Source: SAR86 cluster bacterium AG-390-O18 (lineage in GTDB: Bacteria; Pseudomonadota; Gammaproteobacteria; Magnimaribacterales; AG-339-G14). Taken from it: a stretch of DNA of 64,000 nt. The stretch covers positions 321,586 through 385,585 of the forward strand of contig QCHF01000002.1 in NCBI GenBank assembly GCA_003279605.1. Reading direction: 5' to 3'. Made by a program: the position numbers and the translations under genes. Below, in pieces: positions 1 through 64,000 of the stretch (positions within the stretch are counted from its first letter, which is position 1; each line of letters starts with the position of its first letter). The notes under the pieces were generated by a model. It made no database searches. It was not told where the DNA came from and was given only the letters and a program-made list of their open reading frames with translations.

Positions 1-178
1 CAGTATTGCCCATAAAGACAAATTTAAAATCAGGATGCGTGAGTTCCTGCGCTTCCAAAGGATTTGCCGATAACGCTAGGTCTAGAAAATCACCTGCCAT
101 TTTTTTATTGGCATCCACATTATTGCTACAGGCAGAAAATATCATCGCCACAGCGAATAGATAAATTAATTGTTTCAT
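1..178 (-). CDS. Predicted lipoprotein, possibly SnoaL/NTF2-like (partial, runs off left edge)
   Basis: Hand translation MKQLIYLFAVAMIFSAC-SNNVDANKKMAGDFLDLALSANPLEAQELTHPDFKF...; lipobox FSAC; AGGAG upstream of ATG. The fold guess rests on the N-terminal pattern only. Confidence 0.6.
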   Translation of the reverse strand, partial: MKQLIYLFAVAMIFSACSNNVDANKKMAGDFLDLALSANPLEAQELTHPDFKFVFMGNT

Positions 179-262
179 TGAAAGTCTCCTAAAGAATTTA
201 GTGTACTTTATAAGAAGTCATATCTTCAATGGAATTGATGGGTTCAATGAAGGAGTTTGAAT

Positions 263-1150
263 TTATTCTTCTTTTAAATCTTCTGTGCCTCTGTTTAATT
301 CTCGACCTAAAACATTGATTCTGGTTTGCAGAGAGGAAACTTCTTTGATGGAAGCTTCTAGCTTTTTTGTAACTGCTTCAGTGCTTTTATCAAAGCTATC
401 AAACTGCGTTTTTATTCTTCTTACAACTTCAGCAACTTTTTCAGCTGTTTCATTGAGCTGCAGATAGTGATGTCCGATTCTGATGGTATCTAGAAAAGCA
501 GCCAAAGTATTTGGTCCTTGGATGAGAACTTTTTTTTCTGCTAAACAATCTTGTCTTAGGTTTTCAATATCATCTACCAAGTCAATAAGTTTTTCAGAGG
601 CAATATAAAGAACCGCATAATTGGAAGTTGTGTTTTGTCTGATATATTTCGATGCTATATCATCAGCATCTCTCAAAATGGCGGTTCTTAAATCTCGCAA
701 AACATTCCCACGCTCATTGTCACGACTGGCTTCTTGATATTGCTTGTACTGACCGGCATAAAATTTCGAATCAATTGGTATCGTTAAGCCGTCTGCAGTT
801 TTGACCGCACAATCTACGCGGTCTTGAGTTTCTTTGTTTATTTGAGCTTGAAAGTTGTAGCTTCCATCCGGCAATATTTCTTTGACAATCGATTCAAGAT
901 TCCACTCTCCCAATCTACCGGTAGTGACATTTCCACCCAGAAATCTATTGAGCTCATTGATAGGCGTCGTTACTGAAGCCAATTGATTTTCAATTTCATT
1001 GAGATCTTTGGAGACCGAATCGATTTTATTTTCCAAGTTTTCTGACTTTCCAGATTCGATGGTCTTTTGATCTCTAAGTTTAAGAAAAATATAGACCACA
1101 ATCGCAAGCGTGCATATGGATAAAATTAAGGTCAGGATGGATAAGTCCAT
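263..1150 (-). CDS. rmuC: RmuC family DNA recombination protein (short form)
   Basis: N-terminal TM helix, coiled coil, then GxLGEWNLE and RVDCAVK...IPIDSKF nuclease-like motifs. Confidence 0.8.
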   Translation of the reverse strand: MDLSILTLILSICTLAIVVYIFLKLRDQKTIESGKSENLENKIDSVSKDLNEIENQLASVTTPINELNRFLGGNVTTGRLGEWNLESIVKEILPDGSYNFQAQINKETQDRVDCAVKTADGLTIPIDSKFYAGQYKQYQEASRDNERGNVLRDLRTAILRDADDIASKYIRQNTTSNYAVLYIASEKLIDLVDDIENLRQDCLAEKKVLIQGPNTLAAFLDTIRIGHHYLQLNETAEKVAEVVRRIKTQFDSFDKSTEAVTKKLEASIKEVSSLQTRINVLGRELNRGTEDLKEE

Positions 1151-1635
1151 TAGAACTGCGCTTTGAATTGTCTAATTGAGACCAAAAAGATTAAAGAACA
1201 ACAAATTAGGACCCACCCTGGGATGGAAATTCCCAAAAGACTCCACATTACTTCAGCGCAATTGCCATCGCCAATGAAAAGTTGAATCAATGCGTCTGAA
1301 ATGAAGTCATTTTCTAGAAGATAATTTAAATCAGGTCCGCAAGATGGAACTCTATCTGGCGGTAATGATTGCAGATATAAATGCCTTACGGCGGAGGCAC
1401 CTCCTACTAGACTAAAAAAACCTGTTAAGGCCAAGTAAAACTTGCCTAAATTGTTATGCAGTATGCCAATCAGAGCTACAGCTCCAGCTAGGGCAACAGC
1501 TATTCTTTGCACGATACACATGGGACAAGGTTCGAGCCCAAGTTGGTATTCCATGTAAAATGCGGTGGCAATTAAACCGATGCAAGCAAGCAAAATTAAA
1601 GTTAAAACAACACGCGTTTCTTGCAGCAAATTCAT
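1150..1635 (-). CDS. dsbB: Disulfide bond formation protein DsbB
   Basis: LEPCPMCIVQR and second cysteine pair PSCG...GNCAEVMWSLLGISIPGW; four TM segments. Confidence 0.93.
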   Translation of the reverse strand: MNLLQETRVVLTLILLACIGLIATAFYMEYQLGLEPCPMCIVQRIAVALAGAVALIGILHNNLGKFYLALTGFFSLVGGASAVRHLYLQSLPPDRVPSCGPDLNYLLENDFISDALIQLFIGDGNCAEVMWSLLGISIPGWVLICCSLIFLVSIRQFKAQF

Positions 1636-1641
1636 GGTATA

Positions 1642-1647
1642 AGTATA
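1642..1647 (-). promoter_or_regulatory. Putative -10 element (TATACT) 6 nt before dsbB ATG; leaderless architecture
   Basis: Minus strand reads cgtTATACTtataccATG; no SD. Confidence 0.5.
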
Positions 1648-1670
1648 ACGAAATTTAGGTAAAAAATTTT

Positions 1671-4376
1671 ATGGCTAAACCAGAAAGCACCGCAGATACT
1701 GACTCCGTCATTCTTATCGATGGGTCTTCTTATGTGTATCGTGCCTATCATGCTTTACCGCCCTTAACGACTTCTTCTGGACAGCCAACCGGAGCAGTCA
1801 GAGGAGTGACTACAATGGTGATGCGAATCTTAGAAGACCATCCAAATTCACCTATTGGGATGATCTTTGATGCCAAAGGCGATACTTTTCGCCACGACAT
1901 GTTCAAAGAATACAAAGCCAATCGACCGCCGATGCCAGACGATTTACGTCCGCAAATTCAACCCATTTACGACATTGTTGAGGCCTTAGGTATCAAGATT
2001 TTTGTAGTTGATAATGTCGAGGCCGATGATGTGATTGGCACGCTTGCTAAGCAAGCTGAAGAAAAGGGCATTTCGACTGTGATTTCCACTGGCGATAAAG
2101 ACTTGGCACAACTCGTAACCAAAAATATTAAATTGGTGAATACCATGACCAACGAAGTTCTCGATCAAAAAGGTGTGGAGAAAAAGTTTGGCGTAACCCC
2201 AGAACAAATCATCGATTACTTGGCACTTGTTGGGGACACCTCGGATAACATTCCAGGGGTAAATAAAGTCGGTCCCAAAACTGCGGTCAACTGGTTAAGC
2301 AAATATGGAACGGTTGAAACCATCATTGAAAAAGCTGAAGAAATTACCGGTAAGGTTGGTGAATACTTACGCGAAGGCATTGAGCAACTCAAACTTTCAC
2401 AACAATTAACGACCATCAAAAAAGATGTCGCGTTGGATTTCGGGATTGAGGACCTGGCAGTAGGAGAAACCGATCAAGCTAAATTGCACAAGCTATTTAC
2501 CGAACTGGAATTTAAGACTTTATTAAAAAGCGCCGAAACAAAAAAAACTCCAGCAACAAGCTCCAATGGCTCTGCTTCAAAAGACAATTACCGTGCCATT
2601 CTGAGTAAAAAAGATTTGGATGGTCTCATTAAGGAATTGAAAAAAGCCAAAGTCTTGGCCTTTGATACCGAAACGGATTCCTTGGATTTTACTCAAGCCA
2701 ACTTGGTCGGCTTATCAGTTGCAACAGACGAAGACAATGCATACTACATTCCGGTTGGTCATGATTACGAGGGTGCACCCAAGCAACTCGATCGAGACGA
2801 GGTTTTAAAAAAACTCAAACCAATCATTGAGAAAACTCCTTTAATTGGCCAACACTTAAAATTCGATCGTAATGTTTTAGCAAATTACGATATCCATTTG
2901 AATGCCATTGAAAATGACACCATGTTGATGTCTTACGTCTATGATCCAACTGCGACCCGTCATAATTTGGATGCCATGGCGAGTCATTATTTAAATGTCA
3001 AAACCACAACTTTTGAGGATGTTGCAGGTAAGGGCGTCAAACAACTTACTTTCAATCAGATACCTTTGGAAAAAGCGAGCGATTACGCAGCAGAAGATGC
3101 GGATATCACTTTCCGTTGCTATTCCCATTTGAAACCAGCTTTAGCAAAGACGCCTTCTTTGGAAAAAGTTTTGCATGAAATTGAATTACCTTTGGTGCCG
3201 GTGCTCTCCGATATGGAACAAGCCGGGACTTTAGTTAATGAAGAAGCATTAAAAATTCAATCCAATAATTTAGGACAACGGATCAGTGGGCTTGAAGAAC
3301 AAGCTTATCGAGAAGCAGGAAAGGAATTCAACTTGGCTTCTACCAAAGATTTAAGAGCAATTTTCTTTGATGAGATGGAATTGCCGGTCGTGAAAAAAAC
3401 TCCTGGCGGCCAACCTTCTACCGATGAGTCGGTTTTACAAGAATTAGCCAATCATTATGAATTACCTAAAATTCTCTTGGAACATCGTACTTTGGCAAAA
3501 TTGAAAAGTACTTACACCGATAGTCTGCCGCAACAAATATCGAAAAAGACAGGTCGCGTGCATACTTCCTTTCATCAAGCTGTGACTTCAACTGGGAGAT
3601 TGTCTTCTGCCGATCCCAATTTACAAAACATCCCTATCAAAACCGATGAAGGCAGACTTATCAGAACGGCTTTTGTCGCGCCCGAGGGATATCAATTGCT
3701 AGCAGTTGATTATTCGCAAATTGAACTACGCATCATGGCGCATCTTTCTGAAGATAAAGGTCTCATTACCGCATTCGAAAATGGTGAAGACATTCATTCT
3801 GTTACAGCGGCAGAGGTCTTTGCTGAACCAGGAGAGGAGGTCACTACAGAACAACGTCGCGGAGCCAAAGCAATCAACTTCGGTTTGATCTATGGCATGT
3901 CAGCTTTTGGCTTGAGTAAAGCTTTGAATATTTCAAGACCCCTAGCAGCAGACTATATCGATTCATATTTTCACAAATATCCTGGCGTTAAATTGTATAT
4001 GGAACGAACCAAGGAGCTTGCTAAAGAGAAAGGTTATGTTGAAACCTTTTTTGGCAGACGACTTTATTTACCTGGAATCCATAGCGGGCGCAGTCGAATG
4101 GCTGCAGAGAGGGCAGCAATCAATGCACCTATGCAAGGAACTGCTGCTGACATCATGAAAATTGCGATGATTGAAATTCATGAGTGGCTGGCCAAAGGCA
4201 AAGTTGATGCTCGGATGATCATGCAAGTTCACGATGAAGTGATTTTGGAGGTCAAAGATCAAGACGCTTCCAAAGTCGAACAAGAAGTTTCAAAAATCAT
4301 GCAAGATGCAGCGAAATTGAAAGTACCTTTGGAAGTTGAAAGCGGCCTAGCTTCCAATTGGGGTGAAGCCCACTAG
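1671..4376 (+). CDS. polA: DNA polymerase I
   Basis: 5'-3' exo (LIDGSSYVYRAYHA, EADDVIGT), 3'-5' exo (FDTET) and polymerase motifs (DYSQIELR, KAINFGLIYG, QVHDE). Confidence 0.99.
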   Translation: MAKPESTADTDSVILIDGSSYVYRAYHALPPLTTSSGQPTGAVRGVTTMVMRILEDHPNSPIGMIFDAKGDTFRHDMFKEYKANRPPMPDDLRPQIQPIYDIVEALGIKIFVVDNVEADDVIGTLAKQAEEKGISTVISTGDKDLAQLVTKNIKLVNTMTNEVLDQKGVEKKFGVTPEQIIDYLALVGDTSDNIPGVNKVGPKTAVNWLSKYGTVETIIEKAEEITGKVGEYLREGIEQLKLSQQLTTIKKDVALDFGIEDLAVGETDQAKLHKLFTELEFKTLLKSAETKKTPATSSNGSASKDNYRAILSKKDLDGLIKELKKAKVLAFDTETDSLDFTQANLVGLSVATDEDNAYYIPVGHDYEGAPKQLDRDEVLKKLKPIIEKTPLIGQHLKFDRNVLANYDIHLNAIENDTMLMSYVYDPTATRHNLDAMASHYLNVKTTTFEDVAGKGVKQLTFNQIPLEKASDYAAEDADITFRCYSHLKPALAKTPSLEKVLHEIELPLVPVLSDMEQAGTLVNEEALKIQSNNLGQRISGLEEQAYREAGKEFNLASTKDLRAIFFDEMELPVVKKTPGGQPSTDESVLQELANHYELPKILLEHRTLAKLKSTYTDSLPQQISKKTGRVHTSFHQAVTSTGRLSSADPNLQNIPIKTDEGRLIRTAFVAPEGYQLLAVDYSQIELRIMAHLSEDKGLITAFENGEDIHSVTAAEVFAEPGEEVTTEQRRGAKAINFGLIYGMSAFGLSKALNISRPLAADYIDSYFHKYPGVKLYMERTKELAKEKGYVETFFGRRLYLPGIHSGRSRMAAERAAINAPMQGTAADIMKIAMIEIHEWLAKGKVDARMIMQVHDEVILEVKDQDASKVEQEVSKIMQDAAKLKVPLEVESGLASNWGEAH

Positions 4377-4381
4377 TTCAA

Positions 4382-4408
4382 GAACTTTTTCAAACATCCT
4401 CAGTCTAA
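4382..4408 (+). promoter_or_regulatory. Putative sigmaE/AlgU-type promoter
   Basis: GAACTT (4382-4387), 16-nt spacer, TCTAA (4404-4408); matches the ECF sigmaE/AlgU consensus GAACTT-N16/17-TCTRA. Confidence 0.65.
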
Positions 4409-4413
4409 ATATC

Positions 4414-4492
4414 GTTCTCCTAAAAAATAAGGAAATACATAATCCTTGTGGCCCGTCAGCATCTCTCTCCCCTGAAAACTGCTGACGGGTTT
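4414..4492 (+). ncRNA. Candidate sigmaE-dependent small RNA at the polA-engB (Spot 42/ErsA) locus
   Basis: Follows the sigmaE-like promoter; 5' UUCUCCU, A-rich tract, perfect 10-bp stem cccgtcagca/tgctgacggg (4452-4461/4480-4489) with an 18-nt C/U-rich loop, then a short U run. Ends approximate. Confidence 0.6.
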
Positions 4493-5099
4493 AAACTTCT
4501 AAAAGCAGTTTAATTTTATTTAACAAAGTTTCCAAACCTATTTTTTTGGTTGCAGAAAATACAAGTGAGTCGACAATGGCTGGGTAATCAGCCATTTTTT
4601 CCGAGACAACTTTAAGAGTATTTTGGGTTTCTTTATTATTAAGTTTATCGGCTTTGGTCAAAACCAAATGAATGGGTAAATTCAACGAATTGCAAAGACT
4701 TAAAAATTCCAAATCTTTATTTTGAAAAGGGTGACGCATGTCCATGATCAAAATCAAATCGCTTAGCGCTGCTCTTTTCTCCAAATAACTCATAATCAAT
4801 CTGGCCCAAGCATTTTGATCTTGCTTGCTGGCTTTTGCGTAACCAAAACCTGGCAGATCGACTATTTTTTTCGCTTCGTCATTCTCCAAATGAAAAAAAT
4901 TTATGGATTGGGTTCTCCCTGGGGTATTGGAGGTTTTGGCTAATTTTTTTTGATTAGCCAAAGCATTAATCAAAGTAGATTTTCCGGAATTTGATCTGCC
5001 GCAAAGAGCTATTTCATTACCTGAATCATGAGGGAAAAGCTTGCTTTCCGTCGCAGCACAAGCAAAGGTTAGAGGCAAAGGTTTTGACTTATAACTCAT
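4491..5099 (-). CDS. engB: Ribosome biogenesis GTP-binding protein EngB/YihA
   Basis: G1 GRSNSGKS, SNTPGRTQSINFF, G3 DLPGFG, G4 TKADK. Confidence 0.96.
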   Translation of the reverse strand: MSYKSKPLPLTFACAATESKLFPHDSGNEIALCGRSNSGKSTLINALANQKKLAKTSNTPGRTQSINFFHLENDEAKKIVDLPGFGYAKASKQDQNAWARLIMSYLEKRAALSDLILIMDMRHPFQNKDLEFLSLCNSLNLPIHLVLTKADKLNNKETQNTLKVVSEKMADYPAIVDSLVFSATKKIGLETLLNKIKLLLEV

Positions 5100-5172
5100 T
5101 CTTCTAAAATCAGGAAAAACAATATTCTATAGTATATAATTGCCAACCACTTAGCCCACTAATAAAGAATAA

Positions 5173-5814
5173 ATGATAAAAAAATTTTTACTTCTATCGT
5201 TTTTGGTAAGTTCCTTTAGCGTTTTTGCAGCTGCTGCTGGAGAAATGGCTGAGGCCAAACCAATGAAAAGAGGGGATGCAGAAAAGGGTTCAAAACTTGT
5301 TGGTACTTGTGTTGCTTGTCATGGCGTCGACGGAAATAGTGTTGTGGGCCAGTGGCCAACTTTAGCCGGCCAAAGAGAAAGTTATCTTTTTGAGCAACTT
5401 GAGCACATCAGAGATGAAGAGCGAGTTATCGCTGTTATGAAAGGCCTTTTGAATAATTATTCCGACAATGATTTGAGAGACATGGCGGCTTTTTACGCAA
5501 GCCAAAAAACCAAAGTCGGCCAAGCAGATGAAACAACTTTAGAATTAGGCCAACAAATTTATCGAGCTGGAAACTTGGCTTCAGGTGTACCGGCTTGTAC
5601 CGGTTGTCATGGGCCTGCAGGTAAAGGCTTAGAGTCAGCGCAATACCCAATGCTCGGCGGTCAAAAGGCCGAATACGTAGTCACAAGTTTAATTGCTTAT
5701 CAAACTGGAGAGAGAGCTATCGACGAACACGGCAAAATTATGCAAGGAATAGCTTCAAGACTTACCATCGAAGAGATTAGAGCGGTCGCCAATTATGTTT
5801 CAGGCCTTTACTAA
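5173..5814 (+). CDS. Diheme cytochrome c4
   Basis: Signal peptide; two CxxCH motifs (CVACH, CTGCH); conserved engB/c4/dsbA context. Confidence 0.92.
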   Translation: MIKKFLLLSFLVSSFSVFAAAAGEMAEAKPMKRGDAEKGSKLVGTCVACHGVDGNSVVGQWPTLAGQRESYLFEQLEHIRDEERVIAVMKGLLNNYSDNDLRDMAAFYASQKTKVGQADETTLELGQQIYRAGNLASGVPACTGCHGPAGKGLESAQYPMLGGQKAEYVVTSLIAYQTGERAIDEHGKIMQGIASRLTIEEIRAVANYVSGLY

Positions 5815-6418
5815 AAAACTTTTTCTAGTCTTTATCTTCTCAGTCAGTTCAGCATTGATTGCAGAAGATTATCAACCAGGTAAACATTACCAGATTTTAT
5901 CTGAACCCATCGCTACTAGAGACCCAAAAAAAATCGAAGTCATCGAATTCTTCTGGTTTGGGTGTGGACATTGTTACAGTTTAGAAAATCAACTTAATAG
6001 CTGGGAGAAGAAACTTCCTGTAGATGTAGATTTTTGGCGTTCACCTATTACTTGGAACGAAATGGCTAAAACGCATGCCAAATTATTTTATGCTTCGGAA
6101 TTTTTCAAAAATCCTGCAATCATTAGAGAAACTTTTTTATCTATTCATGCCAATCAACGCATGATGACTTCTGACAAAGAGTTACAACCTTTTTTTGCAA
6201 GCTTCGGCATTGCTGAAGATCAATACCAATCTTTATTTAATTCTTTTGCTATGCAGAACAAAATACGAAGAGCAGATACCTTTGGGCTCAAATATGAAAT
6301 CCGCGGAGTACCTGCTTTTATTGTCAACGGAAAATACAAAGTATCAGCTTCTCGACAAGTTGGAACTTCCGAACTTTTGGATGTTGTTGATTACCTTATT
6401 AACTTAGAAAGGAAATAA
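5795..6418 (+). CDS. dsbA: Thiol:disulfide interchange protein DsbA
   Basis: Signal peptide, EFFWFGCGHCY active site, GVPAFIVNGKY cis-Pro loop. Confidence 0.93.
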   Translation: MFQAFTKKLFLVFIFSVSSALIAEDYQPGKHYQILSEPIATRDPKKIEVIEFFWFGCGHCYSLENQLNSWEKKLPVDVDFWRSPITWNEMAKTHAKLFYASEFFKNPAIIRETFLSIHANQRMMTSDKELQPFFASFGIAEDQYQSLFNSFAMQNKIRRADTFGLKYEIRGVPAFIVNGKYKVSASRQVGTSELLDVVDYLINLERK

Positions 6419-6419
6419 T

Positions 6420-7247
6420 ATGAGATACAAATCAAACCTGTTCATTCCAGGCCATACGCTCGATCGTTTGGATCGAGGTCTTAATAGCAATGCGAGCGCT
6501 CTGATTATCGATCTTGAAGACGGTTGTCCAGAAGATAAAAAAATCGATGCACGTGAAGAATTGATTGGTCTCTTAAAAAAAGGGAACGTATTTACCAAAC
6601 CATTATTTGTCAGAGTCAACGATGCTATGAATGAAAATGGCAGACAGGATATTGATGCTTTATCGGATTTTGAAGATCAAATTGAGGCTATCATCCTTCC
6701 TAAAACACAAAGTTTTGATTTCTTAGCAACGCTTGCGCCAATGATCGCTTTTGAAAATAAACTAGTTCCTTTAATCGAGACGCCAAGAGCAGTCGATACC
6801 GTTACACAAATAGCAGCATTTAAAGGAGTTATCGGTCTATTCTTTGGAGCGGCTGATTTTTCTGCAGGCATGGGTTCTAAATTAGCTTGGGAACCGCTTT
6901 TGTATGCTCGGCATAAAGTTGCCTTGGCTGCTGCAATGTACAACCTCTTTACCATAGATGCACCATTTTTCTACATCGATAATGAAGAAGGACTTATAGA
7001 AGAGGCTGAAAAAGTGAAGAATCTGGGCTTTACAGGAAAAGCAGCAATTCATCCTTCGCAAATCGACTTCATCAATGATGCATTTGAACCTACCAAAGAA
7101 GAAAAAGAAGAAGCTAAAAAGGTTCTCGAGGAATACCAAAAGATGGATGGCGGAGCTGTTAAAATAGATGGCAAAATGGTCGACGAGCCCATTGCCGAAG
7201 CGATGCGTTTAAAATTATCTCTAGGAGATAAAGAAAAGGAGGACTAG
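6420..7247 (+). CDS. CitE-like (HpcH/HpaI) CoA-ester lyase; candidate (S)-citramalyl-CoA lyase
   Basis: IIDLEDG, LIETP, FFGAADF, WEPL, IDAPFF, GKAAIHPSQI, GKMVDEP motifs of the CitE family; recalled resemblance to Yersinia RipC. Confidence 0.8.
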   Translation: MRYKSNLFIPGHTLDRLDRGLNSNASALIIDLEDGCPEDKKIDAREELIGLLKKGNVFTKPLFVRVNDAMNENGRQDIDALSDFEDQIEAIILPKTQSFDFLATLAPMIAFENKLVPLIETPRAVDTVTQIAAFKGVIGLFFGAADFSAGMGSKLAWEPLLYARHKVALAAAMYNLFTIDAPFFYIDNEEGLIEEAEKVKNLGFTGKAAIHPSQIDFINDAFEPTKEEKEEAKKVLEEYQKMDGGAVKIDGKMVDEPIAEAMRLKLSLGDKEKED

Positions 7248-7248
7248 C

Positions 7249-7767
7249 ATGTCAAAGTCCAGCAAAGATTTAGGAAACAATAGATTTAGAGAATCCTTCG
7301 GTCGTTATTTTGAAGAATTTGAAGTAGGTCATGTATACGAACATCGTCCTGGCAGAACCATTACCGAGTCGGACAATACTTGGTTTACGCTTTTAACTAT
7401 GAATACTCATCCTCTGCATTTTGATAAGGAGTATGGTAAGGCAACAGAATTTGGGAAAAATTTAGTCAACAGTACGTTCACCGTATCTGTGATGGTTGGT
7501 ATGAGTGTGAGTGATATCAGTCAAAAAGCCATAGCCAATCTTGGCTGGACCGACATTGTGCTTCCACATCCATTATTTGTCGGCGATACTTTATATGCTG
7601 AGTCAGAAGTTTTAGAAACGCGTCTTTCCGAATCAAGGAAAAATGCTGGCATTGTCACTGTAAAAACAATTGGTAAGAATCAAAATGGGGATGTTGTAGC
7701 TTCCTTCAAACGCTCAGCTTTAATTCCAACCAAGGGACATGCTGTAGACGATAAGATCGATTATTAA
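7249..7767 (+). CDS. MaoC-like hot-dog hydratase; candidate itaconyl-CoA hydratase
   Basis: FEEFEVG..YEHRPGRTI..DN.W.TLL..N..PLHFD hydratase motif, ANLGW, HPLFVGDTLYAES; recalled resemblance to Yersinia RipB; AGGAGG SD. Confidence 0.8.
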   Translation: MSKSSKDLGNNRFRESFGRYFEEFEVGHVYEHRPGRTITESDNTWFTLLTMNTHPLHFDKEYGKATEFGKNLVNSTFTVSVMVGMSVSDISQKAIANLGWTDIVLPHPLFVGDTLYAESEVLETRLSESRKNAGIVTVKTIGKNQNGDVVASFKRSALIPTKGHAVDDKIDY

Positions 7768-7768
7768 G

Positions 7769-8938
7769 TTGAAGCAATCTTTAAAAGGCATAAAAGTTCT
7801 CGATTTAACCCACATGTTGGCAGGTCCTTACACGACTATGGTTCTAGCTGATTTGGGCGCCGAAGTTGTAAAAATAGAGCAACCAAAGACAGGCGACATT
7901 ACCAGAAATCTTTTGAAAGACGATCCAAAGTATTCTTTGGATGGGATCGGAGCATATCATCTAACTTTAGGTAGGAATAAAAAAAGCGTTGAATTGGATC
8001 TCAAATCTGAAGATGGCTCAAAACTTTTCAAAGAGTTAGTCTCTGTTGCAGATGTTGTTGTGGATAATTTCAGTCAAGGCGTAACGAAGCGTTTGGGTAT
8101 AGATCATCAAAGCTTGAAAAAAGTTAATCCAAAAATCATTACCTGTTCAATCAGCGGCTTCGGCGATACTGAAGTAAATCGACCTGCTTATGACAATCTA
8201 ATTCAAGGTTATGCTGGAGCAATGTCCATCACAGGAACAGATAAAGAAAATCCGGTTAAATCTGGCATCCCTATAGCTGACTTAGGTGCTGGACTTTATG
8301 CGGTTATTGGTATTTTAAGCGCTATACATTCTCGAGAAAAAAACGACTTAGGCGAACATGTGGATATTTCTATGCTCGATACCCAGGTAAGTTTATTGAC
8401 ATACATGGCTACTATGCATTTTCTTTCGGGCGAGAATCCTGAGCCGATTGGAAATCAACACATGAATCATGTGCCGTTCAATTCTTATAAAACCTCGGAT
8501 GGCTTTATTCAAATAGGAGTGGTTGCAGAAGATTTTTGGCCTAGCCTGATTGAAGCGCTCGATTTGAGACAATTGGATACTGAAGAAAATAAAGTAAGAA
8601 GTGGACGGTTAAAAAATAGAGAAAATATTGATCAGGCTGTGCAAGAAGTCTTCATTACAAATACGACCGAGTATTGGTTGAAAATATTACAAGAACACCG
8701 AGTCCCTTGCGGACCTATTAATACTCTTTCCGAAACTTTCCAAGATGCTGACCTCTTAAAAAGAAATATGATTGTTGAGGTTCTTCAAGATAGCGGTGCA
8801 TCCGTAAAAATGCCTGGTAACCCAGTAAAAATTTCTAATCATGATGAAGAATTCAGACGCTCACCAAAACTTGGCGAGCATACTTCTGAAATTTTTAAAG
8901 ATTGGTTAAATAAAGATATTTCAGTTGATCAAAATTAA
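7769..8938 (+). CDS. Family III (CaiB/BaiF) CoA-transferase
   Basis: LKGIKVLDLTHMLAGPYTTMVLADLGAEVVKIE, RNKKSVELDLK, catalytic-Asp region GIPIADL, SPKLGEHT; TTG start. Confidence 0.9.
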   Translation: MKQSLKGIKVLDLTHMLAGPYTTMVLADLGAEVVKIEQPKTGDITRNLLKDDPKYSLDGIGAYHLTLGRNKKSVELDLKSEDGSKLFKELVSVADVVVDNFSQGVTKRLGIDHQSLKKVNPKIITCSISGFGDTEVNRPAYDNLIQGYAGAMSITGTDKENPVKSGIPIADLGAGLYAVIGILSAIHSREKNDLGEHVDISMLDTQVSLLTYMATMHFLSGENPEPIGNQHMNHVPFNSYKTSDGFIQIGVVAEDFWPSLIEALDLRQLDTEENKVRSGRLKNRENIDQAVQEVFITNTTEYWLKILQEHRVPCGPINTLSETFQDADLLKRNMIVEVLQDSGASVKMPGNPVKISNHDEEFRRSPKLGEHTSEIFKDWLNKDISVDQN

Positions 8939-9006
8939 GACTTCCCACTCTTTTCAGGAACTATTTAGAGGATTAAACTTAATTGAATTATTCAGGAGAG
9001 AAAAAC

Positions 9007-10059
9007 ATGGATGCGGAAAAACTCAGTCAATTAACTCAAAAAGTCATTGGTGATGCAGCAGGAGCAGTAGGTTTACTGCTGGCATACATCGGAGACCAAT
9101 CAAAAGTTTATACAACAATGGACGAACTTGGCTCTTCAACTGTAAAAGAAATTGCAGATAAAGCAGGCCTTGATGAACGATACTTAAGAGAATTTCTCTC
9201 TTCCAATGCTGCTAATGGCTATGTAACTTATGAACCCGCAGAGGATAAATTTTCTCTTTCTCCAGAGCAAGCAGCTGTCTTTGCAAAAGATGGTGAGCCT
9301 ACTTGTTTGCAGGGTTACTTCCAAGCGATAGTTGGTCAATATGCAGAGCATGAAAAAGCCGTGGAAACTTTTCAATCAGGAAAAGGTAGACCATGGGGAG
9401 AACATCATCTGTGTTGTTTCTGTGGTACCGATAGATTTTTTAGACCAGGCTATGTTGGTAACTTAGTTAGTAATTGGATTCCGTCTTTATCTGGAGTTGA
9501 AGATCAATTAAAAGCTGGTGCCAAGGTAGCAGATATCGGTTGTGGTTTAGGCTCTACGACTATCATCATGGCTCAGACTTACCCCAATTCAACAATTCAT
9601 GGATACGATTTTCATGGTCCTTCCATTGAAGAGGCTAGTGCAAGAGCCAAGGAACTTGGACTAACCAACATTGAGTTTCACGTATCGGATGCCAGAGAGA
9701 TTCCAGATAATGGATATGACTTTGCCTGCATTTTTGATGCTCTTCATGACATGGGAGATCCTGTTGGTGTTGCCAATCATATTAAAAATGTTCTTTCCGA
9801 TGATGGTACATTCATGTTGGTCGAACCCGCTGCAGCAGATAATTTAGAAGGTAACTTGAATACTTTTGGCGGTTTAGCATATGGTTTTTCAACAATAGTT
9901 TGTGTTCCTACTTCTAGAGCTCAAGATGTGGGCCTTTGCTTGGGCGCACAGGCCGGTCCAAAAAGGCTTACGGATGTTTTGAATTCTGCAGGATTTCATC
10001 ACGTTAGAGAGTCAGCTCGAACTGGAACAAATATGGTTTTCGAGGTTAAGCAAGCTTAA
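9007..10059 (+). CDS. Class I SAM-dependent methyltransferase with N-terminal winged helix (Rv2258c-like)
   Basis: ADIGCGLG SAM motif, FDALHDMGDP, N-terminal GLDERYLREFL; start placed at ATG 9007 behind AGGAG. Confidence 0.8.
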   Translation: MDAEKLSQLTQKVIGDAAGAVGLLLAYIGDQSKVYTTMDELGSSTVKEIADKAGLDERYLREFLSSNAANGYVTYEPAEDKFSLSPEQAAVFAKDGEPTCLQGYFQAIVGQYAEHEKAVETFQSGKGRPWGEHHLCCFCGTDRFFRPGYVGNLVSNWIPSLSGVEDQLKAGAKVADIGCGLGSTTIIMAQTYPNSTIHGYDFHGPSIEEASARAKELGLTNIEFHVSDAREIPDNGYDFACIFDALHDMGDPVGVANHIKNVLSDDGTFMLVEPAAADNLEGNLNTFGGLAYGFSTIVCVPTSRAQDVGLCLGAQAGPKRLTDVLNSAGFHHVRESARTGTNMVFEVKQA

Positions 10060-11381
10060 TGCCAAACGAAAACAATTTTCTTGAAAAAGCTCTGCTTGTT
10101 CAAGTTGAAACTACAAAAGTCAGGCGTATTTTAAATTTTGAAAACTCTTTTGAAGAGTTTAAAGATTTAGCCCGTTCAGCAGGAGCTAACGTATTAGGTG
10201 AAATCAAAGGAAAGCAGGAACTTGCATCTCCCAGATATTTCATTCAAAAAGGGAAACTGGAAGAAATCAAGCAAGAAGTGCACAAAAACAAAATTAGTTT
10301 GGTTATTTTTAATCATGCTTTATCGCCATCACAAGAAAGAAATATCGAGCGGTATCTGAAAGCAAGGGTTTTGGATAGAACTGGATTGATTTTAGATATT
10401 TTTGCTAGACGTGCTTTTAGTCACATTGGAAAACTTCAAGTTGAGCTTGCTCAATTATCCCACTTATCTACCAGACTGATTAGAGGCTGGAGTCATTTAG
10501 AAAGACAAAAAGGAGGAATTGGCTTGCGAGGACCAGGAGAAACGCAACTGGAAACAGACAGAAGATTAATCGGTAATCGGATCAAAGCTCTTAAGAAGAA
10601 ACTTACAAAAAGTCACAATCAAAAATCTTTAAATAGATATGCAAGAAAAAAAGGCAAAAACAAAATCGTAGCATTAGTTGGCTATACGAATGCAGGTAAA
10701 ACAACTCTTTTTAATGCTTTGACGGGCGGCGTAGAATACAAAGCCGATCAGCTTTTTGCAACTCTAGATTCAGTAACTAGGAAAAACCTAAGTCCAGGTA
10801 GTAGAGCAATACTTTTTACCGATACTGTAGGTTTTATTTCAGAAATTCCTACAGAATTGATCGAATCCTTTAAAACCACACTGGACGATCTTAGATCTGC
10901 TGATTTGTTGATTCACTTAGTAGATGTGAATGACCCAGAAAAAGAGCTAAAACAAAAAGAGGTTATAAAAATTTTGAAGGATTTAAACTTAAAAGATATT
11001 CCTCAACTTTTAGTTAATAACAAGATAGATAATCTTTCTGCCGCGAAACAACAAGAATTGGAGTTTCAAAATCCCAAGGATCTTTATGTTTCTGCAGAAA
11101 AAAATATTGGGATCGATTCCTTGAAAGAAAAAATAATAGAACAAACCAGTAATGGGCTCTTCAAAGGCTGGGTTTCAGTTGATCATAGGGCTTCTGCGAT
11201 ACGCGCGAAACTCTATGAAGAAGGATGCGTTAGAGATGAGATTGGTAAAGATACAGAATGGCATCTAAAGTTAAATGTCGGCAATGATTTTCTTACAGAG
11301 TCTATTAATGCATCGGAATTAAAAATCTTATTCAATGAAGAACAAGAAAGCTTTGAAATTGGTGAGCCAGGTAGAACCTGA
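10059..11381 (+). CDS. hflX: GTPase HflX
   Basis: LDIFARRA, GIGLRGPGETQLETDRR, G1 GYTNAGKT, DQLFATLD, DTVGFI, NKID. Confidence 0.97.
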   Translation: MPNENNFLEKALLVQVETTKVRRILNFENSFEEFKDLARSAGANVLGEIKGKQELASPRYFIQKGKLEEIKQEVHKNKISLVIFNHALSPSQERNIERYLKARVLDRTGLILDIFARRAFSHIGKLQVELAQLSHLSTRLIRGWSHLERQKGGIGLRGPGETQLETDRRLIGNRIKALKKKLTKSHNQKSLNRYARKKGKNKIVALVGYTNAGKTTLFNALTGGVEYKADQLFATLDSVTRKNLSPGSRAILFTDTVGFISEIPTELIESFKTTLDDLRSADLLIHLVDVNDPEKELKQKEVIKILKDLNLKDIPQLLVNNKIDNLSAAKQQELEFQNPKDLYVSAEKNIGIDSLKEKIIEQTSNGLFKGWVSVDHRASAIRAKLYEEGCVRDEIGKDTEWHLKLNVGNDFLTESINASELKILFNEEQESFEIGEPGRT

Positions 11382-11436
11382 ATCTGCGACCTTTTGCTCC
11401 TGAGGCAAATGTTCTGATCCGCTCAACTACTGGCTC
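11360..11436 (-). tRNA. Atypical tRNA or tRNA-like gene: anticodon CAG on a short-variable-arm, tRNA-Arg(CCG)-like body
   Basis: GAGCCAG-TA-GTTG AGCGGATCA GAAC-A-TTTGC CTCAGGA GCAAA-AGGTC-GCAGA TTCAGGT TCTAC-CTGGCTC-A-CCA. Perfect 7-bp acceptor and 5-bp anticodon stems, encoded CCA; deviations in D and T arms. Function uncertain. Confidence 0.8.
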
Positions 11437-11508
11437 AATAGTTAAAATATTTATAAATAAGCTTAAACTTTTCTTCTAGTTAGAGATAGATATAGTTAGG
11501 TAGGGGTC

Positions 11509-11514
11509 TATAAT
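11509..11514 (+). promoter_or_regulatory. Putative -10 element (TATAAT) 6 nt before pseudoazurin ATG
   Basis: gtcTATAATcgactcATG. Confidence 0.5.
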
Positions 11515-11520
11515 CGACTC

Positions 11521-12132
11521 ATGAAAAAATTAACAGTTGCTTTAATTTCGCTTCTTTTATCAAATCTAGCAGTCTCTGCTGATATGCGTGAAGAGGCTAT
11601 TCTTGATCGCGTTTCTTCTGTTGCCAGTGTTTGTCTAAAAACTGACGACTGTGGCATAGAATCATCTGGACCTGGCTATAAAGTCGCCTTGAATAATAGT
11701 ATGGCAGCTGAACCTGTTGCCGCTTCCAATAAAGTAAAACTGTCTGAAGGTAGCGTCCATGAAGTTAAAATGCTCAATGCTGGAGCAGACGGTACTATGG
11801 TTTTCGAGCCTCCTGTTTTAAAAGTATCAGTTGGAGATACAATAAATTTTGTTCTCGTGGACCCTATGCACAACTCAGCTTCTTTTCCTAACATGATTCC
11901 ATCCAATGCAGAAAGCTGGAATGGCACAATCAATGAAAGTATCAGTGTTACTTTAGATGTTGAAGGAGTATATGTTTACAATTGTACACCTCATGCAATG
12001 ATGGCAATGGTAGGAGTTATTCAAGTAGGTGAAGCAGTTAATTTGGATGAGGTAAAATCTGCTGCGAGTCAGATAAAATCTACTTTTGTCATGAATCAAG
12101 AGAGGTTAGACGACTACTTATCAAGATTGTAA
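11521..12132 (+). CDS. Pseudoazurin-type blue copper protein with N-terminal extension
   Basis: Signal peptide; HEVKMLN...MVFEP; Cu ligands MHN and CTPHAMMAM; extra N-terminal ILDRVSSVASVCLKTDDC segment. Confidence 0.88.
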   Translation: MKKLTVALISLLLSNLAVSADMREEAILDRVSSVASVCLKTDDCGIESSGPGYKVALNNSMAAEPVAASNKVKLSEGSVHEVKMLNAGADGTMVFEPPVLKVSVGDTINFVLVDPMHNSASFPNMIPSNAESWNGTINESISVTLDVEGVYVYNCTPHAMMAMVGVIQVGEAVNLDEVKSAASQIKSTFVMNQERLDDYLSRL

Positions 12133-12137
12133 TTATT

Positions 12138-12449
12138 TTGTATAAATTATTTCTTCCTTTTCTAATATTCTTTTTCATCTCTACTCTGATTTTCTCTGAA
12201 GAAAAAAAATCAAGAGATGGTAAGACCGTTTACGATGCAGCATGTGCCATTTGTCACCAAAATGGTTTGGCCGGCGCCCCAATTTTTGGGGATAAATCTT
12301 CATGGGGATATAGAGTCAATAAAAGTCTGGATGAGTTAACTTATAGTGTTAAAAATGGTCTTAGAGGAATGCCTGCAATGGGTTTATGCATGAATTGTTC
12401 TGAGCAGGAGCTCGAAATGGCAGTTAGCTATATCTTAGACTCTTTATAA
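12138..12449 (+). CDS. Cytochrome c5 family monoheme protein
   Basis: GKTVY...CAICH, GAPIFGDKSSW, GMPAMGLCMNCS (c5 disulfide pair); TTG start with signal-like leader. Confidence 0.88.
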   Translation: MYKLFLPFLIFFFISTLIFSEEKKSRDGKTVYDAACAICHQNGLAGAPIFGDKSSWGYRVNKSLDELTYSVKNGLRGMPAMGLCMNCSEQELEMAVSYILDSL

Positions 12450-13142
12450 GCTCTCTATTCCCTTTTCTAAATTCCACCAAGATTCTATATTAATATCAGC
12501 TCGTCTTTTGCTTTCCGGCCATTCTGCATCGAGCAAATTTAGCCAAACAGCCTTCATGCCGAGATTCATAGCAGCTTCGACATCATTTTCTGGATGATCG
12601 CCTACATGGCAGACTTCCTCAGGCTGTAGTTGCATTATTTTTAAAGCTTCTTCAAACATTTTTGCTCCAGGCTTACTGTCGTTTACCATTTCTGCATTTA
12701 AGTAAAAATCAAACAAGTGATCGATTTTTAAGGTTTTAATGCTGGCATTCCCGTTGGTTAAAACGCCTAAAGTGTATTTTTCTTTCAAAGATTTAAGAAC
12801 CTTAAGGGTACCCTCGAAATAAGTAATATCATGACGTAATTTTAAAAAAATATCGAAAGCATCTTTTGATGTTGCTTTTGCATCTTCATTGGAAACACCA
12901 TTTTCTGTTAATAATGTCTCGATAACTTTCATGCGAAGCTCAGATAAGCGATGTCTTAGAGAATTATCTTTTGCAATAAGCTTTTGCCACATCTTTTGCT
13001 CCTGTTCTGAGAACAAGACTTTAGACATATTTGGAAATTTATCGATTATCCAGTTATTGGATTCTTTGTGCGCGTGAATGATGACTTCACGCAGCGGCCA
13101 TAGTGTGTCATCAAGATCAAAAGTTACTGCTTTAATTTTCAT
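12444..13142 (-). CDS. HAD-IA family hydrolase (YigB-like)
   Basis: FDLDDTLW, LTNGN, KP, HVGD..NDV motifs; downstream of xerC. Confidence 0.88.
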   Translation of the reverse strand: MKIKAVTFDLDDTLWPLREVIIHAHKESNNWIIDKFPNMSKVLFSEQEQKMWQKLIAKDNSLRHRLSELRMKVIETLLTENGVSNEDAKATSKDAFDIFLKLRHDITYFEGTLKVLKSLKEKYTLGVLTNGNASIKTLKIDHLFDFYLNAEMVNDSKPGAKMFEEALKIMQLQPEEVCHVGDHPENDVEAAMNLGMKAVWLNLLDAEWPESKRRADINIESWWNLEKGIESL

Positions 13143-14038
13143 TTTTTATTTTTTGCATGTGGGTGGCTTTTATCATAAACCTTGGCCAAATGCTGGAAAT
13201 CCAATTTAGTGTAGATTTGAGTGGTACTTAGATTAGCATGTCCTAATAATTCTTGAACAGCTCTAAGGTCGCCACTGGATTCTAAAATATGGGTTGCGAA
13301 GGAATGCCTCAACATATGAGGATGGATGTAAGGCAAGCCTCTGTCTTGACTGATTTTTTTAAGTCGAATTTGAACCGTTCTTGGACCCAGTCGATTTCCT
13401 TCTTTATTTACAAAGACCGAAGTTTCATCTTGTTTGGCAATAGCTGCTCTATGTGTAAACCATTGCTCCAATGCCTCAATTGCCTTAGAGCCTACTGGAC
13501 AAAGTCTTTCTTTGTTACCTTTTCCTAGAACTCTGCACATTTGTTCTTCCAGTAAAAGATCTTTTAAGTTCAAGGAGCAGAGTTCAGAAAGTCGCAGTCC
13601 AGAAGAATAGATCAATTCCATCATCGCTTTATCTCGATGTTCTATCCAGTTTTTTGGTTCAAAATTCAAAAGTTTGTCGATCATGTCGGTATCCAGTGCC
13701 TTTGGCAATAGAGCATCTTGCTTTGGTGCGCTGATACCAACTGTTGGATCGTTGGTAAATTTTCCTTCGGATTTAAGAAATTTAAAAAAACTCCTTAGGG
13801 AAGATAAAATTCTCGCAAGACTTTTCGGACTAAGCCCTTTTCTTCTGTGCAAACCTAAAAAATTTCTTACTAGATTATTGTTAACCTTCGCAATGGACAA
13901 AATTTTGTTTTCATTAAGAAAGACCTCGAATTTATTCAAATCATTCCTGTAACTCTTAAGAGTGTGTTCTGAATAGTTACGATTTTCTTTAAGAAAATTT
14001 AAAAAAGATTCTATTAAGTTATTAATCTCGGTTTTCAA
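13139..14038 (-). CDS. xerC: Tyrosine recombinase XerC
   Basis: YSSGLRLSEL, GKGNKER, HPHMLRHSFATH, LLGHANLSTTQIY; dapF-DUF484-xerC-HAD context. Confidence 0.94.
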   Translation of the reverse strand: MKTEINNLIESFLNFLKENRNYSEHTLKSYRNDLNKFEVFLNENKILSIAKVNNNLVRNFLGLHRRKGLSPKSLARILSSLRSFFKFLKSEGKFTNDPTVGISAPKQDALLPKALDTDMIDKLLNFEPKNWIEHRDKAMMELIYSSGLRLSELCSLNLKDLLLEEQMCRVLGKGNKERLCPVGSKAIEALEQWFTHRAAIAKQDETSVFVNKEGNRLGPRTVQIRLKKISQDRGLPYIHPHMLRHSFATHILESSGDLRAVQELLGHANLSTTQIYTKLDFQHLAKVYDKSHPHAKNKK

Positions 14039-14705
14039 TTAATCTATCTATTTGATGGCTCAAAACTTCAACTATAAAACTTAGAAACAATGTATCCTGC
14101 TCTGGAGTATATTTTTCATCTACTGAAGAACCTAAAATTAATATTCCCGCAATCTTTTCTGAATGCAGTTTACCAACAACCGCTTCTTTTATATCGGCTT
14201 GAGCACCAAAAGTTATAGAGGCAATTTCATTGGGAAGCTTTCCTAAAAAAATATCTACTTCTTTAAAAATCTTAGAGAAAGTCTTAGTAGCTATTTCTGG
14301 CTCAATGATTCTCTTTGCAGACACTCGATACAATTCTTCTTGAGTAAAGAATAATAATTTACATTTTTCTGTACCAAGCTCGTTTATAAAAAAACTTTCT
14401 GTAGCGACCAATAAATTTTCTAAGTCTTCAGCATTTAGAATAATGCTTATCAGTTTTCTTACCTTTGCAAAAAGCAGCTCATTCGCATTAGCATTCAAAA
14501 TAAAGTCTTTGAGTTGTGTGCTCGTTGCTAAATTCTTAGACTTTATGAATTCAACTTGTTTTTCAATAAAGCTTACTGCTTCACCTGATTCGTGTTTTAT
14601 CTCAAGCTGTTCTATAGCTTCTGGATGATCTATAAAAAAATCAGGATTTTCTTTTAAAAAATTTATAACTTCTTCAGGTTTAAGAGATTTACTAAAAAGT
14701 TTCAT
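14022..14705 (-). CDS. DUF484 family protein (YigA-like)
   Basis: V..FLKENPDFF..HP, GEAVSFIEKQ, DTLFLSFI; position between dapF and xerC. Confidence 0.85.
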   Translation of the reverse strand: MKLFSKSLKPEEVINFLKENPDFFIDHPEAIEQLEIKHESGEAVSFIEKQVEFIKSKNLATSTQLKDFILNANANELLFAKVRKLISIILNAEDLENLLVATESFFINELGTEKCKLLFFTQEELYRVSAKRIIEPEIATKTFSKIFKEVDIFLGKLPNEIASITFGAQADIKEAVVGKLHSEKIAGILILGSSVDEKYTPEQDTLFLSFIVEVLSHQIDRLIENRD

Positions 14706-14706
14706 T

Positions 14707-15522
14707 TTAAAGATTTAACAAAACATCCTGTTTTCGGTATTCCGCGCTTCCTTGAAGCATAACTTTTAACTCACCTAAATCCACTTTAGTGAATACCTGG
14801 CCCTGATGAAAGTTTATTTTTAACTCCTGATCCAATTCTTTTTGAATTGCACATGCGACAGCTGCTGCGCAAGCTCCACTTCCGCAGGCTTGGGTTTCAC
14901 CCACACCTCTTTCAAAAACTCTTAAATTTATCTCCTGGGTATTTTTAATTTTAATAAAGCCAACGTTTACACCATTTTTAAAAAAATTACTTTCTTGTAA
15001 AAATGTTCCAAATTTTTGTACGTCCAAATCCAACTCATCATTAAAAATTACGGCATGCGGATTTCCTATCGAAATTGCAAAACAAGGAACTTTTTTATTA
15101 TCAAATTCAATTTCAAAAACTTGCTCATTTTCATTTAGTCCAATTTCAGAAGGAGATAATGAAAAAATATTTTCCACAATGTAATCGTTTTTGCTTTTCT
15201 CAACAGTAACTTGATTGGTGCCTATGAGTAACTTCACTGTATCACTGATGGATATGTTTCTGTCGGATAGATATCTAGCAACACACCTCATGCCGTTGAC
15301 ACAGTTTTCAGCCTCACTGCCATCTTGATTAAAGATTTTTACAGAAAAATCTGAAATTTCTTCTTCTGGCGGTTCTATTACTAGGACCTGATCAAACTCA
15401 AGAAAATCTCCTTCACCGAGAAACTTTGGGATGTTGTTTTTAGAGAAAGAAAAATCCTGTGTTACTGAATCTACAACTATGAAATTGTTTCCTAAAGCCT
15501 CCATAAACTGGATATAGGGCAT
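14707..15522 (-). CDS. dapF: Diaminopimelate epimerase (divergent)
   Basis: LGNNF, FNQDGSEAENCVNG, GNPHAV, VFERGVGETQACGSGACA; both catalytic Cys present. Confidence 0.9.
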   Translation of the reverse strand: MPYIQFMEALGNNFIVVDSVTQDFSFSKNNIPKFLGEGDFLEFDQVLVIEPPEEEISDFSVKIFNQDGSEAENCVNGMRCVARYLSDRNISISDTVKLLIGTNQVTVEKSKNDYIVENIFSLSPSEIGLNENEQVFEIEFDNKKVPCFAISIGNPHAVIFNDELDLDVQKFGTFLQESNFFKNGVNVGFIKIKNTQEINLRVFERGVGETQACGSGACAAAVACAIQKELDQELKINFHQGQVFTKVDLGELKVMLQGSAEYRKQDVLLNL

Positions 15523-16742
15523 TAAAGTTCCTCTTCTTTAATGAGATTATCAAAGGTTTCTGCTTTTCTAATGACCTTGTGACTTTTTTGATCAACTAAG
15601 ATTTCAGCAGGCTTAAGTCGGGTATTGTAATTAGAACCCATACTTGAGCCATAGGCTCCTACTGAATATATGACTAAATAATCTCCAGCATTTGCGTTGA
15701 CTTCGAAATCTGAACCAAAACTATCGGCAGTCTCACAGACAGGTCCAACTATAGAATAAAGATCTTTCTTTTCAGAAGACTCCACTAAATTATCTATTTT
15801 GTGTCTTGCGCTATACAACGATGGTCTCATCAAATCATTCATACCGGCATCAACAATAAGAAACTTTTGACTGCCATTCTCTTTTATGCCCAACACTTTG
15901 GTTATCAAAACACCCGCTTGCGCAACAATGGAACGTCCTGGCTCTAGAGTTAAGTTATATTTTGAAGAAAACTGCTTCAGTTTTTTTATTAGTTCGTCAG
16001 GTGAAAAATTTTTTTCCAATTCATAGTCGATTGCTAAACCACCGCCAACATCTATGTGATCTATTTCAAATCCCAAAGAAACCAATTGGTCTGCTAAATT
16101 TTCAAGTTTTTCGTAAGCTTCGACAAGTAAATCCGTATTAGTTATTTGAGATCCAATATGAGCTGAAACACCAACTAGGTTTATTTTTTCAACTCCATAC
16201 TTCTTTGCCAGAGTTAGTGCCTCTTCTTCAGAAATGCCAAATTTGCAATCGGCCTTACCAGTTTCAATATAAGGATGAGATTCTGCAGCAATGTCTGGAT
16301 TTATCCTGAACGAGATTCTTGGTATTTTATTTAGTTGTTCAAGCAGTTCTAATTCATATTCAGATTCTACGTTGATGGAAAATATTTCGTGATCACATGC
16401 GAGTTTCAATTCCTCTTTGGTTTTGCCAACTCCAGAAAAAACAATCTTCTTTGGATCTGCACCGATTTTTAAAACTCTTTTTAATTCTCCACCAGATACT
16501 ACGTCAAAGCCCAAACCTTCATCTTTTATTAAAGACAAAACACTTAGATTGCTGTTAGCTTTTACTGCATAACAGGCAAGGTCGGAGGAAGATAAACCTT
16601 TTTTATAAGATCGACAATTTTCTCTAATAGTTTGAGCAGAATAAACATAAAAAGGTGTTTCTAAGCTATCACTAAGCTCAAGCAGGTTAGCGTCTTCTGA
16701 ATATAAGACGCCTGTGTTAAAGTTAAAATGCTTTAAGTTCAT
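15522..16742 (-). CDS. lysA: Diaminopimelate decarboxylase
   Basis: YAVKANSN (PLP Lys), HIGSQI, DVGGG, EPGRSI, VGPVCETAD, GAYGSSM.SNYN; start 16742 or 16754. Confidence 0.96.
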   Translation of the reverse strand: MNLKHFNFNTGVLYSEDANLLELSDSLETPFYVYSAQTIRENCRSYKKGLSSSDLACYAVKANSNLSVLSLIKDEGLGFDVVSGGELKRVLKIGADPKKIVFSGVGKTKEELKLACDHEIFSINVESEYELELLEQLNKIPRISFRINPDIAAESHPYIETGKADCKFGISEEEALTLAKKYGVEKINLVGVSAHIGSQITNTDLLVEAYEKLENLADQLVSLGFEIDHIDVGGGLAIDYELEKNFSPDELIKKLKQFSSKYNLTLEPGRSIVAQAGVLITKVLGIKENGSQKFLIVDAGMNDLMRPSLYSARHKIDNLVESSEKKDLYSIVGPVCETADSFGSDFEVNANAGDYLVIYSVGAYGSSMGSNYNTRLKPAEILVDQKSHKVIRKAETFDNLIKEEEL

Positions 16743-16842
16743 TGATTTCTTCATCTTCAGGCAGATATAAAGGACCTTTTATGCCACATGAGCTTAGAAA
16801 GCCAAAACTCATTAGACATAACCCAAGTAAAAAAATTTTCAT
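16723..16842 (-). CDS. lptM: LPS translocon maturation lipoprotein LptM/YifL (missed by ORF track)
   Basis: Hand translation MKIFLLGLCLMSFGFLSSCGIKGPLYLPEDEEINELKAF; CGxKGPLYLP signature; upstream of lysA; TAATG overlap with argH. Confidence 0.88.
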   Translation of the reverse strand: MKIFLLGLCLMSFGFLSSCGIKGPLYLPEDEEINELKAF

Positions 16843-18224
16843 TACTTTAAATAGTCTTTTGCTCTTTTAATTTCTTTTTGTATTTGTTTTAAAGCAGTGC
16901 CCCCAATTGAGGTTTTTGCTTGGACAGAGTCACTAGGATCTATGTAATCAAAAACATCTTGGGAAATCTTCTTTGAAATTTTCTTAAATTCGTCAAGCGA
17001 CATTTCAAATAGTAAGAGATCATTATCTTCAGCATATTTCACTGCCGTCCCTGTAATTTCATGAGCTTCTCTAAATGGTACTCCTTTGATGACCAAATAT
17101 TCAGCAAGATCTGTTGCGGTTAAGAAATCATCGTAGACATCAGCAAGCATTTGGTCATTATTAAAAGACACCCCTTTAATCATCTCGTTCATAATACTCA
17201 AGGCTTCAGTAGCAAATCTTATTGAATTAATTAAAGGTGCTTTATCCTCTTGGTTGTCTCTGTTGTAGGCTAAGGGCTGATTCTTCATTAAGCTTAGCAA
17301 CGTCATTAAATTACCAATCGTTTTAGCAGATCCTCCTCTGACTAATTCAGCCATATCTGGATTTTTCTTTTGCGGCATAATTGAAGAACCTGTGCATAAT
17401 TCTTCAGGCAATTGAGAATAATTAAACTGAGAAGAAGACCAAATGATCAGTTCTTCGCATATTCTTGAAAAATGAATAGCCATTACACTTATATTGAAAG
17501 CAACTTCTAAAGCAAAATCTCTATCGGATACAGCATCAATGGAATTTCTGGTAACCGAATCAAACCCCAAAGACTTAGCTAGTTTTTGTCTATCCAATTT
17601 AAACCTGTTACCGGATAATGCTCCAGAACCCAAAGGGCTGACCTTGAGTTCTTTTTTAGTTGCTGAGACTCTTTCCAGATCTCTTTTTATCATTTCATAC
17701 CAAGACAAAAGATAGTGAGCCAAACTAACCGGCTGAGCATTTTGCAGATGGGTAAAACCTGGCATGAGAGTTTCTAACTCTCCCTCTGCTCTAACAACTA
17801 AGTTTTTCATTAAATTTTTTAGTAAAGACTCAATTTCAATACTTCTTTCCAAAAGAAACAATTTAAAATCAGTTACGACTTGATCGTTCCTAGATCTTCC
17901 CGTGTGAAGTTTTTTTGCAGTCACTCCAATTTCTTTTTCAAGGGCAGCTTCGATATTCATGTGAACATCCTCTAAAGAAGGATTCCATTTAAAATTACCA
18001 GCTTCTATTTTCTTTTTTATCTTTTTAAGACCACTTTTAATTTTATTGAATTCATTTTTAGAAAGCACTTTGGCTTCCATCAATACTTCTGCGTAAGCAA
18101 TCGAACCTTGAATGTCTTGACTATAGAGGATTTGATCTACATCAACAGAGGATGAAAAATTCTGAGCAATCTGGGAAGGTTTTTTGTTAAATCTTCCTCC
18201 CCAAGAGGGATTTTTTTTTGACAT
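16842..18224 (-). CDS. argH: Argininosuccinate lyase
   Basis: WGGRF, LHTGRSRNDQV, MPGFTHLQ, GSSIMPQKKNPD, GVPFREAH; ATG overlaps ahcY stop. Confidence 0.97.
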   Translation of the reverse strand: MSKKNPSWGGRFNKKPSQIAQNFSSSVDVDQILYSQDIQGSIAYAEVLMEAKVLSKNEFNKIKSGLKKIKKKIEAGNFKWNPSLEDVHMNIEAALEKEIGVTAKKLHTGRSRNDQVVTDFKLFLLERSIEIESLLKNLMKNLVVRAEGELETLMPGFTHLQNAQPVSLAHYLLSWYEMIKRDLERVSATKKELKVSPLGSGALSGNRFKLDRQKLAKSLGFDSVTRNSIDAVSDRDFALEVAFNISVMAIHFSRICEELIIWSSSQFNYSQLPEELCTGSSIMPQKKNPDMAELVRGGSAKTIGNLMTLLSLMKNQPLAYNRDNQEDKAPLINSIRFATEALSIMNEMIKGVSFNNDQMLADVYDDFLTATDLAEYLVIKGVPFREAHEITGTAVKYAEDNDLLLFEMSLDEFKKISKKISQDVFDYIDPSDSVQAKTSIGGTALKQIQKEIKRAKDYLK

Positions 18225-19600
18225 CAATACTTATAGTAATCAGGTTTATAAGGTCCATCAACATCTACATTTATATAGTCAGCTTGATCCTTTGTAAGCT
18301 TTGTAATGACTCCTCCAAAACCTTCTACCATATATGATGCAACTTCTTCATCTAGCTCCATAGGCAAAACTTGGACACTTAACATTTCTTGTTTTGTAGT
18401 TTCATCATTAATTGAGGCAAAACCTTGTTTGTATAAAAATATCTGTGCAAGTACTTGGTTGGCAAACGAGCCATCCATAATTCTTGAAGGGTGACCAGTT
18501 GCATTACCAAGGTTAACCAATCTACCTTCTGCCAAAAGAAGCAAATAATCCTTATTATCCTTGGGACCTCTGTAAATCTTATGCACTTGAGGTTTTATCT
18601 CTTCCCAAGTCCATTCATCTCTCATGTATTGTGTATCTATCTCGTTATCAAAATGACCGATATTACTGACAATTGCTCCTGACTTTAAATTATTCAAGAT
18701 ATATTTATCACATACATTGAAGTTACCAGTTGCGGTTACCACAAGATCAATGTCACTCAAAAGTACTTTATTGATAGATTCATCATTATTTAAATTTTCG
18801 CCATTTATGTAGGGCGAAACAACTTCATAACCATCCATACAAGCTTGCATGGCGCAAATAGGATCGATCTCGGTAATCTTGACTACCATTCCTTCTTGTC
18901 TAAGACTCATCGCAGAACCCTTACCAACATCACCATAACCAAAAACAAGGGCTTTCCTTCCAGAAAGCAACATATCCGTGCCACGTTTTATAGCGTCATT
19001 CAAACTATGTCTGCATCCATACTTATTATCGTTTTTAGATTTTGTTACCGAGTCGTTAACATTTATAGCAGGCACCTTAAGCGTACCTTTTTCCAACATT
19101 TCATATAGTCTTAATACCCCGGTAGTCGTTTCTTCGGAAATACCATTAATTTTTTCTAACATTTCTGGATACTTTTCATGCACCATAGCAGTCAAGTCAC
19201 CACCGTCATCCAAAATCATATTTGCGTCCCATGGCTTTTCATTAGATAGGATAGTTTGTTCTATACACCAATCAAACTCTTCTTCATTCATGCCTTTCCA
19301 AGCGAAAACAGGAATTCCTTTTTGCGCGATAGCTGCTGCAGCATGATCTTGGGTAGAAAAAATATTACAAGATGACCATCTCACAGAAGCTCCTAATTCA
19401 ACTAAAGTTTCTATAAGAACTGCAGTTTGAATAGTCATGTGTATGCAACCCATAATTTTTGCACCCTGCAAAGGCTTATCCTTTCCATATCTTTCTCTGA
19501 GTTTAATCAAAGCAGGCATTTCAGATTCAGCTAGTTCTATTTCTTTTCTTCCAAACTCTGCAAGAGAGATATCCTTTACTTTGTAGTCTTTGAATTCCAT
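18224..19600 (-). CDS. ahcY: Adenosylhomocysteinase
   Basis: [52 protein letters not shown]. Confidence 0.98.
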
Positions 19601-19602
19601 AT

Positions 19603-20757
19603 TTATTTTAGTTGTTCTATTTTATCAGTTGATTCCCAAGAAAAGCTTTCTTCTTCTCTTCCAAAATGACCATATGAGGCAGTCAATTGATAGATAGGCT
19701 TTTTAAGATCTAACATTTCGATAAGTTTTTTGGGTTTTAGTTCAAAATTCTTTTCGACCAACTCAACAATTTTTGCCTCTTCTGTCTTATTTGTATCAAA
19801 AGTATTGATACTGATGGAAGTAGGTTCAGCTACTCCAATGGCATAAGAAACTTGAATTTCACATTTATCTGCTAGGCCTGCAGCAACAATATTTTTAGCC
19901 ACATATCTTCCAGCATAAGCGGCAGATCTATCAACTTTTGAAGGGTCCTTACCAGAAAAAGCACCTCCACCATGCCGAGCCATGCCACCGTAAGTATCCA
20001 CAATTATTTTTCTTCCCGTTAATCCACAATCTCCTACAGGACCTCCTATCACGAAGCTTCCTGTTGGATTTATATAAATTTTTGTATCTTCTTTAAGCCA
20101 TGAATTTGGAATGACTGGTTTAATAATTTCTTCCATAACTCCTTCTTCAATGGTTTTTGCATCTATATCTGGATCATGCTGGGTTGATAAGACAATTGCC
20201 GAAACACTTGATGGATTCCCTTGATCATCGTATAAAAAACTCAACTGACTTTTTGCATCCGGTCTTAGCCAATTTAATTTTCCATTTTTTCTTACTTCAG
20301 ACTGCTTTTTAACTAGTAGATGGGAATAGTGAATTGGTGCGGGCATCAGAACATCAGTTTCATTAGTTGCATAACCAAACATTAAACCTTGGTCACCCGC
20401 TCCTTGATCCAAATCGGTTCCTGAACCTTCATCTACTCCTGCAGCAATATCTACTGACTGCTGTCCAATGGCATTAATTATTTCAACTGTATTGCCATTG
20501 AATCCTAAGTCATCACTGTCATAGCCAATTTCGTTGATTACTTCTCGAATAACTTTTTCTAAGTTAGGTTGAGCGGAGGAAGTTATTTCTCCTGCAATCA
20601 CAACCAAATCAGTCTTAACCAAAGTTTCACAAGCTACTCTGGCATTTGGGTCTTCCTGTAGGTATGCATCCAAAATTGCATCGGAAATTTGATCACACAT
20701 TTTATCGGGGTGACCTTCAGAAACAGATTCAGATGTAAAAGTTTTGTACTCAGACAT
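19603..20757 (-). CDS. metK: S-adenosylmethionine synthase
   Basis: [52 protein letters not shown]; start moved to MSEYKTF (20757). Confidence 0.98.
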
Positions 20758-20826
20758 GACAATAATAAAGTCAGCAATTCTACTATGAACTGACCTTGAA
20801 ATAGTAGAAAATAACATTCTAATTTC

Positions 20827-22800
20827 ATGACAGATCAACAAAACCTAGCCAATGCTATAAGAGCTCTATCTATGGATGCAGTTCAGAGAGCAGGATGCGG
20901 ACATCCTGGTATGCCCATGGGAATGGCAGATATCGCACAAGTTTTGTGGACCAAACATCTTAAATATAACCCTTCAAATCCTGATTGGTTTGATAGAGAT
21001 AGGTTTGTTTTATCCAATGGACATGGTTCCATGCTGCTTTATTCGCTTCTTCATTTGACAGGTTATGATCTTTCTATGGATGAATTGAAAAATTTCCGTC
21101 AACTGGGTTCAAAAACACCCGGACATCCGGAATGTGACGTGACCCCAGGAGTAGAAACAACGACGGGTCCCCTTGGACAAGGCATAGCAAACGCAGTTGG
21201 AATGGCAATGGCAGAAAAAATTCTTGCAAAGAGATTTAATAAAAAAAATTGTCCAATAATTGATCATTACACTTACGTTTTTTGTGGTGACGGTTGTTTG
21301 ATGGAAGGTATTTCTCATGAGGTTTGTTCTTTAGCTGGCACACATAAATTGAATAAATTAATTGTCTTATACGATGACAATAAAATTAGCATTGATGGCA
21401 AAGTTGAAGGTTGGTTTACAGACAATACGCCAGAGAGATTCAAAAGTTATGGTTGGAACGTTATAGCAGATGTCGATGGGCATGATTTTCAAAGTATTGA
21501 TAAAGCTTTGGAAGATGCAAAATCATCTAATCTTCCAACTCTAATTTGTTGTAAAACAGAAATTGGGAAAGGATCTCCCAATAAATCAGGTTCAGCAGAT
21601 GCTCATGGCGCAGCTCTTGGCGAGGAAGAAATCAAACTCACTAGAGAAAACATCCAATGGCAGTATGAGCCTTTTGAAATCCCTGATGAAATTTACAAGG
21701 CTTGGGATCACAAAAAACAAGGACAAGAAAGTGAAGAAAAGTGGCAAGAGGTTCTTGCCGATTTTGAAAAAAACCATCCTGAAGATTCTAAAGAGCTGCA
21801 TAGATTAATCACCGGAAGCTTGCCTAGTAATTTTGAATCTATCATCGAGAATCTAATCAATAATTTTTCTGAAGATGAAAATTCTTATGCTAGTAGAAAG
21901 TGTTCTGGTATGTGTTTGGATGCCATAGGCCCAATAATGCCAGAGTTGATAGGTGGATCAGCAGATCTTTCTCCTTCAAATAATACTGAATGGAAAGGAA
22001 CCTCTCATCTTGCAGAAGATGGTTCAGGTAATTACTTAAATTATGGCGTTCGAGAATTTGGTATGTCGGCAATAATGAATGGCATGATCTTACATGGCGG
22101 CATTAGACCTTATGCAGGAACTTTTCTCACTTTTCTAGATTACGCTAGAAATGCCGTAAGGATGTCTGCCTTAATGAAATTGCCTGTGATTTATGTTTAT
22201 ACTCATGACTCCATTGGGGTCGGTGAAGATGGTCCAACTCATCAACCGGTGGAACATATCTCAATGCTAAGAATTACACCTGGTATTTACACTTGGCGAC
22301 CTTGCGATGGGGTAGAAACTGCTTGCGCATGGAAATTTGCACTGAAGTCAAAAGCTGCACCTTCAGCATTGATATTATCCAGACAATCATTGGATGCTCA
22401 GAAAAGAGAAACAAACGACTCAATTTTTCTAGGCGGATACGAACTTGCTTCAGACCAAAATCCCAAAATAACATTGGTTGCTTCAGGCTCAGAAGTGAGC
22501 TTAGCCATGAAAGTTCGAGATCAGCTTAATGAGCAAAAAATTTCATCAAGAGTTGTCTCAATGCCATGTACTGAAATATTTGATGAACAATCATCGGAAT
22601 ATCAAAGAGAAACCTTAGGCGACTTGCCAAAAATTTTCATAGAAGCAGGGCAAAGCGATTTTTGGAAGAAGTATTGTGAAGGAGATGATCAAGTAGTCGG
22701 TATCGACAAATTTGGCGAATCAGCTCCAATAGATGATTTGATGAACCACTTTGGTTTTACAGTTGAAAATATAATCAAACAAATTAACAAAACAATTTAA
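20827..22800 (+). CDS. tkt: Transketolase
   Basis: [48 protein letters not shown]. Confidence 0.98.
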
Positions 22801-23961
22801 GTGGATTTAACAAATTCAAAGCTATCCTCTTTTGATTTTGAGGGAAAAAGAGTTCTTCTGAGAGTAGATTTCAATATTCCAATCAGAGACGAAGAAGTTC
22901 TTAACGATGAAAGAATGGTAAGAGCTTTGCCGACCATTAAACACTTATTGGAAAAAGCAAAATCTCTCAGAATCATAACGCATCGTGGCAGACCTCAAGA
23001 ATCGGGAGAAGTTCAGCCTGAATTTTCGATTAAACCAATAGCAAAAAGACTTTCTCAATTATTAGATATTCCTATTCCAATAGCTAATTCTTTGGATGGT
23101 TTAGAGCAAGACGAAAAAATTATCATGTTGGAAAACATAAGATTTTTTCAGGGAGAAAAAGAAAACTCTGGAAATCTTTCAAAAACACTAGGTAATTGTG
23201 GAGATGTTTATATCATGGATGCTTTTGGTACTGCTCATCGTAAGCAAGCATCTACCTTTGGAGTAATTGACTCAGTAGCTGAAGCAGGTGTTGGCTTTTT
23301 GGTTGAAGATGAACTGGAGGCTTTGAAAAAGATTTTGGTGAATCCAAAAAAACCTCTAATTGGGATTATTGGCGGATCAAAGATCTCTACCAAAATTAAT
23401 GTCATTGATTCCCTTACTTCATACGTGGATAAATTAATCATAGGCGGTGCTTTGGCAAATACCTGCTATATGGCAATGGGAAAAAAAATTGGAAAATCGT
23501 TATTTGAAGAAGACTACATAGATGTAGCAGAAAAATTAGTTGGTAATGAGAAGATTGTATTGCCAGAAAATGTCGTTGTCTTAGATACATCTAACGATTC
23601 CGTATTTGAAAAGCATATTGATGATATAGCCAGTCATGAAGCTATCTGCGATGTGGGTAAAAAATCTTTGGAGTATTTTCAAAAGCATATCAATTCCGCT
23701 AAAACTGTTTTTTGGAATGGCCCTTTGGGTAAGTTTGAGGATCCAAGATTTTCTGAAGGGACTTCCGAGGTAGCAAAAATCATGTCTGAATCTAAGGCCT
23801 ATAGCATTATTGGCGGCGGGGAGACGATTACCTCTTTTGCAAATATTAATTTAATGGATTCTGTAGATTATGCTTCCACTGCGGGAGGAGCTTTCTTAGA
23901 ATATATAGAAAATAATTCCTTACCTTGTATAGATAAGATAATAACTAAAAATAAAGGATAG
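22801..23961 (+). CDS. pgk: Phosphoglycerate kinase (divergent)
   Basis: RVDFNIP, THRGRP, LENIRF, DAFGTAHR, GGSKISTK, WNGPLG.FE, GGGET, STAGGAFLE; GTG start. Confidence 0.93.
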   Translation: MDLTNSKLSSFDFEGKRVLLRVDFNIPIRDEEVLNDERMVRALPTIKHLLEKAKSLRIITHRGRPQESGEVQPEFSIKPIAKRLSQLLDIPIPIANSLDGLEQDEKIIMLENIRFFQGEKENSGNLSKTLGNCGDVYIMDAFGTAHRKQASTFGVIDSVAEAGVGFLVEDELEALKKILVNPKKPLIGIIGGSKISTKINVIDSLTSYVDKLIIGGALANTCYMAMGKKIGKSLFEEDYIDVAEKLVGNEKIVLPENVVVLDTSNDSVFEKHIDDIASHEAICDVGKKSLEYFQKHINSAKTVFWNGPLGKFEDPRFSEGTSEVAKIMSESKAYSIIGGGETITSFANINLMDSVDYASTAGGAFLEYIENNSLPCIDKIITKNKG

Positions 23962-23965
23962 AAAT

Positions 23966-24973
23966 ATGAAATCACTGGAAGAAATTGCAACTTATATTGT
24001 TTCTGATGGAAAGGGCATATTGGCTGCTGATGAGAGCACCCCAACAATAGGGAAAAGATTTGCAACAATAAATGCTGAGTCTACAGACGACTCCAGAAGG
24101 GATTATCGTGAAATGCTTTTTCGAGCTGATGGAATGAAAAACAATATTGGCGGAGTTATTTTATTTGATGAGACTTTGAGACAAGACGCAAAAGATGGCA
24201 CTCCTTTAAAAGATATAATCTCTGAACAAGGCGCATTGCCAGGTATCAAGGTAGACAAGGGAATCAGCCCGCTTGATTCTTCTCCTGAAGAAAATATCAC
24301 TGGGGGTTTAGATGGACTTAATGAGAGATGTGCAGAATATTTTGATCTAGGTGCTAAATTTACCAAGTGGCGTGCAGTTATAAAAATTGCTGACGGTCTG
24401 CCTTCTCAAGAGGCTATCAAAGCAAACATGGATGCTCTTGCTGATTACGCAAAAGTAGTTCAGGAAAACAACATGGTTCCAATTGTCGAGCCTGAAGTTT
24501 TGATGGATGGTAGCCATTCCATAGAATCTTGTGAAGACGCAACAAAAAGATGTTTGAGCACTCTATTTGAATCTTTGGCAGAGAAAGGCGTTTTGGTAGA
24601 AGGAACCATTTTAAAACCCAACATGGTGGTCTCAGGAAATGAATGTTCGAAGCAAGCTGGAATCCAACAAGTTGCAGAAATGACACTCAATTGTTTATTG
24701 GAAAATGTTCCTAGTAATCTGCCAGGAATTACATTTCTTTCTGGAGGACAATCCGATATTGACGCCACAGCTCATTTAGATGCTATGAATAAAATTGGTG
24801 GCAATCCTTGGAAGCTCAGTTTTTCTTATGGCCGTGCTTTGCAACAGGCTGCTCTCAAAACTTGGAGCGGTAAACAAGATAATGAGCAAGCCGCGCAAGA
24901 GGCCTTCAGCCACAGAGCTAAAATGAATATGTTGGCAGCAAAAGGTGAGTGGTCAGAAAACTTAGAAGGATAG
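23966..24973 (+). CDS. Class I fructose-bisphosphate aldolase
   Basis: GKGILAADES, KWRAV, PIVEPEVLMDG, Schiff-base LKPNMV, FLSGGQS, FSYGRALQ. Confidence 0.95.
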   Translation: MKSLEEIATYIVSDGKGILAADESTPTIGKRFATINAESTDDSRRDYREMLFRADGMKNNIGGVILFDETLRQDAKDGTPLKDIISEQGALPGIKVDKGISPLDSSPEENITGGLDGLNERCAEYFDLGAKFTKWRAVIKIADGLPSQEAIKANMDALADYAKVVQENNMVPIVEPEVLMDGSHSIESCEDATKRCLSTLFESLAEKGVLVEGTILKPNMVVSGNECSKQAGIQQVAEMTLNCLLENVPSNLPGITFLSGGQSDIDATAHLDAMNKIGGNPWKLSFSYGRALQQAALKTWSGKQDNEQAAQEAFSHRAKMNMLAAKGEWSENLEG

Positions 24974-24977
24974 TCTT

Positions 24978-25688
24978 TTATTTGTTTATAAAAAATCTAC
25001 TGGCTAAAAGTCCCACTTCATAAAGAAGCCAGACAGGAAGAGCCAAAAGCGTTTGTGAAAAAATATCGGGAGGTGTAAGAAACATTCCCACAACAAAACA
25101 TCCTATGATCACGTAAGGTCTGGCACTAGAGAGTTGTTGAGCATTTGTCACTCCTGACCAAATCATCAGCATCAAAATAATTGGCACCTCAAATGCAAAA
25201 CCAAAGACAAAAAGAATTCTAATAACAAAATCAATGTATTCATTGATGTCGGTCATTACCAAAACTTCCGAGGGAGAGGCTTGAACAAAAAAAGTGAAAA
25301 TCAGTGGAAAAATTACAAAAAAAGCAAAACAAATACCTGCAAGGAACAAAATTATGCTGGAAAACAAAACCGCAAAAAAACCTATCTTTTCTTCTTTGTA
25401 CAAACCTGGCGCAATGAAGTTCCATAACTCAAAAAGTAAATATGGAATTGCTACAAATGTAGCGACATAAAAAGTAAGTCTTAACGGAGTCAAAAAGGGT
25501 GAAACTACACCAGTTGCAATCATTGAAGAATTGGCAGGTAAGATTTCTGTTAAGGGATTGGCAAAAATAAGAAATATTTCATTTCTAAAAAATACCAAAA
25601 CAAAAAAAATTATAGCAATTGCGCCAAGGCTTCTTAAAAGAACATTTCGCAGGGAGTTTAAATGTTCAAGATAACTTTTTTCAGTCAT
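24978..25688 (-). CDS. tatC: Twin-arginine translocase TatC
   Basis: HL..LR, SPFLTPL, FIAPGLYKEEK, FGFAFEVP, RPYVIIG, LTPPDIFSQ.LA. Confidence 0.95.
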   Translation of the reverse strand: MTEKSYLEHLNSLRNVLLRSLGAIAIIFFVLVFFRNEIFLIFANPLTEILPANSSMIATGVVSPFLTPLRLTFYVATFVAIPYLLFELWNFIAPGLYKEEKIGFFAVLFSSIILFLAGICFAFFVIFPLIFTFFVQASPSEVLVMTDINEYIDFVIRILFVFGFAFEVPIILMLMIWSGVTNAQQLSSARPYVIIGCFVVGMFLTPPDIFSQTLLALPVWLLYEVGLLASRFFINK

Positions 25689-25887
25689 CTTTATTTTCTT
25701 TGTTATTTTGGAAGTCTTCCGAATATATTTCTTGCTTTATCTCTTGCGAGATTGAAGAGCTTTTTGAGCGAATTAACTTCACATACTCTTCTAATTTAGT
25801 GAGAAATCCTGGTAATCTTTTAGGGCCTAAAATAAGTAAAGCAATGATTCCTATTAATAAGATTTCAAAGAATCCTATGTCGAACAT
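25681..25887 (-). CDS. tatB: Twin-arginine translocase TatB
   Basis: MFDIGFFEILLIGIIALLILGPKRLP. Confidence 0.92.
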   Translation of the reverse strand: MFDIGFFEILLIGIIALLILGPKRLPGFLTKLEEYVKLIRSKSSSISQEIKQEIYSEDFQNNKENKDD

Positions 25888-26064
25888 TTAATCTTCTTTT
25901 TTGTCGTCTAAACTTTTATCTTCTTCTTTAACTGCTTTTTTAAACCCTTTGACAAAAGAACCTAAATCTCCACCAAGATTTCTAATTCTTTTAGTGCCGA
26001 AGATCAAAACAATAATTGCAAGAATGATTAGCAATTGCCAAATACTTATTCCACCAAAACCCAT
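25888..26064 (-). CDS. tatA: Twin-arginine translocase TatA (missed by ORF track)
   Basis: Hand translation [58 protein letters not shown]. Confidence 0.95.
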
Positions 26065-26385
26065 TTATTCTTTCCTTCCTTTTTTTTCTTCTATTCCAGA
26101 AAGACCCTCTCTGCTTTCAAGTTCTTTTAAAACCTCAGTTGGGTCTATCCCGTTATTCGTCAATAATACCATGACGTGAAACCATAAATCTGCTGCTTCA
26201 TGAATAACCTTATTTTTCTCTAGATCTTCAGTTATTTCGGCAATTAGCTCGTCAGTCTCCTCAGCTATTTTCTCAATAATCTTCTCGTTTCCCTTGGCAT
26301 ACAAACTCGCTACATAAGATGAAGAAGGATCGGCATTTTTACGCTCCTTCAGTAAGACGCTTAATCTTTCTACGATGTTTTTCAT
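26065..26385 (-). CDS. hisE: Phosphoribosyl-ATP diphosphatase
   Basis: SSYVASLY.KG, KIAEE, EAADLWFH, L..REGLSGIEEK. Confidence 0.92.
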   Translation of the reverse strand: MKNIVERLSVLLKERKNADPSSSYVASLYAKGNEKIIEKIAEETDELIAEITEDLEKNKVIHEAADLWFHVMVLLTNNGIDPTEVLKELESREGLSGIEEKKGRKE

Positions 26386-27917
26386 TGGCTAACTATTATG
26401 GCAATTAAAAGCAATGCAGTAATACCTATGTATATAAATTTATTATTGTTTTTTGATTGCTTTATCTCTTTTTTTAAGTTTTTTATTTCTGAGTTGTACT
26501 CTTCTAACCTAGACAAGTTATTTAATATGATTTCAATTTTTTCAGGAAGTTCATAAGCTTTTTCTGCCAAAGCAAAAGAATCATTTTTAAACCTTTCAAA
26601 CATTGCCTTCGGACTGTATTTTTTTGCAACCCAAGATTGAATAAAAGGTTTAGCCGTTGTCCACAAATCCAATTCTGGATAAATTTGTCTGCCTAAACCT
26701 TCAATGTTAATCAAGGTTTTGTTAAGCAATAACAATGAAGTCGGAAGGGATAAATCAAATTTTCTTGTAGCGTCGAACAAATAAAGCAACATTTCTCCAA
26801 ATTTAATTTCATCGAAGGGTTTCTCAAAAATAGGATCCAAAACCGTTCTTATCACAACTTCTAGCTCAACTTCTTTTGTATCTTCGCCAACCCAACCGGC
26901 GTTTATCATGGTCATGGCAACCCCAGAATAATTTTTATTGAACATTTCTGAAAGCATCTTGCCGATGATAAGTTGTTCCTTCTCAGTTAAGGAACCGCAA
27001 ATTGCATAATCAACGGCAACATAGGTAGGATTTTCAGGGTTGGAATTGTTAACAAAAATATTTCCTGGATGCATATCGGCATGAAAAAAATTATCATCAA
27101 AAAGTTGTTTGAAGAAAATTTTTACACCTGTTTCAGCAAGGGCTTTTAAATTTATGTTTTCTTTTTTAAGTACTTCTATGTCCGTTACAGGTATTCCAGA
27201 AATTTTTTCCATGGTCATGACATTTTTTGAAGAGAAATTTTCATAAACCTCTGGAATATACAAAAGAGAATTTTCTTTGAAGAAGTTTTTTGTCTGGATA
27301 GCATTCGCTGCTTCTTTTTTTAGATCGGTTTCAGCAGTAATAACTAATTCATATTCTCTTATCAAATCCATCAGTTTTAATCTTCGAGCATCAGAGAGGA
27401 TTAATTCAGCTAACCTGCCTAAAAATTTTATTGAGTTAACATCAGCAGAAATTCTCTTGTCCAAACCGGGTCGAACAATTTTTACAACCACCGATTCACC
27501 GTCTTTTAAAATTGCTTCGTGCACTTGAGCAATAGAAGCTGCTGCGAGCGGTTCTTCAATGAATGAATCGAAAATCTGATCTATAGGACTTTCCAAATCT
27601 TGCTCCATTATTTTGATAGCCTCTTTTGTCGAAAAAGGTTTTAAATTGTTTTGAAATTTTTTTAAGACACTTGCTTGTTTTTCTCCAACAAGATCCGGTC
27701 TGGTTGATAAGAGCTGACCGAATTTTATAAAGAGTGGACCCATCTCCTCTAATGCATCGCTTAAACGATACTCTATTTCTTTTCGTTTTCTGAAGAAGGT
27801 CTTTGGGAAAAAAAATAAAAGAGATAAAAGAACTTTATTTGCCAAAGGATCAAATAGTTCATCCAATCTGTACTTACAAAAAATATAAGAGATGCGAATC
27901 AGACTGAAAATAGCCAT
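26382..27917 (-). CDS. ubiB: Ubiquinone biosynthesis kinase-like protein UbiB
   Basis: GPLFIKFGQLLSTRPD, AAASIAQVH, VVKIVRP, FFHADMHPGN; start probably ATG 27917. Confidence 0.95.
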   Translation of the reverse strand: MAIFSLIRISYIFCKYRLDELFDPLANKVLLSLLFFFPKTFFRKRKEIEYRLSDALEEMGPLFIKFGQLLSTRPDLVGEKQASVLKKFQNNLKPFSTKEAIKIMEQDLESPIDQIFDSFIEEPLAAASIAQVHEAILKDGESVVVKIVRPGLDKRISADVNSIKFLGRLAELILSDARRLKLMDLIREYELVITAETDLKKEAANAIQTKNFFKENSLLYIPEVYENFSSKNVMTMEKISGIPVTDIEVLKKENINLKALAETGVKIFFKQLFDDNFFHADMHPGNIFVNNSNPENPTYVAVDYAICGSLTEKEQLIIGKMLSEMFNKNYSGVAMTMINAGWVGEDTKEVELEVVIRTVLDPIFEKPFDEIKFGEMLLYLFDATRKFDLSLPTSLLLLNKTLINIEGLGRQIYPELDLWTTAKPFIQSWVAKKYSPKAMFERFKNDSFALAEKAYELPEKIEIILNNLSRLEEYNSEIKNLKKEIKQSKNNNKFIYIGITALLLIAIIVSQ

Positions 27918-27918
27918 T

Positions 27919-28668
27919 TTACTTTTCCGCAATATGAAGAGTTACTATGCCTGCTGTCATGATGTCATAGGAAACATTTTTAAAATTTACGGACTCAAGC
28001 ATTTGTTTAAATTCTTCTTGCGATGGGTGCATCCTGATTGATTCTGCAAGATATTGATAACTTTCCTCATCTTGAGCAAAAAATTTTCCAAGTTTAGGCA
28101 AAATCTTAAATGAATAGAAATCGTATAAGTCAGATATCAAAGGAGATTCAGGCTTTGAAAATTCCAATACTAAAAGTCTACCTCCAGGCTTTAAACATCT
28201 GTAAAAATTTTTTAAGGCTTTGAGCTTATTCGTTACATTTCTAATTCCAAAACCTATGGTTATGCAATTGAATCTGTTATCAGGAAACGGGAGGTTTTCA
28301 GCATCAGCAACAGCAGTTTTTATATTCAATTTATTCTTATCAAGACTTCTTGCTTTGCCTAGTTTTAACATTTTCTCATTGATATCACTGAGGATGATTT
28401 CACCTGACTTCCCAACCAAATCTGACATTAAAATAGATAGGTCTCCCGTTCCTCCGGCGACATCCAAAACAGAATCTCCTTGCTTTAAATTAGAAAGCTC
28501 GATTGTGCCTCTCTTCCATAAGCGGTGAATTCCTAAAGACATTAGATCGTTCATAAGATCATAATTTTCAGCAACAGAATCAAAAACACCCTTAACCATT
28601 TCTGGTTTTTCTGTTTTATTTACGTTCTTATAACCAAAGTTGGTTTCGTTGTTTTCGTTTTTACTCAT
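27919..28668 (-). CDS. ubiE: Ubiquinone/menaquinone C-methyltransferase UbiE
   Basis: YDLMNDLMSLGIHRLWK, LDVAGGTGD, FGIRNV, YQYLAESIRMHP. Confidence 0.96.
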   Translation of the reverse strand: MSKNENNETNFGYKNVNKTEKPEMVKGVFDSVAENYDLMNDLMSLGIHRLWKRGTIELSNLKQGDSVLDVAGGTGDLSILMSDLVGKSGEIILSDINEKMLKLGKARSLDKNKLNIKTAVADAENLPFPDNRFNCITIGFGIRNVTNKLKALKNFYRCLKPGGRLLVLEFSKPESPLISDLYDFYSFKILPKLGKFFAQDEESYQYLAESIRMHPSQEEFKQMLESVNFKNVSYDIMTAGIVTLHIAEK

Positions 28669-28703
28669 TTCTTTGGAATCTGTTAGTATTGTAGTTTATT
28701 CAT

Positions 28704-29243
28704 ATGGAAAACAAATTAATTTGGCTAGACCTAGAAATGACTGGCCTAGAACCGCAATCCGAAAGAATTATAGAGATTTTCACCGCCATTACTAATGAAG
28801 ATTTAACAGAAGTAATTGAAGGACCAAATATCGTAATATCACAACCAACAGAATATTTAGACAATATGGATGATTGGAATCAAGATCACCATTCTAGATC
28901 AGGATTATTAGACGAAGTTATAAAGAGTGAGATTTCTCAAGAGGATGCGGAGTTGAGGACTTTAAATTTTATAAAAGAACATGTGGGAAAAAATAAATCA
29001 CCCCTTTGTGGAAACACAATTCATCACGATAGGAAGTTTTTAACATTGTATATGCCACAATTAGAAGAATATTTTCACTACAGAAATATAGATGTTAGCT
29101 CTTTTAAAGAAGTGGCAAAAAGATGGCGTCCGGAAGTCACTATGGAACAAGCAAAACAGGTAGCTCATCGGGCAAGAGCAGATGTTTTTGAATCCATAAA
29201 TGAATTGCGGTTCTACCGAGATGAATTTTTTGCAAAAAAATAA
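28704..29243 (+). CDS. orn: Oligoribonuclease
   Basis: IWLDLEMTGL, PLCGNTIHHDRKF, HYRNIDVSS, HRA..D..ESI.EL. Confidence 0.96.
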   Translation: MENKLIWLDLEMTGLEPQSERIIEIFTAITNEDLTEVIEGPNIVISQPTEYLDNMDDWNQDHHSRSGLLDEVIKSEISQEDAELRTLNFIKEHVGKNKSPLCGNTIHHDRKFLTLYMPQLEEYFHYRNIDVSSFKEVAKRWRPEVTMEQAKQVAHRARADVFESINELRFYRDEFFAKK

Positions 29244-29297
29244 CTTTTTTACTGTATCTTTCTCCGTTTTCTTTATAATTGCCATCCCTTATAAGAT

Positions 29298-30629
29298 ATG
29301 AAGAAAGTCTTTATCCAAACCCATGGCTGTCAGATGAATGAATACGATTCAGCCAAAATGCTTGAGTTACTAGGCGAGAAAAGTAATTTTCAAACTACAG
29401 AAAATGAGTCAGAAGCAGATTTATTAGTCCTAAATACTTGTTCAATCAGAGAAAAAGCTCAAGAAAGGGTATTTCACCAGGTTGGTCGCTGGAAAGCTTT
29501 GAAGGAAAATAATCCCAACTTAAAGATTGCTGTTGGTGGCTGTGTTGCAAGCCAAGAAGGTGAAGCTATTTCAAAAAGAGCTCCTGCGGTAGACATTGTA
29601 TTTGGTCCGCAAACTCTGCATAAACTTCCAGATTTATATGAAGAATCTTCACAAGATGGAAAAAGAAAGCTTGATATTACCTTTCCAAAAATTGAAAAGT
29701 TCGATCATTTTCCTGAACCTAAAGCTGAAGGACCTTCCGCCTTTGTTTCTGTCATGGAAGGATGCAATAAATATTGTTCTTTTTGTGTGGTCCCACATAC
29801 CAGAGGGCATGAGGTCAGCAGACCGTTTGATGATATTTTGCAAGAAGTAACATCATTAGCGAATCAAGGAGTAAGAGAGATAAATTTTTTAGGACAAAAT
29901 GTAAATAATTTCAAAGGCGAAAAAGATGGAGAAAAATCTTCTTTAGCAGAATTGATTAGAGATGCTGCTAATATCGATAATATTGATCGTCTAAGATTTA
30001 CTACCAGCCATCCTTTTGAATTCAAAGATGATCTTGTAGATCTTTACCTAGATGTACCCGAGCTAGTCAGCCATGTTCATTTACCGGTTCAAAGTGGATC
30101 AGATAGGATCTTGAAGTTAATGAGAAGAAGGTATACCCGAAAGAGTTATTTGGATTTAGTAAATCGCATAAGAGCAAATCGTCCCGACATTAGTTTTTCT
30201 TCAGATTTTATAGTAGGTTTTCCGGGTGAGACTGAAGAAGACTTTCAAGATACTTTGGACGTTATCGATAGCGTTAAGTTCGATGAATCTTTTAGCTTCA
30301 TATACAGCCCAAGACCTAATACGCCAGCAGCCAAAATGGAAGACGATGTCAGCCTTGATGAAAAAAAAGAAAGATTGAATATTCTTCAAAATAAGTTAAA
30401 TAACTATTCCAGTCAGATCGCTCGCAAAATGGTTGGTACTATCGAAAAATGTTTAGTCACAGACATTTCAAAGAGAAATCCAGGAGAATTCCAAGCCAGA
30501 ACGGAAAATAATCGTGTTGTTAATTTTTCTTCAGCTAAAAACTTCATTGGAAGTTTCGTTGATTTAGAAATTGTTGAGGCCAAACCAAATTCCCTGAGAG
30601 GCAAATTTACCGGAGGTACAATTAATTAA
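29298..30629 (+). CDS. miaB: tRNA-2-methylthio-N6-dimethylallyladenosine synthase
   Basis: [20 protein letters not shown], radical [23 protein letters not shown] domain. Confidence 0.97.
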
Positions 30630-30632
30630 TTT

Positions 30633-31607
30633 ATGTCTGAATTGAAATTCAAACTTGAATCGGACGATTCAAAAAAACTATCAATAATTTGTGGTCCAGT
30701 AAACTCTAACTTATCTAAGATAGAGGATTCTCTTTCAATTAAAATCAAAAATAGAGGTAGTTTATTTTCTCTTTCCGGCGAAGATCAAAACATTTCAAAA
30801 GGTCGACTCGTTATTGAAGAACTTTTCAGTTTTGCCGATCAGTCAAAAGACATTTCTCCAAAAGAAATCCATTTTTTTATTTCCAAAGCTTTGAATCAGC
30901 CAAACGAATCAAAAAATTTTAAATTGGAGTTAAAAAGCACTTTTTCTCTGAAAACACCAAAATTAGAGGTCATTCCAAGAAACCAATCTCAAGAAGATTT
31001 CATCAATTCTATTTCTTCACATGATATTTCTTTTGGCATTGGACCAGCCGGTACTGGAAAAACTTATTTGGCTGTTGCGGTTGCTGTAAATTTATTTATT
31101 CAGAGGAAAATCAATAAAATAATTTTGACTAGGCCTTTGGTAGAGGCAGGCGAGAGACTTGGCTTCTTGCCAGGTGATTTGGCTCAAAAAGTAGATCCAT
31201 ACTTGCAGCCGCTCTATGATGCTTTGAACGAAATGTTAGGCTATGAAACCGTTAATAAATTCATTGAAAAAGGGAATATTGAATTGGCACCCTTGGCTTA
31301 TATGAGAGGAAGAACCTTAAATGATGCTTTTTTGATTTTAGACGAAGCTCAAAACTGTACTTCTATGCAAATGAAAATGTTTTTAACAAGATTAGGCTTC
31401 AATTCCAAGGCGGTCGTTACTGGAGATGTTACTCAGATAGACTTGCCATCCAAAAAAATGTCCGGACTGGCAGATGCTGTAAAGATTTTAGAAGGTCAAA
31501 AAGGAATCTCCTTTTTCCATTTCGCATCCAAAGACGTAGTCAGACATAATCTGGTACAAAGCATCATCGAAGCTTACGAAAAAAATTCAAAAAATAATGA
31601 AGATTGA
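30633..31607 (+). CDS. PhoH-like ATPase (YbeZ)
   Basis: GPAGTGKT, RP.VEAGE.LGFLPGD, PLAYMRGRTL, DEAQN, GDVTQIDLP. Confidence 0.93.
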   Translation: MSELKFKLESDDSKKLSIICGPVNSNLSKIEDSLSIKIKNRGSLFSLSGEDQNISKGRLVIEELFSFADQSKDISPKEIHFFISKALNQPNESKNFKLELKSTFSLKTPKLEVIPRNQSQEDFINSISSHDISFGIGPAGTGKTYLAVAVAVNLFIQRKINKIILTRPLVEAGERLGFLPGDLAQKVDPYLQPLYDALNEMLGYETVNKFIEKGNIELAPLAYMRGRTLNDAFLILDEAQNCTSMQMKMFLTRLGFNSKAVVTGDVTQIDLPSKKMSGLADAVKILEGQKGISFFHFASKDVVRHNLVQSIIEAYEKNSKNNED

Positions 31608-32058
31608 GCTAATCAACGATCACTACAAAAAAATTCCTGAGCCTTTTAAGAAAAAGGAAATAAAAAAACTCATCGATGCAGTTTTAGAAAAAATTGGTTC
31701 TGAGGAACTTGAAAACGGTCAAATCAATATCAAATATACGTCAGAAGAAGAAATAAAACTATTGAATGAGAAGTTTTACAATAAAGAAGGCGTAACAAAC
31801 GTTTTGGCTTTTACTAACAATCAAGAAACTCCTGAAAGCAAAGAGAGGTTAATTGGCGAGATTGCTATATGTATCAGTCAAATTGAAAAAGAAGCAAAAA
31901 TCTATAAAAAAGCAGTTGAGACTAGGCTGAAACACATGATTGTCCATGGCGTTTTACATCTTTTCGGCTTTGATCATCAAAAAAAAGGCGAACAAAAAGA
32001 GATGGAATTAGTAGAAGATGATATTATCACCAGCTGTCTTGGCGAGAGACCTTATTAA
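31597..32058 (+). CDS. ybeY: rRNA maturation endoribonuclease YbeY
   Basis: TNVLAF, HMIVHGVLHLFGFDH (H3xH5xH). Confidence 0.93.
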   Translation: MKIELINDHYKKIPEPFKKKEIKKLIDAVLEKIGSEELENGQINIKYTSEEEIKLLNEKFYNKEGVTNVLAFTNNQETPESKERLIGEIAICISQIEKEAKIYKKAVETRLKHMIVHGVLHLFGFDHQKKGEQKEMELVEDDIITSCLGERPY

Positions 32059-32061
32059 ATA

Positions 32062-32964
32062 ATGAAAGAAGAACCTCCAAGTATAAGTGCTCAACCTGAA
32101 AAGTTGGGCTTAATACAACGCATTAAAAGCTTCTTTAGGGATTTCCACATCAGAATTTCCTTCAAACCATCCAATCAAAAAGAGTTAACCTCTGTTTTAA
32201 GGGACGCAGAGGAAAACAACCTTATTGATAAAGGAGTTTTGGATATGATGGAAGAAACCATTGATTTTTCGTCCACTCCAGTAAAAGAAGTGATGGTGCC
32301 AAAAACCCAAGTTATATCCATCAAGGAGACTGAAGGTTTGGCTGAATTCTTACCTAGAATTTTAGAATCAGCACACTCTAGATTTCCAGTTTTTGATGAG
32401 CCTCAAGAAAAAATAAAAGGCATTCTGCTAGCAAAAGATTTATTGAAATTTGGTCCCGGTCTATTGGGACAAGATGAGAATTTAAGTTTTGATTTGTCTC
32501 AGATTTTAAGACCAATTAATTTCATTCCTGAAAGTAAAAAAATCAACATACTCTTGGAGGAATTCAAAACGAATAGAAGCCACATGGCTGCAGTTGTTGA
32601 TGAGTTTGGTGAAATCAGTGGGATTGTTACTATTGAAGATGTTCTAGAAGAAATTGTTGGAGAAATTATAGACGAAACCGATATCAGCGAATCTGAAGAT
32701 ATTATTCAATTAACTGAAAATGAGTTTAATGTTTCAGCCTTGACTGAAATTGAGACTTTTAATGATCGCTTTTCTTCGAATTTTGAAGCAACAGATTTTG
32801 ATACGATTGGCGGAATTGTCTTAAATTCCTTTGGAAAAATTCCTTTAGTGAACGATTCAATCGAAATACAAAATTTTCACTTTACGGTTCTAGCCGCAAA
32901 TAAAAGACAAATTTTAAAGCTGAGAATAAAGGTTTTAGAAACTATTTCTGAAGAGCTTAACTAG
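32062..32964 (+). CDS. corC: CBS-domain Mg/Co efflux protein CorC (YbeX)
   Basis: SAHSRFPV, HMAAVVDEFG, VTIEDVLEEIVGEI, DTIGG; after ybeY. Confidence 0.9.
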   Translation: MKEEPPSISAQPEKLGLIQRIKSFFRDFHIRISFKPSNQKELTSVLRDAEENNLIDKGVLDMMEETIDFSSTPVKEVMVPKTQVISIKETEGLAEFLPRILESAHSRFPVFDEPQEKIKGILLAKDLLKFGPGLLGQDENLSFDLSQILRPINFIPESKKINILLEEFKTNRSHMAAVVDEFGEISGIVTIEDVLEEIVGEIIDETDISESEDIIQLTENEFNVSALTEIETFNDRFSSNFEATDFDTIGGIVLNSFGKIPLVNDSIEIQNFHFTVLAANKRQILKLRIKVLETISEELN

Positions 32965-33859
32965 AATTTTCCTGAAGAATTTTCTTTAGCTCATTTCCAA
33001 GTAATTCAACATCTTGGACACCTCCATAATTAGGCCTTATGACTATAGCTATTTCTCTATGAGGACCAGATTCATTGAGATGTAAATTTTTTAGATCTGG
33101 ATTACCTGCCATCAACTGACTAATGGCCATCTTCGGCACCAAAGTAGTACCCATGCCGCTTTTTACAAATTGTACTAGGGTATTTAAAGAAGAAGCTTTG
33201 AAAGAAATATTGCTTGCTTGCTTCGTCATTTTGCATGCGGACAGTATATGATCTTTAAGACAATGTCCCTCTTCAAGTAACAGTAATTCAGATCGATCAA
33301 GTTCATTAGCTTTTATTTCTTTATCCTTGGAGCGAGCGTCATTTTTCTTAGTAATCCAAAAAAAGTCTTCTGCCCAAAATTTTATGGGTATCAAACCTTG
33401 AAGCTTGAAGGGCAGAGCAAGAATGGCCATATCCAAATCGCCATTTTTGACTTTATTAATGAGATCGTTTGACTGACCTTCAGAGATATTTAAATTCAAT
33501 TTAGGAAATTTAATACTCAAAGACTTTATAGCATGAGGCATTAAGAAGGGGCTTATGGTTGGGATGACTCCAAGAGATATTGGGTGCGAAAGTGGTTGTG
33601 AATTGTTTTCAGAAATTTTTTGAATATCTTCCAGTTGTATCTTAATACTCTTGTATTTCTTTAAAATTTCTTCACCCAATTTAGTAACAATTACTTTTTT
33701 ATTGTTTCTTTCAAAAATTTCAAAACCCAATTGTTTTTCCATTTCGGATATAGCATTACTCAAAGTGGAAGCGGAGACAAAACACTTATCTGCAGCATTT
33801 TTAAAGTGCATCTCTTTTTCAACCGCCAAGGCATAATTTATTTGCTTGATACTAACCAT
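32957..33859 (-). CDS. oxyR: LysR-family peroxide sensor OxyR
   Basis: LysR HTH; LLLEEGHCLKDHILSAC with both redox cysteines; divergent from katG. Confidence 0.88.
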   Translation of the reverse strand: MVSIKQINYALAVEKEMHFKNAADKCFVSASTLSNAISEMEKQLGFEIFERNNKKVIVTKLGEEILKKYKSIKIQLEDIQKISENNSQPLSHPISLGVIPTISPFLMPHAIKSLSIKFPKLNLNISEGQSNDLINKVKNGDLDMAILALPFKLQGLIPIKFWAEDFFWITKKNDARSKDKEIKANELDRSELLLLEEGHCLKDHILSACKMTKQASNISFKASSLNTLVQFVKSGMGTTLVPKMAISQLMAGNPDLKNLHLNESGPHREIAIVIRPNYGGVQDVELLGNELKKILQENSS

Positions 33860-33965
33860 TTATATTCGATTTTTTAGAACATTAAATAAGAAATATACAT
33901 ATTTAACAATATATAAAAAGATAGTTTAATATGAGAAGAATTTGTTTTTATATGAGGTGAAATAG

Positions 33966-36112
<2,147 letters not shown>

Positions 36113-36165
36113 CTCTTTAGTCGAAAGTTCTTCTTGGCTTTTAAATAGAATATAATAATGTTCTT

Positions 36166-36645
36166 ATGTCTCAAAAAGCCATATATCCCGGAACTTTCGA
36201 CCCAATCACTAAAGGTCATATAGATTTAGTCGAAAGAGCTTGCAAGCTCTTCGATAAAGTAGTTATTGCTATAGCAGCAAGTGAAGCCAAAAGTCCCTTA
36301 TTCACTCTAGAAGAAAGAATTGATATTTCAAAAAAGATCTTCAAAGGAAACGATCAAGTAGACATTATTGGTTTCTCTGGTTTGCTCGTTGATCTGGCCA
36401 AAGATAACGATGCCACTATTCTAATTAGAGGACTTCGAGTTGTAGCAGATTTTGAATATGAGTTTCAATTGGCAAATATGAATCGAGCTATGATGCCAGA
36501 ACTCGAAAGTGTATTTCTGACACCAGTAACCGAATACAGCTTTGTCAGCTCAAGCTTAGTGAAAGAAATTTGTAAAATGGGTGGCGACGTATCTTCTTTT
36601 GTGGATCCCATTTCTTTGGAGGAAATGAAAAAGAAGTTTGGCTAA
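36166..36645 (+). CDS. coaD: Phosphopantetheine adenylyltransferase
   Basis: [16 protein letters not shown]...[13 protein letters not shown]. Confidence 0.97.
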
Positions 36646-37457
36646 CTTTGACAGTTATTACAGTAAACAGTTGATCTATTTCCTAGTCTAATTTCTTTCA
36701 ATTCTTTTTTACAATTAAAGCACTCTTGCTTTCCTCTGCCATAAACTTCTAATTTTTTCTTGAAATAACCTGGCGCTTCTTCCGCATTACTATAGTCCTT
36801 CAGGGTTGTTCCGCCTTCAGAAATTGCTTCTTTCAATACTTCAATAATTTTAGAAGATAATATTTCATATTGATTTTTAGTTACTTTGCCTGCTTGTCTA
36901 GTAGGCCTAATGCCTGCTTTAAATAAGGCTTCGTTAGCATAAATATTTCCAACACCAACCACAATTTTTGCATTCATAATGAATTGTTTGACTGCCACAG
37001 ATTTTTTTCTAGATTTTTCAAATAAATACAATCCATTGAAACTATTTCCTAAAGGTTCTGGACCAAGGTCTTTTAATAACCTATGTTCCAGAGGGTTTTG
37101 CTTGGTTAAATCTAAAACCCCAAACTTTCTGATATCGGTATATCTCAATGTCCAGTTATCGGAAAAATTTAAATCCCAATGTTCATGTTTTTTTGGAGAT
37201 ACTTTTTTGTTGAACACTCTTAACTTACCAGACATCCCTAAATGTATGATTAAGGCACATTCATCTAGTTGAAAAATTATGTATTTACCTCGCCTAAAGG
37301 CATTATTAATTTTTTTGCCTTTAACTAATTTATTTATGTTGGTAGGAATTAGCCAACGCAGTTTTTTCTCGCGTGACACAAAAGAAATAATCTTTTTATT
37401 GAGAATTTTTTTTTCTATTCCCCTCAGGGTTGTTTCAACCTCAGGCAGTTCTGGCAT
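36642..37457 (-). CDS. mutM: Formamidopyrimidine-DNA glycosylase
   Basis: [25 protein letters not shown]-terminal Zn finger CFNC...CNNCQ. Confidence 0.97.
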
Positions 37458-38812
37458 TAACTATCTAGAAAACCACTGATCTCATAAATATCTGCTGGCG
37501 ATAAAATTCCTGAAGCTAATTTTAATTCTAAAGTGCTAATGATGTAATCGTACTTAGCAGCAATGAGATCTCTTTGTGCTGAAAAATAGTTTTTTTCTGC
37601 ATTTAATAAATCAACAATATTTCTAGTATTTTCTTCATATCCAACCATTGTTGCTTTAAGCGCAAAGTTTGAAGATTTTAAAGAAGCTTTCCTAGCATTC
37701 ACATTGGCTAAATTAGTTAATACCGAAGTAAATTTTGTTTTTACATCCCTAATTACCAATCTTTCTGCAAGAAGTTCTTGCTGATCTGCTTGCTCTGCTA
37801 AGGCTTTAGCTTCTCTTCTTTCTGCATGCAATAAGCCGCCTGTAATAATTGGCCAATTGAATTCCAAACTGTATCTAGTTTGCTCCACACCATTTGGGCC
37901 ATAAGTTACTGGTGGATTCGTTGCAGGATTGAAGCCAACAATACCTCTTGAGTTGTTTTGAGTAATGCTCGCAACCAAATCTATATCTGGAAAATGAGAG
38001 GCAAGCTTTGCCTGAGAATTTTTCTTAGCTGCTTTTGCGTTTAACTTAGAGGCTTTTAAGGTAAAACTATTTCCCAAAGCCAATTCAGCCCACTGATCTT
38101 GTTCGATTGGATCGGGTTTGCTTACGGGAAAATCATCATTTAAATCTTTTATATCAGGCGCATCTCCAATGATTGAAATCATTGCCTCTCTCGCAAATTC
38201 AAGTTGTCCTTCAGAAGCAATTTTTGAAACTTTAGCTAAATCATAGAATGCCTGAGCCTCTTGGAATTCAGATTTAGACGAGACTCCTTCTTCATAGAGT
38301 CGTTTGGTTCGATCTCTTTGTTTTTTAATAGATTGTTCTTCCAATCTAGCAACTTCAAGATTTTTTTTAGCTTTTAGAAGATTAAAATAAACGTTGGAGA
38401 TTCTGATAATGGTTTCTTGTTGTGAAAGTGCAAATTTTGCCTCTGCAGCATCGCCCAATGCTTTACCCTGAGAAAATTGAAACCATGTATCAACTCTGAA
38501 GATTGGCTGAATTAAATTAGCTGAATAATAATTAGAGTTGCTGCCTTGGGTATCAGTAAACAAAGCAGCATTTGATTCGGTATTTTTATTTTCATTCCAT
38601 GTAGTTCCCGCTCTAAGAGAAAGCTTAGGCAGCAAGCCTGCCATGGCTTTGTTTTTAATTTCTTTATTAGCATTGAATGTCGCTTCATCAATTTTCAGCT
38701 GCGGATCGTTCGTAAGGGCAAGCTCATAGACGTCTGCCAAAGTTGCAGAATGACCATAGGAGCTTAAAAATAAAAGGGATAAAGTTATTAGAAATGTTGT
38801 AAATTTTTCCAA
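37457..38812 (-). CDS. tolC: TolC family outer membrane protein
   Basis: Signal peptide, L.DVY.LAL.NDP, G.RNIVDLLNAE; start moved to TTG 38812 behind GAGGAG. Confidence 0.9.
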   Translation of the reverse strand: MEKFTTFLITLSLLFLSSYGHSATLADVYELALTNDPQLKIDEATFNANKEIKNKAMAGLLPKLSLRAGTTWNENKNTESNAALFTDTQGSNSNYYSANLIQPIFRVDTWFQFSQGKALGDAAEAKFALSQQETIIRISNVYFNLLKAKKNLEVARLEEQSIKKQRDRTKRLYEEGVSSKSEFQEAQAFYDLAKVSKIASEGQLEFAREAMISIIGDAPDIKDLNDDFPVSKPDPIEQDQWAELALGNSFTLKASKLNAKAAKKNSQAKLASHFPDIDLVASITQNNSRGIVGFNPATNPPVTYGPNGVEQTRYSLEFNWPIITGGLLHAERREAKALAEQADQQELLAERLVIRDVKTKFTSVLTNLANVNARKASLKSSNFALKATMVGYEENTRNIVDLLNAEKNYFSAQRDLIAAKYDYIISTLELKLASGILSPADIYEISGFLDS

Positions 38813-38897
38813 AAGAAGCTCCTCTTGAGTTAAATTATGCTTTGGAATGACATGATAATTTTTTGTAACCTTTTTTACCATTAAAATAATCAAATAA

Positions 38898-40655
<1,758 letters not shown>

Positions 40656-40657
40656 AG

Positions 40658-41134
40658 ATGAAACAACAAGGCGATCAAATTTCAGATGCTACTCTTAGAA
40701 AATTAGGATCTGAGGGCATCGATTCTATTCAATTAAATGAATACTCCAAAGACAAAAAGTTAGTTCTTATTGGAGTTCCTGGAGCATTTACTCCTACTTG
40801 CTCTATAAATCATGTCCCTGGATTTATTGAAAAAGCAGATGAAATTCTTGCTAAGGGAGTAGATGAAATAATCTGTATTTCAGTAACTAATCCTTGGATC
40901 ATGGATGCTTGGGGGAAAAATTTAAACGCAGATAAAATCACCATGTTATCGGACGGAAACTGTGAATTTACAGAGAGCATGGGCCTAATTATGGACGGTA
41001 GCGGCTTTGGTCTAGGGAAAGTATCATCGAGATATGCTGCTATCGTAGAAGACGGAAAGATAAATTGCTTACTTGCAGAAAAAGGCGGTGCATTTGAAGT
41101 AAGCAGTGCAGAAAATATTCTAGAACACTTATAA
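40658..41134 (+). CDS. Peroxiredoxin (Prx5/type 2)
   Basis: PGAFTPTCS.NHVPG, SV.NPW.M.AW, SDGN, SSRYA. Confidence 0.92.
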   Translation: MKQQGDQISDATLRKLGSEGIDSIQLNEYSKDKKLVLIGVPGAFTPTCSINHVPGFIEKADEILAKGVDEIICISVTNPWIMDAWGKNLNADKITMLSDGNCEFTESMGLIMDGSGFGLGKVSSRYAAIVEDGKINCLLAEKGGAFEVSSAENILEHL

Positions 41135-41136
41135 GC

Positions 41137-43032
41137 TTGGCTAATAGAGACTATACATCTGAATCCATTGAGGTGCTTTCGGGTCTAGAGCCCGTTAGAA
41201 AAAGGCCTGGAATGTATACCGATACGACCAGCCCCAATCACTTGGTGATGGAAGTGATTGATAACAGTGTGGATGAGGCTCTGGCTGGTCATGCAAAAGA
41301 AATTTCAGTTGTTTTAAATAAAGATTTTTCTGTATCTGTTGAAGATGATGGCAGAGGCATGCCAGTTGATATTCATCCTGAAGAAAAAGTACCAGGTGTG
41401 GAATTAATTTTTTCAAGATTGCATGCAGGGGCTAAGTTTTCAAACAAAGATTATGTTTTTTCTGGCGGTCTTCACGGTGTAGGTGTTTCAGTTGTAAATG
41501 CTCTTTCAACTTATCTTGATGCGGAAATAAAACGAGATGGAAAAAAGTATGAAATTAAATTTAAAGATAGTGTAAAGAAAAAGGATCTAAAGGTTATAGA
41601 TAGTGTTGGACAAAGAAATTCAGGAACTAAAATTTTATTCAAAGCTGACCCATCATTTTTTGATACTGAGAAAATTTCTGGGAAATATCTTTCCAATTCC
41701 CTGAAAGCAAAAGCCGTTCTTTGCCCAGGTCTTAAAATAAAATTTAAGGATGAGGTTAACAAGACAAAAGAAGAATGGTGTTTCGTTGATGGACTTGGAA
41801 AATATTTAAGTACTTCGTTAGGCGAAGGCGAATATCTTCCAGAAGAACCAATCGAAGGTGAGTTCGAGGATCAAGAAAACTCTCTTGTTTGGGCAGTGGC
41901 TTGGGAATTACGAGATCAGGAAAGTATTACAGAAAGTTATGTGAACCTAATTCCTACCATTCAAGGAGGTACGCATGTTGCTGGTATGCGAACTGGAATA
42001 ACTGATGCCTTAAAAGAGTTTTGTGAATATCGAAATTTAATCCCTAAAGGTGTAAAAGTTTCTGCGGAGGATGTCTGGAAAAATGCCTCATATGTTCTTT
42101 CCGCAAAACTAAAAGACCCACAATTTTCTGGGCAGACCAAAGAGAAATTGTCTTCGAAAGACTTTCAAACTATTGCAGCGAATATTACAAGAGATGCTTT
42201 CGCCATTTGGCTTAATAAGGAAACAGAGTTTGCTGAGAGAATTGCTAATATTGCAATCGATAACGCACAAAAAAGAGTCAAGGAAAGCAAATCTATTGAG
42301 AGAAAAAAAGTTACCAAAGGCGTAACTCTTCCAGGAAAACTTTCTGATTGCGTTTCATCTAATTACGAAGAAACCGAGTTGTTTTTAGTAGAAGGAGATT
42401 CAGCTGGGGGTTCAGCGAAACAAGCTAGGGATAGAAACTTTCAAGCAGTTATGGCTCTTAAAGGTAAAATTTTAAATACTTGGGAAGTTGATACCGATGC
42501 GGTAAATCAATCGCAAGAGGTAAAAGATATTGGCATGGCAATTGGATTGCAACCAGGATGTAGAGTCTTGGACGGTCTGAGATATGGCAAGATATGTATC
42601 TTGGCAGATGCAGATTCTGATGGCCTACACATTGCAACGTTAATTTGTGCTTTATTTCTCAAACATTTCAGACCTTTAGTAGAGGAAGGAAGGTTATATG
42701 TAGCACAACCTCCTTTATTCAGAATTGATCAAGGCAAGGATATTTATTACGCCTTGGATGAAAAAGAAAAAGACGACTTGGTTAAAAAACTTACAACACA
42801 AAATAAAAGAACCAAAGTTGAAATACAAAGATTCAAGGGTTTGGGTGAAATGAATCCTTCTCAGCTGAAAGAAACTACTATGTCTCAAGATGTAAGAAAA
42901 TTACTGCAACTTAAGTTAGAAAAAGGAAATAGTGCAACAACTATGTTCAACATGTTGCTCTCTAAAAAAAGAGCTCCAGATAGAAAAAGTTGGCTAGAAA
43001 ATAAAGGAGATTTAGCAAGTATCAATGAGTAA
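41137..43032 (+). CDS. parE: DNA topoisomerase IV subunit B
   Basis: [52 protein letters not shown]; TTG start. Confidence 0.97.
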
Positions 43033-45250
43033 AGAGAAAAGCCTGAGCATTGGTGGCTTTGCAGAGAAAGCCTATCTTGATTACTCCATGTATGTAATCT
43101 TAGATAGGGCACTTCCTTTTATCGGTGACGGCTTAAAGCCGGTTCAACGAAGAATAATTTATGCGATGTCGGAAATTGGATTGAAATCTACATCCAAGTT
43201 TAAGAAAAGCGCAAGAACCGTCGGCGAGGTGATAGGTAAATTTCATCCTCATGGAGACAATGCAGCCTATGAGGCAATGGTCTTAATGGCACAGAATTTC
43301 TCTACCAGGTATCCCTTGATTGAAGGACAAGGAAATTGGGGTTCTCTTGATGATCCAAAGAGTTTTGCAGCAGTAAGGTATACAGAGTGTAGGCTTTCAG
43401 CCTATGCGCAAGTATTGCTCTCGGAATTATCTCAAGGGACTGTAGATTGGGGACCAAATTTTGATGGTACTTTGATAGAGCCAAAATTTTTATCTTCAAG
43501 AATTCCAAATGTTTTACTCAACGGTGCTTCCGGTATTGCAGTTGGTATGGCAACAGATATTCCGCCGCATAATTTAAATGAAGTTGTGGATGCAACTATT
43601 GCCCTTATTGAATCTCCTAAACTTTCCGTAAAAGAGTTGTTAAAAATTATTCCAGCACCAGACTTTCCAACTAAGGCAGAAATTATTTCAACGCCTGAAG
43701 AACTTTTGGAAATGTATCAGACTGGAAGAGGAGCAGTTAAGTTAAGAGCAACATATGAAATAGAAAATGGTGAGGTTGTCATTACAGCTCTTCCATATCA
43801 GGTTTCAACAACAAGGATTCTAGAACAGATTGCTGCACAAATTGATTCAAAAAAAATGAATCTAATAGAAGATCTTAGAGACGAGAGCGATGGTGAAAAT
43901 CCTGTAAGAATTATTGTCGTACCGAGATCGAATCGGGTTGATAAAGATGCTTTGATGAGTCATCTCTTTGCTACAACAGATTTACAAAAGAACGTCAGAG
44001 TTAATCTGAATGTGATTGGTTTAAGCGGAAGGCCAAAAGTTTTTGATTTGAGGGAAATTCTTAAAGAATGGATCACTTTTAGAACACAAACTGTCAAAAG
44101 GAGGCTGCAACACAGATTAGATTGGCTCAACGATAGATTGCACATTCTTGAGGGTTTGATGATCGCTTATCTAAATTTAGATGAGGTAATTAAAATAATC
44201 AGAACTCATGACGATCCAAAAAAACAATTAATTAAAAAATTTAAACTTACTGAAATTCAAGCAAACGCTATTCTTGATATTCGCCTGCGCCAACTGGCAA
44301 AGCTTGAAGAACAAAGCATCATCGAAGAAAGGGATTCATTAAAAGCAGAAGCAAAGGAAATTGAAAAAATACTTAATTCTGCATCTCGCTTAAAAACTCT
44401 TATTAAAAAAGAGCTAAAAGAAGATCAGGAAGAATTTGGCGATGAAAGAAACAGCATGCTTGCCGAGGCAGAGGAAGCAAAAGCTTTTGACGAAAAGGAA
44501 CTCATTTCAAATGATCCAATGACGGTGGTTTTATCAGAAAAAGGTTGGATTCGAGCTGCTAAAGGACATGATGTGGATGTAGAAGGATTGCAATATAGAG
44601 AGGGCGATTCTTACTTATCTTCATCCTTTGCAAGAAACAGCCAAAATGCTGTTCTATTGGATAATTTTGGCAAAGCCTATACTTTACCCATTCATCAATT
44701 GCCATCTGCGAGAGGCCAAGGCGACCCAGTTTCAGGAAAGATTAATGCTCAATCTGGAGCAACTTTTCCTGGTGTGATTGCAGGATCAGAGGAAAGCTTG
44801 GCTGTCTTAGCGTCTAATTTAGGTTATGGTTTTGTGGTTAAATTGGGAGATCTGCAAACAAAAAACAAATCCGGTAAAGCGGCTTTGAATGCAAAGAATG
44901 CTAAGCCAATCACACCTAAAATTCTTTCAGCAGTTGAGGAAAATTATATTGCCTCGATTACTCAAGAAGGCAAAATGTTAATTATCGAGGCAGGCGAATT
45001 ACCAATTTTAGGAAAAGGTAAGGGTAATAAAATCATTTCGATTGATAAAAAGAAGTTTGAAGCTAAAGAAGACCAACTCATGTATTTAGTAACTTTCAAA
45101 AAAGGAGAGTCCATAAAACTTTACAGTGGTAAACAACATTTTGTTATTAAACCAAACGATTTAGAAAATTTTCTAGGAAATCGAGGTAGAAAAGGAAACT
45201 TCTTACCTAAAGGTTATCGCAAGGTTGATAAAGTCGAAGTAATCTCTTAG
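43025..45250 (+). CDS. parC: DNA topoisomerase IV subunit A
   Basis: [44 protein letters not shown]. Confidence 0.97.
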
Positions 45251-45253
45251 TAA

Positions 45254-46447
45254 TCACTTCAAAGCTTTGACAGCCTTTTCAAATCTTTTAAAACCTTCTT
45301 CAATCTCTTTTTCTGAAATAATTAACGAAGGGGCAATTCTAATTGTTTTTTCTCCAGCAGCTTGGACTAGTATCAAACCTTTTTTATAACAGGCATCAAT
45401 AAAGTCTTTTGCTTTTATTTTTTTAAAGTCACAACAGATCCATAGGCCCGCTGATCTCACATCTTCAAATAAATTGTACTTTTCAGATAATTTGTTTAAT
45501 TTTTCATGAAAGTTGAATGTTTTTTTCATAACACCTTTTAAAACTTTTTGTGAAGAAACTATTTCTACAACTTTCTTAGCAACTTCGCAGGCAAGGGGAT
45601 TTCCTCCAAAGGTACTACCGTGTGTGCCTGGTTGAAAAGCTTTAGCAATTTTGCCAGTCGTTAAAGTTGCCCCAATGGGTATTCCTCCACCCAGGCCTTT
45701 TGCCAGAGTGGAAATATCTGGCTTAACGCCATAACCCATATAGGTCATTAAAGTCCCTGTTCTACCAATGCCGCTTTGTACTTCATCGAAAATCAAAAGA
45801 CAGTCTTTTTCATTGGCTAATTTTCTGAGACCTTCTAAGAAAGGATTTTCTGCTCTGATTATTCCTGACTCTCCCAGAATAGGTTCCACAAAAATAGCGG
45901 CAGTTTTTTTGGAAACAACTTTTTTGACAGAGTTAAGATCATTAAATTTTGCTCTCTTGAATCCCTGCAGAAGTGGACCAAAACCTGTTTTTTGGAATTT
46001 CGAATCACCGGCGGTTATATTCAACATCGATCTGCCATGAAAAGCATTCGTAAAAACAATGATTTCATGTTTTTCCGGTTTGCCTTGGTCAAAATAATAT
46101 TTTCTGGCTAATTTAATTGCTGCTTCATTTGCTTCATTTCCAGAATTGGAAAAAAATACCTTGTCGGCAAAAGTTTTATCAGCAAGCATTTTGCTTAGCT
46201 CTAATGCTGGTTTGTTGTACAAATAATTACTCACATGCCAAAGCTTTTTTGATTGTTCTTTTAAAACTTTATTGAGTTGTGGATGAGAATGACCAAGACA
46301 AGTAACGGCAATACCTCCACCAAAGTCTATGTAGTCTTTCCCTTGTTCGTCCCACAGAACTGACTTTTTACCTTTGACAGGAATAAATGATGCCGGAGCA
46401 TAATTTGGCATCAGGGAAGTTCTATTTATAGAATTAATCTTTGTCAT
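45254..46447 (-). CDS. argD: Acetylornithine/succinylornithine aminotransferase (class III)
   Basis: DFGGGIAV..LGH, NSGNEANE, FHGRS, FDEVQSG.GRTG, AKGLGGG, HGSTFGGNP. Confidence 0.9.
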   Translation of the reverse strand: MTKINSINRTSLMPNYAPASFIPVKGKKSVLWDEQGKDYIDFGGGIAVTCLGHSHPQLNKVLKEQSKKLWHVSNYLYNKPALELSKMLADKTFADKVFFSNSGNEANEAAIKLARKYYFDQGKPEKHEIIVFTNAFHGRSMLNITAGDSKFQKTGFGPLLQGFKRAKFNDLNSVKKVVSKKTAAIFVEPILGESGIIRAENPFLEGLRKLANEKDCLLIFDEVQSGIGRTGTLMTYMGYGVKPDISTLAKGLGGGIPIGATLTTGKIAKAFQPGTHGSTFGGNPLACEVAKKVVEIVSSQKVLKGVMKKTFNFHEKLNKLSEKYNLFEDVRSAGLWICCDFKKIKAKDFIDACYKKGLILVQAAGEKTIRIAPSLIISEKEIEEGFKRFEKAVKALK

Positions 46448-46514
46448 TTTTTGCTATTGATTATTGAAAATATCATAATCTGAACAGTTTTTTTCATAAA
46501 AAGGTATTTTGTTA

Positions 46515-46997
46515 ATGGTTATAACTGAACAAATTGATAATGGATATAGATTATCTTTGATGCCAAATAGTTCAATTTCTTGGCAGGGCAGTTTGTTATT
46601 TTTAGCACTGATTTCCTTTCCGATAACTATTATTGGTATTACCTTCTTTTTTTATGGTGCTCCGATTATTCTTCCCTTTGCAGGATTGGAAATTTTAATC
46701 GTAGGGACAGCTCTATATGTTGTTTTTAAAAAAAGTTCTAAAAAGGAAGTCATAACACTCACTAAAGAAAAATTAACGATTGAAAAGGGACGCTTCAGAC
46801 CGGATTCAGTTTCGGAATTCATCAGGGAATGGTCATATGTTTTTGTTGAAAAACCCTCTCACCATTGGTATCCAATTAAAATTGTTATCTCTTCAAAGGG
46901 AGAAAAAATTCCCGTTGGTAACTTTCTAACAGAGGAAGAAAAAAAAGAATTTGTTAGCAGTTTGGAAGAAATAATCAGCGAATATCGAGCAGACTAA
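46515..46997 (+). CDS. DUF2244 family membrane protein
   Basis: PNSSIS, two TM helices with ILPFAGLE, C-terminal VGNFLTEEEK; start ATG 46515 or TTG 46509. Confidence 0.8.
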   Translation: MVITEQIDNGYRLSLMPNSSISWQGSLLFLALISFPITIIGITFFFYGAPIILPFAGLEILIVGTALYVVFKKSSKKEVITLTKEKLTIEKGRFRPDSVSEFIREWSYVFVEKPSHHWYPIKIVISSKGEKIPVGNFLTEEEKKEFVSSLEEIISEYRAD

Positions 46998-46998
46998 A

Positions 46999-48165
46999 TT
47001 ACTTAGCTCTCTGATTGAAACGTCTGCCAATCATTGCTGAAGCAATATTTACTTTTTGAACATCAATTGTTCCACCAGCAATTCCCCAGCCAAAAGAATC
47101 TCTGACGCGTCTTTCCATTTTGTATTCTTTGTTGAATCCATAACCGCCCATAAGCTGCATCGCATTCGTTGTGACCTCTCTTGCGATTTCATTGGCAAAA
47201 CATTTTGCAGTACTTGATTCCAATATATCTGGCAAACCATTGGCGGCATTGAAAACTGCACGGTGGATCAAAAGTCTAGACGCTTCCACTCTAATGAGCA
47301 TGTCTGCAAGTTTGATTTGAACTGCTTGAAAATCAACCAATTGCTTACCAAATTGCTCCCTCTCTTGAACGTATTCTTTGACATAGTCTAAGGCTGCTGC
47401 TGCTTGAGATAGAGCCATTGTCGCATTACCACATCTTTCTAAATCAAAGGTTTCCATTAATTTTTTGAACCCATCTTCAGGCTCAACCAATAAATTATCA
47501 ATTGGAACTTCTACATTATCGAAGTAGATATCTGCTGAAGGTATTCCACGCCAACCCATCAGGCTTTCACTATTTCCAAAAGTCAGCCCGGGTGTATCGA
47601 TATCAACAAAGACGGCACCAATACCTTTTGCAGCAGGAGCATCAGACATTCGGGCATAAACTACATAACCATCAGAATGACCGGCACCTGAACACCAACG
47701 TTTGGTTCCATTTATTACAATTTTGTCTCCTTTGATTTCAGCTTTGGTCTTTAAATCTGTTAAACCAGTTCCAGCATTGGGTTCTGACATACTTACAGCT
47801 ACCACCATCTCGCCCTTACAAACTTTGGGGATCACTCTTTTCTTTAGTGCATCTGAACCAAAATGCTCTATGACTTTTACAGGACCTGCATTTGCTTCAA
47901 ATACTGGCCAACCTACTGCGGAAGATATCTTTCCAAATTCTTCGAGAACTATGATCGCATCAAGATTGGAGAGCCCAAGTCCACCGTACTCTGTTGGTGT
48001 ATTGATTCCTAAAAAGCCCAATTCGCCAATTTTTTTTAGTACATCCTTTGGCACAGGATTTGCTGATTCTTCCATTTCATCAGCCAATGCTGTTAATTCA
48101 TTTTGAGCAAAATCTCTTGCGACTTTTTGCAACTCTAATTGTTCTGAAGTTAATTTAAAATCCAT
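46999..48165 (-). CDS. Acyl-CoA dehydrogenase family flavoprotein
   Basis: MSEPNAG, NGTKRW, REQFGK, FQAVQ.KLADM, GGYG, RDS...IAGGT; start ATG 48165. Confidence 0.9.
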   Translation of the reverse strand: MDFKLTSEQLELQKVARDFAQNELTALADEMEESANPVPKDVLKKIGELGFLGINTPTEYGGLGLSNLDAIIVLEEFGKISSAVGWPVFEANAGPVKVIEHFGSDALKKRVIPKVCKGEMVVAVSMSEPNAGTGLTDLKTKAEIKGDKIVINGTKRWCSGAGHSDGYVVYARMSDAPAAKGIGAVFVDIDTPGLTFGNSESLMGWRGIPSADIYFDNVEVPIDNLLVEPEDGFKKLMETFDLERCGNATMALSQAAAALDYVKEYVQEREQFGKQLVDFQAVQIKLADMLIRVEASRLLIHRAVFNAANGLPDILESSTAKCFANEIAREVTTNAMQLMGGYGFNKEYKMERRVRDSFGWGIAGGTIDVQKVNIASAMIGRRFNQRAK

Positions 48166-48193
48166 AATGAAAGGATAATTATACACATTGAGT

Positions 48194-48199
48194 TAAAAT
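48194..48199 (+). promoter_or_regulatory. Putative -10 element (TAAAAT) 7 nt before thioesterase ATG
   Basis: agtTAAAATcatcatcATG; no SD. Confidence 0.45.
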
Positions 48200-48206
48200 C
48201 ATCATC

Positions 48207-48623
48207 ATGGCGTCAAAAAAATTTTCTTCCCCTAAAGGTTATGAAACTCTTAACCAAACCGAAGACCATATCGCGAATATAGGCCAAGGTTTTTACAAAA
48301 GAAATGAAGCAGGAGATTTGATAATGGCTTTTTGGGTAAGACCTAAAAACGGAAATTCTGGCGGAGTTGCTCATGGGGGAATGTTGATGAGTATTGCAGA
48401 TTACTGTTTGTGTTCTGTTGCGATGGAATCAAAAGAAAATTACGCAGCAACCATAAGTTTTAGATCGGAATTTGTAGCTCCTGCAAAGGTTGGCTCCTTG
48501 GTAGAAATATTTACTACCATTACAAAAGAGACAAGAAGTCTTGCTTTTGGGCAAGGCCACATAGAATGCGAAGGAGAAATTGTCTTTAGTTTTTCTGGAA
48601 TAGTAAAAAAGATAAAGAAATAA
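48207..48623 (+). CDS. PaaI family hot-dog thioesterase
   Basis: N..GVAHGGMLMSIAD, ATIS..SEFVAPAK.G. Confidence 0.85.
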   Translation: MASKKFSSPKGYETLNQTEDHIANIGQGFYKRNEAGDLIMAFWVRPKNGNSGGVAHGGMLMSIADYCLCSVAMESKENYAATISFRSEFVAPAKVGSLVEIFTTITKETRSLAFGQGHIECEGEIVFSFSGIVKKIKK

Positions 48624-48624
48624 A

Positions 48625-49869
48625 TTAAATTAATCTCTTTTTTACCTTTATCTTTTTAAGTTCAGCAACATCAGGAAGACCATTTACATATCTTATTGGC
48701 GCTTCTCCTTTTATAAGAGGTCTTAAATATGTTTTTCCTGCTTGAGTAATTTCAAAACCATTTTTAGAAATAAATTTTTTAGGCATAGTTTTTTCAATAT
48801 TAGCCACATTTTTTAGAGGCGCAGTTGCTATTTTCCATCTATAAGGCGAATCATTTGTTCTTTTGATAATTGGCATTACAGCTGTCTTCCCAGCAATAGC
48901 TAGTTTCACCGCATGCTCTCCTACAGCATAAGCCTGATCTAGATCTATTTTTGATGCTATGTGTCTTGCTGAGCGCTGTAAATAATCTGCTACCGCCCAA
49001 TGATTTTTTAATCCAATCTTTGAAATCATTCCAGCTAAAACAGGCGCCACTCCTCCAAGCTGCTTATGACCAAAAGCGTCTGTTAATCCTGAGTCTGCTA
49101 AAAATTTCCCATTTTTTGTTTGGGCACCTTCTGAAGCGATAATGACACAATAGCCTTGTTCTTTAACTGTTTGTTTGACTTGAGTAATAAATTTAGTTTT
49201 CTCAAAAGGCACTTCAGGAAGCAAAATAATGTGTGGTGGATCGCCAGCTTTGGTTGCTGCTAGACAGGATGCTGCTGCAATCCAACCTGCATGTCTCCCC
49301 ATGACTTCCAAAATAAAAACTTTCGTAGATGTTTCAGCCATGCTTTTGACATCAAGCCCAGCCTCTAGAGTTGAAGTAGCAATATATTTTGCGACTGACC
49401 CAAAGCCTGGGGAGCAGTCTGTATAAGGCAAATCGTTATCAACTGTTTTTGGTATCCCAACACATTTCAATGGAAACTTTAGTTTTTTTGCCATTTCAGA
49501 TACCTTAAAAGTAGTATCTTGACTGTCTCCTCCGCCGTTATAGAAAAAATATCCAATATTATGAGCAGCAAAAACTTCAAACAATCTCTCATATTCTTTC
49601 TTTTGCTTTATTGGATCCTGTAATTTAAATCTGCAAGAACCAAATGCTCCGCCAGGAGTTTGTTTCAGTTTTGCAATATTCGATTTAGTTTCTTTTGAAG
49701 TATCAATAAGTTCTTCATTTAAAGCACCAAGGATGCCATTCTCCCCAGCGAGCACCTTGTGAATTTTTTTCGATTTATTTACAGTCTCAATTACACCACA
49801 TGCAGATGCATTTATTACAGCTGTTACTCCGCCTGATTGTGCATAAAAGGCGTTTTTAACTTTTTTCAT
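48625..49869 (-). CDS. 6-phosphofructokinase, predicted PPi-dependent
   Basis: AQSGGVTAVIN, YNGGGDS (Asp104 equivalent), PKTVDNDL (Lys124 equivalent), EVMGRHAGW. Confidence 0.9.
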   Translation of the reverse strand: MKKVKNAFYAQSGGVTAVINASACGVIETVNKSKKIHKVLAGENGILGALNEELIDTSKETKSNIAKLKQTPGGAFGSCRFKLQDPIKQKKEYERLFEVFAAHNIGYFFYNGGGDSQDTTFKVSEMAKKLKFPLKCVGIPKTVDNDLPYTDCSPGFGSVAKYIATSTLEAGLDVKSMAETSTKVFILEVMGRHAGWIAAASCLAATKAGDPPHIILLPEVPFEKTKFITQVKQTVKEQGYCVIIASEGAQTKNGKFLADSGLTDAFGHKQLGGVAPVLAGMISKIGLKNHWAVADYLQRSARHIASKIDLDQAYAVGEHAVKLAIAGKTAVMPIIKRTNDSPYRWKIATAPLKNVANIEKTMPKKFISKNGFEITQAGKTYLRPLIKGEAPIRYVNGLPDVAELKKIKVKKRLI

Positions 49870-49875
49870 TGAGGC

Positions 49876-49881
49876 AATATA
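49876..49881 (-). promoter_or_regulatory. Putative -10 element (TATATT) 6 nt before pfk ATG
   Basis: Minus strand cagtTATATTgcctcaATG; no SD. Confidence 0.45.
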
Positions 49882-49909
49882 ACTGAAAAAAGGTTTTGTG
49901 GGAAAAGGA

Positions 49910-49915
49910 TATAAT
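49910..49915 (+). promoter_or_regulatory. Putative -10 element (TATAAT) 6 nt before mpl ATG
   Basis: ggaTATAATcatcagATG. Confidence 0.5.
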
Positions 49916-49921
49916 CATCAG

Positions 49922-51265
49922 ATGAAAATATATGTCTTAGGTATTTGCGGAACTTTTATGGGCGGACTTGCACAGTTGGCAGCAGAAAAAGGCATTAAAG
50001 TTTCTGGTTGTGATGAGAATGTATATCCTCCCATGGACCAAGTCTTACTCTCAAATGGCATAACGATTGACGAAGGATACAATCCAAAAAATTTACCTAA
50101 AGATGTTGATTTAGTTGTTGTGGGGAATGTCATAGCTCGTGGTAATCCCATGATTGAAGAAATACTTAATAAAGGTATAGACTTCATTTCTGGTCCAGAG
50201 TTTTTATCAAAGTACTTATTATCTAAGAGACATGTGGTAGCTATAAGCGGAACTCATGGTAAAACTACTGTATCTTCAATGGTTACAAAAGTACTTCTAG
50301 ATAATGGAGTAGATTGCGGTTACTTGATTGCTGGGCGAGCGAAGGATTTAGATGCAACCGCATCATTAGGAACTCATGAATTTTTCATCATAGAGGCTGA
50401 CGAGTATGACACTGCTTTTTTTGATAAAAGATCAAAATTTATTCACTATCACCCCAAAACCCTTTTAATCAACAATCTTGAATTTGATCATGCTGATATT
50501 TTTAGCAACCTTGGCGATATTAAAAAGCAATTTCATCATCTATTGAGATTGATGTCTTCCAAATCAACATTAATTTTTCCTGAGCATAACATCAATATTA
50601 AAAATGTCATGAAAATGGGTTTTTACAGTCAAAGCCTTCCTTTCAATACCAAATTTGCCAAAGGCTGGTATGCCAAGAAAGTAACGGCAGATTCATCTAA
50701 ATTTGATATTTATAAAGACAAAAAGAAAAAAGCGTCAATAAGTTGGTCATCTATTGGAGAACATAGTTTGCAAAATGGATTAGCTAGTTATTTAGTTTGC
50801 AAATCGTTAAGTCTGAAATCAAAAGATATTGCAGAGTCACTCTCGAAGTTTAAAGGGGTAACGAGAAGAATGGATCTGGTTGGAGACAAAAGCAGCGTGA
50901 AAGTTTATGATGATTTCGCACATCATCCCACTGCAATAAAATATACTTTGGAAGGTTTGAGAAAAAAAGTTGGAAGCGAGAAGATAATTTGTCTTCTGGA
51001 AATGCGGTCCAATACGATGCTTTCAGGATATCATGACAAAAAAATTCCAAAGGCTGTTGCTTCGGCCGATCAGGTATTTATTTTTTCAAAAGACAAGAAA
51101 CAAATTTCAGCATTGGAAAGTGAAAGTAAAAATATCGAAGCATGTTCCACTACCCAAGAATTTTTGAGAAAGCTTTCTAGCTTAGATTTAGACAATACTC
51201 ACCTGATTTGTTTATCTAATGGCTCTTTCGATGGTATCCACCAAGCCATTTTAGAAAGAATTTAA
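49922..51265 (+). CDS. mpl: Murein peptide ligase
   Basis: ILGICGTFMGG pattern, GTHGKTT, EADEYDTAFFDKRSKF, NNLEFDHADIF, DDFAHHPTAI; start ATG 49922. Confidence 0.95.
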   Translation: MKIYVLGICGTFMGGLAQLAAEKGIKVSGCDENVYPPMDQVLLSNGITIDEGYNPKNLPKDVDLVVVGNVIARGNPMIEEILNKGIDFISGPEFLSKYLLSKRHVVAISGTHGKTTVSSMVTKVLLDNGVDCGYLIAGRAKDLDATASLGTHEFFIIEADEYDTAFFDKRSKFIHYHPKTLLINNLEFDHADIFSNLGDIKKQFHHLLRLMSSKSTLIFPEHNINIKNVMKMGFYSQSLPFNTKFAKGWYAKKVTADSSKFDIYKDKKKKASISWSSIGEHSLQNGLASYLVCKSLSLKSKDIAESLSKFKGVTRRMDLVGDKSSVKVYDDFAHHPTAIKYTLEGLRKKVGSEKIICLLEMRSNTMLSGYHDKKIPKAVASADQVFIFSKDKKQISALESESKNIEACSTTQEFLRKLSSLDLDNTHLICLSNGSFDGIHQAILERI

Positions 51266-52566
51266 TCTAAATTAATCCAACTACCATGAAATCCAAAAGG
51301 CACTCTTTGAGGCAAAGTGACTCTGGCAAGCGGGGCTTCTGAAAAATTCTGAGCATCCAACACAACGAAATCGCTTAAATCAGTTGTTTTGTCGTAAACA
51401 AAACCAACTACATAACCGTCATCTTCTGATTTAGCATTTTTCTTAGGTATAAAAACTGGCTCAGCTGCCTGACAACTTTCACCAAAATCATGAGCGATGG
51501 TTTTACTTTTTTCAAAATCATGTTTGAAGTAGTTATTAAGCCTCCCGTCGTTGAGTAAGTATCCAAAACGATGTTGTTTGCCATCATAATCTGGATGAAC
51601 CCTAGAAAATTCCATAGGCCTATCATCCAACATTTCTTCGGAGCATGTTTTAGCTTTTGGATCTAGAATCCACCTTGTAAGAAAAGGTTTTTGCCCCATG
51701 GGAAGAGGATTTTCAAAATCAAATAGCCTCTCGTATCGACAAAAGTCTAGGACAACTTGACCATTTTCATTTTCATACGAATTAACTATATGAAATAAAA
51801 ACCCTGGATTAACCTCTATCCAGATAATTTCATCGGTTTTTTTGCTTTGTAATCCTACTCTGGAAGTATGTTTGTCATTCCACACTACTGGATAATCTCC
51901 ACCAATGGGATTATTGTCATCGTCTCTTCTACCAAGATTAAAAGTTACTGGCAGGTCAAAAATAAGAACATAATTTTTGGTAATAGCACAATCATGAACC
52001 ATCGGTCTGCTTGGTGTTTCTATAATTTGATCTTTGATGAGTTTTCCCTGGCTATCTATAGTCACATAATGGACTTGTCCTAATCCATTTACATATTCCC
52101 CAAAATCATAACTTACGGCATGCATTTCACCAGTATCTGAATCAATTTTTGGGTGAGCAGTAAATCTTTTATCATCTGCTGCTGGAAAAGGCTCTTCTTC
52201 AAGAAAATTCATCTCAGAGTCCATAATTACGGGTGATACGCCTCCTTCGACTAAAGCATAAATTTTTTCACCGTGTTTAAGCACATGAGTATTGGGACCA
52301 AAGCCAAAAGGCGAGGTTACAAATTTATTCTTATACCAAAGAGCCTTTCCATCTTCTACTCTTATGCCATGAATCATACCGTCACCAAAAAAAGGATGAT
52401 AATTTTCATGGTTTATTGGCTCTTTTGGATTAGGTCCGTTTCTGAGAAATAGACCTGATAGTTCTCTAGGTAACTCACCTGTAATTTTTAATTCAGTTGT
52501 AGAAGTTTCTTCTACAGGAAACCAGTTTCCAGATAAAAATTTATTTTTGCTTTCTCTTTTAGTCAT
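51262..52566 (-). CDS. Carotenoid oxygenase (RPE65/CCO) family dioxygenase
   Basis: LFLRNGPNP, GDGMIH, four Fe-binding His motifs (FTAHPK, MVHDC, LFHIVN, GFHGSW), EPVFIP, EDDGY. Confidence 0.9.
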   Translation of the reverse strand: MTKRESKNKFLSGNWFPVEETSTTELKITGELPRELSGLFLRNGPNPKEPINHENYHPFFGDGMIHGIRVEDGKALWYKNKFVTSPFGFGPNTHVLKHGEKIYALVEGGVSPVIMDSEMNFLEEEPFPAADDKRFTAHPKIDSDTGEMHAVSYDFGEYVNGLGQVHYVTIDSQGKLIKDQIIETPSRPMVHDCAITKNYVLIFDLPVTFNLGRRDDDNNPIGGDYPVVWNDKHTSRVGLQSKKTDEIIWIEVNPGFLFHIVNSYENENGQVVLDFCRYERLFDFENPLPMGQKPFLTRWILDPKAKTCSEEMLDDRPMEFSRVHPDYDGKQHRFGYLLNDGRLNNYFKHDFEKSKTIAHDFGESCQAAEPVFIPKKNAKSEDDGYVVGFVYDKTTDLSDFVVLDAQNFSEAPLARVTLPQRVPFGFHGSWINLD

Positions 52567-53158
52567 GTTTTTTATCCTCTCTTAAATTCATAGGATCTTT
52601 ATATACAGTATAGATTGTTATGACAAGAATGAATCCAATTAAGAAGTAATTAAAATATTCTATAAATGCAATACCTAAAAAGTAGCCAGTTAAAACATAC
52701 AAAGAAGTCCACACTGGAGCGGACAAAATAGTTACTGGAAAAAAAATTCTTTTATTCATTCCCAAAGAACCAGCAGTAAAGGGTACTACACATCTTAAAG
52801 GCCCGATAAATCTTCCTAGAGCAACGCTTAAAATTCCATATTTCCCCATAAATTTTTGAGCCTGTTTAATATAACCATGATAATTATTAGGCACCCAATC
52901 ATATAGTTTGTTTCCAACAAATCTTCCTAGGCCATAACTGACTGAATCCCCAGCAACCATTCCCATGGTTGCATAAAAAGTTATCTCAAAAGGACTTATT
53001 CCAACTGTTGCAGCGAGTGCCCCAACACCAGGAACAATTAACGTAGCAGGCGTAAATAAACCTGCAATAAATAAAGATTCAATAAAAATCAAAGCAAAGA
53101 CAGTCCAATTTACCCAATCAGGATTGGTTTCTAAAAAAGAAAGGATAGAATCGAACAT
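52559..53158 (-). CDS. DedA family membrane protein
   Basis: FIESLFIAGLFTP, GDSVSY.LGR, GRFIGPLR.VVPFTAG. Confidence 0.9.
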   Translation of the reverse strand: MFDSILSFLETNPDWVNWTVFALIFIESLFIAGLFTPATLIVPGVGALAATVGISPFEITFYATMGMVAGDSVSYGLGRFVGNKLYDWVPNNYHGYIKQAQKFMGKYGILSVALGRFIGPLRCVVPFTAGSLGMNKRIFFPVTILSAPVWTSLYVLTGYFLGIAFIEYFNYFLIGFILVITIYTVYKDPMNLREDKKHD

Positions 53159-53172
53159 AGGCAGATAATTAA

Positions 53173-53186
53173 ATTATTGCAATAAT
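53173..53186. promoter_or_regulatory. Perfect 14-bp palindrome; candidate bidirectional extended -10 element or operator
   Basis: ATTATTGCAATAAT reads TGcAATAAT on both strands in the 35-bp dedA/proA gap. Confidence 0.45.
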
Positions 53187-53193
53187 ACAGTAC

Positions 53194-54456
53194 ATGAGTG
53201 CAAAAATACCCCTTTCAGAGTTAGATTTAATCTGTAAACAAGCTCAAGAAGCAAAGATTGAATTAAGAAGATCTTCGAAAGCAAAAAAAAATGACGCGCT
53301 AAAATATGCTTCTGAGTTTTTGTTAAAAAATAAAGCAAAGCTTATAGATGCAAATACCATTGATATGGAATTAGCTAGTCAGAAAGACTTGCAAGATTCA
53401 TTTGTTGATCGACTAGAGTTGAATGAAAAAAGGATAGATTCAATGATTTCTGGATTAGATAAAGTAATAAATTTAGATGATCCGGTAGGTCAAACCAATC
53501 AATCTCATACTTCGCCATCTGGTTTTGAAGTTTCAAAAATGCGTGTTCCTCTTGGCGTGATAGGGATTATTTATGAATCTCGACCAAATGTTACAGCGGA
53601 TGCTTCTGCATTGTGCTTGAAGTCTGGAAATGCATGTATCTTAAGAGGAGGATCTGAAGCTGCTAATTCTAATGCTGTAATTGAGGAGTGCATGCAAGAT
53701 GGTTTGGATAAAGCTTCATTGCCAAAATACTCTATACAGCTTATAAAAAATCAAGATAGGAAGCTTGTTGGAGAAATGATTAAGAGGGAAGGAGATATTG
53801 ATTTGTTAATCCCCAGAGGCGGAAAAAGTTTAATAAGAGTTATTTCTGATGAAGCGAAAATTCCAGTTCTTAAACACTATGAAGGCTTGTGCCATGTTTT
53901 CATTGATAAAGATGCGGACCTAAAAAAAGCCATAGAAATATCCGTAAACGCAAAAACATATCGTTACGGAATCTGCGGAACAATGGAGACTTTGTTAGTT
54001 TCAGAAGAAGTAGCAGCAAAAGTTTTACCAGAGATTAAATCCGAGTTAGACAAGTTGGGCGTAGAAATAAGAGGTTGTGAAAAAACCAAAGAAGTTATCG
54101 ACGTTAAATCTGCTTCAGAAGAAGATTGGATTACGGAGTATCTTGCACCAATTCTTTCTGTCAAAGTCGTTACTGACCTTAAATCAGCAATCTCACATAT
54201 AAATATTTATGGCTCTGGCCATACCGATTCTATTGTTTCTGAGAATTTGTCGTCGGTAGAAACTTTTTTCAATGAAGTAGATTCTTCATCGGTCATGCAT
54301 AATCTACCAACTTGTTTTGCAGATGGATTTGAGTATGGACTTGGCGCTGAAGTAGGAATATCCACAGATAAGTTGCATGCTAGAGGACCTGTTGGATTGG
54401 AAGGCTTAACAAGTCAGAAATTTGTAATCAAAGGCCAAGGACAACTTAGATCTTAA
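53194..54456 (+). CDS. proA: Gamma-glutamyl phosphate reductase
   Basis: VPLGVIGIIYESRPNVT, LRGGS, PRGG, ICGTME (catalytic Cys), GAEVGIST.KLHARGPVGL. Confidence 0.97.
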   Translation: MSAKIPLSELDLICKQAQEAKIELRRSSKAKKNDALKYASEFLLKNKAKLIDANTIDMELASQKDLQDSFVDRLELNEKRIDSMISGLDKVINLDDPVGQTNQSHTSPSGFEVSKMRVPLGVIGIIYESRPNVTADASALCLKSGNACILRGGSEAANSNAVIEECMQDGLDKASLPKYSIQLIKNQDRKLVGEMIKREGDIDLLIPRGGKSLIRVISDEAKIPVLKHYEGLCHVFIDKDADLKKAIEISVNAKTYRYGICGTMETLLVSEEVAAKVLPEIKSELDKLGVEIRGCEKTKEVIDVKSASEEDWITEYLAPILSVKVVTDLKSAISHINIYGSGHTDSIVSENLSSVETFFNEVDSSSVMHNLPTCFADGFEYGLGAEVGISTDKLHARGPVGLEGLTSQKFVIKGQGQLRS

Positions 54457-55086
54457 TTGATGATAAAAAGATTGGGCATCTTTGGCGGAGCGTTTGATCC
54501 AGTTCATAAAGGCCACACGCAATCTTTAAAATTTATCAGTGATCTAAAAATTTTTGATGAAATCCAAGTCATTCCAAACTATGCATCACCGCACAACAAA
54601 GATATCCAAACTGATGAGAAGCATCGTCTAAAAATGTTGGAAGTAGCTTTGAAAGAACTTGAAGATATTAATCTCAATGATATTGAATTAAAAAATAAAA
54701 CAAAATCGTATACCTACGAGACACTTAAATACCTGAAAAGTATTTATCCCGAAAGACATCTATCTTTAATTATAGGTTTGGATTCTTTATATAGCTTTAC
54801 TACTTGGAAAAATTGGGAAAATATTTTGTCTTTGTGTTCCCTATTAGTTTTGGAAAGAAAATTGAATAACAGGTTAGGAATCAACAAGGAGTTAGAAAGT
54901 AAAATATCTGCTGATTATGATGATTTTTTCTCTGGCCATGGAAAAATTCTCATTCTAAAAAATGACTTGATAAACATATCTTCTACAGAAGTTAGAATGA
55001 AAATAAAGAATAATGAAAATCTAACAGATTTGGTTGATGATCAAGTACTGAAATACATCTCAAACAAATCTCTTTATAAAATTTAA
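54457..55086 (+). CDS. nadD: Nicotinate-nucleotide adenylyltransferase
   Basis: FGGAFDPVHKGH, SYT.ETL, IIGLDS, TWK.W, ISSTEVR; start TTG 54457 or ATG 54460. Confidence 0.93.
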   Translation: MMIKRLGIFGGAFDPVHKGHTQSLKFISDLKIFDEIQVIPNYASPHNKDIQTDEKHRLKMLEVALKELEDINLNDIELKNKTKSYTYETLKYLKSIYPERHLSLIIGLDSLYSFTTWKNWENILSLCSLLVLERKLNNRLGINKELESKISADYDDFFSGHGKILILKNDLINISSTEVRMKIKNNENLTDLVDDQVLKYISNKSLYKI

Positions 55087-55413
55087 ATGCCCAAAAAATC
55101 AAAAAAAATTATTGAAAATAGTTTAGAGGAGATAAAGGCACAAAATACAATATTTTTAGATCTATCAAAATTGAACAGTTTTACAGATTTTCTGGTCATA
55201 ACATCAGGAACTTCTTCCCGTCACATGTCGGCAATAAAAGACAAATTATTAGAAGACTTGAAAAATAATAAAATATCAATCAGTGGGGTTGAAGGACAAA
55301 ATTCTAGTGAATGGATTCTTTTAGATTTGGGAGATTTTGTAATAAACATTATGTCTAAAGACTCAAGAGCTTTATATGACTTGGAGAGTCTTTGGGATCC
55401 AGCTCTGAATTGA
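55087..55413 (+). CDS. rsfS: Ribosome silencing factor RsfS
   Basis: LEEIKAQN, TSSRHM.AI, EG....EWILLDLGD, R..YDLESLW. Confidence 0.92.
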   Translation: MPKKSKKIIENSLEEIKAQNTIFLDLSKLNSFTDFLVITSGTSSRHMSAIKDKLLEDLKNNKISISGVEGQNSSEWILLDLGDFVINIMSKDSRALYDLESLWDPALN

Positions 55414-55414
55414 A

Positions 55415-57241
55415 ATGAATAATTTTTCAAGAGAAAGTTTAAATACAGGGAAAGAATATTCAAGGGCTTTATTTTTTTTATCACCCTTTATTTTTCTTTT
55501 TTCTATTTCACTTTTTCAAGTTTTGAATTTAACTTTGTTACAAGGAGATAAGTATCAAACCATAGCTGAATCAAATAGGATATATCAAAAATCCATTAAT
55601 CCTGTAAGAGGCTTCATATACGATAGAAAGGGGACTTTATTAGCTGAAAATATCGTCCAAAGAGATCTTTATGTTACTCCTGCATACATTAAAGATTCTT
55701 CAAAAACAATTCTAACGTTATCTAATTTATTAAATATGCCTTATGAACTTCTGGAAAAAAATTTCTCAAGAGGTGTAAAAAAAGCAAAGAAGTTTGACTC
55801 TTTTCCTTTGGTAAAAGCCCTTAACGAAGAACAGATTGCTAAAGCTAAAGTAAATTTAGATTCAATTTCAGGTATCGAAGTCAAAGCTACTCTCAAAAGG
55901 TATGTTCTCCATGAGGAAACTTTGGCTCATATATTGGGTTACGTTGGGGATATTTCGTTCGATGATATAAGCAGAAACAAGCTATTAGCAGAATTTCAGA
56001 ATACTCAAATTGGAAAAACAGGCATTGAAAAAGACTATGACTTAATTTTAAGAGGCAAACCCGGTATTCAAACCCAAGAAAGAGATGTTAAAGGCAAATT
56101 AGTAAGGGTTCTAGATACTCTAGGAGCAGAAGACGGAAAAGATATTTACTTATCAATTGATCAGGAATTACAGGAGCATCTTTTTAAGCTTTTTGAAAAC
56201 AGAAGAGGAGCATTAGTAGCCTTAGAGCCAAAAACCGGCTTGGTTAGAGCCTTGATTAGTTCTCCCTCATTCAATCCAAATATATTGAATTCAATTTTGG
56301 ATACTGATGAGGTAGAAAGTTTATTTTCAAATAAAGAAAGCCCAATTTTTAATAGAGCTGTTTCCGGTCAATACCCTCCTGCATCAACTTTGAAGCCTTT
56401 TGTAGGTCTTGCTGCAATAGAAAATGAAATAATCAGCTGGGATAAAAAAATTAAAGACGATGGTAAATTTTATGTCGAGGGAGATCCAAGACCTTATCGA
56501 GGCTGGAAAGAGAATGGACATGGAAGAGTAGACATGAGGAAAGCGATTGCAGAATCTTCTGACGTATATTTTTATACCATCGCTTATGACTTAACTTTAT
56601 CAGGAATAAGACCAATGCTTGACAGTTTTGGTTTTGGTAAAAAAACAGGCTTAACTAACTTTGAAGCCAATGGTCTCCTTCCTGATAAAAAATGGAAATT
56701 AGGTTACAAAGGAGATTTTTGGTTCAAAGGTGACACAATAAATTTAGGAATAGGACAAGGTTATATTTTAGCCACACCCCTCCAATTAGCTATGGCTTAC
56801 TCTGGTCTTGCGAATAGGGGAGTAATTTATGAACCTCAATTTATACAACCGAAAGACGAAACGTCTTTTGAGCCAAAAAAAGCAGCTGAAATTCAACTTT
56901 CTGATAAGAAAGCTTGGGAAAAAATGGAACAAGCTCTAGTCGACGTGATTTCTGCAAGAAATGGAACAGCTCATAAAGTTTTTGATGCCAATTCAGCTGT
57001 TATTGCAGGAAAAACCGGCACTGCACAAATTAAAAGTATTCTTCCGGGTAAAGAATACGATGCAATTCGTAAAAATCCTGCGTTACGTGATCATGCCCTT
57101 TTTGTAGGCTATGGGCCAGTAGAAGACCCAAAACTAGTCGTAGCGGTCGTCATAGAAAATGGTGAGTCAGGAAGTGAAGTTGCTGCTCCAATTGTTAAAT
57201 CTGCAATAAATTTTTATGCAGGAGGATTTAATGCAGAATAA
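55415..57241 (+). CDS. mrdA: Penicillin-binding protein 2
   Basis: RG.IYDR.G, YPPASTLK (SxxK), SSD, KTGTAQ. Confidence 0.94.
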   Translation: MNNFSRESLNTGKEYSRALFFLSPFIFLFSISLFQVLNLTLLQGDKYQTIAESNRIYQKSINPVRGFIYDRKGTLLAENIVQRDLYVTPAYIKDSSKTILTLSNLLNMPYELLEKNFSRGVKKAKKFDSFPLVKALNEEQIAKAKVNLDSISGIEVKATLKRYVLHEETLAHILGYVGDISFDDISRNKLLAEFQNTQIGKTGIEKDYDLILRGKPGIQTQERDVKGKLVRVLDTLGAEDGKDIYLSIDQELQEHLFKLFENRRGALVALEPKTGLVRALISSPSFNPNILNSILDTDEVESLFSNKESPIFNRAVSGQYPPASTLKPFVGLAAIENEIISWDKKIKDDGKFYVEGDPRPYRGWKENGHGRVDMRKAIAESSDVYFYTIAYDLTLSGIRPMLDSFGFGKKTGLTNFEANGLLPDKKWKLGYKGDFWFKGDTINLGIGQGYILATPLQLAMAYSGLANRGVIYEPQFIQPKDETSFEPKKAAEIQLSDKKAWEKMEQALVDVISARNGTAHKVFDANSAVIAGKTGTAQIKSILPGKEYDAIRKNPALRDHALFVGYGPVEDPKLVVAVVIENGESGSEVAAPIVKSAINFYAGGFNAE

Positions 57242-58331
57242 ACCTTTAAGTTTTTCAGTAGACATTAAATTGAATAAAAGGAGAAATTTAGCAAATTTTG
57301 ATTATTCTATTGTTCTTACCGTTCTTCTTTTAGGTCTTTTTGGGCTAGCAATGATTTATAGTGCTACTGGGTCTTATGCTCTGGTTCTAAGGCAGGCAAT
57401 TTATTTTTTTCTTGGCGTTATCCTGATGATTATTGCAGCAATGTCTAATTTCAGAAAAATGGAGCCTATTTATTTGAATGCAGTCTGGATAGGTTTCTTT
57501 TTATTAGTTTTAGTTTTAGTTTTACCAAATTCTGGAACCACGAATCGATGGATAAATCTAGGTTTCATTGGGTTTCAACCTTCTGAGCTAATGAGGTTTT
57601 TATTACCTATTTCCGCAGCAGCATATTTAACACGCAATCCACAGATAAAATTATCTGACTGGATAATTGTTCTAATCACTACATTGGTAGCTTTTATTTT
57701 AGTTTTCTTACAGCCAGATTTTGGTACCTCAGCGATAGTTTTGCTCTCTGGGATAATGCCAATTATTTTATCCGGCTTACCTTGGAGATATATTATTTAT
57801 AGTTTTTTAGGAGGTATTGGAACTCTTCCTTTTTTATGGATGAGCTTGATGGATTATCAAAAGGAAAGGATTTATACCTTTATTAGCCCCGAAACTGATG
57901 CCTTAGGTTCTGGGTGGAATATTGCCCAATCAAAGATTGCCATAGGTTCCGGGCAATTTTTTGGAAAGGGCTACATGGAAGGAAGTCAGAGCCAGTTAGA
58001 TTTCATCCCCGAGAGCCATACTGACTTCATTTTTGCAGTAATTGTGGAGGAGTTTGGATTCTTAGGCGCTCTTGGTCTTTTTCTTCTTTATGCTTTTTTA
58101 ATTCATCGACTCTTATATGTTGCTAAAAGAAGTAATTCTAAATTTGCAAAATTAGTCTCAGCGACACTTTCAATTATTTTAGCTGCCTACATAACATTAA
58201 ATATTTCAATGGTAGTTGGTATCTTTCCAGTAGTAGGTATGCCTTTACCATTCATCAGTCAAGGCGGAACAGCACTGGTGGTTAATATGATTACTATAGG
58301 TATAATTTTATCTTTAAGGAGAACGACTTGA
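57231..58331 (+). CDS. rodA: Rod shape-determining protein RodA
   Basis: RWINLG...QPSE, QPDFGT, YQ..RI, QS.IAIGSG, PESHTDFIF, G.PLPFIS.GG; start ATG 57231 behind GGAGG. Confidence 0.94.
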   Translation: MQNKPLSFSVDIKLNKRRNLANFDYSIVLTVLLLGLFGLAMIYSATGSYALVLRQAIYFFLGVILMIIAAMSNFRKMEPIYLNAVWIGFFLLVLVLVLPNSGTTNRWINLGFIGFQPSELMRFLLPISAAAYLTRNPQIKLSDWIIVLITTLVAFILVFLQPDFGTSAIVLLSGIMPIILSGLPWRYIIYSFLGGIGTLPFLWMSLMDYQKERIYTFISPETDALGSGWNIAQSKIAIGSGQFFGKGYMEGSQSQLDFIPESHTDFIFAVIVEEFGFLGALGLFLLYAFLIHRLLYVAKRSNSKFAKLVSATLSIILAAYITLNISMVVGIFPVVGMPLPFISQGGTALVVNMITIGIILSLRRTT

Positions 58332-59278
58332 AAAAAATAAGTTTGCTTTTGCTATTAGCCTTTTTTGTGCCTCTTATTCATTTAGATTATTCAAAAAGCA
58401 CAGAAACTTTATCTTTCATTGATGAAATGGTTATCAAACATAAATTTGAAAAATCTTATTTGGTAGAAATTTTCAAAAGTGCTGAAAAAAGAGAAAAAAT
58501 AATTAATTCCATGAATAGGCCCGCGGAAAAGAAATTTTCTTGGGCTCAATACAAATCTAGATTAATTTCGCCTATGAGAATTAATAACGGCGTAAGTTTT
58601 CTAGAAAGATTTTTACAAGAGTTTGAAAAGGCAGAACAAGAATTTGGAGTTCCTAAAGAGATTATTGCAGCAATTATAGGTATTGAATCTAGTTATGGTT
58701 CTATTACAGGCAGAGAAAGAGTAATAGATTCGTTATCAACCCTTGCCTTTGATTATCCAAGGCGAAGCAAATTTTTTACTAAACAATTAGAACATTTTCT
58801 CTTACTTACTAGAGAAGAAGAACTTGATCCTCTGATCATGAAAGGCTCATATGCTGGAGCTATGGGTTATGGTCAATTTATGCCAGACTCTTATCGATCT
58901 TATGCCATTGATTTTGATCAAGATGGGATTAGAAATATCGTAACAAATCCCATTGATGCAATTGGTAGCGTTGCAAATTATTTAAGAAGACATGGCTGGG
59001 AAAGAAATGCCACTATAGCAGAGGCTCTCACAAGAAATGATGTTAATTCAAATTTTAAGACATCTCTTTCTCTAAAAGAACCAGATGCCTTGCAACTGGT
59101 ATCTAAAATCAATTTACCCAATAAAAAATACTTACAAATAAACTTTGAAGACAAAGAATTTTGGTTGGGGCATAAAAATTTATATGTTTTAGCACGTTAT
59201 AATCCAAGCTCTTTTTATGTAATGGCAGTATTTCTTTTGAGTCAGGAAATTGACTATGCCTATCGAGTAAAAATATGA
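58328..59278 (+). CDS. mltB: Lytic murein transglycosylase B
   Basis: IIGIESSYG, LSTLAFDYPRR, GSYAGAMGYGQFMP.SY, RYNPS..Y; TTG start. Confidence 0.92.
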   Translation: MKKISLLLLLAFFVPLIHLDYSKSTETLSFIDEMVIKHKFEKSYLVEIFKSAEKREKIINSMNRPAEKKFSWAQYKSRLISPMRINNGVSFLERFLQEFEKAEQEFGVPKEIIAAIIGIESSYGSITGRERVIDSLSTLAFDYPRRSKFFTKQLEHFLLLTREEELDPLIMKGSYAGAMGYGQFMPDSYRSYAIDFDQDGIRNIVTNPIDAIGSVANYLRRHGWERNATIAEALTRNDVNSNFKTSLSLKEPDALQLVSKINLPNKKYLQINFEDKEFWLGHKNLYVLARYNPSSFYVMAVFLLSQEIDYAYRVKI

Positions 59279-60426
59279 AAAAAGTTCTATTAATAATTTA
59301 TTTCTTATCTACTGTAGCTTTCTCACAAACGTTAATTCCAAAATTACCGCAAATTACCGCTTCAAGCTTTTTACTTATTGACACTGAGACAAATAAAATA
59401 ATTGCTCAACAAAATCCAGAAGCTTCTACAGGGTTAGCGAGCATCACGAAAATCATGACGAGTTACATAGTAGCGGACTATTTAAAAAAAGGATTTTTAA
59501 ACATTAAAGACTCCACAACAGTAAGTGAAAAATGTTGGCGCATGGAAGGCTCAAGGATGTTCATCCAAGAAGGTAAAAAGGTTTTGATAGAAGATTTAAT
59601 GCGCGGCATGATTATCCAATCTGGAAATGATGCAGCCTGTGCCTTAGCTGAACACATTGCAGGAACCCAAGAAGATTTTGCGAGCCTTATGAATGACTAT
59701 GCTCAAAGAATGGAGTTAAAAAATACGAATTTTACCAATCCAACTGGCTTACCAAATGTTAATCACTATTCAACGGCTGAAGATATAGCAAAATTAAGTA
59801 TATTTTTAATCAACGATTTCCCTGACGAATATTCAATCTATAGAGAGAAAGAATTTACCTACAACGACATAAGGCAATTAAATAGAAATAGCTTGCTTTG
59901 GCAAGATGACTCAATAGATGGTATTAAAACTGGCCATACAAGGGCGTCAGGATATTGCTTGGTGGCCTCATCTAAAAGATCAGACATGAGGCTAATTTCG
60001 ATAGTTCTTAATAGTGCTTCTGAAAAATCAAGACTTCAAGACACCAGAAGATTACTGGACTATGGTTTCAAGTACTATCAAACTAAAAAAATAATAGCTA
60101 AATATCAACCAATATCTATCGTTGATATCTGGGGCGGAATGGAAGATAAATTGGAACTTGGCCCTAAAAAAGATATCTTCATAACATTAACTAAACCTAC
60201 TTTTGATAGGCTTACTATTGAGGCATCAAAAAATTTGGGTGTAAAAGCACCTGTGAGGAAGGATTCAGTTATAGACAGATTAGATATCAAAGTTGATGGC
60301 GAAACTATTCAATCTGTTGATTTGGTTGCTGTAAATAATGTGCAAAGAAAAGGAATTATCATAGCGACTTTAGAGTCTTTGATGTTCTATGTTTACAGTT
60401 TCTTCATGCAAGATGAAATAAATTAA
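59275..60426 (+). CDS. dacA: D-alanyl-D-alanine carboxypeptidase (PBP5/6)
   Basis: ASITKIM (SxxK), SGNDA, GIKTGHT. Confidence 0.92.
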   Translation: MKKVLLIIYFLSTVAFSQTLIPKLPQITASSFLLIDTETNKIIAQQNPEASTGLASITKIMTSYIVADYLKKGFLNIKDSTTVSEKCWRMEGSRMFIQEGKKVLIEDLMRGMIIQSGNDAACALAEHIAGTQEDFASLMNDYAQRMELKNTNFTNPTGLPNVNHYSTAEDIAKLSIFLINDFPDEYSIYREKEFTYNDIRQLNRNSLLWQDDSIDGIKTGHTRASGYCLVASSKRSDMRLISIVLNSASEKSRLQDTRRLLDYGFKYYQTKKIIAKYQPISIVDIWGGMEDKLELGPKKDIFITLTKPTFDRLTIEASKNLGVKAPVRKDSVIDRLDIKVDGETIQSVDLVAVNNVQRKGIIIATLESLMFYVYSFFMQDEIN

Positions 60427-61259
60427 TGTCAATTTGTTTTTTAAACAACAAATTTATAGATATTCAAGAAGCAAAAATTTCACCATTGGATAGAGGCTTT
60501 CTTTTTGGAGATGCTATTTATGAAGTAATCATTGCAGTAAATAAAAAACCCTTTGAACTTGATGCTCATTTAACTAGATTAAAAAAAAATATATCTTCCC
60601 TGAAGTATTCATTATCAGATCAAGTTGATTTAGAAGAAATAATCCTAGAAGTAATTTCTAGAAATAAATTTTTGAAACAGGTAATTTATGTTCAAATCTC
60701 TAGAGGCACAGATACTGTAAGAGACCATATTCCAAGTAACGATTTAACACCAACTATATTTGTATCTTCTCATGAATTGAAAACAGAGTTCTCTACAAGT
60801 TCTGGTGAGAAAGCAATTTTATTAGAAGATTTTAGGTGGAGAAAAAGTCAGATAAAGGCAACCTCTTTACTTGCCAATGTCATTTATAGATCTAAGGCCA
60901 AGCATCAAGAAGTTTTTGAGACCATTCTTTTTGAAAATGGGTTTATTACTGAAGGCGCAGTAAGTAACGTTTTTTGCTGTATTGATAATAAAATTGTTAC
61001 GCCGCCTCTAACAGAAAATATCCTTCCTGGAGTAACAAGAAAAGTAATCTTAGAGATAATTCAAGATACCTCCTTAGAATGTGAGGAAACAAAAATATCT
61101 GTTGATTCTTTTCTTTTAGCAAAAGAAATTTGGGTTACGAATTCAACCAAAGGAATCATTCCAATCATTGAACTTGATGGCAAAAAAATAGGGTCCGGAT
61201 TACCGGGTGAAAAATATCTTCAAATTTCTAAAGCTTTTATAAATAAACTTTCTGGTTAG
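60426..61259 (+). CDS. Class IV aminotransferase, probable D-amino-acid transaminase
   Basis: DRGFLFGDAIYEV, YVQISRG, IKATSLL (PLP Lys), ITEG..SN, LPGVTR. Confidence 0.85.
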   Translation: MSICFLNNKFIDIQEAKISPLDRGFLFGDAIYEVIIAVNKKPFELDAHLTRLKKNISSLKYSLSDQVDLEEIILEVISRNKFLKQVIYVQISRGTDTVRDHIPSNDLTPTIFVSSHELKTEFSTSSGEKAILLEDFRWRKSQIKATSLLANVIYRSKAKHQEVFETILFENGFITEGAVSNVFCCIDNKIVTPPLTENILPGVTRKVILEIIQDTSLECEETKISVDSFLLAKEIWVTNSTKGIIPIIELDGKKIGSGLPGEKYLQISKAFINKLSG

Positions 61260-62167
61260 ATATACCCAAAATTAACAATAATTTTCCTTAATTCTATCCA
61301 GAATTCAGCCTTACCTGTTTTAAAGTCTTTATCAAGATCCGCAATTTTTTTTCTTAAACTTTTTATTTGTGGTGTCGATATTTTCTTTGCTTTTATTTTA
61401 AGCTTTGAAAGATAATCTCTTGGAACGCCTTTTAGAAAAAAATTTGGATTCTTTTTATATTGCTCTAATCTATCAAGTTGTTGGTGTATGACAGCAATTA
61501 TACCTGGCTCGTTTTCTTTATTTAATTTCATGATTTCTAAAATTTCTAAAGATTTTGAAACTTGGTTAGATAAACAACTATTGATTAAGCTAAAGACATG
61601 ATATTCAGAGCTGTCTCTTATAAATTCATAATCTGTATTTTTTTGATCTAAACATTTTAGAAATTTTAGCTCTTGATAAGCAGACAATAAATTTTCTTCG
61701 TTTCTAGAGGCAATTAAATTAACGCCTTCTTCACTCAAAAGTAGATCCATATTTTTCGCTTCGTTCTTGATCCAATCTTTGAATTGATTTGAATAGACTG
61801 GTTGAAGTTCAGAGATTTCAAGGTATTTAGATATTTTTTTAAACCAAGCAGATGTTTTTATCTTTTTATTTAATGATGAAATAACAATTATACGATCTGG
61901 GTTATCCTCTCCTAATAAGCTCAAAAAAAAATCTTGATCATCTTTTAGGATGCTTTTTTCTTGAAGACGCAGATCAATTATTTCTTTTTCGCTAAATAAA
62001 CTTCCTTGTTGATTTTCAATATTTATTTCTTCTTTTATCCCTTTTTTGTAAAAGAAAATTTTTCTACTTTGAAAGCCATCTTTTTTAAGATTTAAAATAA
62101 ATTCGTCTCTCAGCTTAGAATTAAGAAACTCATCATTGCTTAGAATTAATTTATGCTGAATCCGCAT
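61256..62167 (-). CDS. holA: DNA polymerase III delta subunit (very divergent)
   Basis: SLFSEK, ENLLSA.QEL, VFSL pattern; leuS-lptE-holA synteny. Confidence 0.75.
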   Translation of the reverse strand: MRIQHKLILSNDEFLNSKLRDEFILNLKKDGFQSRKIFFYKKGIKEEINIENQQGSLFSEKEIIDLRLQEKSILKDDQDFFLSLLGEDNPDRIIVISSLNKKIKTSAWFKKISKYLEISELQPVYSNQFKDWIKNEAKNMDLLLSEEGVNLIASRNEENLLSAYQELKFLKCLDQKNTDYEFIRDSSEYHVFSLINSCLSNQVSKSLEILEIMKLNKENEPGIIAVIHQQLDRLEQYKKNPNFFLKGVPRDYLSKLKIKAKKISTPQIKSLRKKIADLDKDFKTGKAEFWIELRKIIVNFGYI

Positions 62168-62681
62168 TGCTTTTTTCTAAAAAGAAAATCAATAATTCAT
62201 TTACTGCCTCGCTAAAGAAATCTAATTTAATTTCATCTGCCTGCTTTTCATTTGAAAGAATACTTTCGGTATCGTAGGAAAAATCCTCTGAAGTAAAGAT
62301 TGGTATCTCATGGACGGTATTAGTATTTCTATCAAAAATACTTAACTTAACTTGGTAATCTAGACTAACTACAGCAGGGAAAAAATTTTCGTCGGTAGCC
62401 TCTAAAAATTTACCCAGTCTATGGTCACTGATTTCAATTACAAAATCTGCAGCATCTTTAGTTTCTGATAGATTCGCGTTCATTAAGAAAAAATTCTTTT
62501 TTAATTCTTGAACAAGGGAAAAATTCAGAGGGTTTTTTTGAAACTCAAAAAAAATTGCAATCTTTTTTTCTGAATAGTTTAGTGGTTTAAAAGCACAAGC
62601 AGTAATGAGTAATACTAATGAGAAATATAAACAATTTTTTTTTAAATTAAATAACAAAATTAACGAGTTTTTTTGGAACAT
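62151..62681 (-). CDS. lptE: LPS assembly lipoprotein LptE
   Basis: Lipobox ITAC followed by AFKP; between leuS and holA; start uncertain. Confidence 0.75.
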
Positions 62682-63999
62682 ATATTGTTTTTTTTATATT
62701 TTCTTTTTTTAAATATTTTTTCACATTTTCTAATTCTTTGCTTTCTTCAATAATAGCTTCTTCACTACTTGATATACCTACAACAATCTTTCCTCGTAAT
62801 TTACCATTAATCTGAATTGCAATTGTCATTTCATTTCCTTCTAATTGATCTACATTGAAGGTAGGCCAAGTTTCATTATGGATAGGAGATTTTTTACCAA
62901 ATGCTTCCCATAATTCATGACAGACATGAGGAATGATTGGCGACAGCATAATTAAACTTTTTTGAATTATTTCTCTAAAAACCTCATTACTTTCTTTTGT
63001 AACTGAACTTTTCAACATTGCTTTGGGAATGGCATTCAATAATTCCATAATCGCTGCAATTGCAGTATTGAATTGATTTTTATCTTCAAAGTCTGCAGAA
63101 ACTTTTTTTATCGTTTGATTTAATTTAATTTTGATATCATTTAAATCCAATACTTGCTCTTTATTATCTATAGTTTGAATGAAAAAGCTTTGTGATAAAG
63201 ACCAAAGTTTTTTTATGAATTTATGAGAGCCGTTAACTCCCGAATCTGACCATTCCAAAGATTGTTCAGGCGGTGCAGCAAACATTGAAAACAATCTAAC
63301 GGTATCGGCACCATATTTTTCGATCAACTCATTAGGATTTACAGTATTGCCTTTAGATTTTGACATCTTTGATCCATCCTTCAGAACCATACCTTGGCAC
63401 AATAATTTTTTAAACGGCTCTCTTACATTAATTAATGATAAGTCATTCATGGCTTTACAAAAAAAACGTGAATATAGAAGGTGAAGAATTGCATGCTCTA
63501 TTCCACCTATGTATTGATCTACTGGCATCCAATAATCTGCTTCAGCATCAAGCATTGATTCTGAAGATTTATAAGAGGCAAATCTTGCAAAATACCAAGA
63601 TGATTCAACAAAAGTATCAAAAGTATCTTTCTCTTTAGAATAATTTATTCCATTCAATTCGATTTTTTCCTTAGCAATCTCTTCTTCACTTAGATCATTG
63701 AAAGGTAAAATTTCATTTTCGCTATCTGAGATAAACATGGGTATCGGAGCTCCCCAAGATCTTTGTCTTGAAACTCCCCAATTTCTTAAACGAAAATTTA
63801 TTTGTTCTGTTCCTTTGAAACCAAAATTATTTTCTTCAGTTAATATTGAAAAGGCTTCTTCAAAAGAAAGTCCATTTAATTTATCAGAATTAATTAAAAT
63901 TCCTTTTTCTTCAATGGCACTTTCAATTTTGTCTAATTTTCCTCTTCCATCATCTATAACTTGAATGATTTCAATCTGCTCAGCTTGAGCGAACTCAAA
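62647..63999 (-). CDS. leuS: Leucine--tRNA ligase (C-terminal part; 5' end beyond window)
   Basis: Frame open to the window edge by hand translation; [57 protein letters not shown]. Confidence 0.97.
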
Positions 64000-64000
64000 A

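Follow-up and report, generated by a model that had tools for sequence, protein, structure and literature searches.

A probable sigmaE-dependent small RNA at the polA-engB locus of SAR86, positionally equivalent to ErsA and Spot 42

The gap between polA and engB in the genome of a SAR86 bacterium probably holds a new sigmaE-dependent small RNA (sRNA), which by its position would be the equivalent of ErsA of Pseudomonas and of Spot 42 of E. coli. We consider it likely that this gap gives rise to an independently transcribed RNA, and we lean, with somewhat less assurance, towards the full model of a trans-acting sRNA of about 78 to 80 nt, driven by sigmaE and made from the plus strand between about position 4414 and about position 4492. 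Its transcription, its exact ends, its dependence on sigmaE in vivo, its repressive action in trans and its targets are what we infer from the DNA sequence and its conservation. SAR86, which ranks with the most abundant bacteria of the surface ocean, is known almost wholly through its genomes, and little has been learned of its regulation. If confirmed, this RNA would be the first envelope-stress sRNA described for the SAR86 lineage and would offer a simple transcript by which to recognize envelope stress in marine metatranscriptomes, and it would add a data point for the polA-engB slot as an old, widely conserved regulatory-RNA address whose sequence and regulator change.

Organization of the polA-engB gap

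The window, that is, the whole stretch of 64 kb that was analysed, has a low GC content (about 36%) and is very compact. Gaps of at least 30 bp between open reading frames (ORFs) of at least 110 amino acids total only about 2.2 kb of the 64 kb, and some of these gaps contain smaller genes, which agrees with the earlier description of a genome stripped of intergenic DNA. The gap between polA and engB (4377-4490) is 114 bp long. All the features that the first-pass annotation had listed there were found where it had put them, correct to the base: the UUCUCCU motif, the A-rich tract, the AAGGA/UCCUU hairpin, the 10-bp stem and the 18-nt loop are all present, and the AAGGA/UCCUU hairpin becomes one of 7 bp on folding. 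The genes and the elements of the unit are the following.

1671-4376, plus strand: polA, an ORF of 901 amino acids, with Pfam DNA_pol_A domains in relatives; upstream of the sRNA unit and on the same strand
4380-4390, plus strand: -35 region AAGAACTTTTT, with the core GAACTT at 4382-4387; GAACTTTTT is invariant in all relatives
4391-4401, plus strand: variable part of the promoter spacer, 11 nt, largely rewritten in the relatives L003, L009 and L013, of constant length
4402-4409, plus strand: -10 region AGTCTAAA, with the core TCTAA at 4404-4408; invariant in all relatives
4414-4493, plus strand: predicted sRNA of about 77 to 80 nt, its putative start at G4414 (plus or minus 2 nt), 6 nt past the -10 region, and its putative end at the UUU after stem-loop 2
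4414-4426, plus strand: single-stranded 5' end GUUCUCCUAAAAA, an anti-Shine-Dalgarno-like candidate seed, unpaired in the minimum free energy and centroid structures
4427-4449, plus strand: stem-loop 1, 7 bp with a 9-nt loop, the stem being 4427-4433 with 4443-4449 (the AAGGA/UCCUU pairing lengthened by folding)
4450-4491, plus strand: stem-loop 2, with a core of 10 bp and up to 12 bp counting G-U pairs
4462-4479, plus strand: 18-nt CU-rich loop UCUCUCUCCCCUGAAAAC, the second candidate seed, in stem-loop 2
4491-5099, minus strand: engB (yihA), convergent with polA and the sRNA, its stop codon (4491-4493) overlapping the U-tail of the sRNA

The two core elements of the promoter, GAACTT (4382-4387) and TCTAA (4404-4408), are separated by a spacer of 16 nt, and only 5 nt lie between the stop codon of polA and the -35 element. 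The promoter motif is not significant by itself, at least one match being obtained in 28 of 100 shuffles of the window. A relaxed form of the motif gave two more matches in the window (22489-22516 and 30255-30281), both within genes of the opposite strand, and the count of such matches elsewhere in the window equalled the chance expectation. A promoter scan found no sigma70-like promoter in the polA-engB gap.

The stretch 4414-4493 was predicted to fold with a free energy of -27.3 kcal/mol (z = -6.65), none of 200 shuffles being as stable, into a free 5' end of 13 nt followed by two hairpins. The 5' end carries UUCUCCU (4415-4421), after which comes an A tract (4422-4427). Stem-loop 2 has a perfect stem of 10 bp, made by CCCGUCAGCA (4452-4461) and UGCUGACGGG (4480-4489), and UUU (4490-4492) follows this stem directly. 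Stem-loop 2 is probably the terminator of both the sRNA and polA. It fails the simple rule for intrinsic terminators (a GC-rich stem, a short loop and a U-rich tract with at least five U in eight nucleotides) because its loop is of 18 nt and only three U come after it, and the terminator scan called no terminator there. Given these weak terminator features, the 3' end of the sRNA may lie elsewhere, or transcription may read through into engB antisense. Read on the minus strand, stem-loop 1 is followed by U6 and could serve as a terminator of engB.

Downstream of engB the window carries the genes for cytochrome c4 and dsbA, an order that matches the far side of engB in Pseudomonas (PA5489-PA5493). 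Neither rpoE nor hfq is present in the 64 kb of the window, and hfq is also missing from its usual place upstream of hflX. In many Gammaproteobacteria miaA-hfq precedes hflX; here hflX (10059-11381) is preceded by a gene for a winged-helix-domain methyltransferase, not by miaA-hfq. A tRNA gene on the minus strand (11363-11436; Rfam, 51.9 bits) overlaps the final 19 nt of the plus-strand hflX ORF.

Conservation of the unit in relatives

An EngB-based scan of species-representative genomes gave 14 SAR86 genomes with EngB proteins 78-97% identical, and about 20 metagenome contigs were added by protein searches and contig look-ups; throughout this set the unit hardly varied. Percentages of invariant sites were computed over the window and 13 species-level relatives. 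The EngB relatives form two sister clades about 80% identical, after which identity drops from at least 77% to at most 48% among the matches listed, the lists of the best 120 matches being filled with near-identical proteins. Since no EngB matches are listed between these two values, the diversity sampled corresponds to roughly one genus, and the sRNA was sampled and found in this one genus-level group only, in its two EngB clades.

The predicted RNA body was invariant at 84% of its sites, and third codon positions were invariant at 27% in polA and 19% in engB, over the window and the 13 relatives. The divergent gap between engB and the cytochrome c4 gene (5100-5172, 73 bp), which was used as a control, was 68% invariant across relatives. 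The intergenic DNA of this genome is therefore conserved in general, and the RNA body lies above this control. The same gap holds an invariant TTCTATAGTATATAATT block with -10-like TATAAT sequences and probably contains overlapping promoters for both genes.

Conservation of the promoter in the polA-engB gaps of relatives had been proposed earlier as a check on the sRNA. Both hexamers proved to be fixed (100% invariant over the window and the 13 relatives) while the 16-nt spacer between them varied, 44% of its sites being invariant. Conservation begins at about 4380-4381: C, T or A is found at position 4379, and A or C at position 4380 in L180 and L181. Three kinds of change upstream of the unit left this boundary in place. 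In L003 an unrelated divergent gene replaces polA, in the L013 clade 33 to 45 variable nucleotides lie between polA and the promoter, and in L178 and L183 there is an insertion with a duplicated polA tail; in every one of these contexts conservation still begins at the -35 element, where it resumes at (A/C)AGAACTTTTT. The resumption of conservation at the -35 element in three upstream contexts points to a promoter with its own transcript rather than to a 3' UTR of polA.

The rearranged loci have features of their own. In L003 (contig CACEOL010000009.1, a SAR86 single-cell genome) the divergent ORF (3607-3900, minus strand) has its start codon about 27 nt from the -35 element, and the sRNA unit and engB are unchanged; the replacement of polA is a genuine rearrangement or else an artefact of chimeric assembly. 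The long-read metagenome contigs L178 (2110-2600) and L183 (2110-2520) have an insertion of about 300-390 bp after a polA end. In L178 it includes an ORF of 90 amino acids that has no Pfam hit. The sRNA promoter, which is intact, comes after a duplicated fragment of the 3' end of polA. The polA gene of L183 is, in addition, split into pieces by the gene calls.

Within the RNA body, the 5' end was invariant except for the length of the A run and one U-to-C change in L195. The stem of stem-loop 1 was invariant or improved in relatives (U-G to U-A in L010), and it was kept in the L013 clade, where the loop is rewritten from AUACAUA to AUUUACA. The first-pass annotation had held that a loop that was not conserved in relatives would speak against an sRNA; the 18-nt loop of stem-loop 2 was kept at 15 of its 18 positions over two clades with about 79-80% identity between their EngB proteins, which is unusual for the loop of a terminator. 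Stem-loop 2 shows a single compensatory change, A-U becoming G-C in the L013 clade, as well as a change of C-G to U-G in L193 and L195, and 99.2% of its cells in the alignment are paired. The outermost G-U pair is broken in L010, and the other substitutions in both stems keep the pairing. Covariation of the stems, which had been suggested as a further check, was minimal: the pairing is kept, but there is a single compensatory event and the statistics are weak, most measures failing to exceed the shuffle controls. Because there is only one such event, the case rests on conservation and not on covariation.

These patterns, which lie far outside what chance would give, support a discrete unit, made of the promoter and about 80 nt downstream of it, that is under purifying selection. 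A near-invariant non-coding unit of 114 bp in a very compact genome is likely to be functionally important.

The sigmaE system of SAR86

The sigmaE motif FYTWLYRI was back-translated with an AT bias and used to scan metagenome contigs, which retrieved low-GC marine contigs encoding RpoE of the ECF02 type. A protein search started from one of these contigs led to a family that includes P0299, named by NCBI 'sigma-70 family RNA polymerase sigma factor [SAR86 cluster bacterium]', and a further member of the RpoE family was found on the single-cell genome contig CACLKO010000019.1. The gene context is glk, rpoE, rseA, a gene for an htrA-type protease, lepA, lepB, rnc, era and recO, and on the low-GC marine contigs a protein with an RseA_N domain is encoded after RpoE. 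Except that rseB and rseC are missing, the gene order is the one classical for Gammaproteobacteria. In the loci L161-L175 and L201-L210 the operon is reduced: the HtrA/MucD-type protease gene and lepA-lepB-rnc-era-recO come directly after rpoE-rseA, and no homologue of rseB or rseC was called in between.

The presence of rpoE in the genome had been named earlier as something to be confirmed; rpoE-rseA-htrA-lepA was found in several SAR86 subclades, in assemblies other than that of the window. The search did not place rpoE in the genome or genus of the window: P0333, P0299, P0275, P0283 and P0290 fall in other assemblies or samples. By tetranucleotide similarity, the L062 and L122-type rpoE loci were within the range of same-genus controls, which is not decisive.

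In six rpoE subclades the short gap before rpoE carries GAACTTTTT-N11-RGTCTAC, which occurs a single time in each 20-kb locus; the hexamers of these promoters do not change, and the spacers differ. The -35 stretch AGAACTTTTT of the sRNA is identical to the -35 region of the SAR86 rpoE promoters. The sRNA promoter, AAGAACTTTTT-N11-AGTCTAAA, and the SAR86 rpoE promoters have AGAACTTTTT and GTCTA in common, at identical spacing. This composite, common to the sRNA and the SAR86 rpoE promoters, is the strongest argument that the unit would be read by sigmaE. The sequence described earlier as a consensus ECF promoter (GAACTT-N16-TCTAA) thus has invariant hexamers and shares its composite sequence with the SAR86 rpoE promoters, which supports its assignment to the sigmaE (ECF02) type.

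At the rpoE loci L161-L175, L196, L198, L201-L210, L062 and L122 the -10 sequence GTCTAC lies 13-27 nt from the ATG of rpoE, depending on the subclade. The leader of the SAR86 rpoE mRNA would be very short, and most of the leaders have no obvious Shine-Dalgarno sequence. L114 and L151 are low-GC contigs with a tetranucleotide usage near that of the window, and they encode a second, different ECF-type sigma factor of about 180 amino acids; in L114 an AACTT-N16-TCAAA-like motif is located 33 nt upstream of the gene for this factor. No report pairing SAR86 with rpoE was found in the literature searched.

Known small RNAs, proposed action and other readings

None of 4227 Rfam families rose above noise in the polA-engB gap, whether at the gathering score or at E<=10 in the stretch 4300-4600, or in L013, L003 and L010. 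The Spot_42 covariance model (RF00021) gave no match in the window, in the 301-nt search (E<=10) or in L013, L003 and L010, while as a positive control it scored E. coli spf at 122.8 bits. The failure of the covariance models where the E. coli control worked indicates that the SAR86 RNA is not a member of Spot_42 or of any Rfam family. The first-pass annotation had called it an ErsA-like RNA at the Spot 42/ErsA locus and had proposed the Rfam search; the position and the promoter class stand, and membership in the Spot_42 or another Rfam family does not. Alignments to the Rfam families FasX, CRISPR-DR and sroD were far below the gathering scores and were rejected as noise. A covariance model of the SAR86 RNA (R1) had a single match in the window (110 bits), with no second copy there, and it matched none of 96 further loci, among them E. 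coli spf and the rpoE loci of SAR86. The sequence of the 18-nt loop was absent from the viral contigs searched.

Comparison of the SAR86 unit with Spot 42 showed an identical order and orientation of the genes in E. coli and in the window, polA and the sRNA being on the plus strand and engB (yihA) on the minus strand. Spot 42 is a trans-acting translational repressor, and the same action is proposed for the SAR86 RNA. The two differ in length (about 109 nt for Spot 42 and about 80 nt for the SAR86 RNA) and in promoter. Spot 42 has a sigma70 promoter repressed by cAMP-CRP and governs carbon metabolism, not envelope stress, whereas the SAR86 gap has no sequence recognized as a sigma70 promoter and carries the conserved hexamers GAACTT and TCTAA.

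ErsA, which is about 130 nt long, resembles the SAR86 RNA both in its polA-engB position and in its sigmaE/AlgU-type promoter, the latter at the level of motif and conservation in SAR86. In P. aeruginosa ersA lies in the polA-engB gap (PMC8575079), and for its transcription it needs AlgU/sigma22, an ECF sigma factor that is the sigmaE of Pseudomonas (PMC8395346). ErsA acts with Hfq and was first regarded as an orthologue of Spot 42 (PMC8575079, PMC8395346); it is described as having three stem-loops, with an unstructured, U-rich domain that contains the seed lying between SL1 and SL2 (PMC8575079). The SAR86 RNA is predicted to differ in having two stem-loops, a length of about 80 nt and single-stranded parts that are CU-rich or A-rich, and whereas ErsA works with Hfq, the tail of the SAR86 RNA has only three U.

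RybB, MicA and MicL of Enterobacteria and VrrA and MicV of Vibrio are the repressing side of the sigmaE response: they reduce the production of envelope proteins. The SAR86 RNA is like them in its promoter of the GAACTT-N16-TCNAA type and in its length of about 80 nt, and like RybB in carrying its candidate seed right at the 5' end, with a hairpin and then a probable terminator hairpin after it. These RNAs differ from it in lying at other loci, in being Hfq-dependent and in having long U-tails and known targets, and no Rfam match links the SAR86 RNA to them. The Gram-positive sRNAs RsaE/RoxS and FasX, which have C-rich or UCCC motifs, pair with Shine-Dalgarno sequences through CU-rich loop segments, often without Hfq. 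FasX gave the best of the weak Rfam alignments, to its CU-rich loop, at 22 bits against a gathering score of 100; the resemblance to these RNAs is compositional only, as they belong to a different phylum and have no sigmaE promoter. Dupont et al. (2012) described a different non-coding RNA of SAR86, in a carbon-assimilation island.

It is possible, if on the doubtful side, that the SAR86 RNA, ErsA and Spot 42 descend from the same ancestral gene. The polA-engB slot would then have been occupied without a break since the early Gammaproteobacteria, and sigmaE control, found in Pseudomonas and in SAR86, would be the older state. The body and the seed would have turned over completely, and the gene would have survived an extreme streamlining of the genome, possibly with two anti-Shine-Dalgarno mimics and without a canonical Hfq-binding tail. 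Common descent, if true, would provide a third anchor for tracing how an sRNA changes its sequence, its regulator and its regulon at a constant address.

According to the proposed mechanism, envelope stress would lead to the degradation of RseA and free sigmaE (RpoE), which would then transcribe the sRNA from AAGAACTTTTT-N11-AGTCTAAA. At its 5' end the RNA would leave the CU-rich stretch GUUCUCCUAAAAA free; a short hairpin would come next, and then a strong one, whose 18-nt loop would display a second CU-rich segment and which would also stop the transcription of both the sRNA and polA. One or both of these CU-rich, anti-Shine-Dalgarno-like segments would pair in trans with purine-rich ribosome-binding regions. 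The mRNAs of envelope or outer-membrane proteins would be the expected targets and reduced translation the outcome; the sigmaE sRNAs RybB, MicA, VrrA and ErsA act by such pairing and lowered translation. TonB-dependent receptors of the outer membrane abound in SAR86 (Dupont et al., PMC3358033), and a candidate role of the sRNA, the limitation of outer-membrane protein synthesis under sigmaE, would fit this biology. The near invariance of both the unpaired 5' end and the loop points to sequence-specific partners and argues against a plain terminator or a purely cis-antisense role.

The latter role would be that of a sigmaE-driven antisense RNA that pairs with the complementary 3' UTR of engB or interferes with the transcription of engB or polA, and it would link envelope stress to a GTPase of ribosome biogenesis. 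The tail of the RNA overlaps with the stop codon of engB, and if stem-loop 1 and U6 on the minus strand terminate engB, the engB 3' UTR would be complementary to about 65 nt of the sRNA. The unit also stays with engB where polA has been replaced (L003), and the weak U-tail could permit read-through into engB antisense. Complementarity of this kind, however, holds whatever the sequence, which leaves the near-invariant 5' end and 18-nt loop unexplained, and Spot 42 and ErsA, in the same position, act in trans (PMC8395346). We therefore regard a role in cis as rather improbable as an account of the unit, but a local antisense effect on engB has to be taken seriously, as an alternative or as a second function.

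That the gap holds no RNA gene at all, and consists of back-to-back terminators (stem-loop 2 and UUU for polA, the antisense of stem-loop 1 and U6 for engB) with a functionless promoter motif, would agree with the occurrence of the motif by chance in 28% of shuffles, with hairpins located where terminators are expected, and with the general conservation of intergenic DNA in this genome. Terminators conserve structure rather than loops, however, and in this gap invariance extends to the 18-nt loop and the unpaired 5' segment. Both hexamers keep their sequence and their distance while the spacer varies, a 15-nt composite is that of the SAR86 rpoE promoters, and conservation begins at the -35 element whatever lies upstream. 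These results make a pair of terminators improbable to a marked degree.

Derivation of the RNA from the 3' UTR of polA, by read-through and processing, is very improbable. The unit is on the same strand as polA, its -35 element comes 5 nt after the polA stop codon, and no terminator separates the two. The unit is nevertheless intact in L003, where polA is missing and the upstream gene is divergent, it is parted from polA by variable inserts in the L013 clade, L178 and L183, and its promoter composite is conserved.

A small protein encoded by the unit, as SpfP is by Spot 42, can be practically dismissed: the E. coli spf record now carries spfP, and AAGGA lies 12-15 nt upstream of the TTG and GTG starts of the two candidate ORFs (9 codons, from TTG 4446 to TGA 4473-4475, and 21 codons from GTG 4449), but the unit has no ATG, and both ORFs were rejected because natural variants are mostly non-synonymous in both frames, the TTG start is destroyed in L010, and the 21-codon frame stops only at 4512-4514, inside engB, beyond the hairpin and the tail.

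For the sigmaE-driven, trans-acting sRNA, possible targets were scanned among 58 genes of the window. The first-pass annotation had proposed, as a speculative target, that the loop pairs with the ribosome-binding site TTCAGGAGAGA (8991-9001) of the methyltransferase gene. This site lies upstream of ATG 9006. The pairing was predicted at -14.8 kcal/mol, and 70% of shuffled loops paired as well or better in the window, so this target was rejected as being at chance level, as were the loop matches among the 58 genes in general. The methyltransferase ORF, listed from TTG 8983, more likely begins at ATG 9006, with GGAGAG 7 nt upstream.

The best match of the 5' seed was to the Shine-Dalgarno sequence of a gene for an mltB-like lytic transglycosylase (58328-59278), at -13.5 kcal/mol, a value reached in 5% of shuffles; this predicted pairing is a lead and not a finding. 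The ribosome-binding region of the mltB-like gene (58290-58330 of the window) reads AAGGAGAAC and matches in full the complement of the 8 nt with which the predicted sRNA begins, GUUCUCCU. The gene is part of a PBP2-rodA-mltB-dacA cluster (55415-60426).

Elsewhere in the window, the 2-kb bin of a catalase-peroxidase gene (33966-36098) has a GC content of 43.8%, compared with about 34% in the flanking bins. A divergent gene for a LysR-type regulator (32957-33859) adjoins it, and the rise in GC could reflect either acquisition or a strong codon bias.

Follow-up and report, generated by a model that had tools for sequence, protein, structure and literature searches.

In Yersinia pestis, the genes ripC-ripB-ripA, which are also present on Salmonella SPI-13, encode a lyase, a hydratase and a transferase in this order, and a LysR regulator adjoins the operon. 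The RipA transferase is of the family I type (AcetylCoA_hydro, PF02550/PF13336). The locus PA0878-PA0883 of Pseudomonas aeruginosa encodes Ich, Mcd, a glyoxalase, MmgE/PrpD, Ict and Ccl, accompanied by the IctPQM TRAP transporter (PMC12290011). The distinction on which the original prediction was built, namely a family I RipA in Yersinia and a family III Ict in P. aeruginosa, was confirmed from the domains at both loci. In the mammalian route, which involves SUGCT, a hydratase and the CitE-type citramalyl-CoA lyase CLYBL, the hydratase step is catalyzed by a crotonase-type enzyme and not by a MaoC protein. SUGCT is the enzyme that converts itaconate to itaconyl-CoA (PMC9153040). Enzymes of the same three superfamilies act on C5 dicarboxyl-CoA esters as Mcl, Mch, Mct (and Meh) in the 3-hydroxypropionate bi-cycle and the haloarchaeal methylaspartate cycle. 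Since itaconate degradation is already known in non-pathogenic soil bacteria (PMC12290011), its occurrence outside a pathogen context, pointed out in the original prediction, is not in itself novel.

The window analysed here is a stretch of 64,000 nucleotides from the SAR86 cluster bacterium AG-390-O18 (Magnimaribacterales). Three intact ORFs for a lyase, a hydratase and a transferase were read from its + strand (ORF listing); with their immediate context, the features are as follows.

5173-5814, + strand: dihaem cytochrome c4 gene (Pfam, NCBIfam); context, outside the pathway
5795-6418, + strand: DsbA gene (Pfam, NCBIfam); context, outside the pathway
6420-7247, + strand: CitE/HpcH-type beta-hydroxyacyl-CoA lyase, 275 amino acids, ATG start
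7236-7243, + strand: Shine-Dalgarno AAGGAGGA of the hydratase, strong, read from the sequence, within the 3' end of the lyase gene
7249-7767, + strand: single-domain MaoC hydratase, RipB type, 172 amino acids, ATG start
7769-8938, + strand: family III CoA-transferase, SUGCT-like, 389 amino acids, TTG start

ORF listing and direct reading of the sequence agree with the predicted spacing of 1 nt within the trio (7248 between lyase and hydratase, 7768 between hydratase and transferase); a third 1-nt spacer (6419) separates the dsbA stop from the lyase ATG, and the cytochrome c4 and dsbA genes overlap by 20 nt. The position of the hydratase Shine-Dalgarno inside the lyase 3' end constitutes translational coupling. 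Cytochrome c4, dsbA and the trio are probably one transcription unit; the order cytochrome c4-dsbA-lyase recurs in all SAR86-like loci examined. The trio is covered by marine metatranscriptome contigs, which are assembled, unstranded and may contain DNA, and both internal junctions are crossed; one of these contigs extends from dsbA (5898) to 6427, just 8 nt into the lyase gene. Nothing firm on the operon limits is given by the promoter/terminator scan, because promoter-like sites were fewer than in shuffled sequence (8 versus 17.7) and no terminator-like site was detected on the + strand within or just after the trio. The Rfam scan of the whole window returned a single tRNA and nothing else. 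Among the ORFs and domain matches of the neighbourhood, neither a dicarboxylate transporter nor a regulator lies near the trio, and no ACAD or PrpD gene adjoins it. Two candidate partners were rejected: the sole acyl-CoA dehydrogenase of the window (46999-48186), which is of a generic medium/short-chain type and 38 kb off, and the downstream methyltransferase, which is confined to clade A, with an NAD-dependent epimerase in clade B and neither of them in clade C.

The predicted enzyme classes were confirmed by Pfam matches, whose E-values for all three proteins are far beyond chance. The lyase matches HpcH_HpaI (1.7e-28) and C-C_Bond_Lyase (6e-16), and its score on PF03328 (99.9 bits, cut-off 25 bits) places it in the CitE/HpcH superfamily. 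The top curated NCBIfam match is RipC_Ccl with 209.5 bits, as against 119 for citE and 61.7 for haloarchaeal malyl-CoA lyase. The score lies below the cut-off of 375 bits of this equivalog (NF038242), on which Yersinia RipC scores 460, the lyases of the SAR86 clades 200-219 and P. aeruginosa Ccl 158. As the latter is biochemically proven and also falls below it, the cut-off has to be regarded as narrow; missing it counts against orthology with enterobacterial RipC but says nothing against the activity. The best PDB match is Y. pestis RipC (3qll, 151.6 bits; 36.7% identity over the full length), with CLYBL at 91.6, M. tuberculosis CitE at 78-84 and Mcl at 38-96 bits (Chloroflexus Mcl 38). Residues D31, E33, D34, R65, E120, D146, H211 and P212, invariant in 36 family members including CLYBL and Mcl, are retained, as is the lid Asp (D255, in the lid motif MVDEP). 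Neighbour-joining analysis of 36 sequences with 200 bootstraps groups the SAR86 lyases in a clade of their own (100% support), which is joined with a marine sister clade at 91%; while such shallow clades are resolved, bootstrap values for the attachment of SAR86 with respect to RipC, Ccl, CLYBL and Mcl are only 20-30%. Judged from these matches, the protein is probably an (S)-citramalyl-CoA lyase of the RipC/Ccl type.

For the hydratase, Pfam matches were obtained with MC_hydratase (5.5e-24) and MaoC_dehydratas (4e-20). The top NCBIfam match, RipB_Ich, spans model positions 8-175 of 175 with 215.4 bits, as against 85.6 bits for haloarchaeal mesaconyl-CoA hydratase; it is below the cut-off of the RipB equivalog (NF038241, 340 bits), on which Yersinia RipB scores 376. 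Full-length identity to Yersinia RipB is 52%, and identity to hydratases of sphingomonad-type itaconate-like clusters is 65-67%, whereas comparison with P. aeruginosa Ich yielded no meaningful similarity (23.7% over 76 amino acids). The signatures EHRPGRT, DN.WFTLLT.N...H.D, ANLGW and GDTLYAES are common to the SAR86 hydratase and RipB. The resemblance to RipC and RipB motifs noted in the original prediction is real when checked against the Yersinia proteins (GAADMAAD...WEPL...IDAPFF in RipC, YRE.SG...EHRPGRTV...ANLGW in RipB). The protein is probably an (R)-specific enoyl-CoA hydratase of the RipB type that would act on itaconyl-CoA or mesaconyl-C4-CoA.

The transferase matches CoA_transf_3 (PF02515) over model positions 1-366 of 366 (3.6e-114, 382 bits). 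Its catalytic Asp, D171 in IPIADLGAG, is conserved in all transferases compared in the alignment and aligned with Asp212, the catalytic Asp of SUGCT (PMC10871334). Full-length fold and catalytic Asp thus make it a family III CoA-transferase, as had been proposed. The top NCBIfam models are succinate-glutarate CoA-transferase (290.6 bits) and succinyl-CoA:mesaconate CoA-transferase (279.6 bits), both below cut-off; the best PDB matches are 10uh (245 bits, 37% identity) and human SUGCT (244 bits, 34%). With 31% identity to PaIct and a position outside the PaIct/Azospirillum clade in a tree with few reference sequences, it is not an orthologue of P. aeruginosa Ict, and no proven bacterial itaconate CoA-transferase is its orthologue. 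The nearest characterised relatives use succinyl-CoA and C5-dicarboxylates as substrates, and the enzyme is probably a SUGCT-like succinyl-CoA:C5-dicarboxylate CoA-transferase.

Other SAR86 single-cell genomes and MAGs contain this locus too, with lyase identities of 96-100%, in line with the assignment to a streamlined bacterium, and the trio keeps its position in several SAR86 families. Compared with clade B, identity is 70% for the lyase, 85% for the hydratase and 82% for the transferase, the neighbouring PolA, DsbA, EngB and HflX being at 71%, 53%, 52% and 58%. The trio is vertically inherited and shows purifying conservation throughout the SAR86 clades. A recent horizontal acquisition by SAR86 was rejected, and likewise nothing within SAR86 suggests that the trio was recently acquired as a mosaic, since the GC content equals that of the flanks, synteny is kept and conservation is at least at the level of polA, dsbA and engB. 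The gene content varies: in six single-cell genomes of clade C, the locus lacks a hydratase and the lyase is directly followed by the transferase, both intact; a sister lineage possesses lyase and hydratase with no adjoining family III transferase. Only the lyase is present at the locus in every lineage examined.

From the family relationships, we infer substrates, CoA donor, direction of flux and physiological role as follows. With a probability of about 60%, the trio would constitute a minimal CoA-dependent route for degrading or detoxifying a branched C5-dicarboxylate, most likely itaconate, while (S)-citramalate and mesaconate may be used instead or as well. The SUGCT-like transferase would shift CoA from succinyl-CoA to the acid through the conserved Asp171. 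The RipB-type MaoC hydratase would then convert itaconyl-CoA (or mesaconyl-C4-CoA) to (S)-citramalyl-CoA, which the Mg2+-dependent CitE-type lyase would cleave to pyruvate and acetyl-CoA. Itaconate use, as put forward in the original prediction, is thereby retained as the most likely option, in conditional terms because of the sub-cut-off scores of lyase and hydratase, the hydratase-less clade C and the transferase-less sister lineage.

In clade C, itaconate cannot be the substrate unless a hydratase is encoded elsewhere, and it is there that the intact lyase-transferase pair standing on its own could point to another core function. The transferase would form citramalyl-CoA or malyl-CoA from (S)-citramalate or L-malate for cleavage by the lyase, and the hydratase would be an accessory for mesaconate or itaconate in some clades. 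The constancy of the lyase throughout the lineages agrees with such a function, and activation of (S)-citramalate is also known for P. aeruginosa Ict (PMC12290011). It is nevertheless unlikely: where present, the hydratase is the best conserved member of the trio, the sister lineage retains lyase and hydratase without the transferase, the lyase reaches 62 bits on the malyl-CoA lyase model versus 209 on RipC, and the clade C hydratase could be encoded away from the locus.

The neighbourhood of lyase and hydratase genes also recalls M. tuberculosis Rv2499c/Rv2498c. According to Wang et al. 2019 (PNAS), a CitE-like lyase beside a MaoC hydratase reportedly serves leucine catabolism there, the lyase being bifunctional with citramalyl-CoA. 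By analogy, the MaoC protein would convert 3-methylglutaconyl-CoA to (R)-HMG-CoA, the CitE-type lyase would cleave the latter and the SUGCT-like enzyme would activate HMG, for which the rank of human succinate-hydroxymethylglutarate CoA-transferase among the best solved transferase relatives (244 bits) can be quoted. Such a leucine/HMG route is highly improbable in view of the lower lyase scores against M. tuberculosis CitE structures than against RipC, the lack of a linked gene for isovaleryl-CoA dehydrogenase or methylcrotonyl-CoA carboxylase, and the generic type and distance of the window's only acyl-CoA dehydrogenase. Least probable is a glyoxylate/propionyl-CoA module, part of the 3-hydroxypropionate bi-cycle or the methylaspartate cycle, which would interconvert beta-methylmalyl-CoA, mesaconyl-CoA and mesaconate, or citramalyl-CoA, in glyoxylate assimilation or production. 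The triad of lyase, hydratase and family III transferase mirrors Mcl/Mch/Mct, and all the haloarchaeal methylaspartate-cycle models are matched (transferase 279.6, hydratase 85.6, lyase 61.7 bits), but these scores fall far short both of those on RipB/RipC and of the cut-offs of the families (500 bits for the lyase; 560 for the hydratase, of whose model half is covered). On the Mct intramolecular model, the transferase scores 65 against a cut-off of 725 bits. The best PDB matches of the hydratase are beta-methylmalyl-CoA dehydratases (8hgn, 4e3e), with no RipB structure in existence to compete; mesaconyl-C1-CoA hydratases, however, consist of two fused domains with about 350 amino acids in all, as opposed to the single 172-amino acid domain in SAR86. 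Moreover, a glyoxylate shunt is already present in SAR86 (PMC11582366).

Returning to the degradation or detoxification of a branched C5-dicarboxylate, the trio is probably made constitutively. It is located directly behind cytochrome c4/dsbA with neither a regulator nor a dedicated transporter beside it, an arrangement compatible with a permanent role in scavenging or detoxification. Such a role would suit a cell relying on isocitrate lyase and methylisocitrate lyase and on a lipid-based diet. Beta-oxidation is central to SAR86 carbon metabolism, and both the glyoxylate shunt and the 2-methylcitrate cycle are present (PMC11582366), so that the earlier argument from isocitrate lyase inhibition by itaconate fits this organism. 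It is a rather doubtful further step to see in the trio a constitutive, vertically inherited protective module, co-transcribed with cytochrome c4/dsbA, that guards isocitrate lyase and methylisocitrate lyase from itaconate-type antimetabolites. If true, it would imply a defence kept in a genome of ~1.2-1.3 Mb (a size judged from near-genome-long clade B contigs) and, in surface seawater, either an overlooked pool or flux of these compounds (itaconate, mesaconate or citramalate) or chemical antagonism through them. SAR86 is a B12 auxotroph. A complete 2-methylcitrate cycle has been reported for it (PMC11582366). Shielding of the B12-dependent methylmalonyl-CoA mutase from itaconyl-CoA was considered a weak idea, because the 2-methylcitrate cycle handles propionyl-CoA without B12.

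The literature search retrieved neither a paper joining SAR86 and itaconate nor a report of itaconate among the dissolved metabolites of the sea. Neither itaconyl, citramalyl nor the KEGG numbers occur in the paper on the SAR86 isolate with its 10 supplementary files (PMC11582366), and the pathway is absent from the discussion in the SAR86 genome papers searchable here, although some such proteins are already called itaconyl-CoA hydratase and citramalyl-CoA lyase in the JGI annotation. SAR86 ranks among the most abundant surface-ocean heterotrophs, and its very small genome makes retained genes informative. Kept in position, conserved and found in ocean RNA libraries, the trio would indicate that branched C5-dicarboxylates matter to SAR86, whether they supply carbon or inhibit the glyoxylate shunt underpinning its fatty-acid metabolism. 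This ecological setting is the modestly interesting part, and the availability of a cultured isolate (PMC11582366) makes the idea testable.

Summarizing, the SAR86 trio is plausibly a minimal variant of a known pathway, composed of enzymes of known kinds. With Yersinia it shares the lyase and hydratase families and the gene order, but it has no RipA-type gene, the third gene encoding a CoA_transf_3 protein, and no regulator. With P. aeruginosa it shares a family III transferase, a CitE-type (S)-citramalyl-CoA lyase and the same overall chemistry (PMC12290011); hydratase, transferase and neighbour genes all differ, in that PaIch (275 amino acids) is of an unrelated family with no NCBIfam RipB match, PaIct belongs to another clade, Ccl is 31% identical to the SAR86 lyase, and ACAD, MmgE/PrpD, glyoxalase, regulator and TRAP genes are missing. 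The mammalian route has its counterpart in the SUGCT-like transferase, while CLYBL, of the same superfamily, is less closely related to the SAR86 lyase than RipC is. The Mcl/Mch/Mct systems differ in scores (62, 86 and 65-280 bits versus cut-offs of 500-725), in the double-domain hydratase and in Mct being an intramolecular transferase of another subfamily. The closest non-SAR86 homologues (hydratase 62-72%, lyase about 38%) reside in uncharacterised environmental clusters of Sphingomonas, Peristeroidobacter and many metagenome contigs, composed of a lyase, a RipB-type hydratase, ACAD, one or two family III transferases, GntR and MmgE/PrpD. In the sphingomonad clusters (lyase 38%, hydratase 65-67%), two family III transferases are present. 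ACAD, family III transferases, GntR and MmgE/PrpD are the gene set of itaconate/methylsuccinate clusters (PMC12290011). As in SAR86, a RipB-type hydratase is combined with family III transferases, though of other branches (27-33% identity to the SAR86 enzyme), and the genes for ACAD, PrpD and the regulator have been lost in SAR86. The predicted hybrid is indeed a third combination next to the Yersinia and P. aeruginosa prototypes; it is not a special one, since among 72 non-SAR86 metagenome loci with a RipB-type hydratase a family III transferase occurs at 27 and a RipA-type transferase at none (ACAD at 47, a CitE-type lyase at 23, PrpD at 12). Other mixes occur as well, for instance at an Azospirillum locus, where a RipC-like lyase and a family III transferase accompany a PaIch-type hydratase. 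For environmental bacteria, the published view that itaconate degradation comes in two variants (PMC12290011) is an oversimplification: the types of lyase, hydratase and transferase are freely recombined, with RipB-type hydratases mostly accompanying family III transferases.

The gene set consists of three intact open reading frames (ORFs) on the forward strand, each separated from the next by a single base:

6420-7247, forward strand: lyase, ORF of 275 amino acids; Pfam HpcH_HpaI/C-C_Bond_Lyase (1.7e-28)
7249-7767, forward strand: hydratase, ORF of 172 amino acids; Pfam MC_hydratase/MaoC (5.5e-24, 4e-20)
7769-8938, forward strand: transferase, ORF of 389 amino acids with a TTG start; Pfam CoA_transf_3 (3.6e-114, full-length model)

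With Pfam assignments far beyond chance, the original prediction of a CitE-like lyase, a MaoC hydratase and a family III CoA-transferase encoded at one-base distances is upheld. Between the lyase gene and the stop codon of dsbA, which lies upstream, there is only base 6419, and the strong Shine-Dalgarno sequence of the hydratase gene, AAGGAGGA, is read within the 3' end of the lyase gene. Four marine metatranscriptome runs yielded assembled contigs that together cover all three genes; one of these (7151-7649) spans the lyase/hydratase junction, two (7657-8037 and 7606-7911) span the hydratase/transferase junction, and another extends from dsbA (5898) to 6427, covering just the first 8 nt of the lyase gene. 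The contigs carry no strand information, their depth reflects expression poorly, and DNA may have been carried over; they are supportive, not proof, of a single transcript. No terminator-like site was found on the forward strand within or just after the trio, the pattern scans overall performing no better than on shuffled sequence.

The lyase is matched best by the NCBIfam model RipC_Ccl (209.5 bits, versus 119 for citE and 62 for the haloarchaeal malyl-CoA lyase) and, among solved structures, by RipC of Yersinia pestis (3qll, 151.6 bits), followed at lower scores by Ccl of Pseudomonas aeruginosa (99.8 bits), Mcl of Methylobacterium (96.4 bits) and human CLYBL (91.6 bits). For the hydratase, the top model is RipB_Ich (215.4 bits, full length, versus 86 for the haloarchaeal mesaconyl-CoA hydratase); since RipB is without a solved structure, its top PDB matches are double-domain beta-methylmalyl-CoA dehydratases. 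Both proteins score under the curated equivalog cut-offs of the RipC and RipB models (375 and 340 bits, resp.). For calibration, RipC and Ccl queries were rebuilt from PDB alignments and used to search for the reference loci, ripC-ripB-ripA of Yersinia (L035) and PA0878-PA0883 of P. aeruginosa (L036). Scores on the RipC_Ccl model are 460 bits for Yersinia RipC, 222 bits for a Sphingomonas homologue, 200-219 bits for the four SAR86-like clades and only 158 bits for P. aeruginosa Ccl, whose activity is experimentally proven. As the proven enzyme scores below the SAR86-like clades, the cut-off delimits a narrow enterobacterial group, and the sub-cut-off score is no argument against the predicted citramalyl-CoA lyase activity. 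Pairwise identity of the lyase is 36.7% to RipC and 31% to Ccl; the hydratase is 52% identical to RipB and bears no real resemblance to the P. aeruginosa hydratase Ich. The motifs by which the pair had been likened to RipC and RipB do occur in the actual sequences of these enzymes. The lyase keeps the residues invariant in 36 CitE-type lyases (D31, E33, D34, R65, E120, D146, H211, P212) as well as the lid Asp255, while the hydratase shares with RipB the signatures EHRPGRT, DN.WFTLLT.N...H.D, ANLGW and GDTLYAES.

The transferase is 37% identical to PDB entry 10uh, 34% to human SUGCT and 27-33% to the transferases of sphingomonad clusters. In a small neighbour-joining tree it joins SUGCT/10uh weakly (33% support), and its top NCBIfam models, succinate-glutarate and succinyl-CoA:mesaconate CoA-transferases, are both far under cut-off. 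Its catalytic Asp D171 aligns with Asp212 of SUGCT (PMC10871334), an enzyme promiscuous towards C3-C8 dicarboxylates (PMC10871334) that, in erythroid cells, converts itaconate to itaconyl-CoA (PMC9153040). Taken together, these features make SUGCT-like succinyl-CoA:dicarboxylate CoA-transferase the most fitting description of the protein. Orthology with the P. aeruginosa CoA-transferase Ict was ruled out by an identity of only 31% and by a position outside the Ict/Azospirillum clade of that tree.

When one genome of each prokaryotic species was scanned, the lyase turned up in single-cell and metagenome-assembled genomes of SAR86 at 96-100% identity, and another group of SAR86 genomes carried it at about 80-82%. 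The gene order dsbB-polA-engB-cytochrome c4-dsbA-lyase-hydratase-transferase is repeated in the lineage, though not without variation. Besides the window's own clade A, it is seen in clade B, on contigs of 1.2-1.3 Mb (lyase 70%, hydratase 85%, transferase 82% identity), and in an intermediate clade (L037) up to the end of a short contig, which truncates the gene behind the hydratase. In six independent single-cell genomes (L015-L020) of clade C, to which AG-914-M02 and AG-337-G20 belong, the transferase gene (66%) comes next after that of the lyase (82%), at a distance of a few bases (e.g., L015:7995-10021); the hydratase is missing from this locus, as are the methyltransferase and hflX. A deeper sister lineage (L032, with L038 and L039 laid out alike) shares the dsbB-polA-engB-cytochrome c4-dsbA synteny; after dsbA come the lyase (39-42%) and hydratase (73-74%) genes, then those for an RPE65 carotenoid oxygenase, an AMP-forming acyl-CoA synthetase and a nitroreductase; no family III transferase was found at the sister-lineage loci L032 (7001-12111), L038, L039, L044 and L047. 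Relative to clade B, conservation of the trio is at least that of its housekeeping neighbours (PolA 71%, cytochrome c4 69%, HflX 58%, DsbA 53%, EngB 52%). Since, in addition, its GC content of 0.39 is like that of the flanks, the trio is ancient within SAR86, has been passed on vertically and is kept by purifying selection. The "mosaic" of the original prediction is deep history, namely which activating enzyme became attached, not recent transfer.

Several side observations were made at these loci. On four long clade B contigs (L028, an NCBI assembly, and the polished contigs L024, L027 and L031), polA, dsbA, cytochrome c4 or the CoA-transferase is shortened or split in two ORFs, e.g., into 94 + 301 amino acids for the L024 transferase; assembly indel errors are more likely than pseudogenes, because other clade B genomes are intact. 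Behind the trio, in clade A only, lies a SAM-dependent methyltransferase gene (8983-10059, forward strand; likely true start ATG at 9007) with an Rv2258c-like winged-helix N-terminal domain and very weak matches to trans-aconitate methyltransferase (about 25 bits); clade B has an NAD-dependent epimerase/dehydratase gene instead. A tRNA-Leu(CAG) gene (11360-11436, reverse strand) overlaps the final ~20 bases of the hflX ORF (10059-11381).

Otherwise the 64-kb window carries housekeeping genes (polA, lysA, dapF, metK, ahcY, tkt, pgk, fba, tatC, ubiE/ubiB, katG, thiC, parE/parC, argD, mrdA/rodA and others). Its only GC-rich stretch (0.44 versus about 0.34 in the flanks) contains katG (33966-36098), the gene for a catalase-peroxidase, which may form an acquired oxidative-stress module (32957-36098) with the adjacent divergent LysR-type regulator gene (32957-33859). 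thiC is present (38898-40655, in region 38400-40655), while most SAR86 genomes are described as lacking thiamine synthesis (PMC3358033); its start abuts or overlaps a divergent outer-membrane efflux gene, and the search for an upstream TPP riboswitch was negative even when the threshold was permissive. Unlinked to the trio are genes for a generic medium/short-chain acyl-CoA dehydrogenase (46999-48186, reverse strand) and an RPE65-family carotenoid oxygenase (51262-52566, reverse strand), the latter possibly for retinal supply.

In the proposed pathway, the transferase would activate a branched C5-dicarboxylate in a succinyl-CoA-dependent step, the RipB-type hydratase would hydrate or isomerise the CoA ester to (S)-citramalyl-CoA, and the lyase would cleave the latter, Mg2+-dependently, to pyruvate and acetyl-CoA. 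This general reading is given a probability of about 0.6. The lyases of the glyoxylate shunt and the 2-methylcitrate cycle are classical itaconate targets. SAR86 is reported to depend on both routes and on beta-oxidation (PMC11582366); for this reason, and because hydratase and lyase are both nearest to RipB and RipC, itaconate is the best single guess for the substrate, at lower confidence than the general reading.

Citramalate and mesaconate are still candidate substrates, given that clade C has no hydratase at the locus and that this transferase family is promiscuous. That the trio would be, at its core, a lyase-transferase pair centred on citramalate or malate is unlikely. An HMG/leucine route resembling Rv2498c/Rv2499c of Mycobacterium tuberculosis is deemed highly improbable, the CitE structures of that organism matching the lyase at 78-84 bits. 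Slightly less probable again is a beta-methylmalyl-CoA/mesaconyl-CoA glyoxylate module, against which the low Mcl, Mch and Mct scores speak.

Neither the enzyme families nor the chemistry is new, and JGI annotation already labels some of these SAR86 proteins as itaconyl-CoA hydratase and relatives as (S)-citramalyl-CoA lyase. The searchable SAR86 papers were found to contain neither the conservation of the pathway across SAR86 nor its minimal form joined to the cytochrome c4-dsbA unit, the lineage-specific SUGCT-like transferase or the variants lacking hydratase or transferase. Significance would be greater if itaconate-type compounds were real currencies or antimetabolites in seawater.

A metagenome scan yielded 80 loci (L041-L120) with hydratase homologues at 62-98% identity. 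In the 72 non-SAR86 loci, the RipB-type hydratase adjoins genes for an acyl-CoA dehydrogenase (47, most often directly following), a family III transferase (27), a CitE-type lyase (23), GntR (13) and PrpD (12), and a RipA-type transferase in none, these counts being lower bounds as many contigs are short. The combination that had been taken for a hybrid is therefore not unusual. The 172-amino acid hydratase is unusually conserved (62-72% identity) over soil, freshwater and marine contigs, and its widespread cluster with the acyl-CoA dehydrogenase appears to be uncharacterised so far.

Compared with known systems, the SAR86 trio adjoins neither a regulator nor a dicarboxylate transporter, whereas the Yersinia rip locus has an adjacent LysR gene and the P. 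aeruginosa locus LysR plus TRAP genes. Sphingomonas and Peristeroidobacter clusters (lyase about 38%, hydratase 65-67% identity) comprise lyase, MaoC hydratase, acyl-CoA dehydrogenase, two family III transferases, GntR and two MmgE/PrpD genes; this content matches the itaconate/methylsuccinate cluster of pseudomonads (PMC12290011), albeit with RipB/RipC-type enzymes instead. At one locus in Azospirillum, a RipC-like lyase occurs together with a hydratase of the P. aeruginosa Ich type, a family III transferase and an acyl-CoA dehydrogenase. From such mixed environmental loci, the published picture of two convergent variants of itaconate degradation (PMC12290011) under-describes environmental diversity; within it, the SAR86 trio is a pared-down form that has a SUGCT-like transferase of its own.

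Follow-up and report, generated by a model that had tools for sequence, protein, structure and literature searches.

In a 64-kb stretch of DNA from a SAR86 cluster bacterium (the whole of which we call the window), the only tRNA gene carries a leucine anticodon, CAG, on an arginine-type body, and it is very probably a young pseudogene of tRNA-Arg(CCG) that is drifting neutrally and whose CAG anticodon is incidental. The sequence is orthologous to a tRNA-Arg(CCG) gene overlapping the 3' end of hflX in related genomes, it differs from the intact allele of its nearest relatives at seven sites, these changes have accumulated at a neutral rate, and the same gene has decayed in parallel elsewhere in SAR86. 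From these patterns we infer that the window copy has lost both aminoacylation and function.

Structure and ancestry of the tRNA-like sequence

ARAGORN called a single tRNA in the window, at 11360..11436 on the minus strand, and assigned it to tRNA-Leu with anticodon CAG. Rfam model RF00005 matched at 11363..11436 on the same strand with 51.9 bits (gathering score, 29), and this score, the ARAGORN call, and the cloverleaf place the sequence in the tRNA family. The 77-nt RNA, GAGCCAGUAGUUGAGCGGAUCAGAACAUUUGCCUCAGGAGCAAAAGGUCGCAGAUUCAGGUUCUACCUGGCUCACCA, has a fully paired acceptor stem (7 bp) and anticodon stem (5 bp) and an encoded CCA; its anticodon loop is CUCAGGA, with position 11401 as the middle anticodon base, its variable loop is AGGUC (5 nt), and its D loop is AGCGGAUCA. 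G18, G19, A20, and A73 are retained. The copy also has mismatches at G13/G22 and C50/A64, an A53-U61 pair, and G58. All of these details (stems, CCA, loops, mismatches, the A53-U61 pair, G58, and position 11401) had been listed in a preliminary description made from the letters of the DNA alone and are confirmed by the sequence, and the leucine (CAG) isotype named there is the one that ARAGORN returned; the minus strand and the overlap with the end of hflX were absent from that description.

Bacterial tRNA-Leu belongs to class II and is marked by a long variable arm, which the 5-nt variable loop of this copy does not provide. Under E. coli identity rules ArgRS recognizes C35 and A20 as its determinants; the copy has kept A20, and C35 is gone together with the CCG anticodon of a tRNA-Arg(CCG). 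At the positions where a functional elongator tRNA has G53, A58, and C61 it has A53, G58, and U61, and its D and T stems are interrupted by the G13/G22 and C50/A64 mismatches. Energies computed with ViennaRNA put the cloverleaf of the window copy at -14.1 kcal/mol versus -24.6 kcal/mol for the canonical allele described below; the window cloverleaf lies 11 kcal/mol above the minimum free energy of its own sequence (-25.1 kcal/mol), compared with 2.6 kcal/mol for the canonical cloverleaf, and the minimum-energy fold predicted for the window sequence has a shape other than a cloverleaf.

We gathered related loci by way of HflX, with one genome per species, and obtained 19 SAR86 loci. The 15 closest HflX loci, at 79 to 97% identity, all belong to SAR86-cluster or unclassified Gammaproteobacteria represented by single-cell or metagenome-assembled genomes. 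ARAGORN finds tRNA-Arg(CCG) at exactly the corresponding position, where it likewise runs into the 3' end of hflX, in 11 of the 19 SAR86 loci; at this site elsewhere it calls tRNA-Met(CAT) in one locus (L010) and makes no call in L003, L004, L011, and L015. The nearest relatives of the window by HflX (L001, L002, and L012; 95 to 97% identity) have one canonical allele in common, GAGCCAGTAGTTCAGCGGATCAGAACGTTTGCCTCCGGAGCAAAAGGTCGCAGGTTCAAGTCCTGCCTGGCTCACCA, which is also present in metagenome contigs L021 and L022. The Rfam score is 70.8 bits for the intact ortholog of L012 and 69.6 bits for those of L005 and L013, compared with 51.9 bits for the window copy, and CAG occurs at this locus in no relative. 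Because the sequence at 11360-11436 is orthologous to a conserved tRNA gene, its tRNA shape is not a chance match. Judged by this comparison of position and descent, the window copy is a tRNA-Arg(CCG) gene in which C35A is one of seven changes; the preliminary description had proposed precisely an Arg(CCG) gene with C35A, and this is borne out by the CCG anticodon that the nearest relatives have in their orthologous copies.

The seven substitutions relative to the canonical allele are distributed over much of the molecule (all coordinates refer to the minus strand). C13G (11424) abolishes C13-G22 pairing in the D stem, and G26A lies at 11410. C35A (11401) turns the anticodon from CCG to CAG and removes the ArgRS determinant C35. 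G53A (11383) replaces the near-invariant G53 and is non-coding, two bases beyond the hflX stop. The remaining three, A58G (11378), C61U (11375; AGG to AGA), and G64A (11372), are synonymous third-position changes in hflX. Five of the seven run in the direction from G/C to A/T.

Apart from the tRNA, the nearest relative of the window differs from gene to gene when positions 1 to 21000 are compared with loci L001 to L015: genes at 4491-6418 have 94 to 98% identity to L006 and L014 and 80 to 93% to L001 to L003, and HflX has 96 to 97% identity to L001 to L003 and 89% to L006. These shifts suggest a recombination mosaic among SAR86 populations.

The hflX overlap, substitution rate, and decay in other lineages

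The hflX gene, encoding a ribosome-associated GTPase, occupies 10059..11381 on the plus strand (an open reading frame with an NCBIfam TIGR03156 GTP_HflX match of 436 bits and the corresponding Pfam domains). It lies tail to tail with the tRNA gene, so that its last 22 nt (11360-11381) run antisense to the 3' portion of the tRNA and its stop codon TGA (11379-11381) complements U55-C56-A57 of the T loop. Wherever the tRNA is intact, hflX ends in the same seven codons down to the last nucleotide (GGT GAG CCA GGC AGG ACT TGA), whereas the last four codons of the window gene are GGT AGA ACC TGA in place of GGC AGG ACT TGA. The only changes within the overlap are A58G, C61U, and G64A, all of them silent in the third codon position (GGC AGG ACT to GGT AGA ACC). 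Where decay is more advanced, the HflX tail itself is altered, to GKPVST in L004, VERSRT in L009, and GELGRT in L011; since the tail is free to vary where the tRNA has decayed, it was the tRNA and not HflX that had constrained the tail in the intact lineages.

The overlap also bears on the A53-U61 pair, which looks like a compensatory double change and so like a sign of structural selection. That reading is unnecessary, because C61U is silent in hflX and accounts for the pair with no selection on RNA structure. By our own estimate the chance that two of seven random hits fall on one pair is ~0.1, and a change from G-C to A-U is favored by AT-biased transitions.

We polarized substitutions with L001, L002, and L003. 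On the window branch, 6 of 109 four-fold sites of hflX are derived (5.5%), compared with 7 of 77 positions in the tRNA (9.1%); the excess in the tRNA has a binomial p of 0.13, with just seven substitutions entering the test. The intact copies of L001, L002, and L012 have changed at 0 of 77 positions, and the tRNA gene is nearly invariant even among lineages whose four-fold sites are 63 to 71% diverged from those of the window. The purifying selection expected of a functional elongator tRNA is accordingly absent from the window copy (7/77 against 6/109, with 0/77 in its sisters). Its pairwise divergence of 9.1% falls within the range of the adjacent genes and intergenic spacer (2 to 14%). The window copy is thus certainly evolving no slower than neutral sequence, which fits neutral drift.

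The gene has deteriorated in several other SAR86 lineages, each in its own way. The L009 copy (53.1 bits with Rfam) is altered in the 3' strand of the acceptor stem, the L010 copy (40.2 bits) has a scrambled anticodon arm that reads CAT, and the L003 copy (29.8 bits) is altered in the 5' strand of the acceptor stem and in the anticodon stem while retaining the CCG anticodon. Copies in L004 and L011 are unrecognizable and fall under the Rfam threshold, and L015 has no copy. None of the seven changes of the window is found in the decayed copies of the other lineages. On a neighbor-joining tree of hflX the decayed copies are scattered among intact ones: the window is sister to the intact L001, L003 is sister to the intact L002 and L012, L009 and L010 are sisters that have G49U in common, and L004 and L011 sit on separate branches. 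Because decayed copies are interspersed with intact ones on this tree and the changes of the window are unshared, the tRNA-Arg(CCG) gene has been inactivated independently at least five times in SAR86. The window copy thus has what is expected of a pseudogene, namely, hits at functional positions at the neutral rate together with unrelated decay or loss in relatives. As an observation on its own, the L010 sequence (5291-5367, minus strand, in single-cell genome AG-325-A20), called tRNA-Met(CAT) by ARAGORN, has many differences in the anticodon arm and is unchanged at both ends; heavy local decay could have produced this arm, as could replacement of the patch by recombination.

Directly upstream of the tRNA lies a conserved AT-rich intergenic stretch at 11437..11473, which reads GAAAAGTTTAAGCTTATTTATAAATATTTTAACTATT on the minus strand and contains the motif GAAAAGTTTAAGCTTATTTATAAATATTTTAA. 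The 24 nt adjoining the tRNA gene are the same in the window and in relatives with an intact tRNA, and given this identity the window copy may still be transcribed. The AT-rich motif is kept in all loci, including L011 and L015, where the tRNA is unrecognizable or absent; since it persists without a recognizable tRNA, it probably serves another or an additional purpose beyond tRNA transcription. The stretch may be a tRNA promoter or a signal for the neighboring gene on the plus strand. A promoter scan found no sigma-70 consensus on the minus strand, and a terminator scan of 11200-11650 found no intrinsic terminator. Beyond the tRNA, at 11521-12449 on the plus strand, are genes for a cupredoxin (plastocyanin/azurin family) and a small c-type cytochrome; cupredoxin orthologs are present in L001 to L004, L010, L011, and L015 and missing from the group comprising L005 to L009, L013, and L014.

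Decoding of CUG and CGG

The window has a G+C content of ~36%, and its 60 long open reading frames (20,314 codons) contain 12 CGG codons (~6 per 10,000) and 129 CTG codons. Composition is uneven in two places: katG, encoding a catalase-peroxidase (33966-36098, plus strand; NCBIfam, 1148 bits), is the one part of the window that is rich in G+C (0.44 compared with ~0.36) and by this measure may have been acquired horizontally; at the end of the window (60001-64000) G+C is ~0.30, compared with ~0.36 elsewhere.

We aligned 20 window genes codon by codon against orthologous genes from as many as 15 SAR86 loci. CTG codons of the window are matched by leucine in 97.7% of ortholog residues, the same as for CTA (97.5%), and CGG codons by arginine in 96.6%. 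Neither codon aligns with a new amino acid, and these percentages rule out reassignment of CUG or CGG; within the aligned genes the meaning of both codons is unchanged. That CTG is read as leucine had been proposed from hflX and is upheld here over the larger gene set. CGG is also not depleted: across 5765 shared codon columns the window has 7 CGG codons, the highest number among 11 genomes, and three of the 7 are gains specific to the window, including hflX codon 98, ~1 kb from the tRNA pseudogene.

Because CGG is still used in polA, parC, and hflX of the window, some other tRNA must read it. ARAGORN found no further tRNA in the 64-kb window or in the fetched loci, and the putative substitute, which would lie outside the window, could be a tRNA-Arg(UCG), another copy with CCG, or the remaining CGN tRNA. 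A literature search returned nothing specific on tRNA or codon peculiarities of SAR86, a group mentioned in neither the Codetta (PMC8629427) nor the KACI paper on screens of genetic codes.

Interpretation and comparison with known systems

The most probable history of the locus is as follows. The copy descends from the single-copy tRNA-Arg(CCG) gene that lies tail to tail with hflX in SAR86 gammaproteobacteria. CGG is very rare in this streamlined, AT-rich lineage, and selection on a tRNA dedicated to it is therefore weak. On the window branch function was probably lost, after which substitutions, mostly from G/C to A/T, accumulated at the neutral rate, and one of them happened to convert the CCG anticodon to CAG. 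The 3' part of the gene now varies solely at sites that are silent in the hflX frame. The RNA, if transcribed, would be poorly folded by prediction and would lack C35, so that a decoding role would not be expected, and CGG would be read by another arginine tRNA encoded outside the window. Some observations run counter to this account: the Rfam score is well over threshold; the stems, CCA, G18, G19, A20, and A73 are kept; G53A and C61U jointly preserve a base pair; the 24 nt upstream are unchanged; the window shows no depletion of CGG; only seven substitutions underlie the rate test; and L020, the contig described next, possibly derives from the same reads as the window.

The preliminary description had offered four fates for the gene (a decaying pseudogene, a repurposed RNA, a short-arm tRNA-Leu, and a mistranslating tRNA), of which the decaying pseudogene alone agrees with the evidence. 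It had named CCG in relatives and random decay across relatives as signs against the more exciting readings, and both were observed, the decay taking a different course from one lineage to another. It is extremely unlikely that the allele arose from an intact tRNA-Arg(CCG) gene through an error of sequencing, amplification, or assembly. An exact look-up of the HflX protein recovered one contig (L020), from the Logan assembly of run SRR7040692, which has 0 differences from the window over 2136 nt including the tRNA and whose reads may be the window's own. A scan of the metagenome collection with a degenerate pattern, in which five of the seven variable sites were given as N, matched two contigs (L021 and L022), both with the canonical CCG and with flanks the same as those of the window; neither the CAG allele nor intermediates were found in that collection. 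An artefact would agree with an allele seen in the window and one Logan contig alone, perhaps from the same run, and with metagenome matches that read CCG only. It would also have to account for seven separate point differences within 77 nt, set between flanks that differ from those of the nearest relatives by an unremarkable 4 to 7%, and for a spectrum that is AT-biased and consists mostly of transitions, as real evolution predicts; because the second assembler produced an identical sequence, the seven changes are not a product of assembly. An error confined to 11401 is ruled out by the seven differences and the identical Logan assembly. As far as sequence collections tell, the CAG allele looks private or rare.

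Equally in need of weighing is a repurposed tRNA-like RNA, whose shape would be kept as an antisense or 3'-end element of hflX or as a signal for processing or termination that serves the convergent genes, a reading that we regard as very unlikely. The 22-nt overlap with the 3' end of hflX, the intact acceptor and anticodon stems, and the lack of an intrinsic terminator in 11200-11650, for which a tRNA-shaped element could substitute as an end signal, would be in keeping with it. However, the predicted cloverleaf is ~10 kcal/mol weaker than the canonical one and far from the minimum free energy, covariation is limited to one pair that the silent hflX change accounts for, the overlapped hflX tail also changes in decayed lineages, and L004, L011, and L015 retain hflX and its neighbors with the copy unrecognizable or absent. 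Highly improbable, too, is a functional tRNA that captures CUG, either as a short-arm species charged by LeuRS or as one mischarged with Leu/Arg ambiguity. ARAGORN and Rfam still recognize the cloverleaf, A73, the encoded CCA, and the upstream region are unchanged, and the A53-U61 pair is maintained, yet the anticodon change is accompanied by six more substitutions, at or above the neutral rate, that strike invariant T-loop positions and two stems. The allele is unseen in the metagenome scan and CAG in every relative, where decay takes other directions; CTG corresponds to leucine as often as CTA does; the body is class I, against class II for bacterial tRNA-Leu; and the C35 that ArgRS needs under E. 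coli rules is gone. A more speculative version, to which we assign hardly any probability, is that the mutated gene is transcribed and weakly aminoacylated as a class-I-bodied CUG reader charged with leucine or another amino acid, or, more mildly, that a CGN tRNA reads CGG by non-standard wobble. Low-level aminoacylation would be conceivable in the former case because A73, the acceptor and anticodon stems, and the encoded CCA are kept, and such a reader would show a tRNA caught in nature as it moves from one codon box to another through one anticodon mutation. In the milder case, SAR86 would repeatedly be discarding its sole cognate CGG reader with CGG still meaning arginine in essential genes.

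On the pseudogene reading, a leucine anticodon on an arginine body is the look of a tRNA gene soon after selection stops, and the locus is an ordinary pseudogene rather than a new decoding device. Gene finders will mislabel 11360-11436 as tRNA-Leu, and a pseudogene flag is due whenever genomes of this SAR86 lineage are annotated. The modestly interesting pattern is that an abundant free-living ocean bacterium repeatedly loses its CGG tRNA while using CGG, which is the starting condition assumed by codon-capture models and by the known CGG reassignments.

Among known tRNAs, the window copy can be set beside the canonical gammaproteobacterial tRNA-Arg(CCG), the argX type of E. coli, which it resembles in its 77-nt length, A20, AGGUC, and A73 and, in the ancestral allele, the CU-CCG-GA loop; it differs from that type in lacking C35, G53, A58, C61, and the 13-22 and 50-64 pairs. 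Anticodon-shifted or mistranslating tRNAs have an anticodon mutated to the box of another amino acid on a body that is kept, and where they are functional, purifying selection maintains the body and the members of a clade keep the allele. The window copy is like them in that one anticodon base change puts an Arg-type body into a leucine codon box, and unlike the functional examples in that its body drifts neutrally and its allele is private.

Loss of tRNA-Arg(CCG) has a precedent in Blattabacterium BCpu, from Cryptocercus punctulatus, an AT-rich reduced genome in which the gene is lost and CGG usage is unchanged (PMC3296467). Both cases indicate that a reduced genome of low G+C can do without its tRNA dedicated to the rare CGG codon, with no visible change in CGG usage (PMC3296467); in contrast to BCpu, the SAR86 host is free-living marine plankton, its gene is in mid-decay rather than deleted, and losses have occurred at least five times in one clade. 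CGG is unassigned in Mycoplasma capricolum (Oba 1991) and reassigned in Clostridia and Absconditabacteria, as discussed in PMC8629427 (Shulgina and Eddy 2021). The scenario put forward is that low G+C makes CGG rare, after which tRNA(CCG) is lost or takes on a new identity (PMC8629427; also KACI), and in a clade apparently without a CGG-decoding tRNA the codon falls below 1 per 10,000 (PMC8629427). SAR86 shares the beginning of this path, in that low G+C makes CGG rare and weakens selection on tRNA(CCG), whereas CGG in the window corresponds to arginine in 96.6% of ortholog residues, stands at ~6 per 10,000, and occurs in polA, parC, and hflX, and the window shows neither a new meaning of CGG nor a tRNA(CCG) with a new identity. 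Set against these systems, the window locus is an early and ordinary stage of tRNA(CCG) loss, in which the tRNA is dying, the codon still means arginine, and the identity of the tRNA is not a new one.
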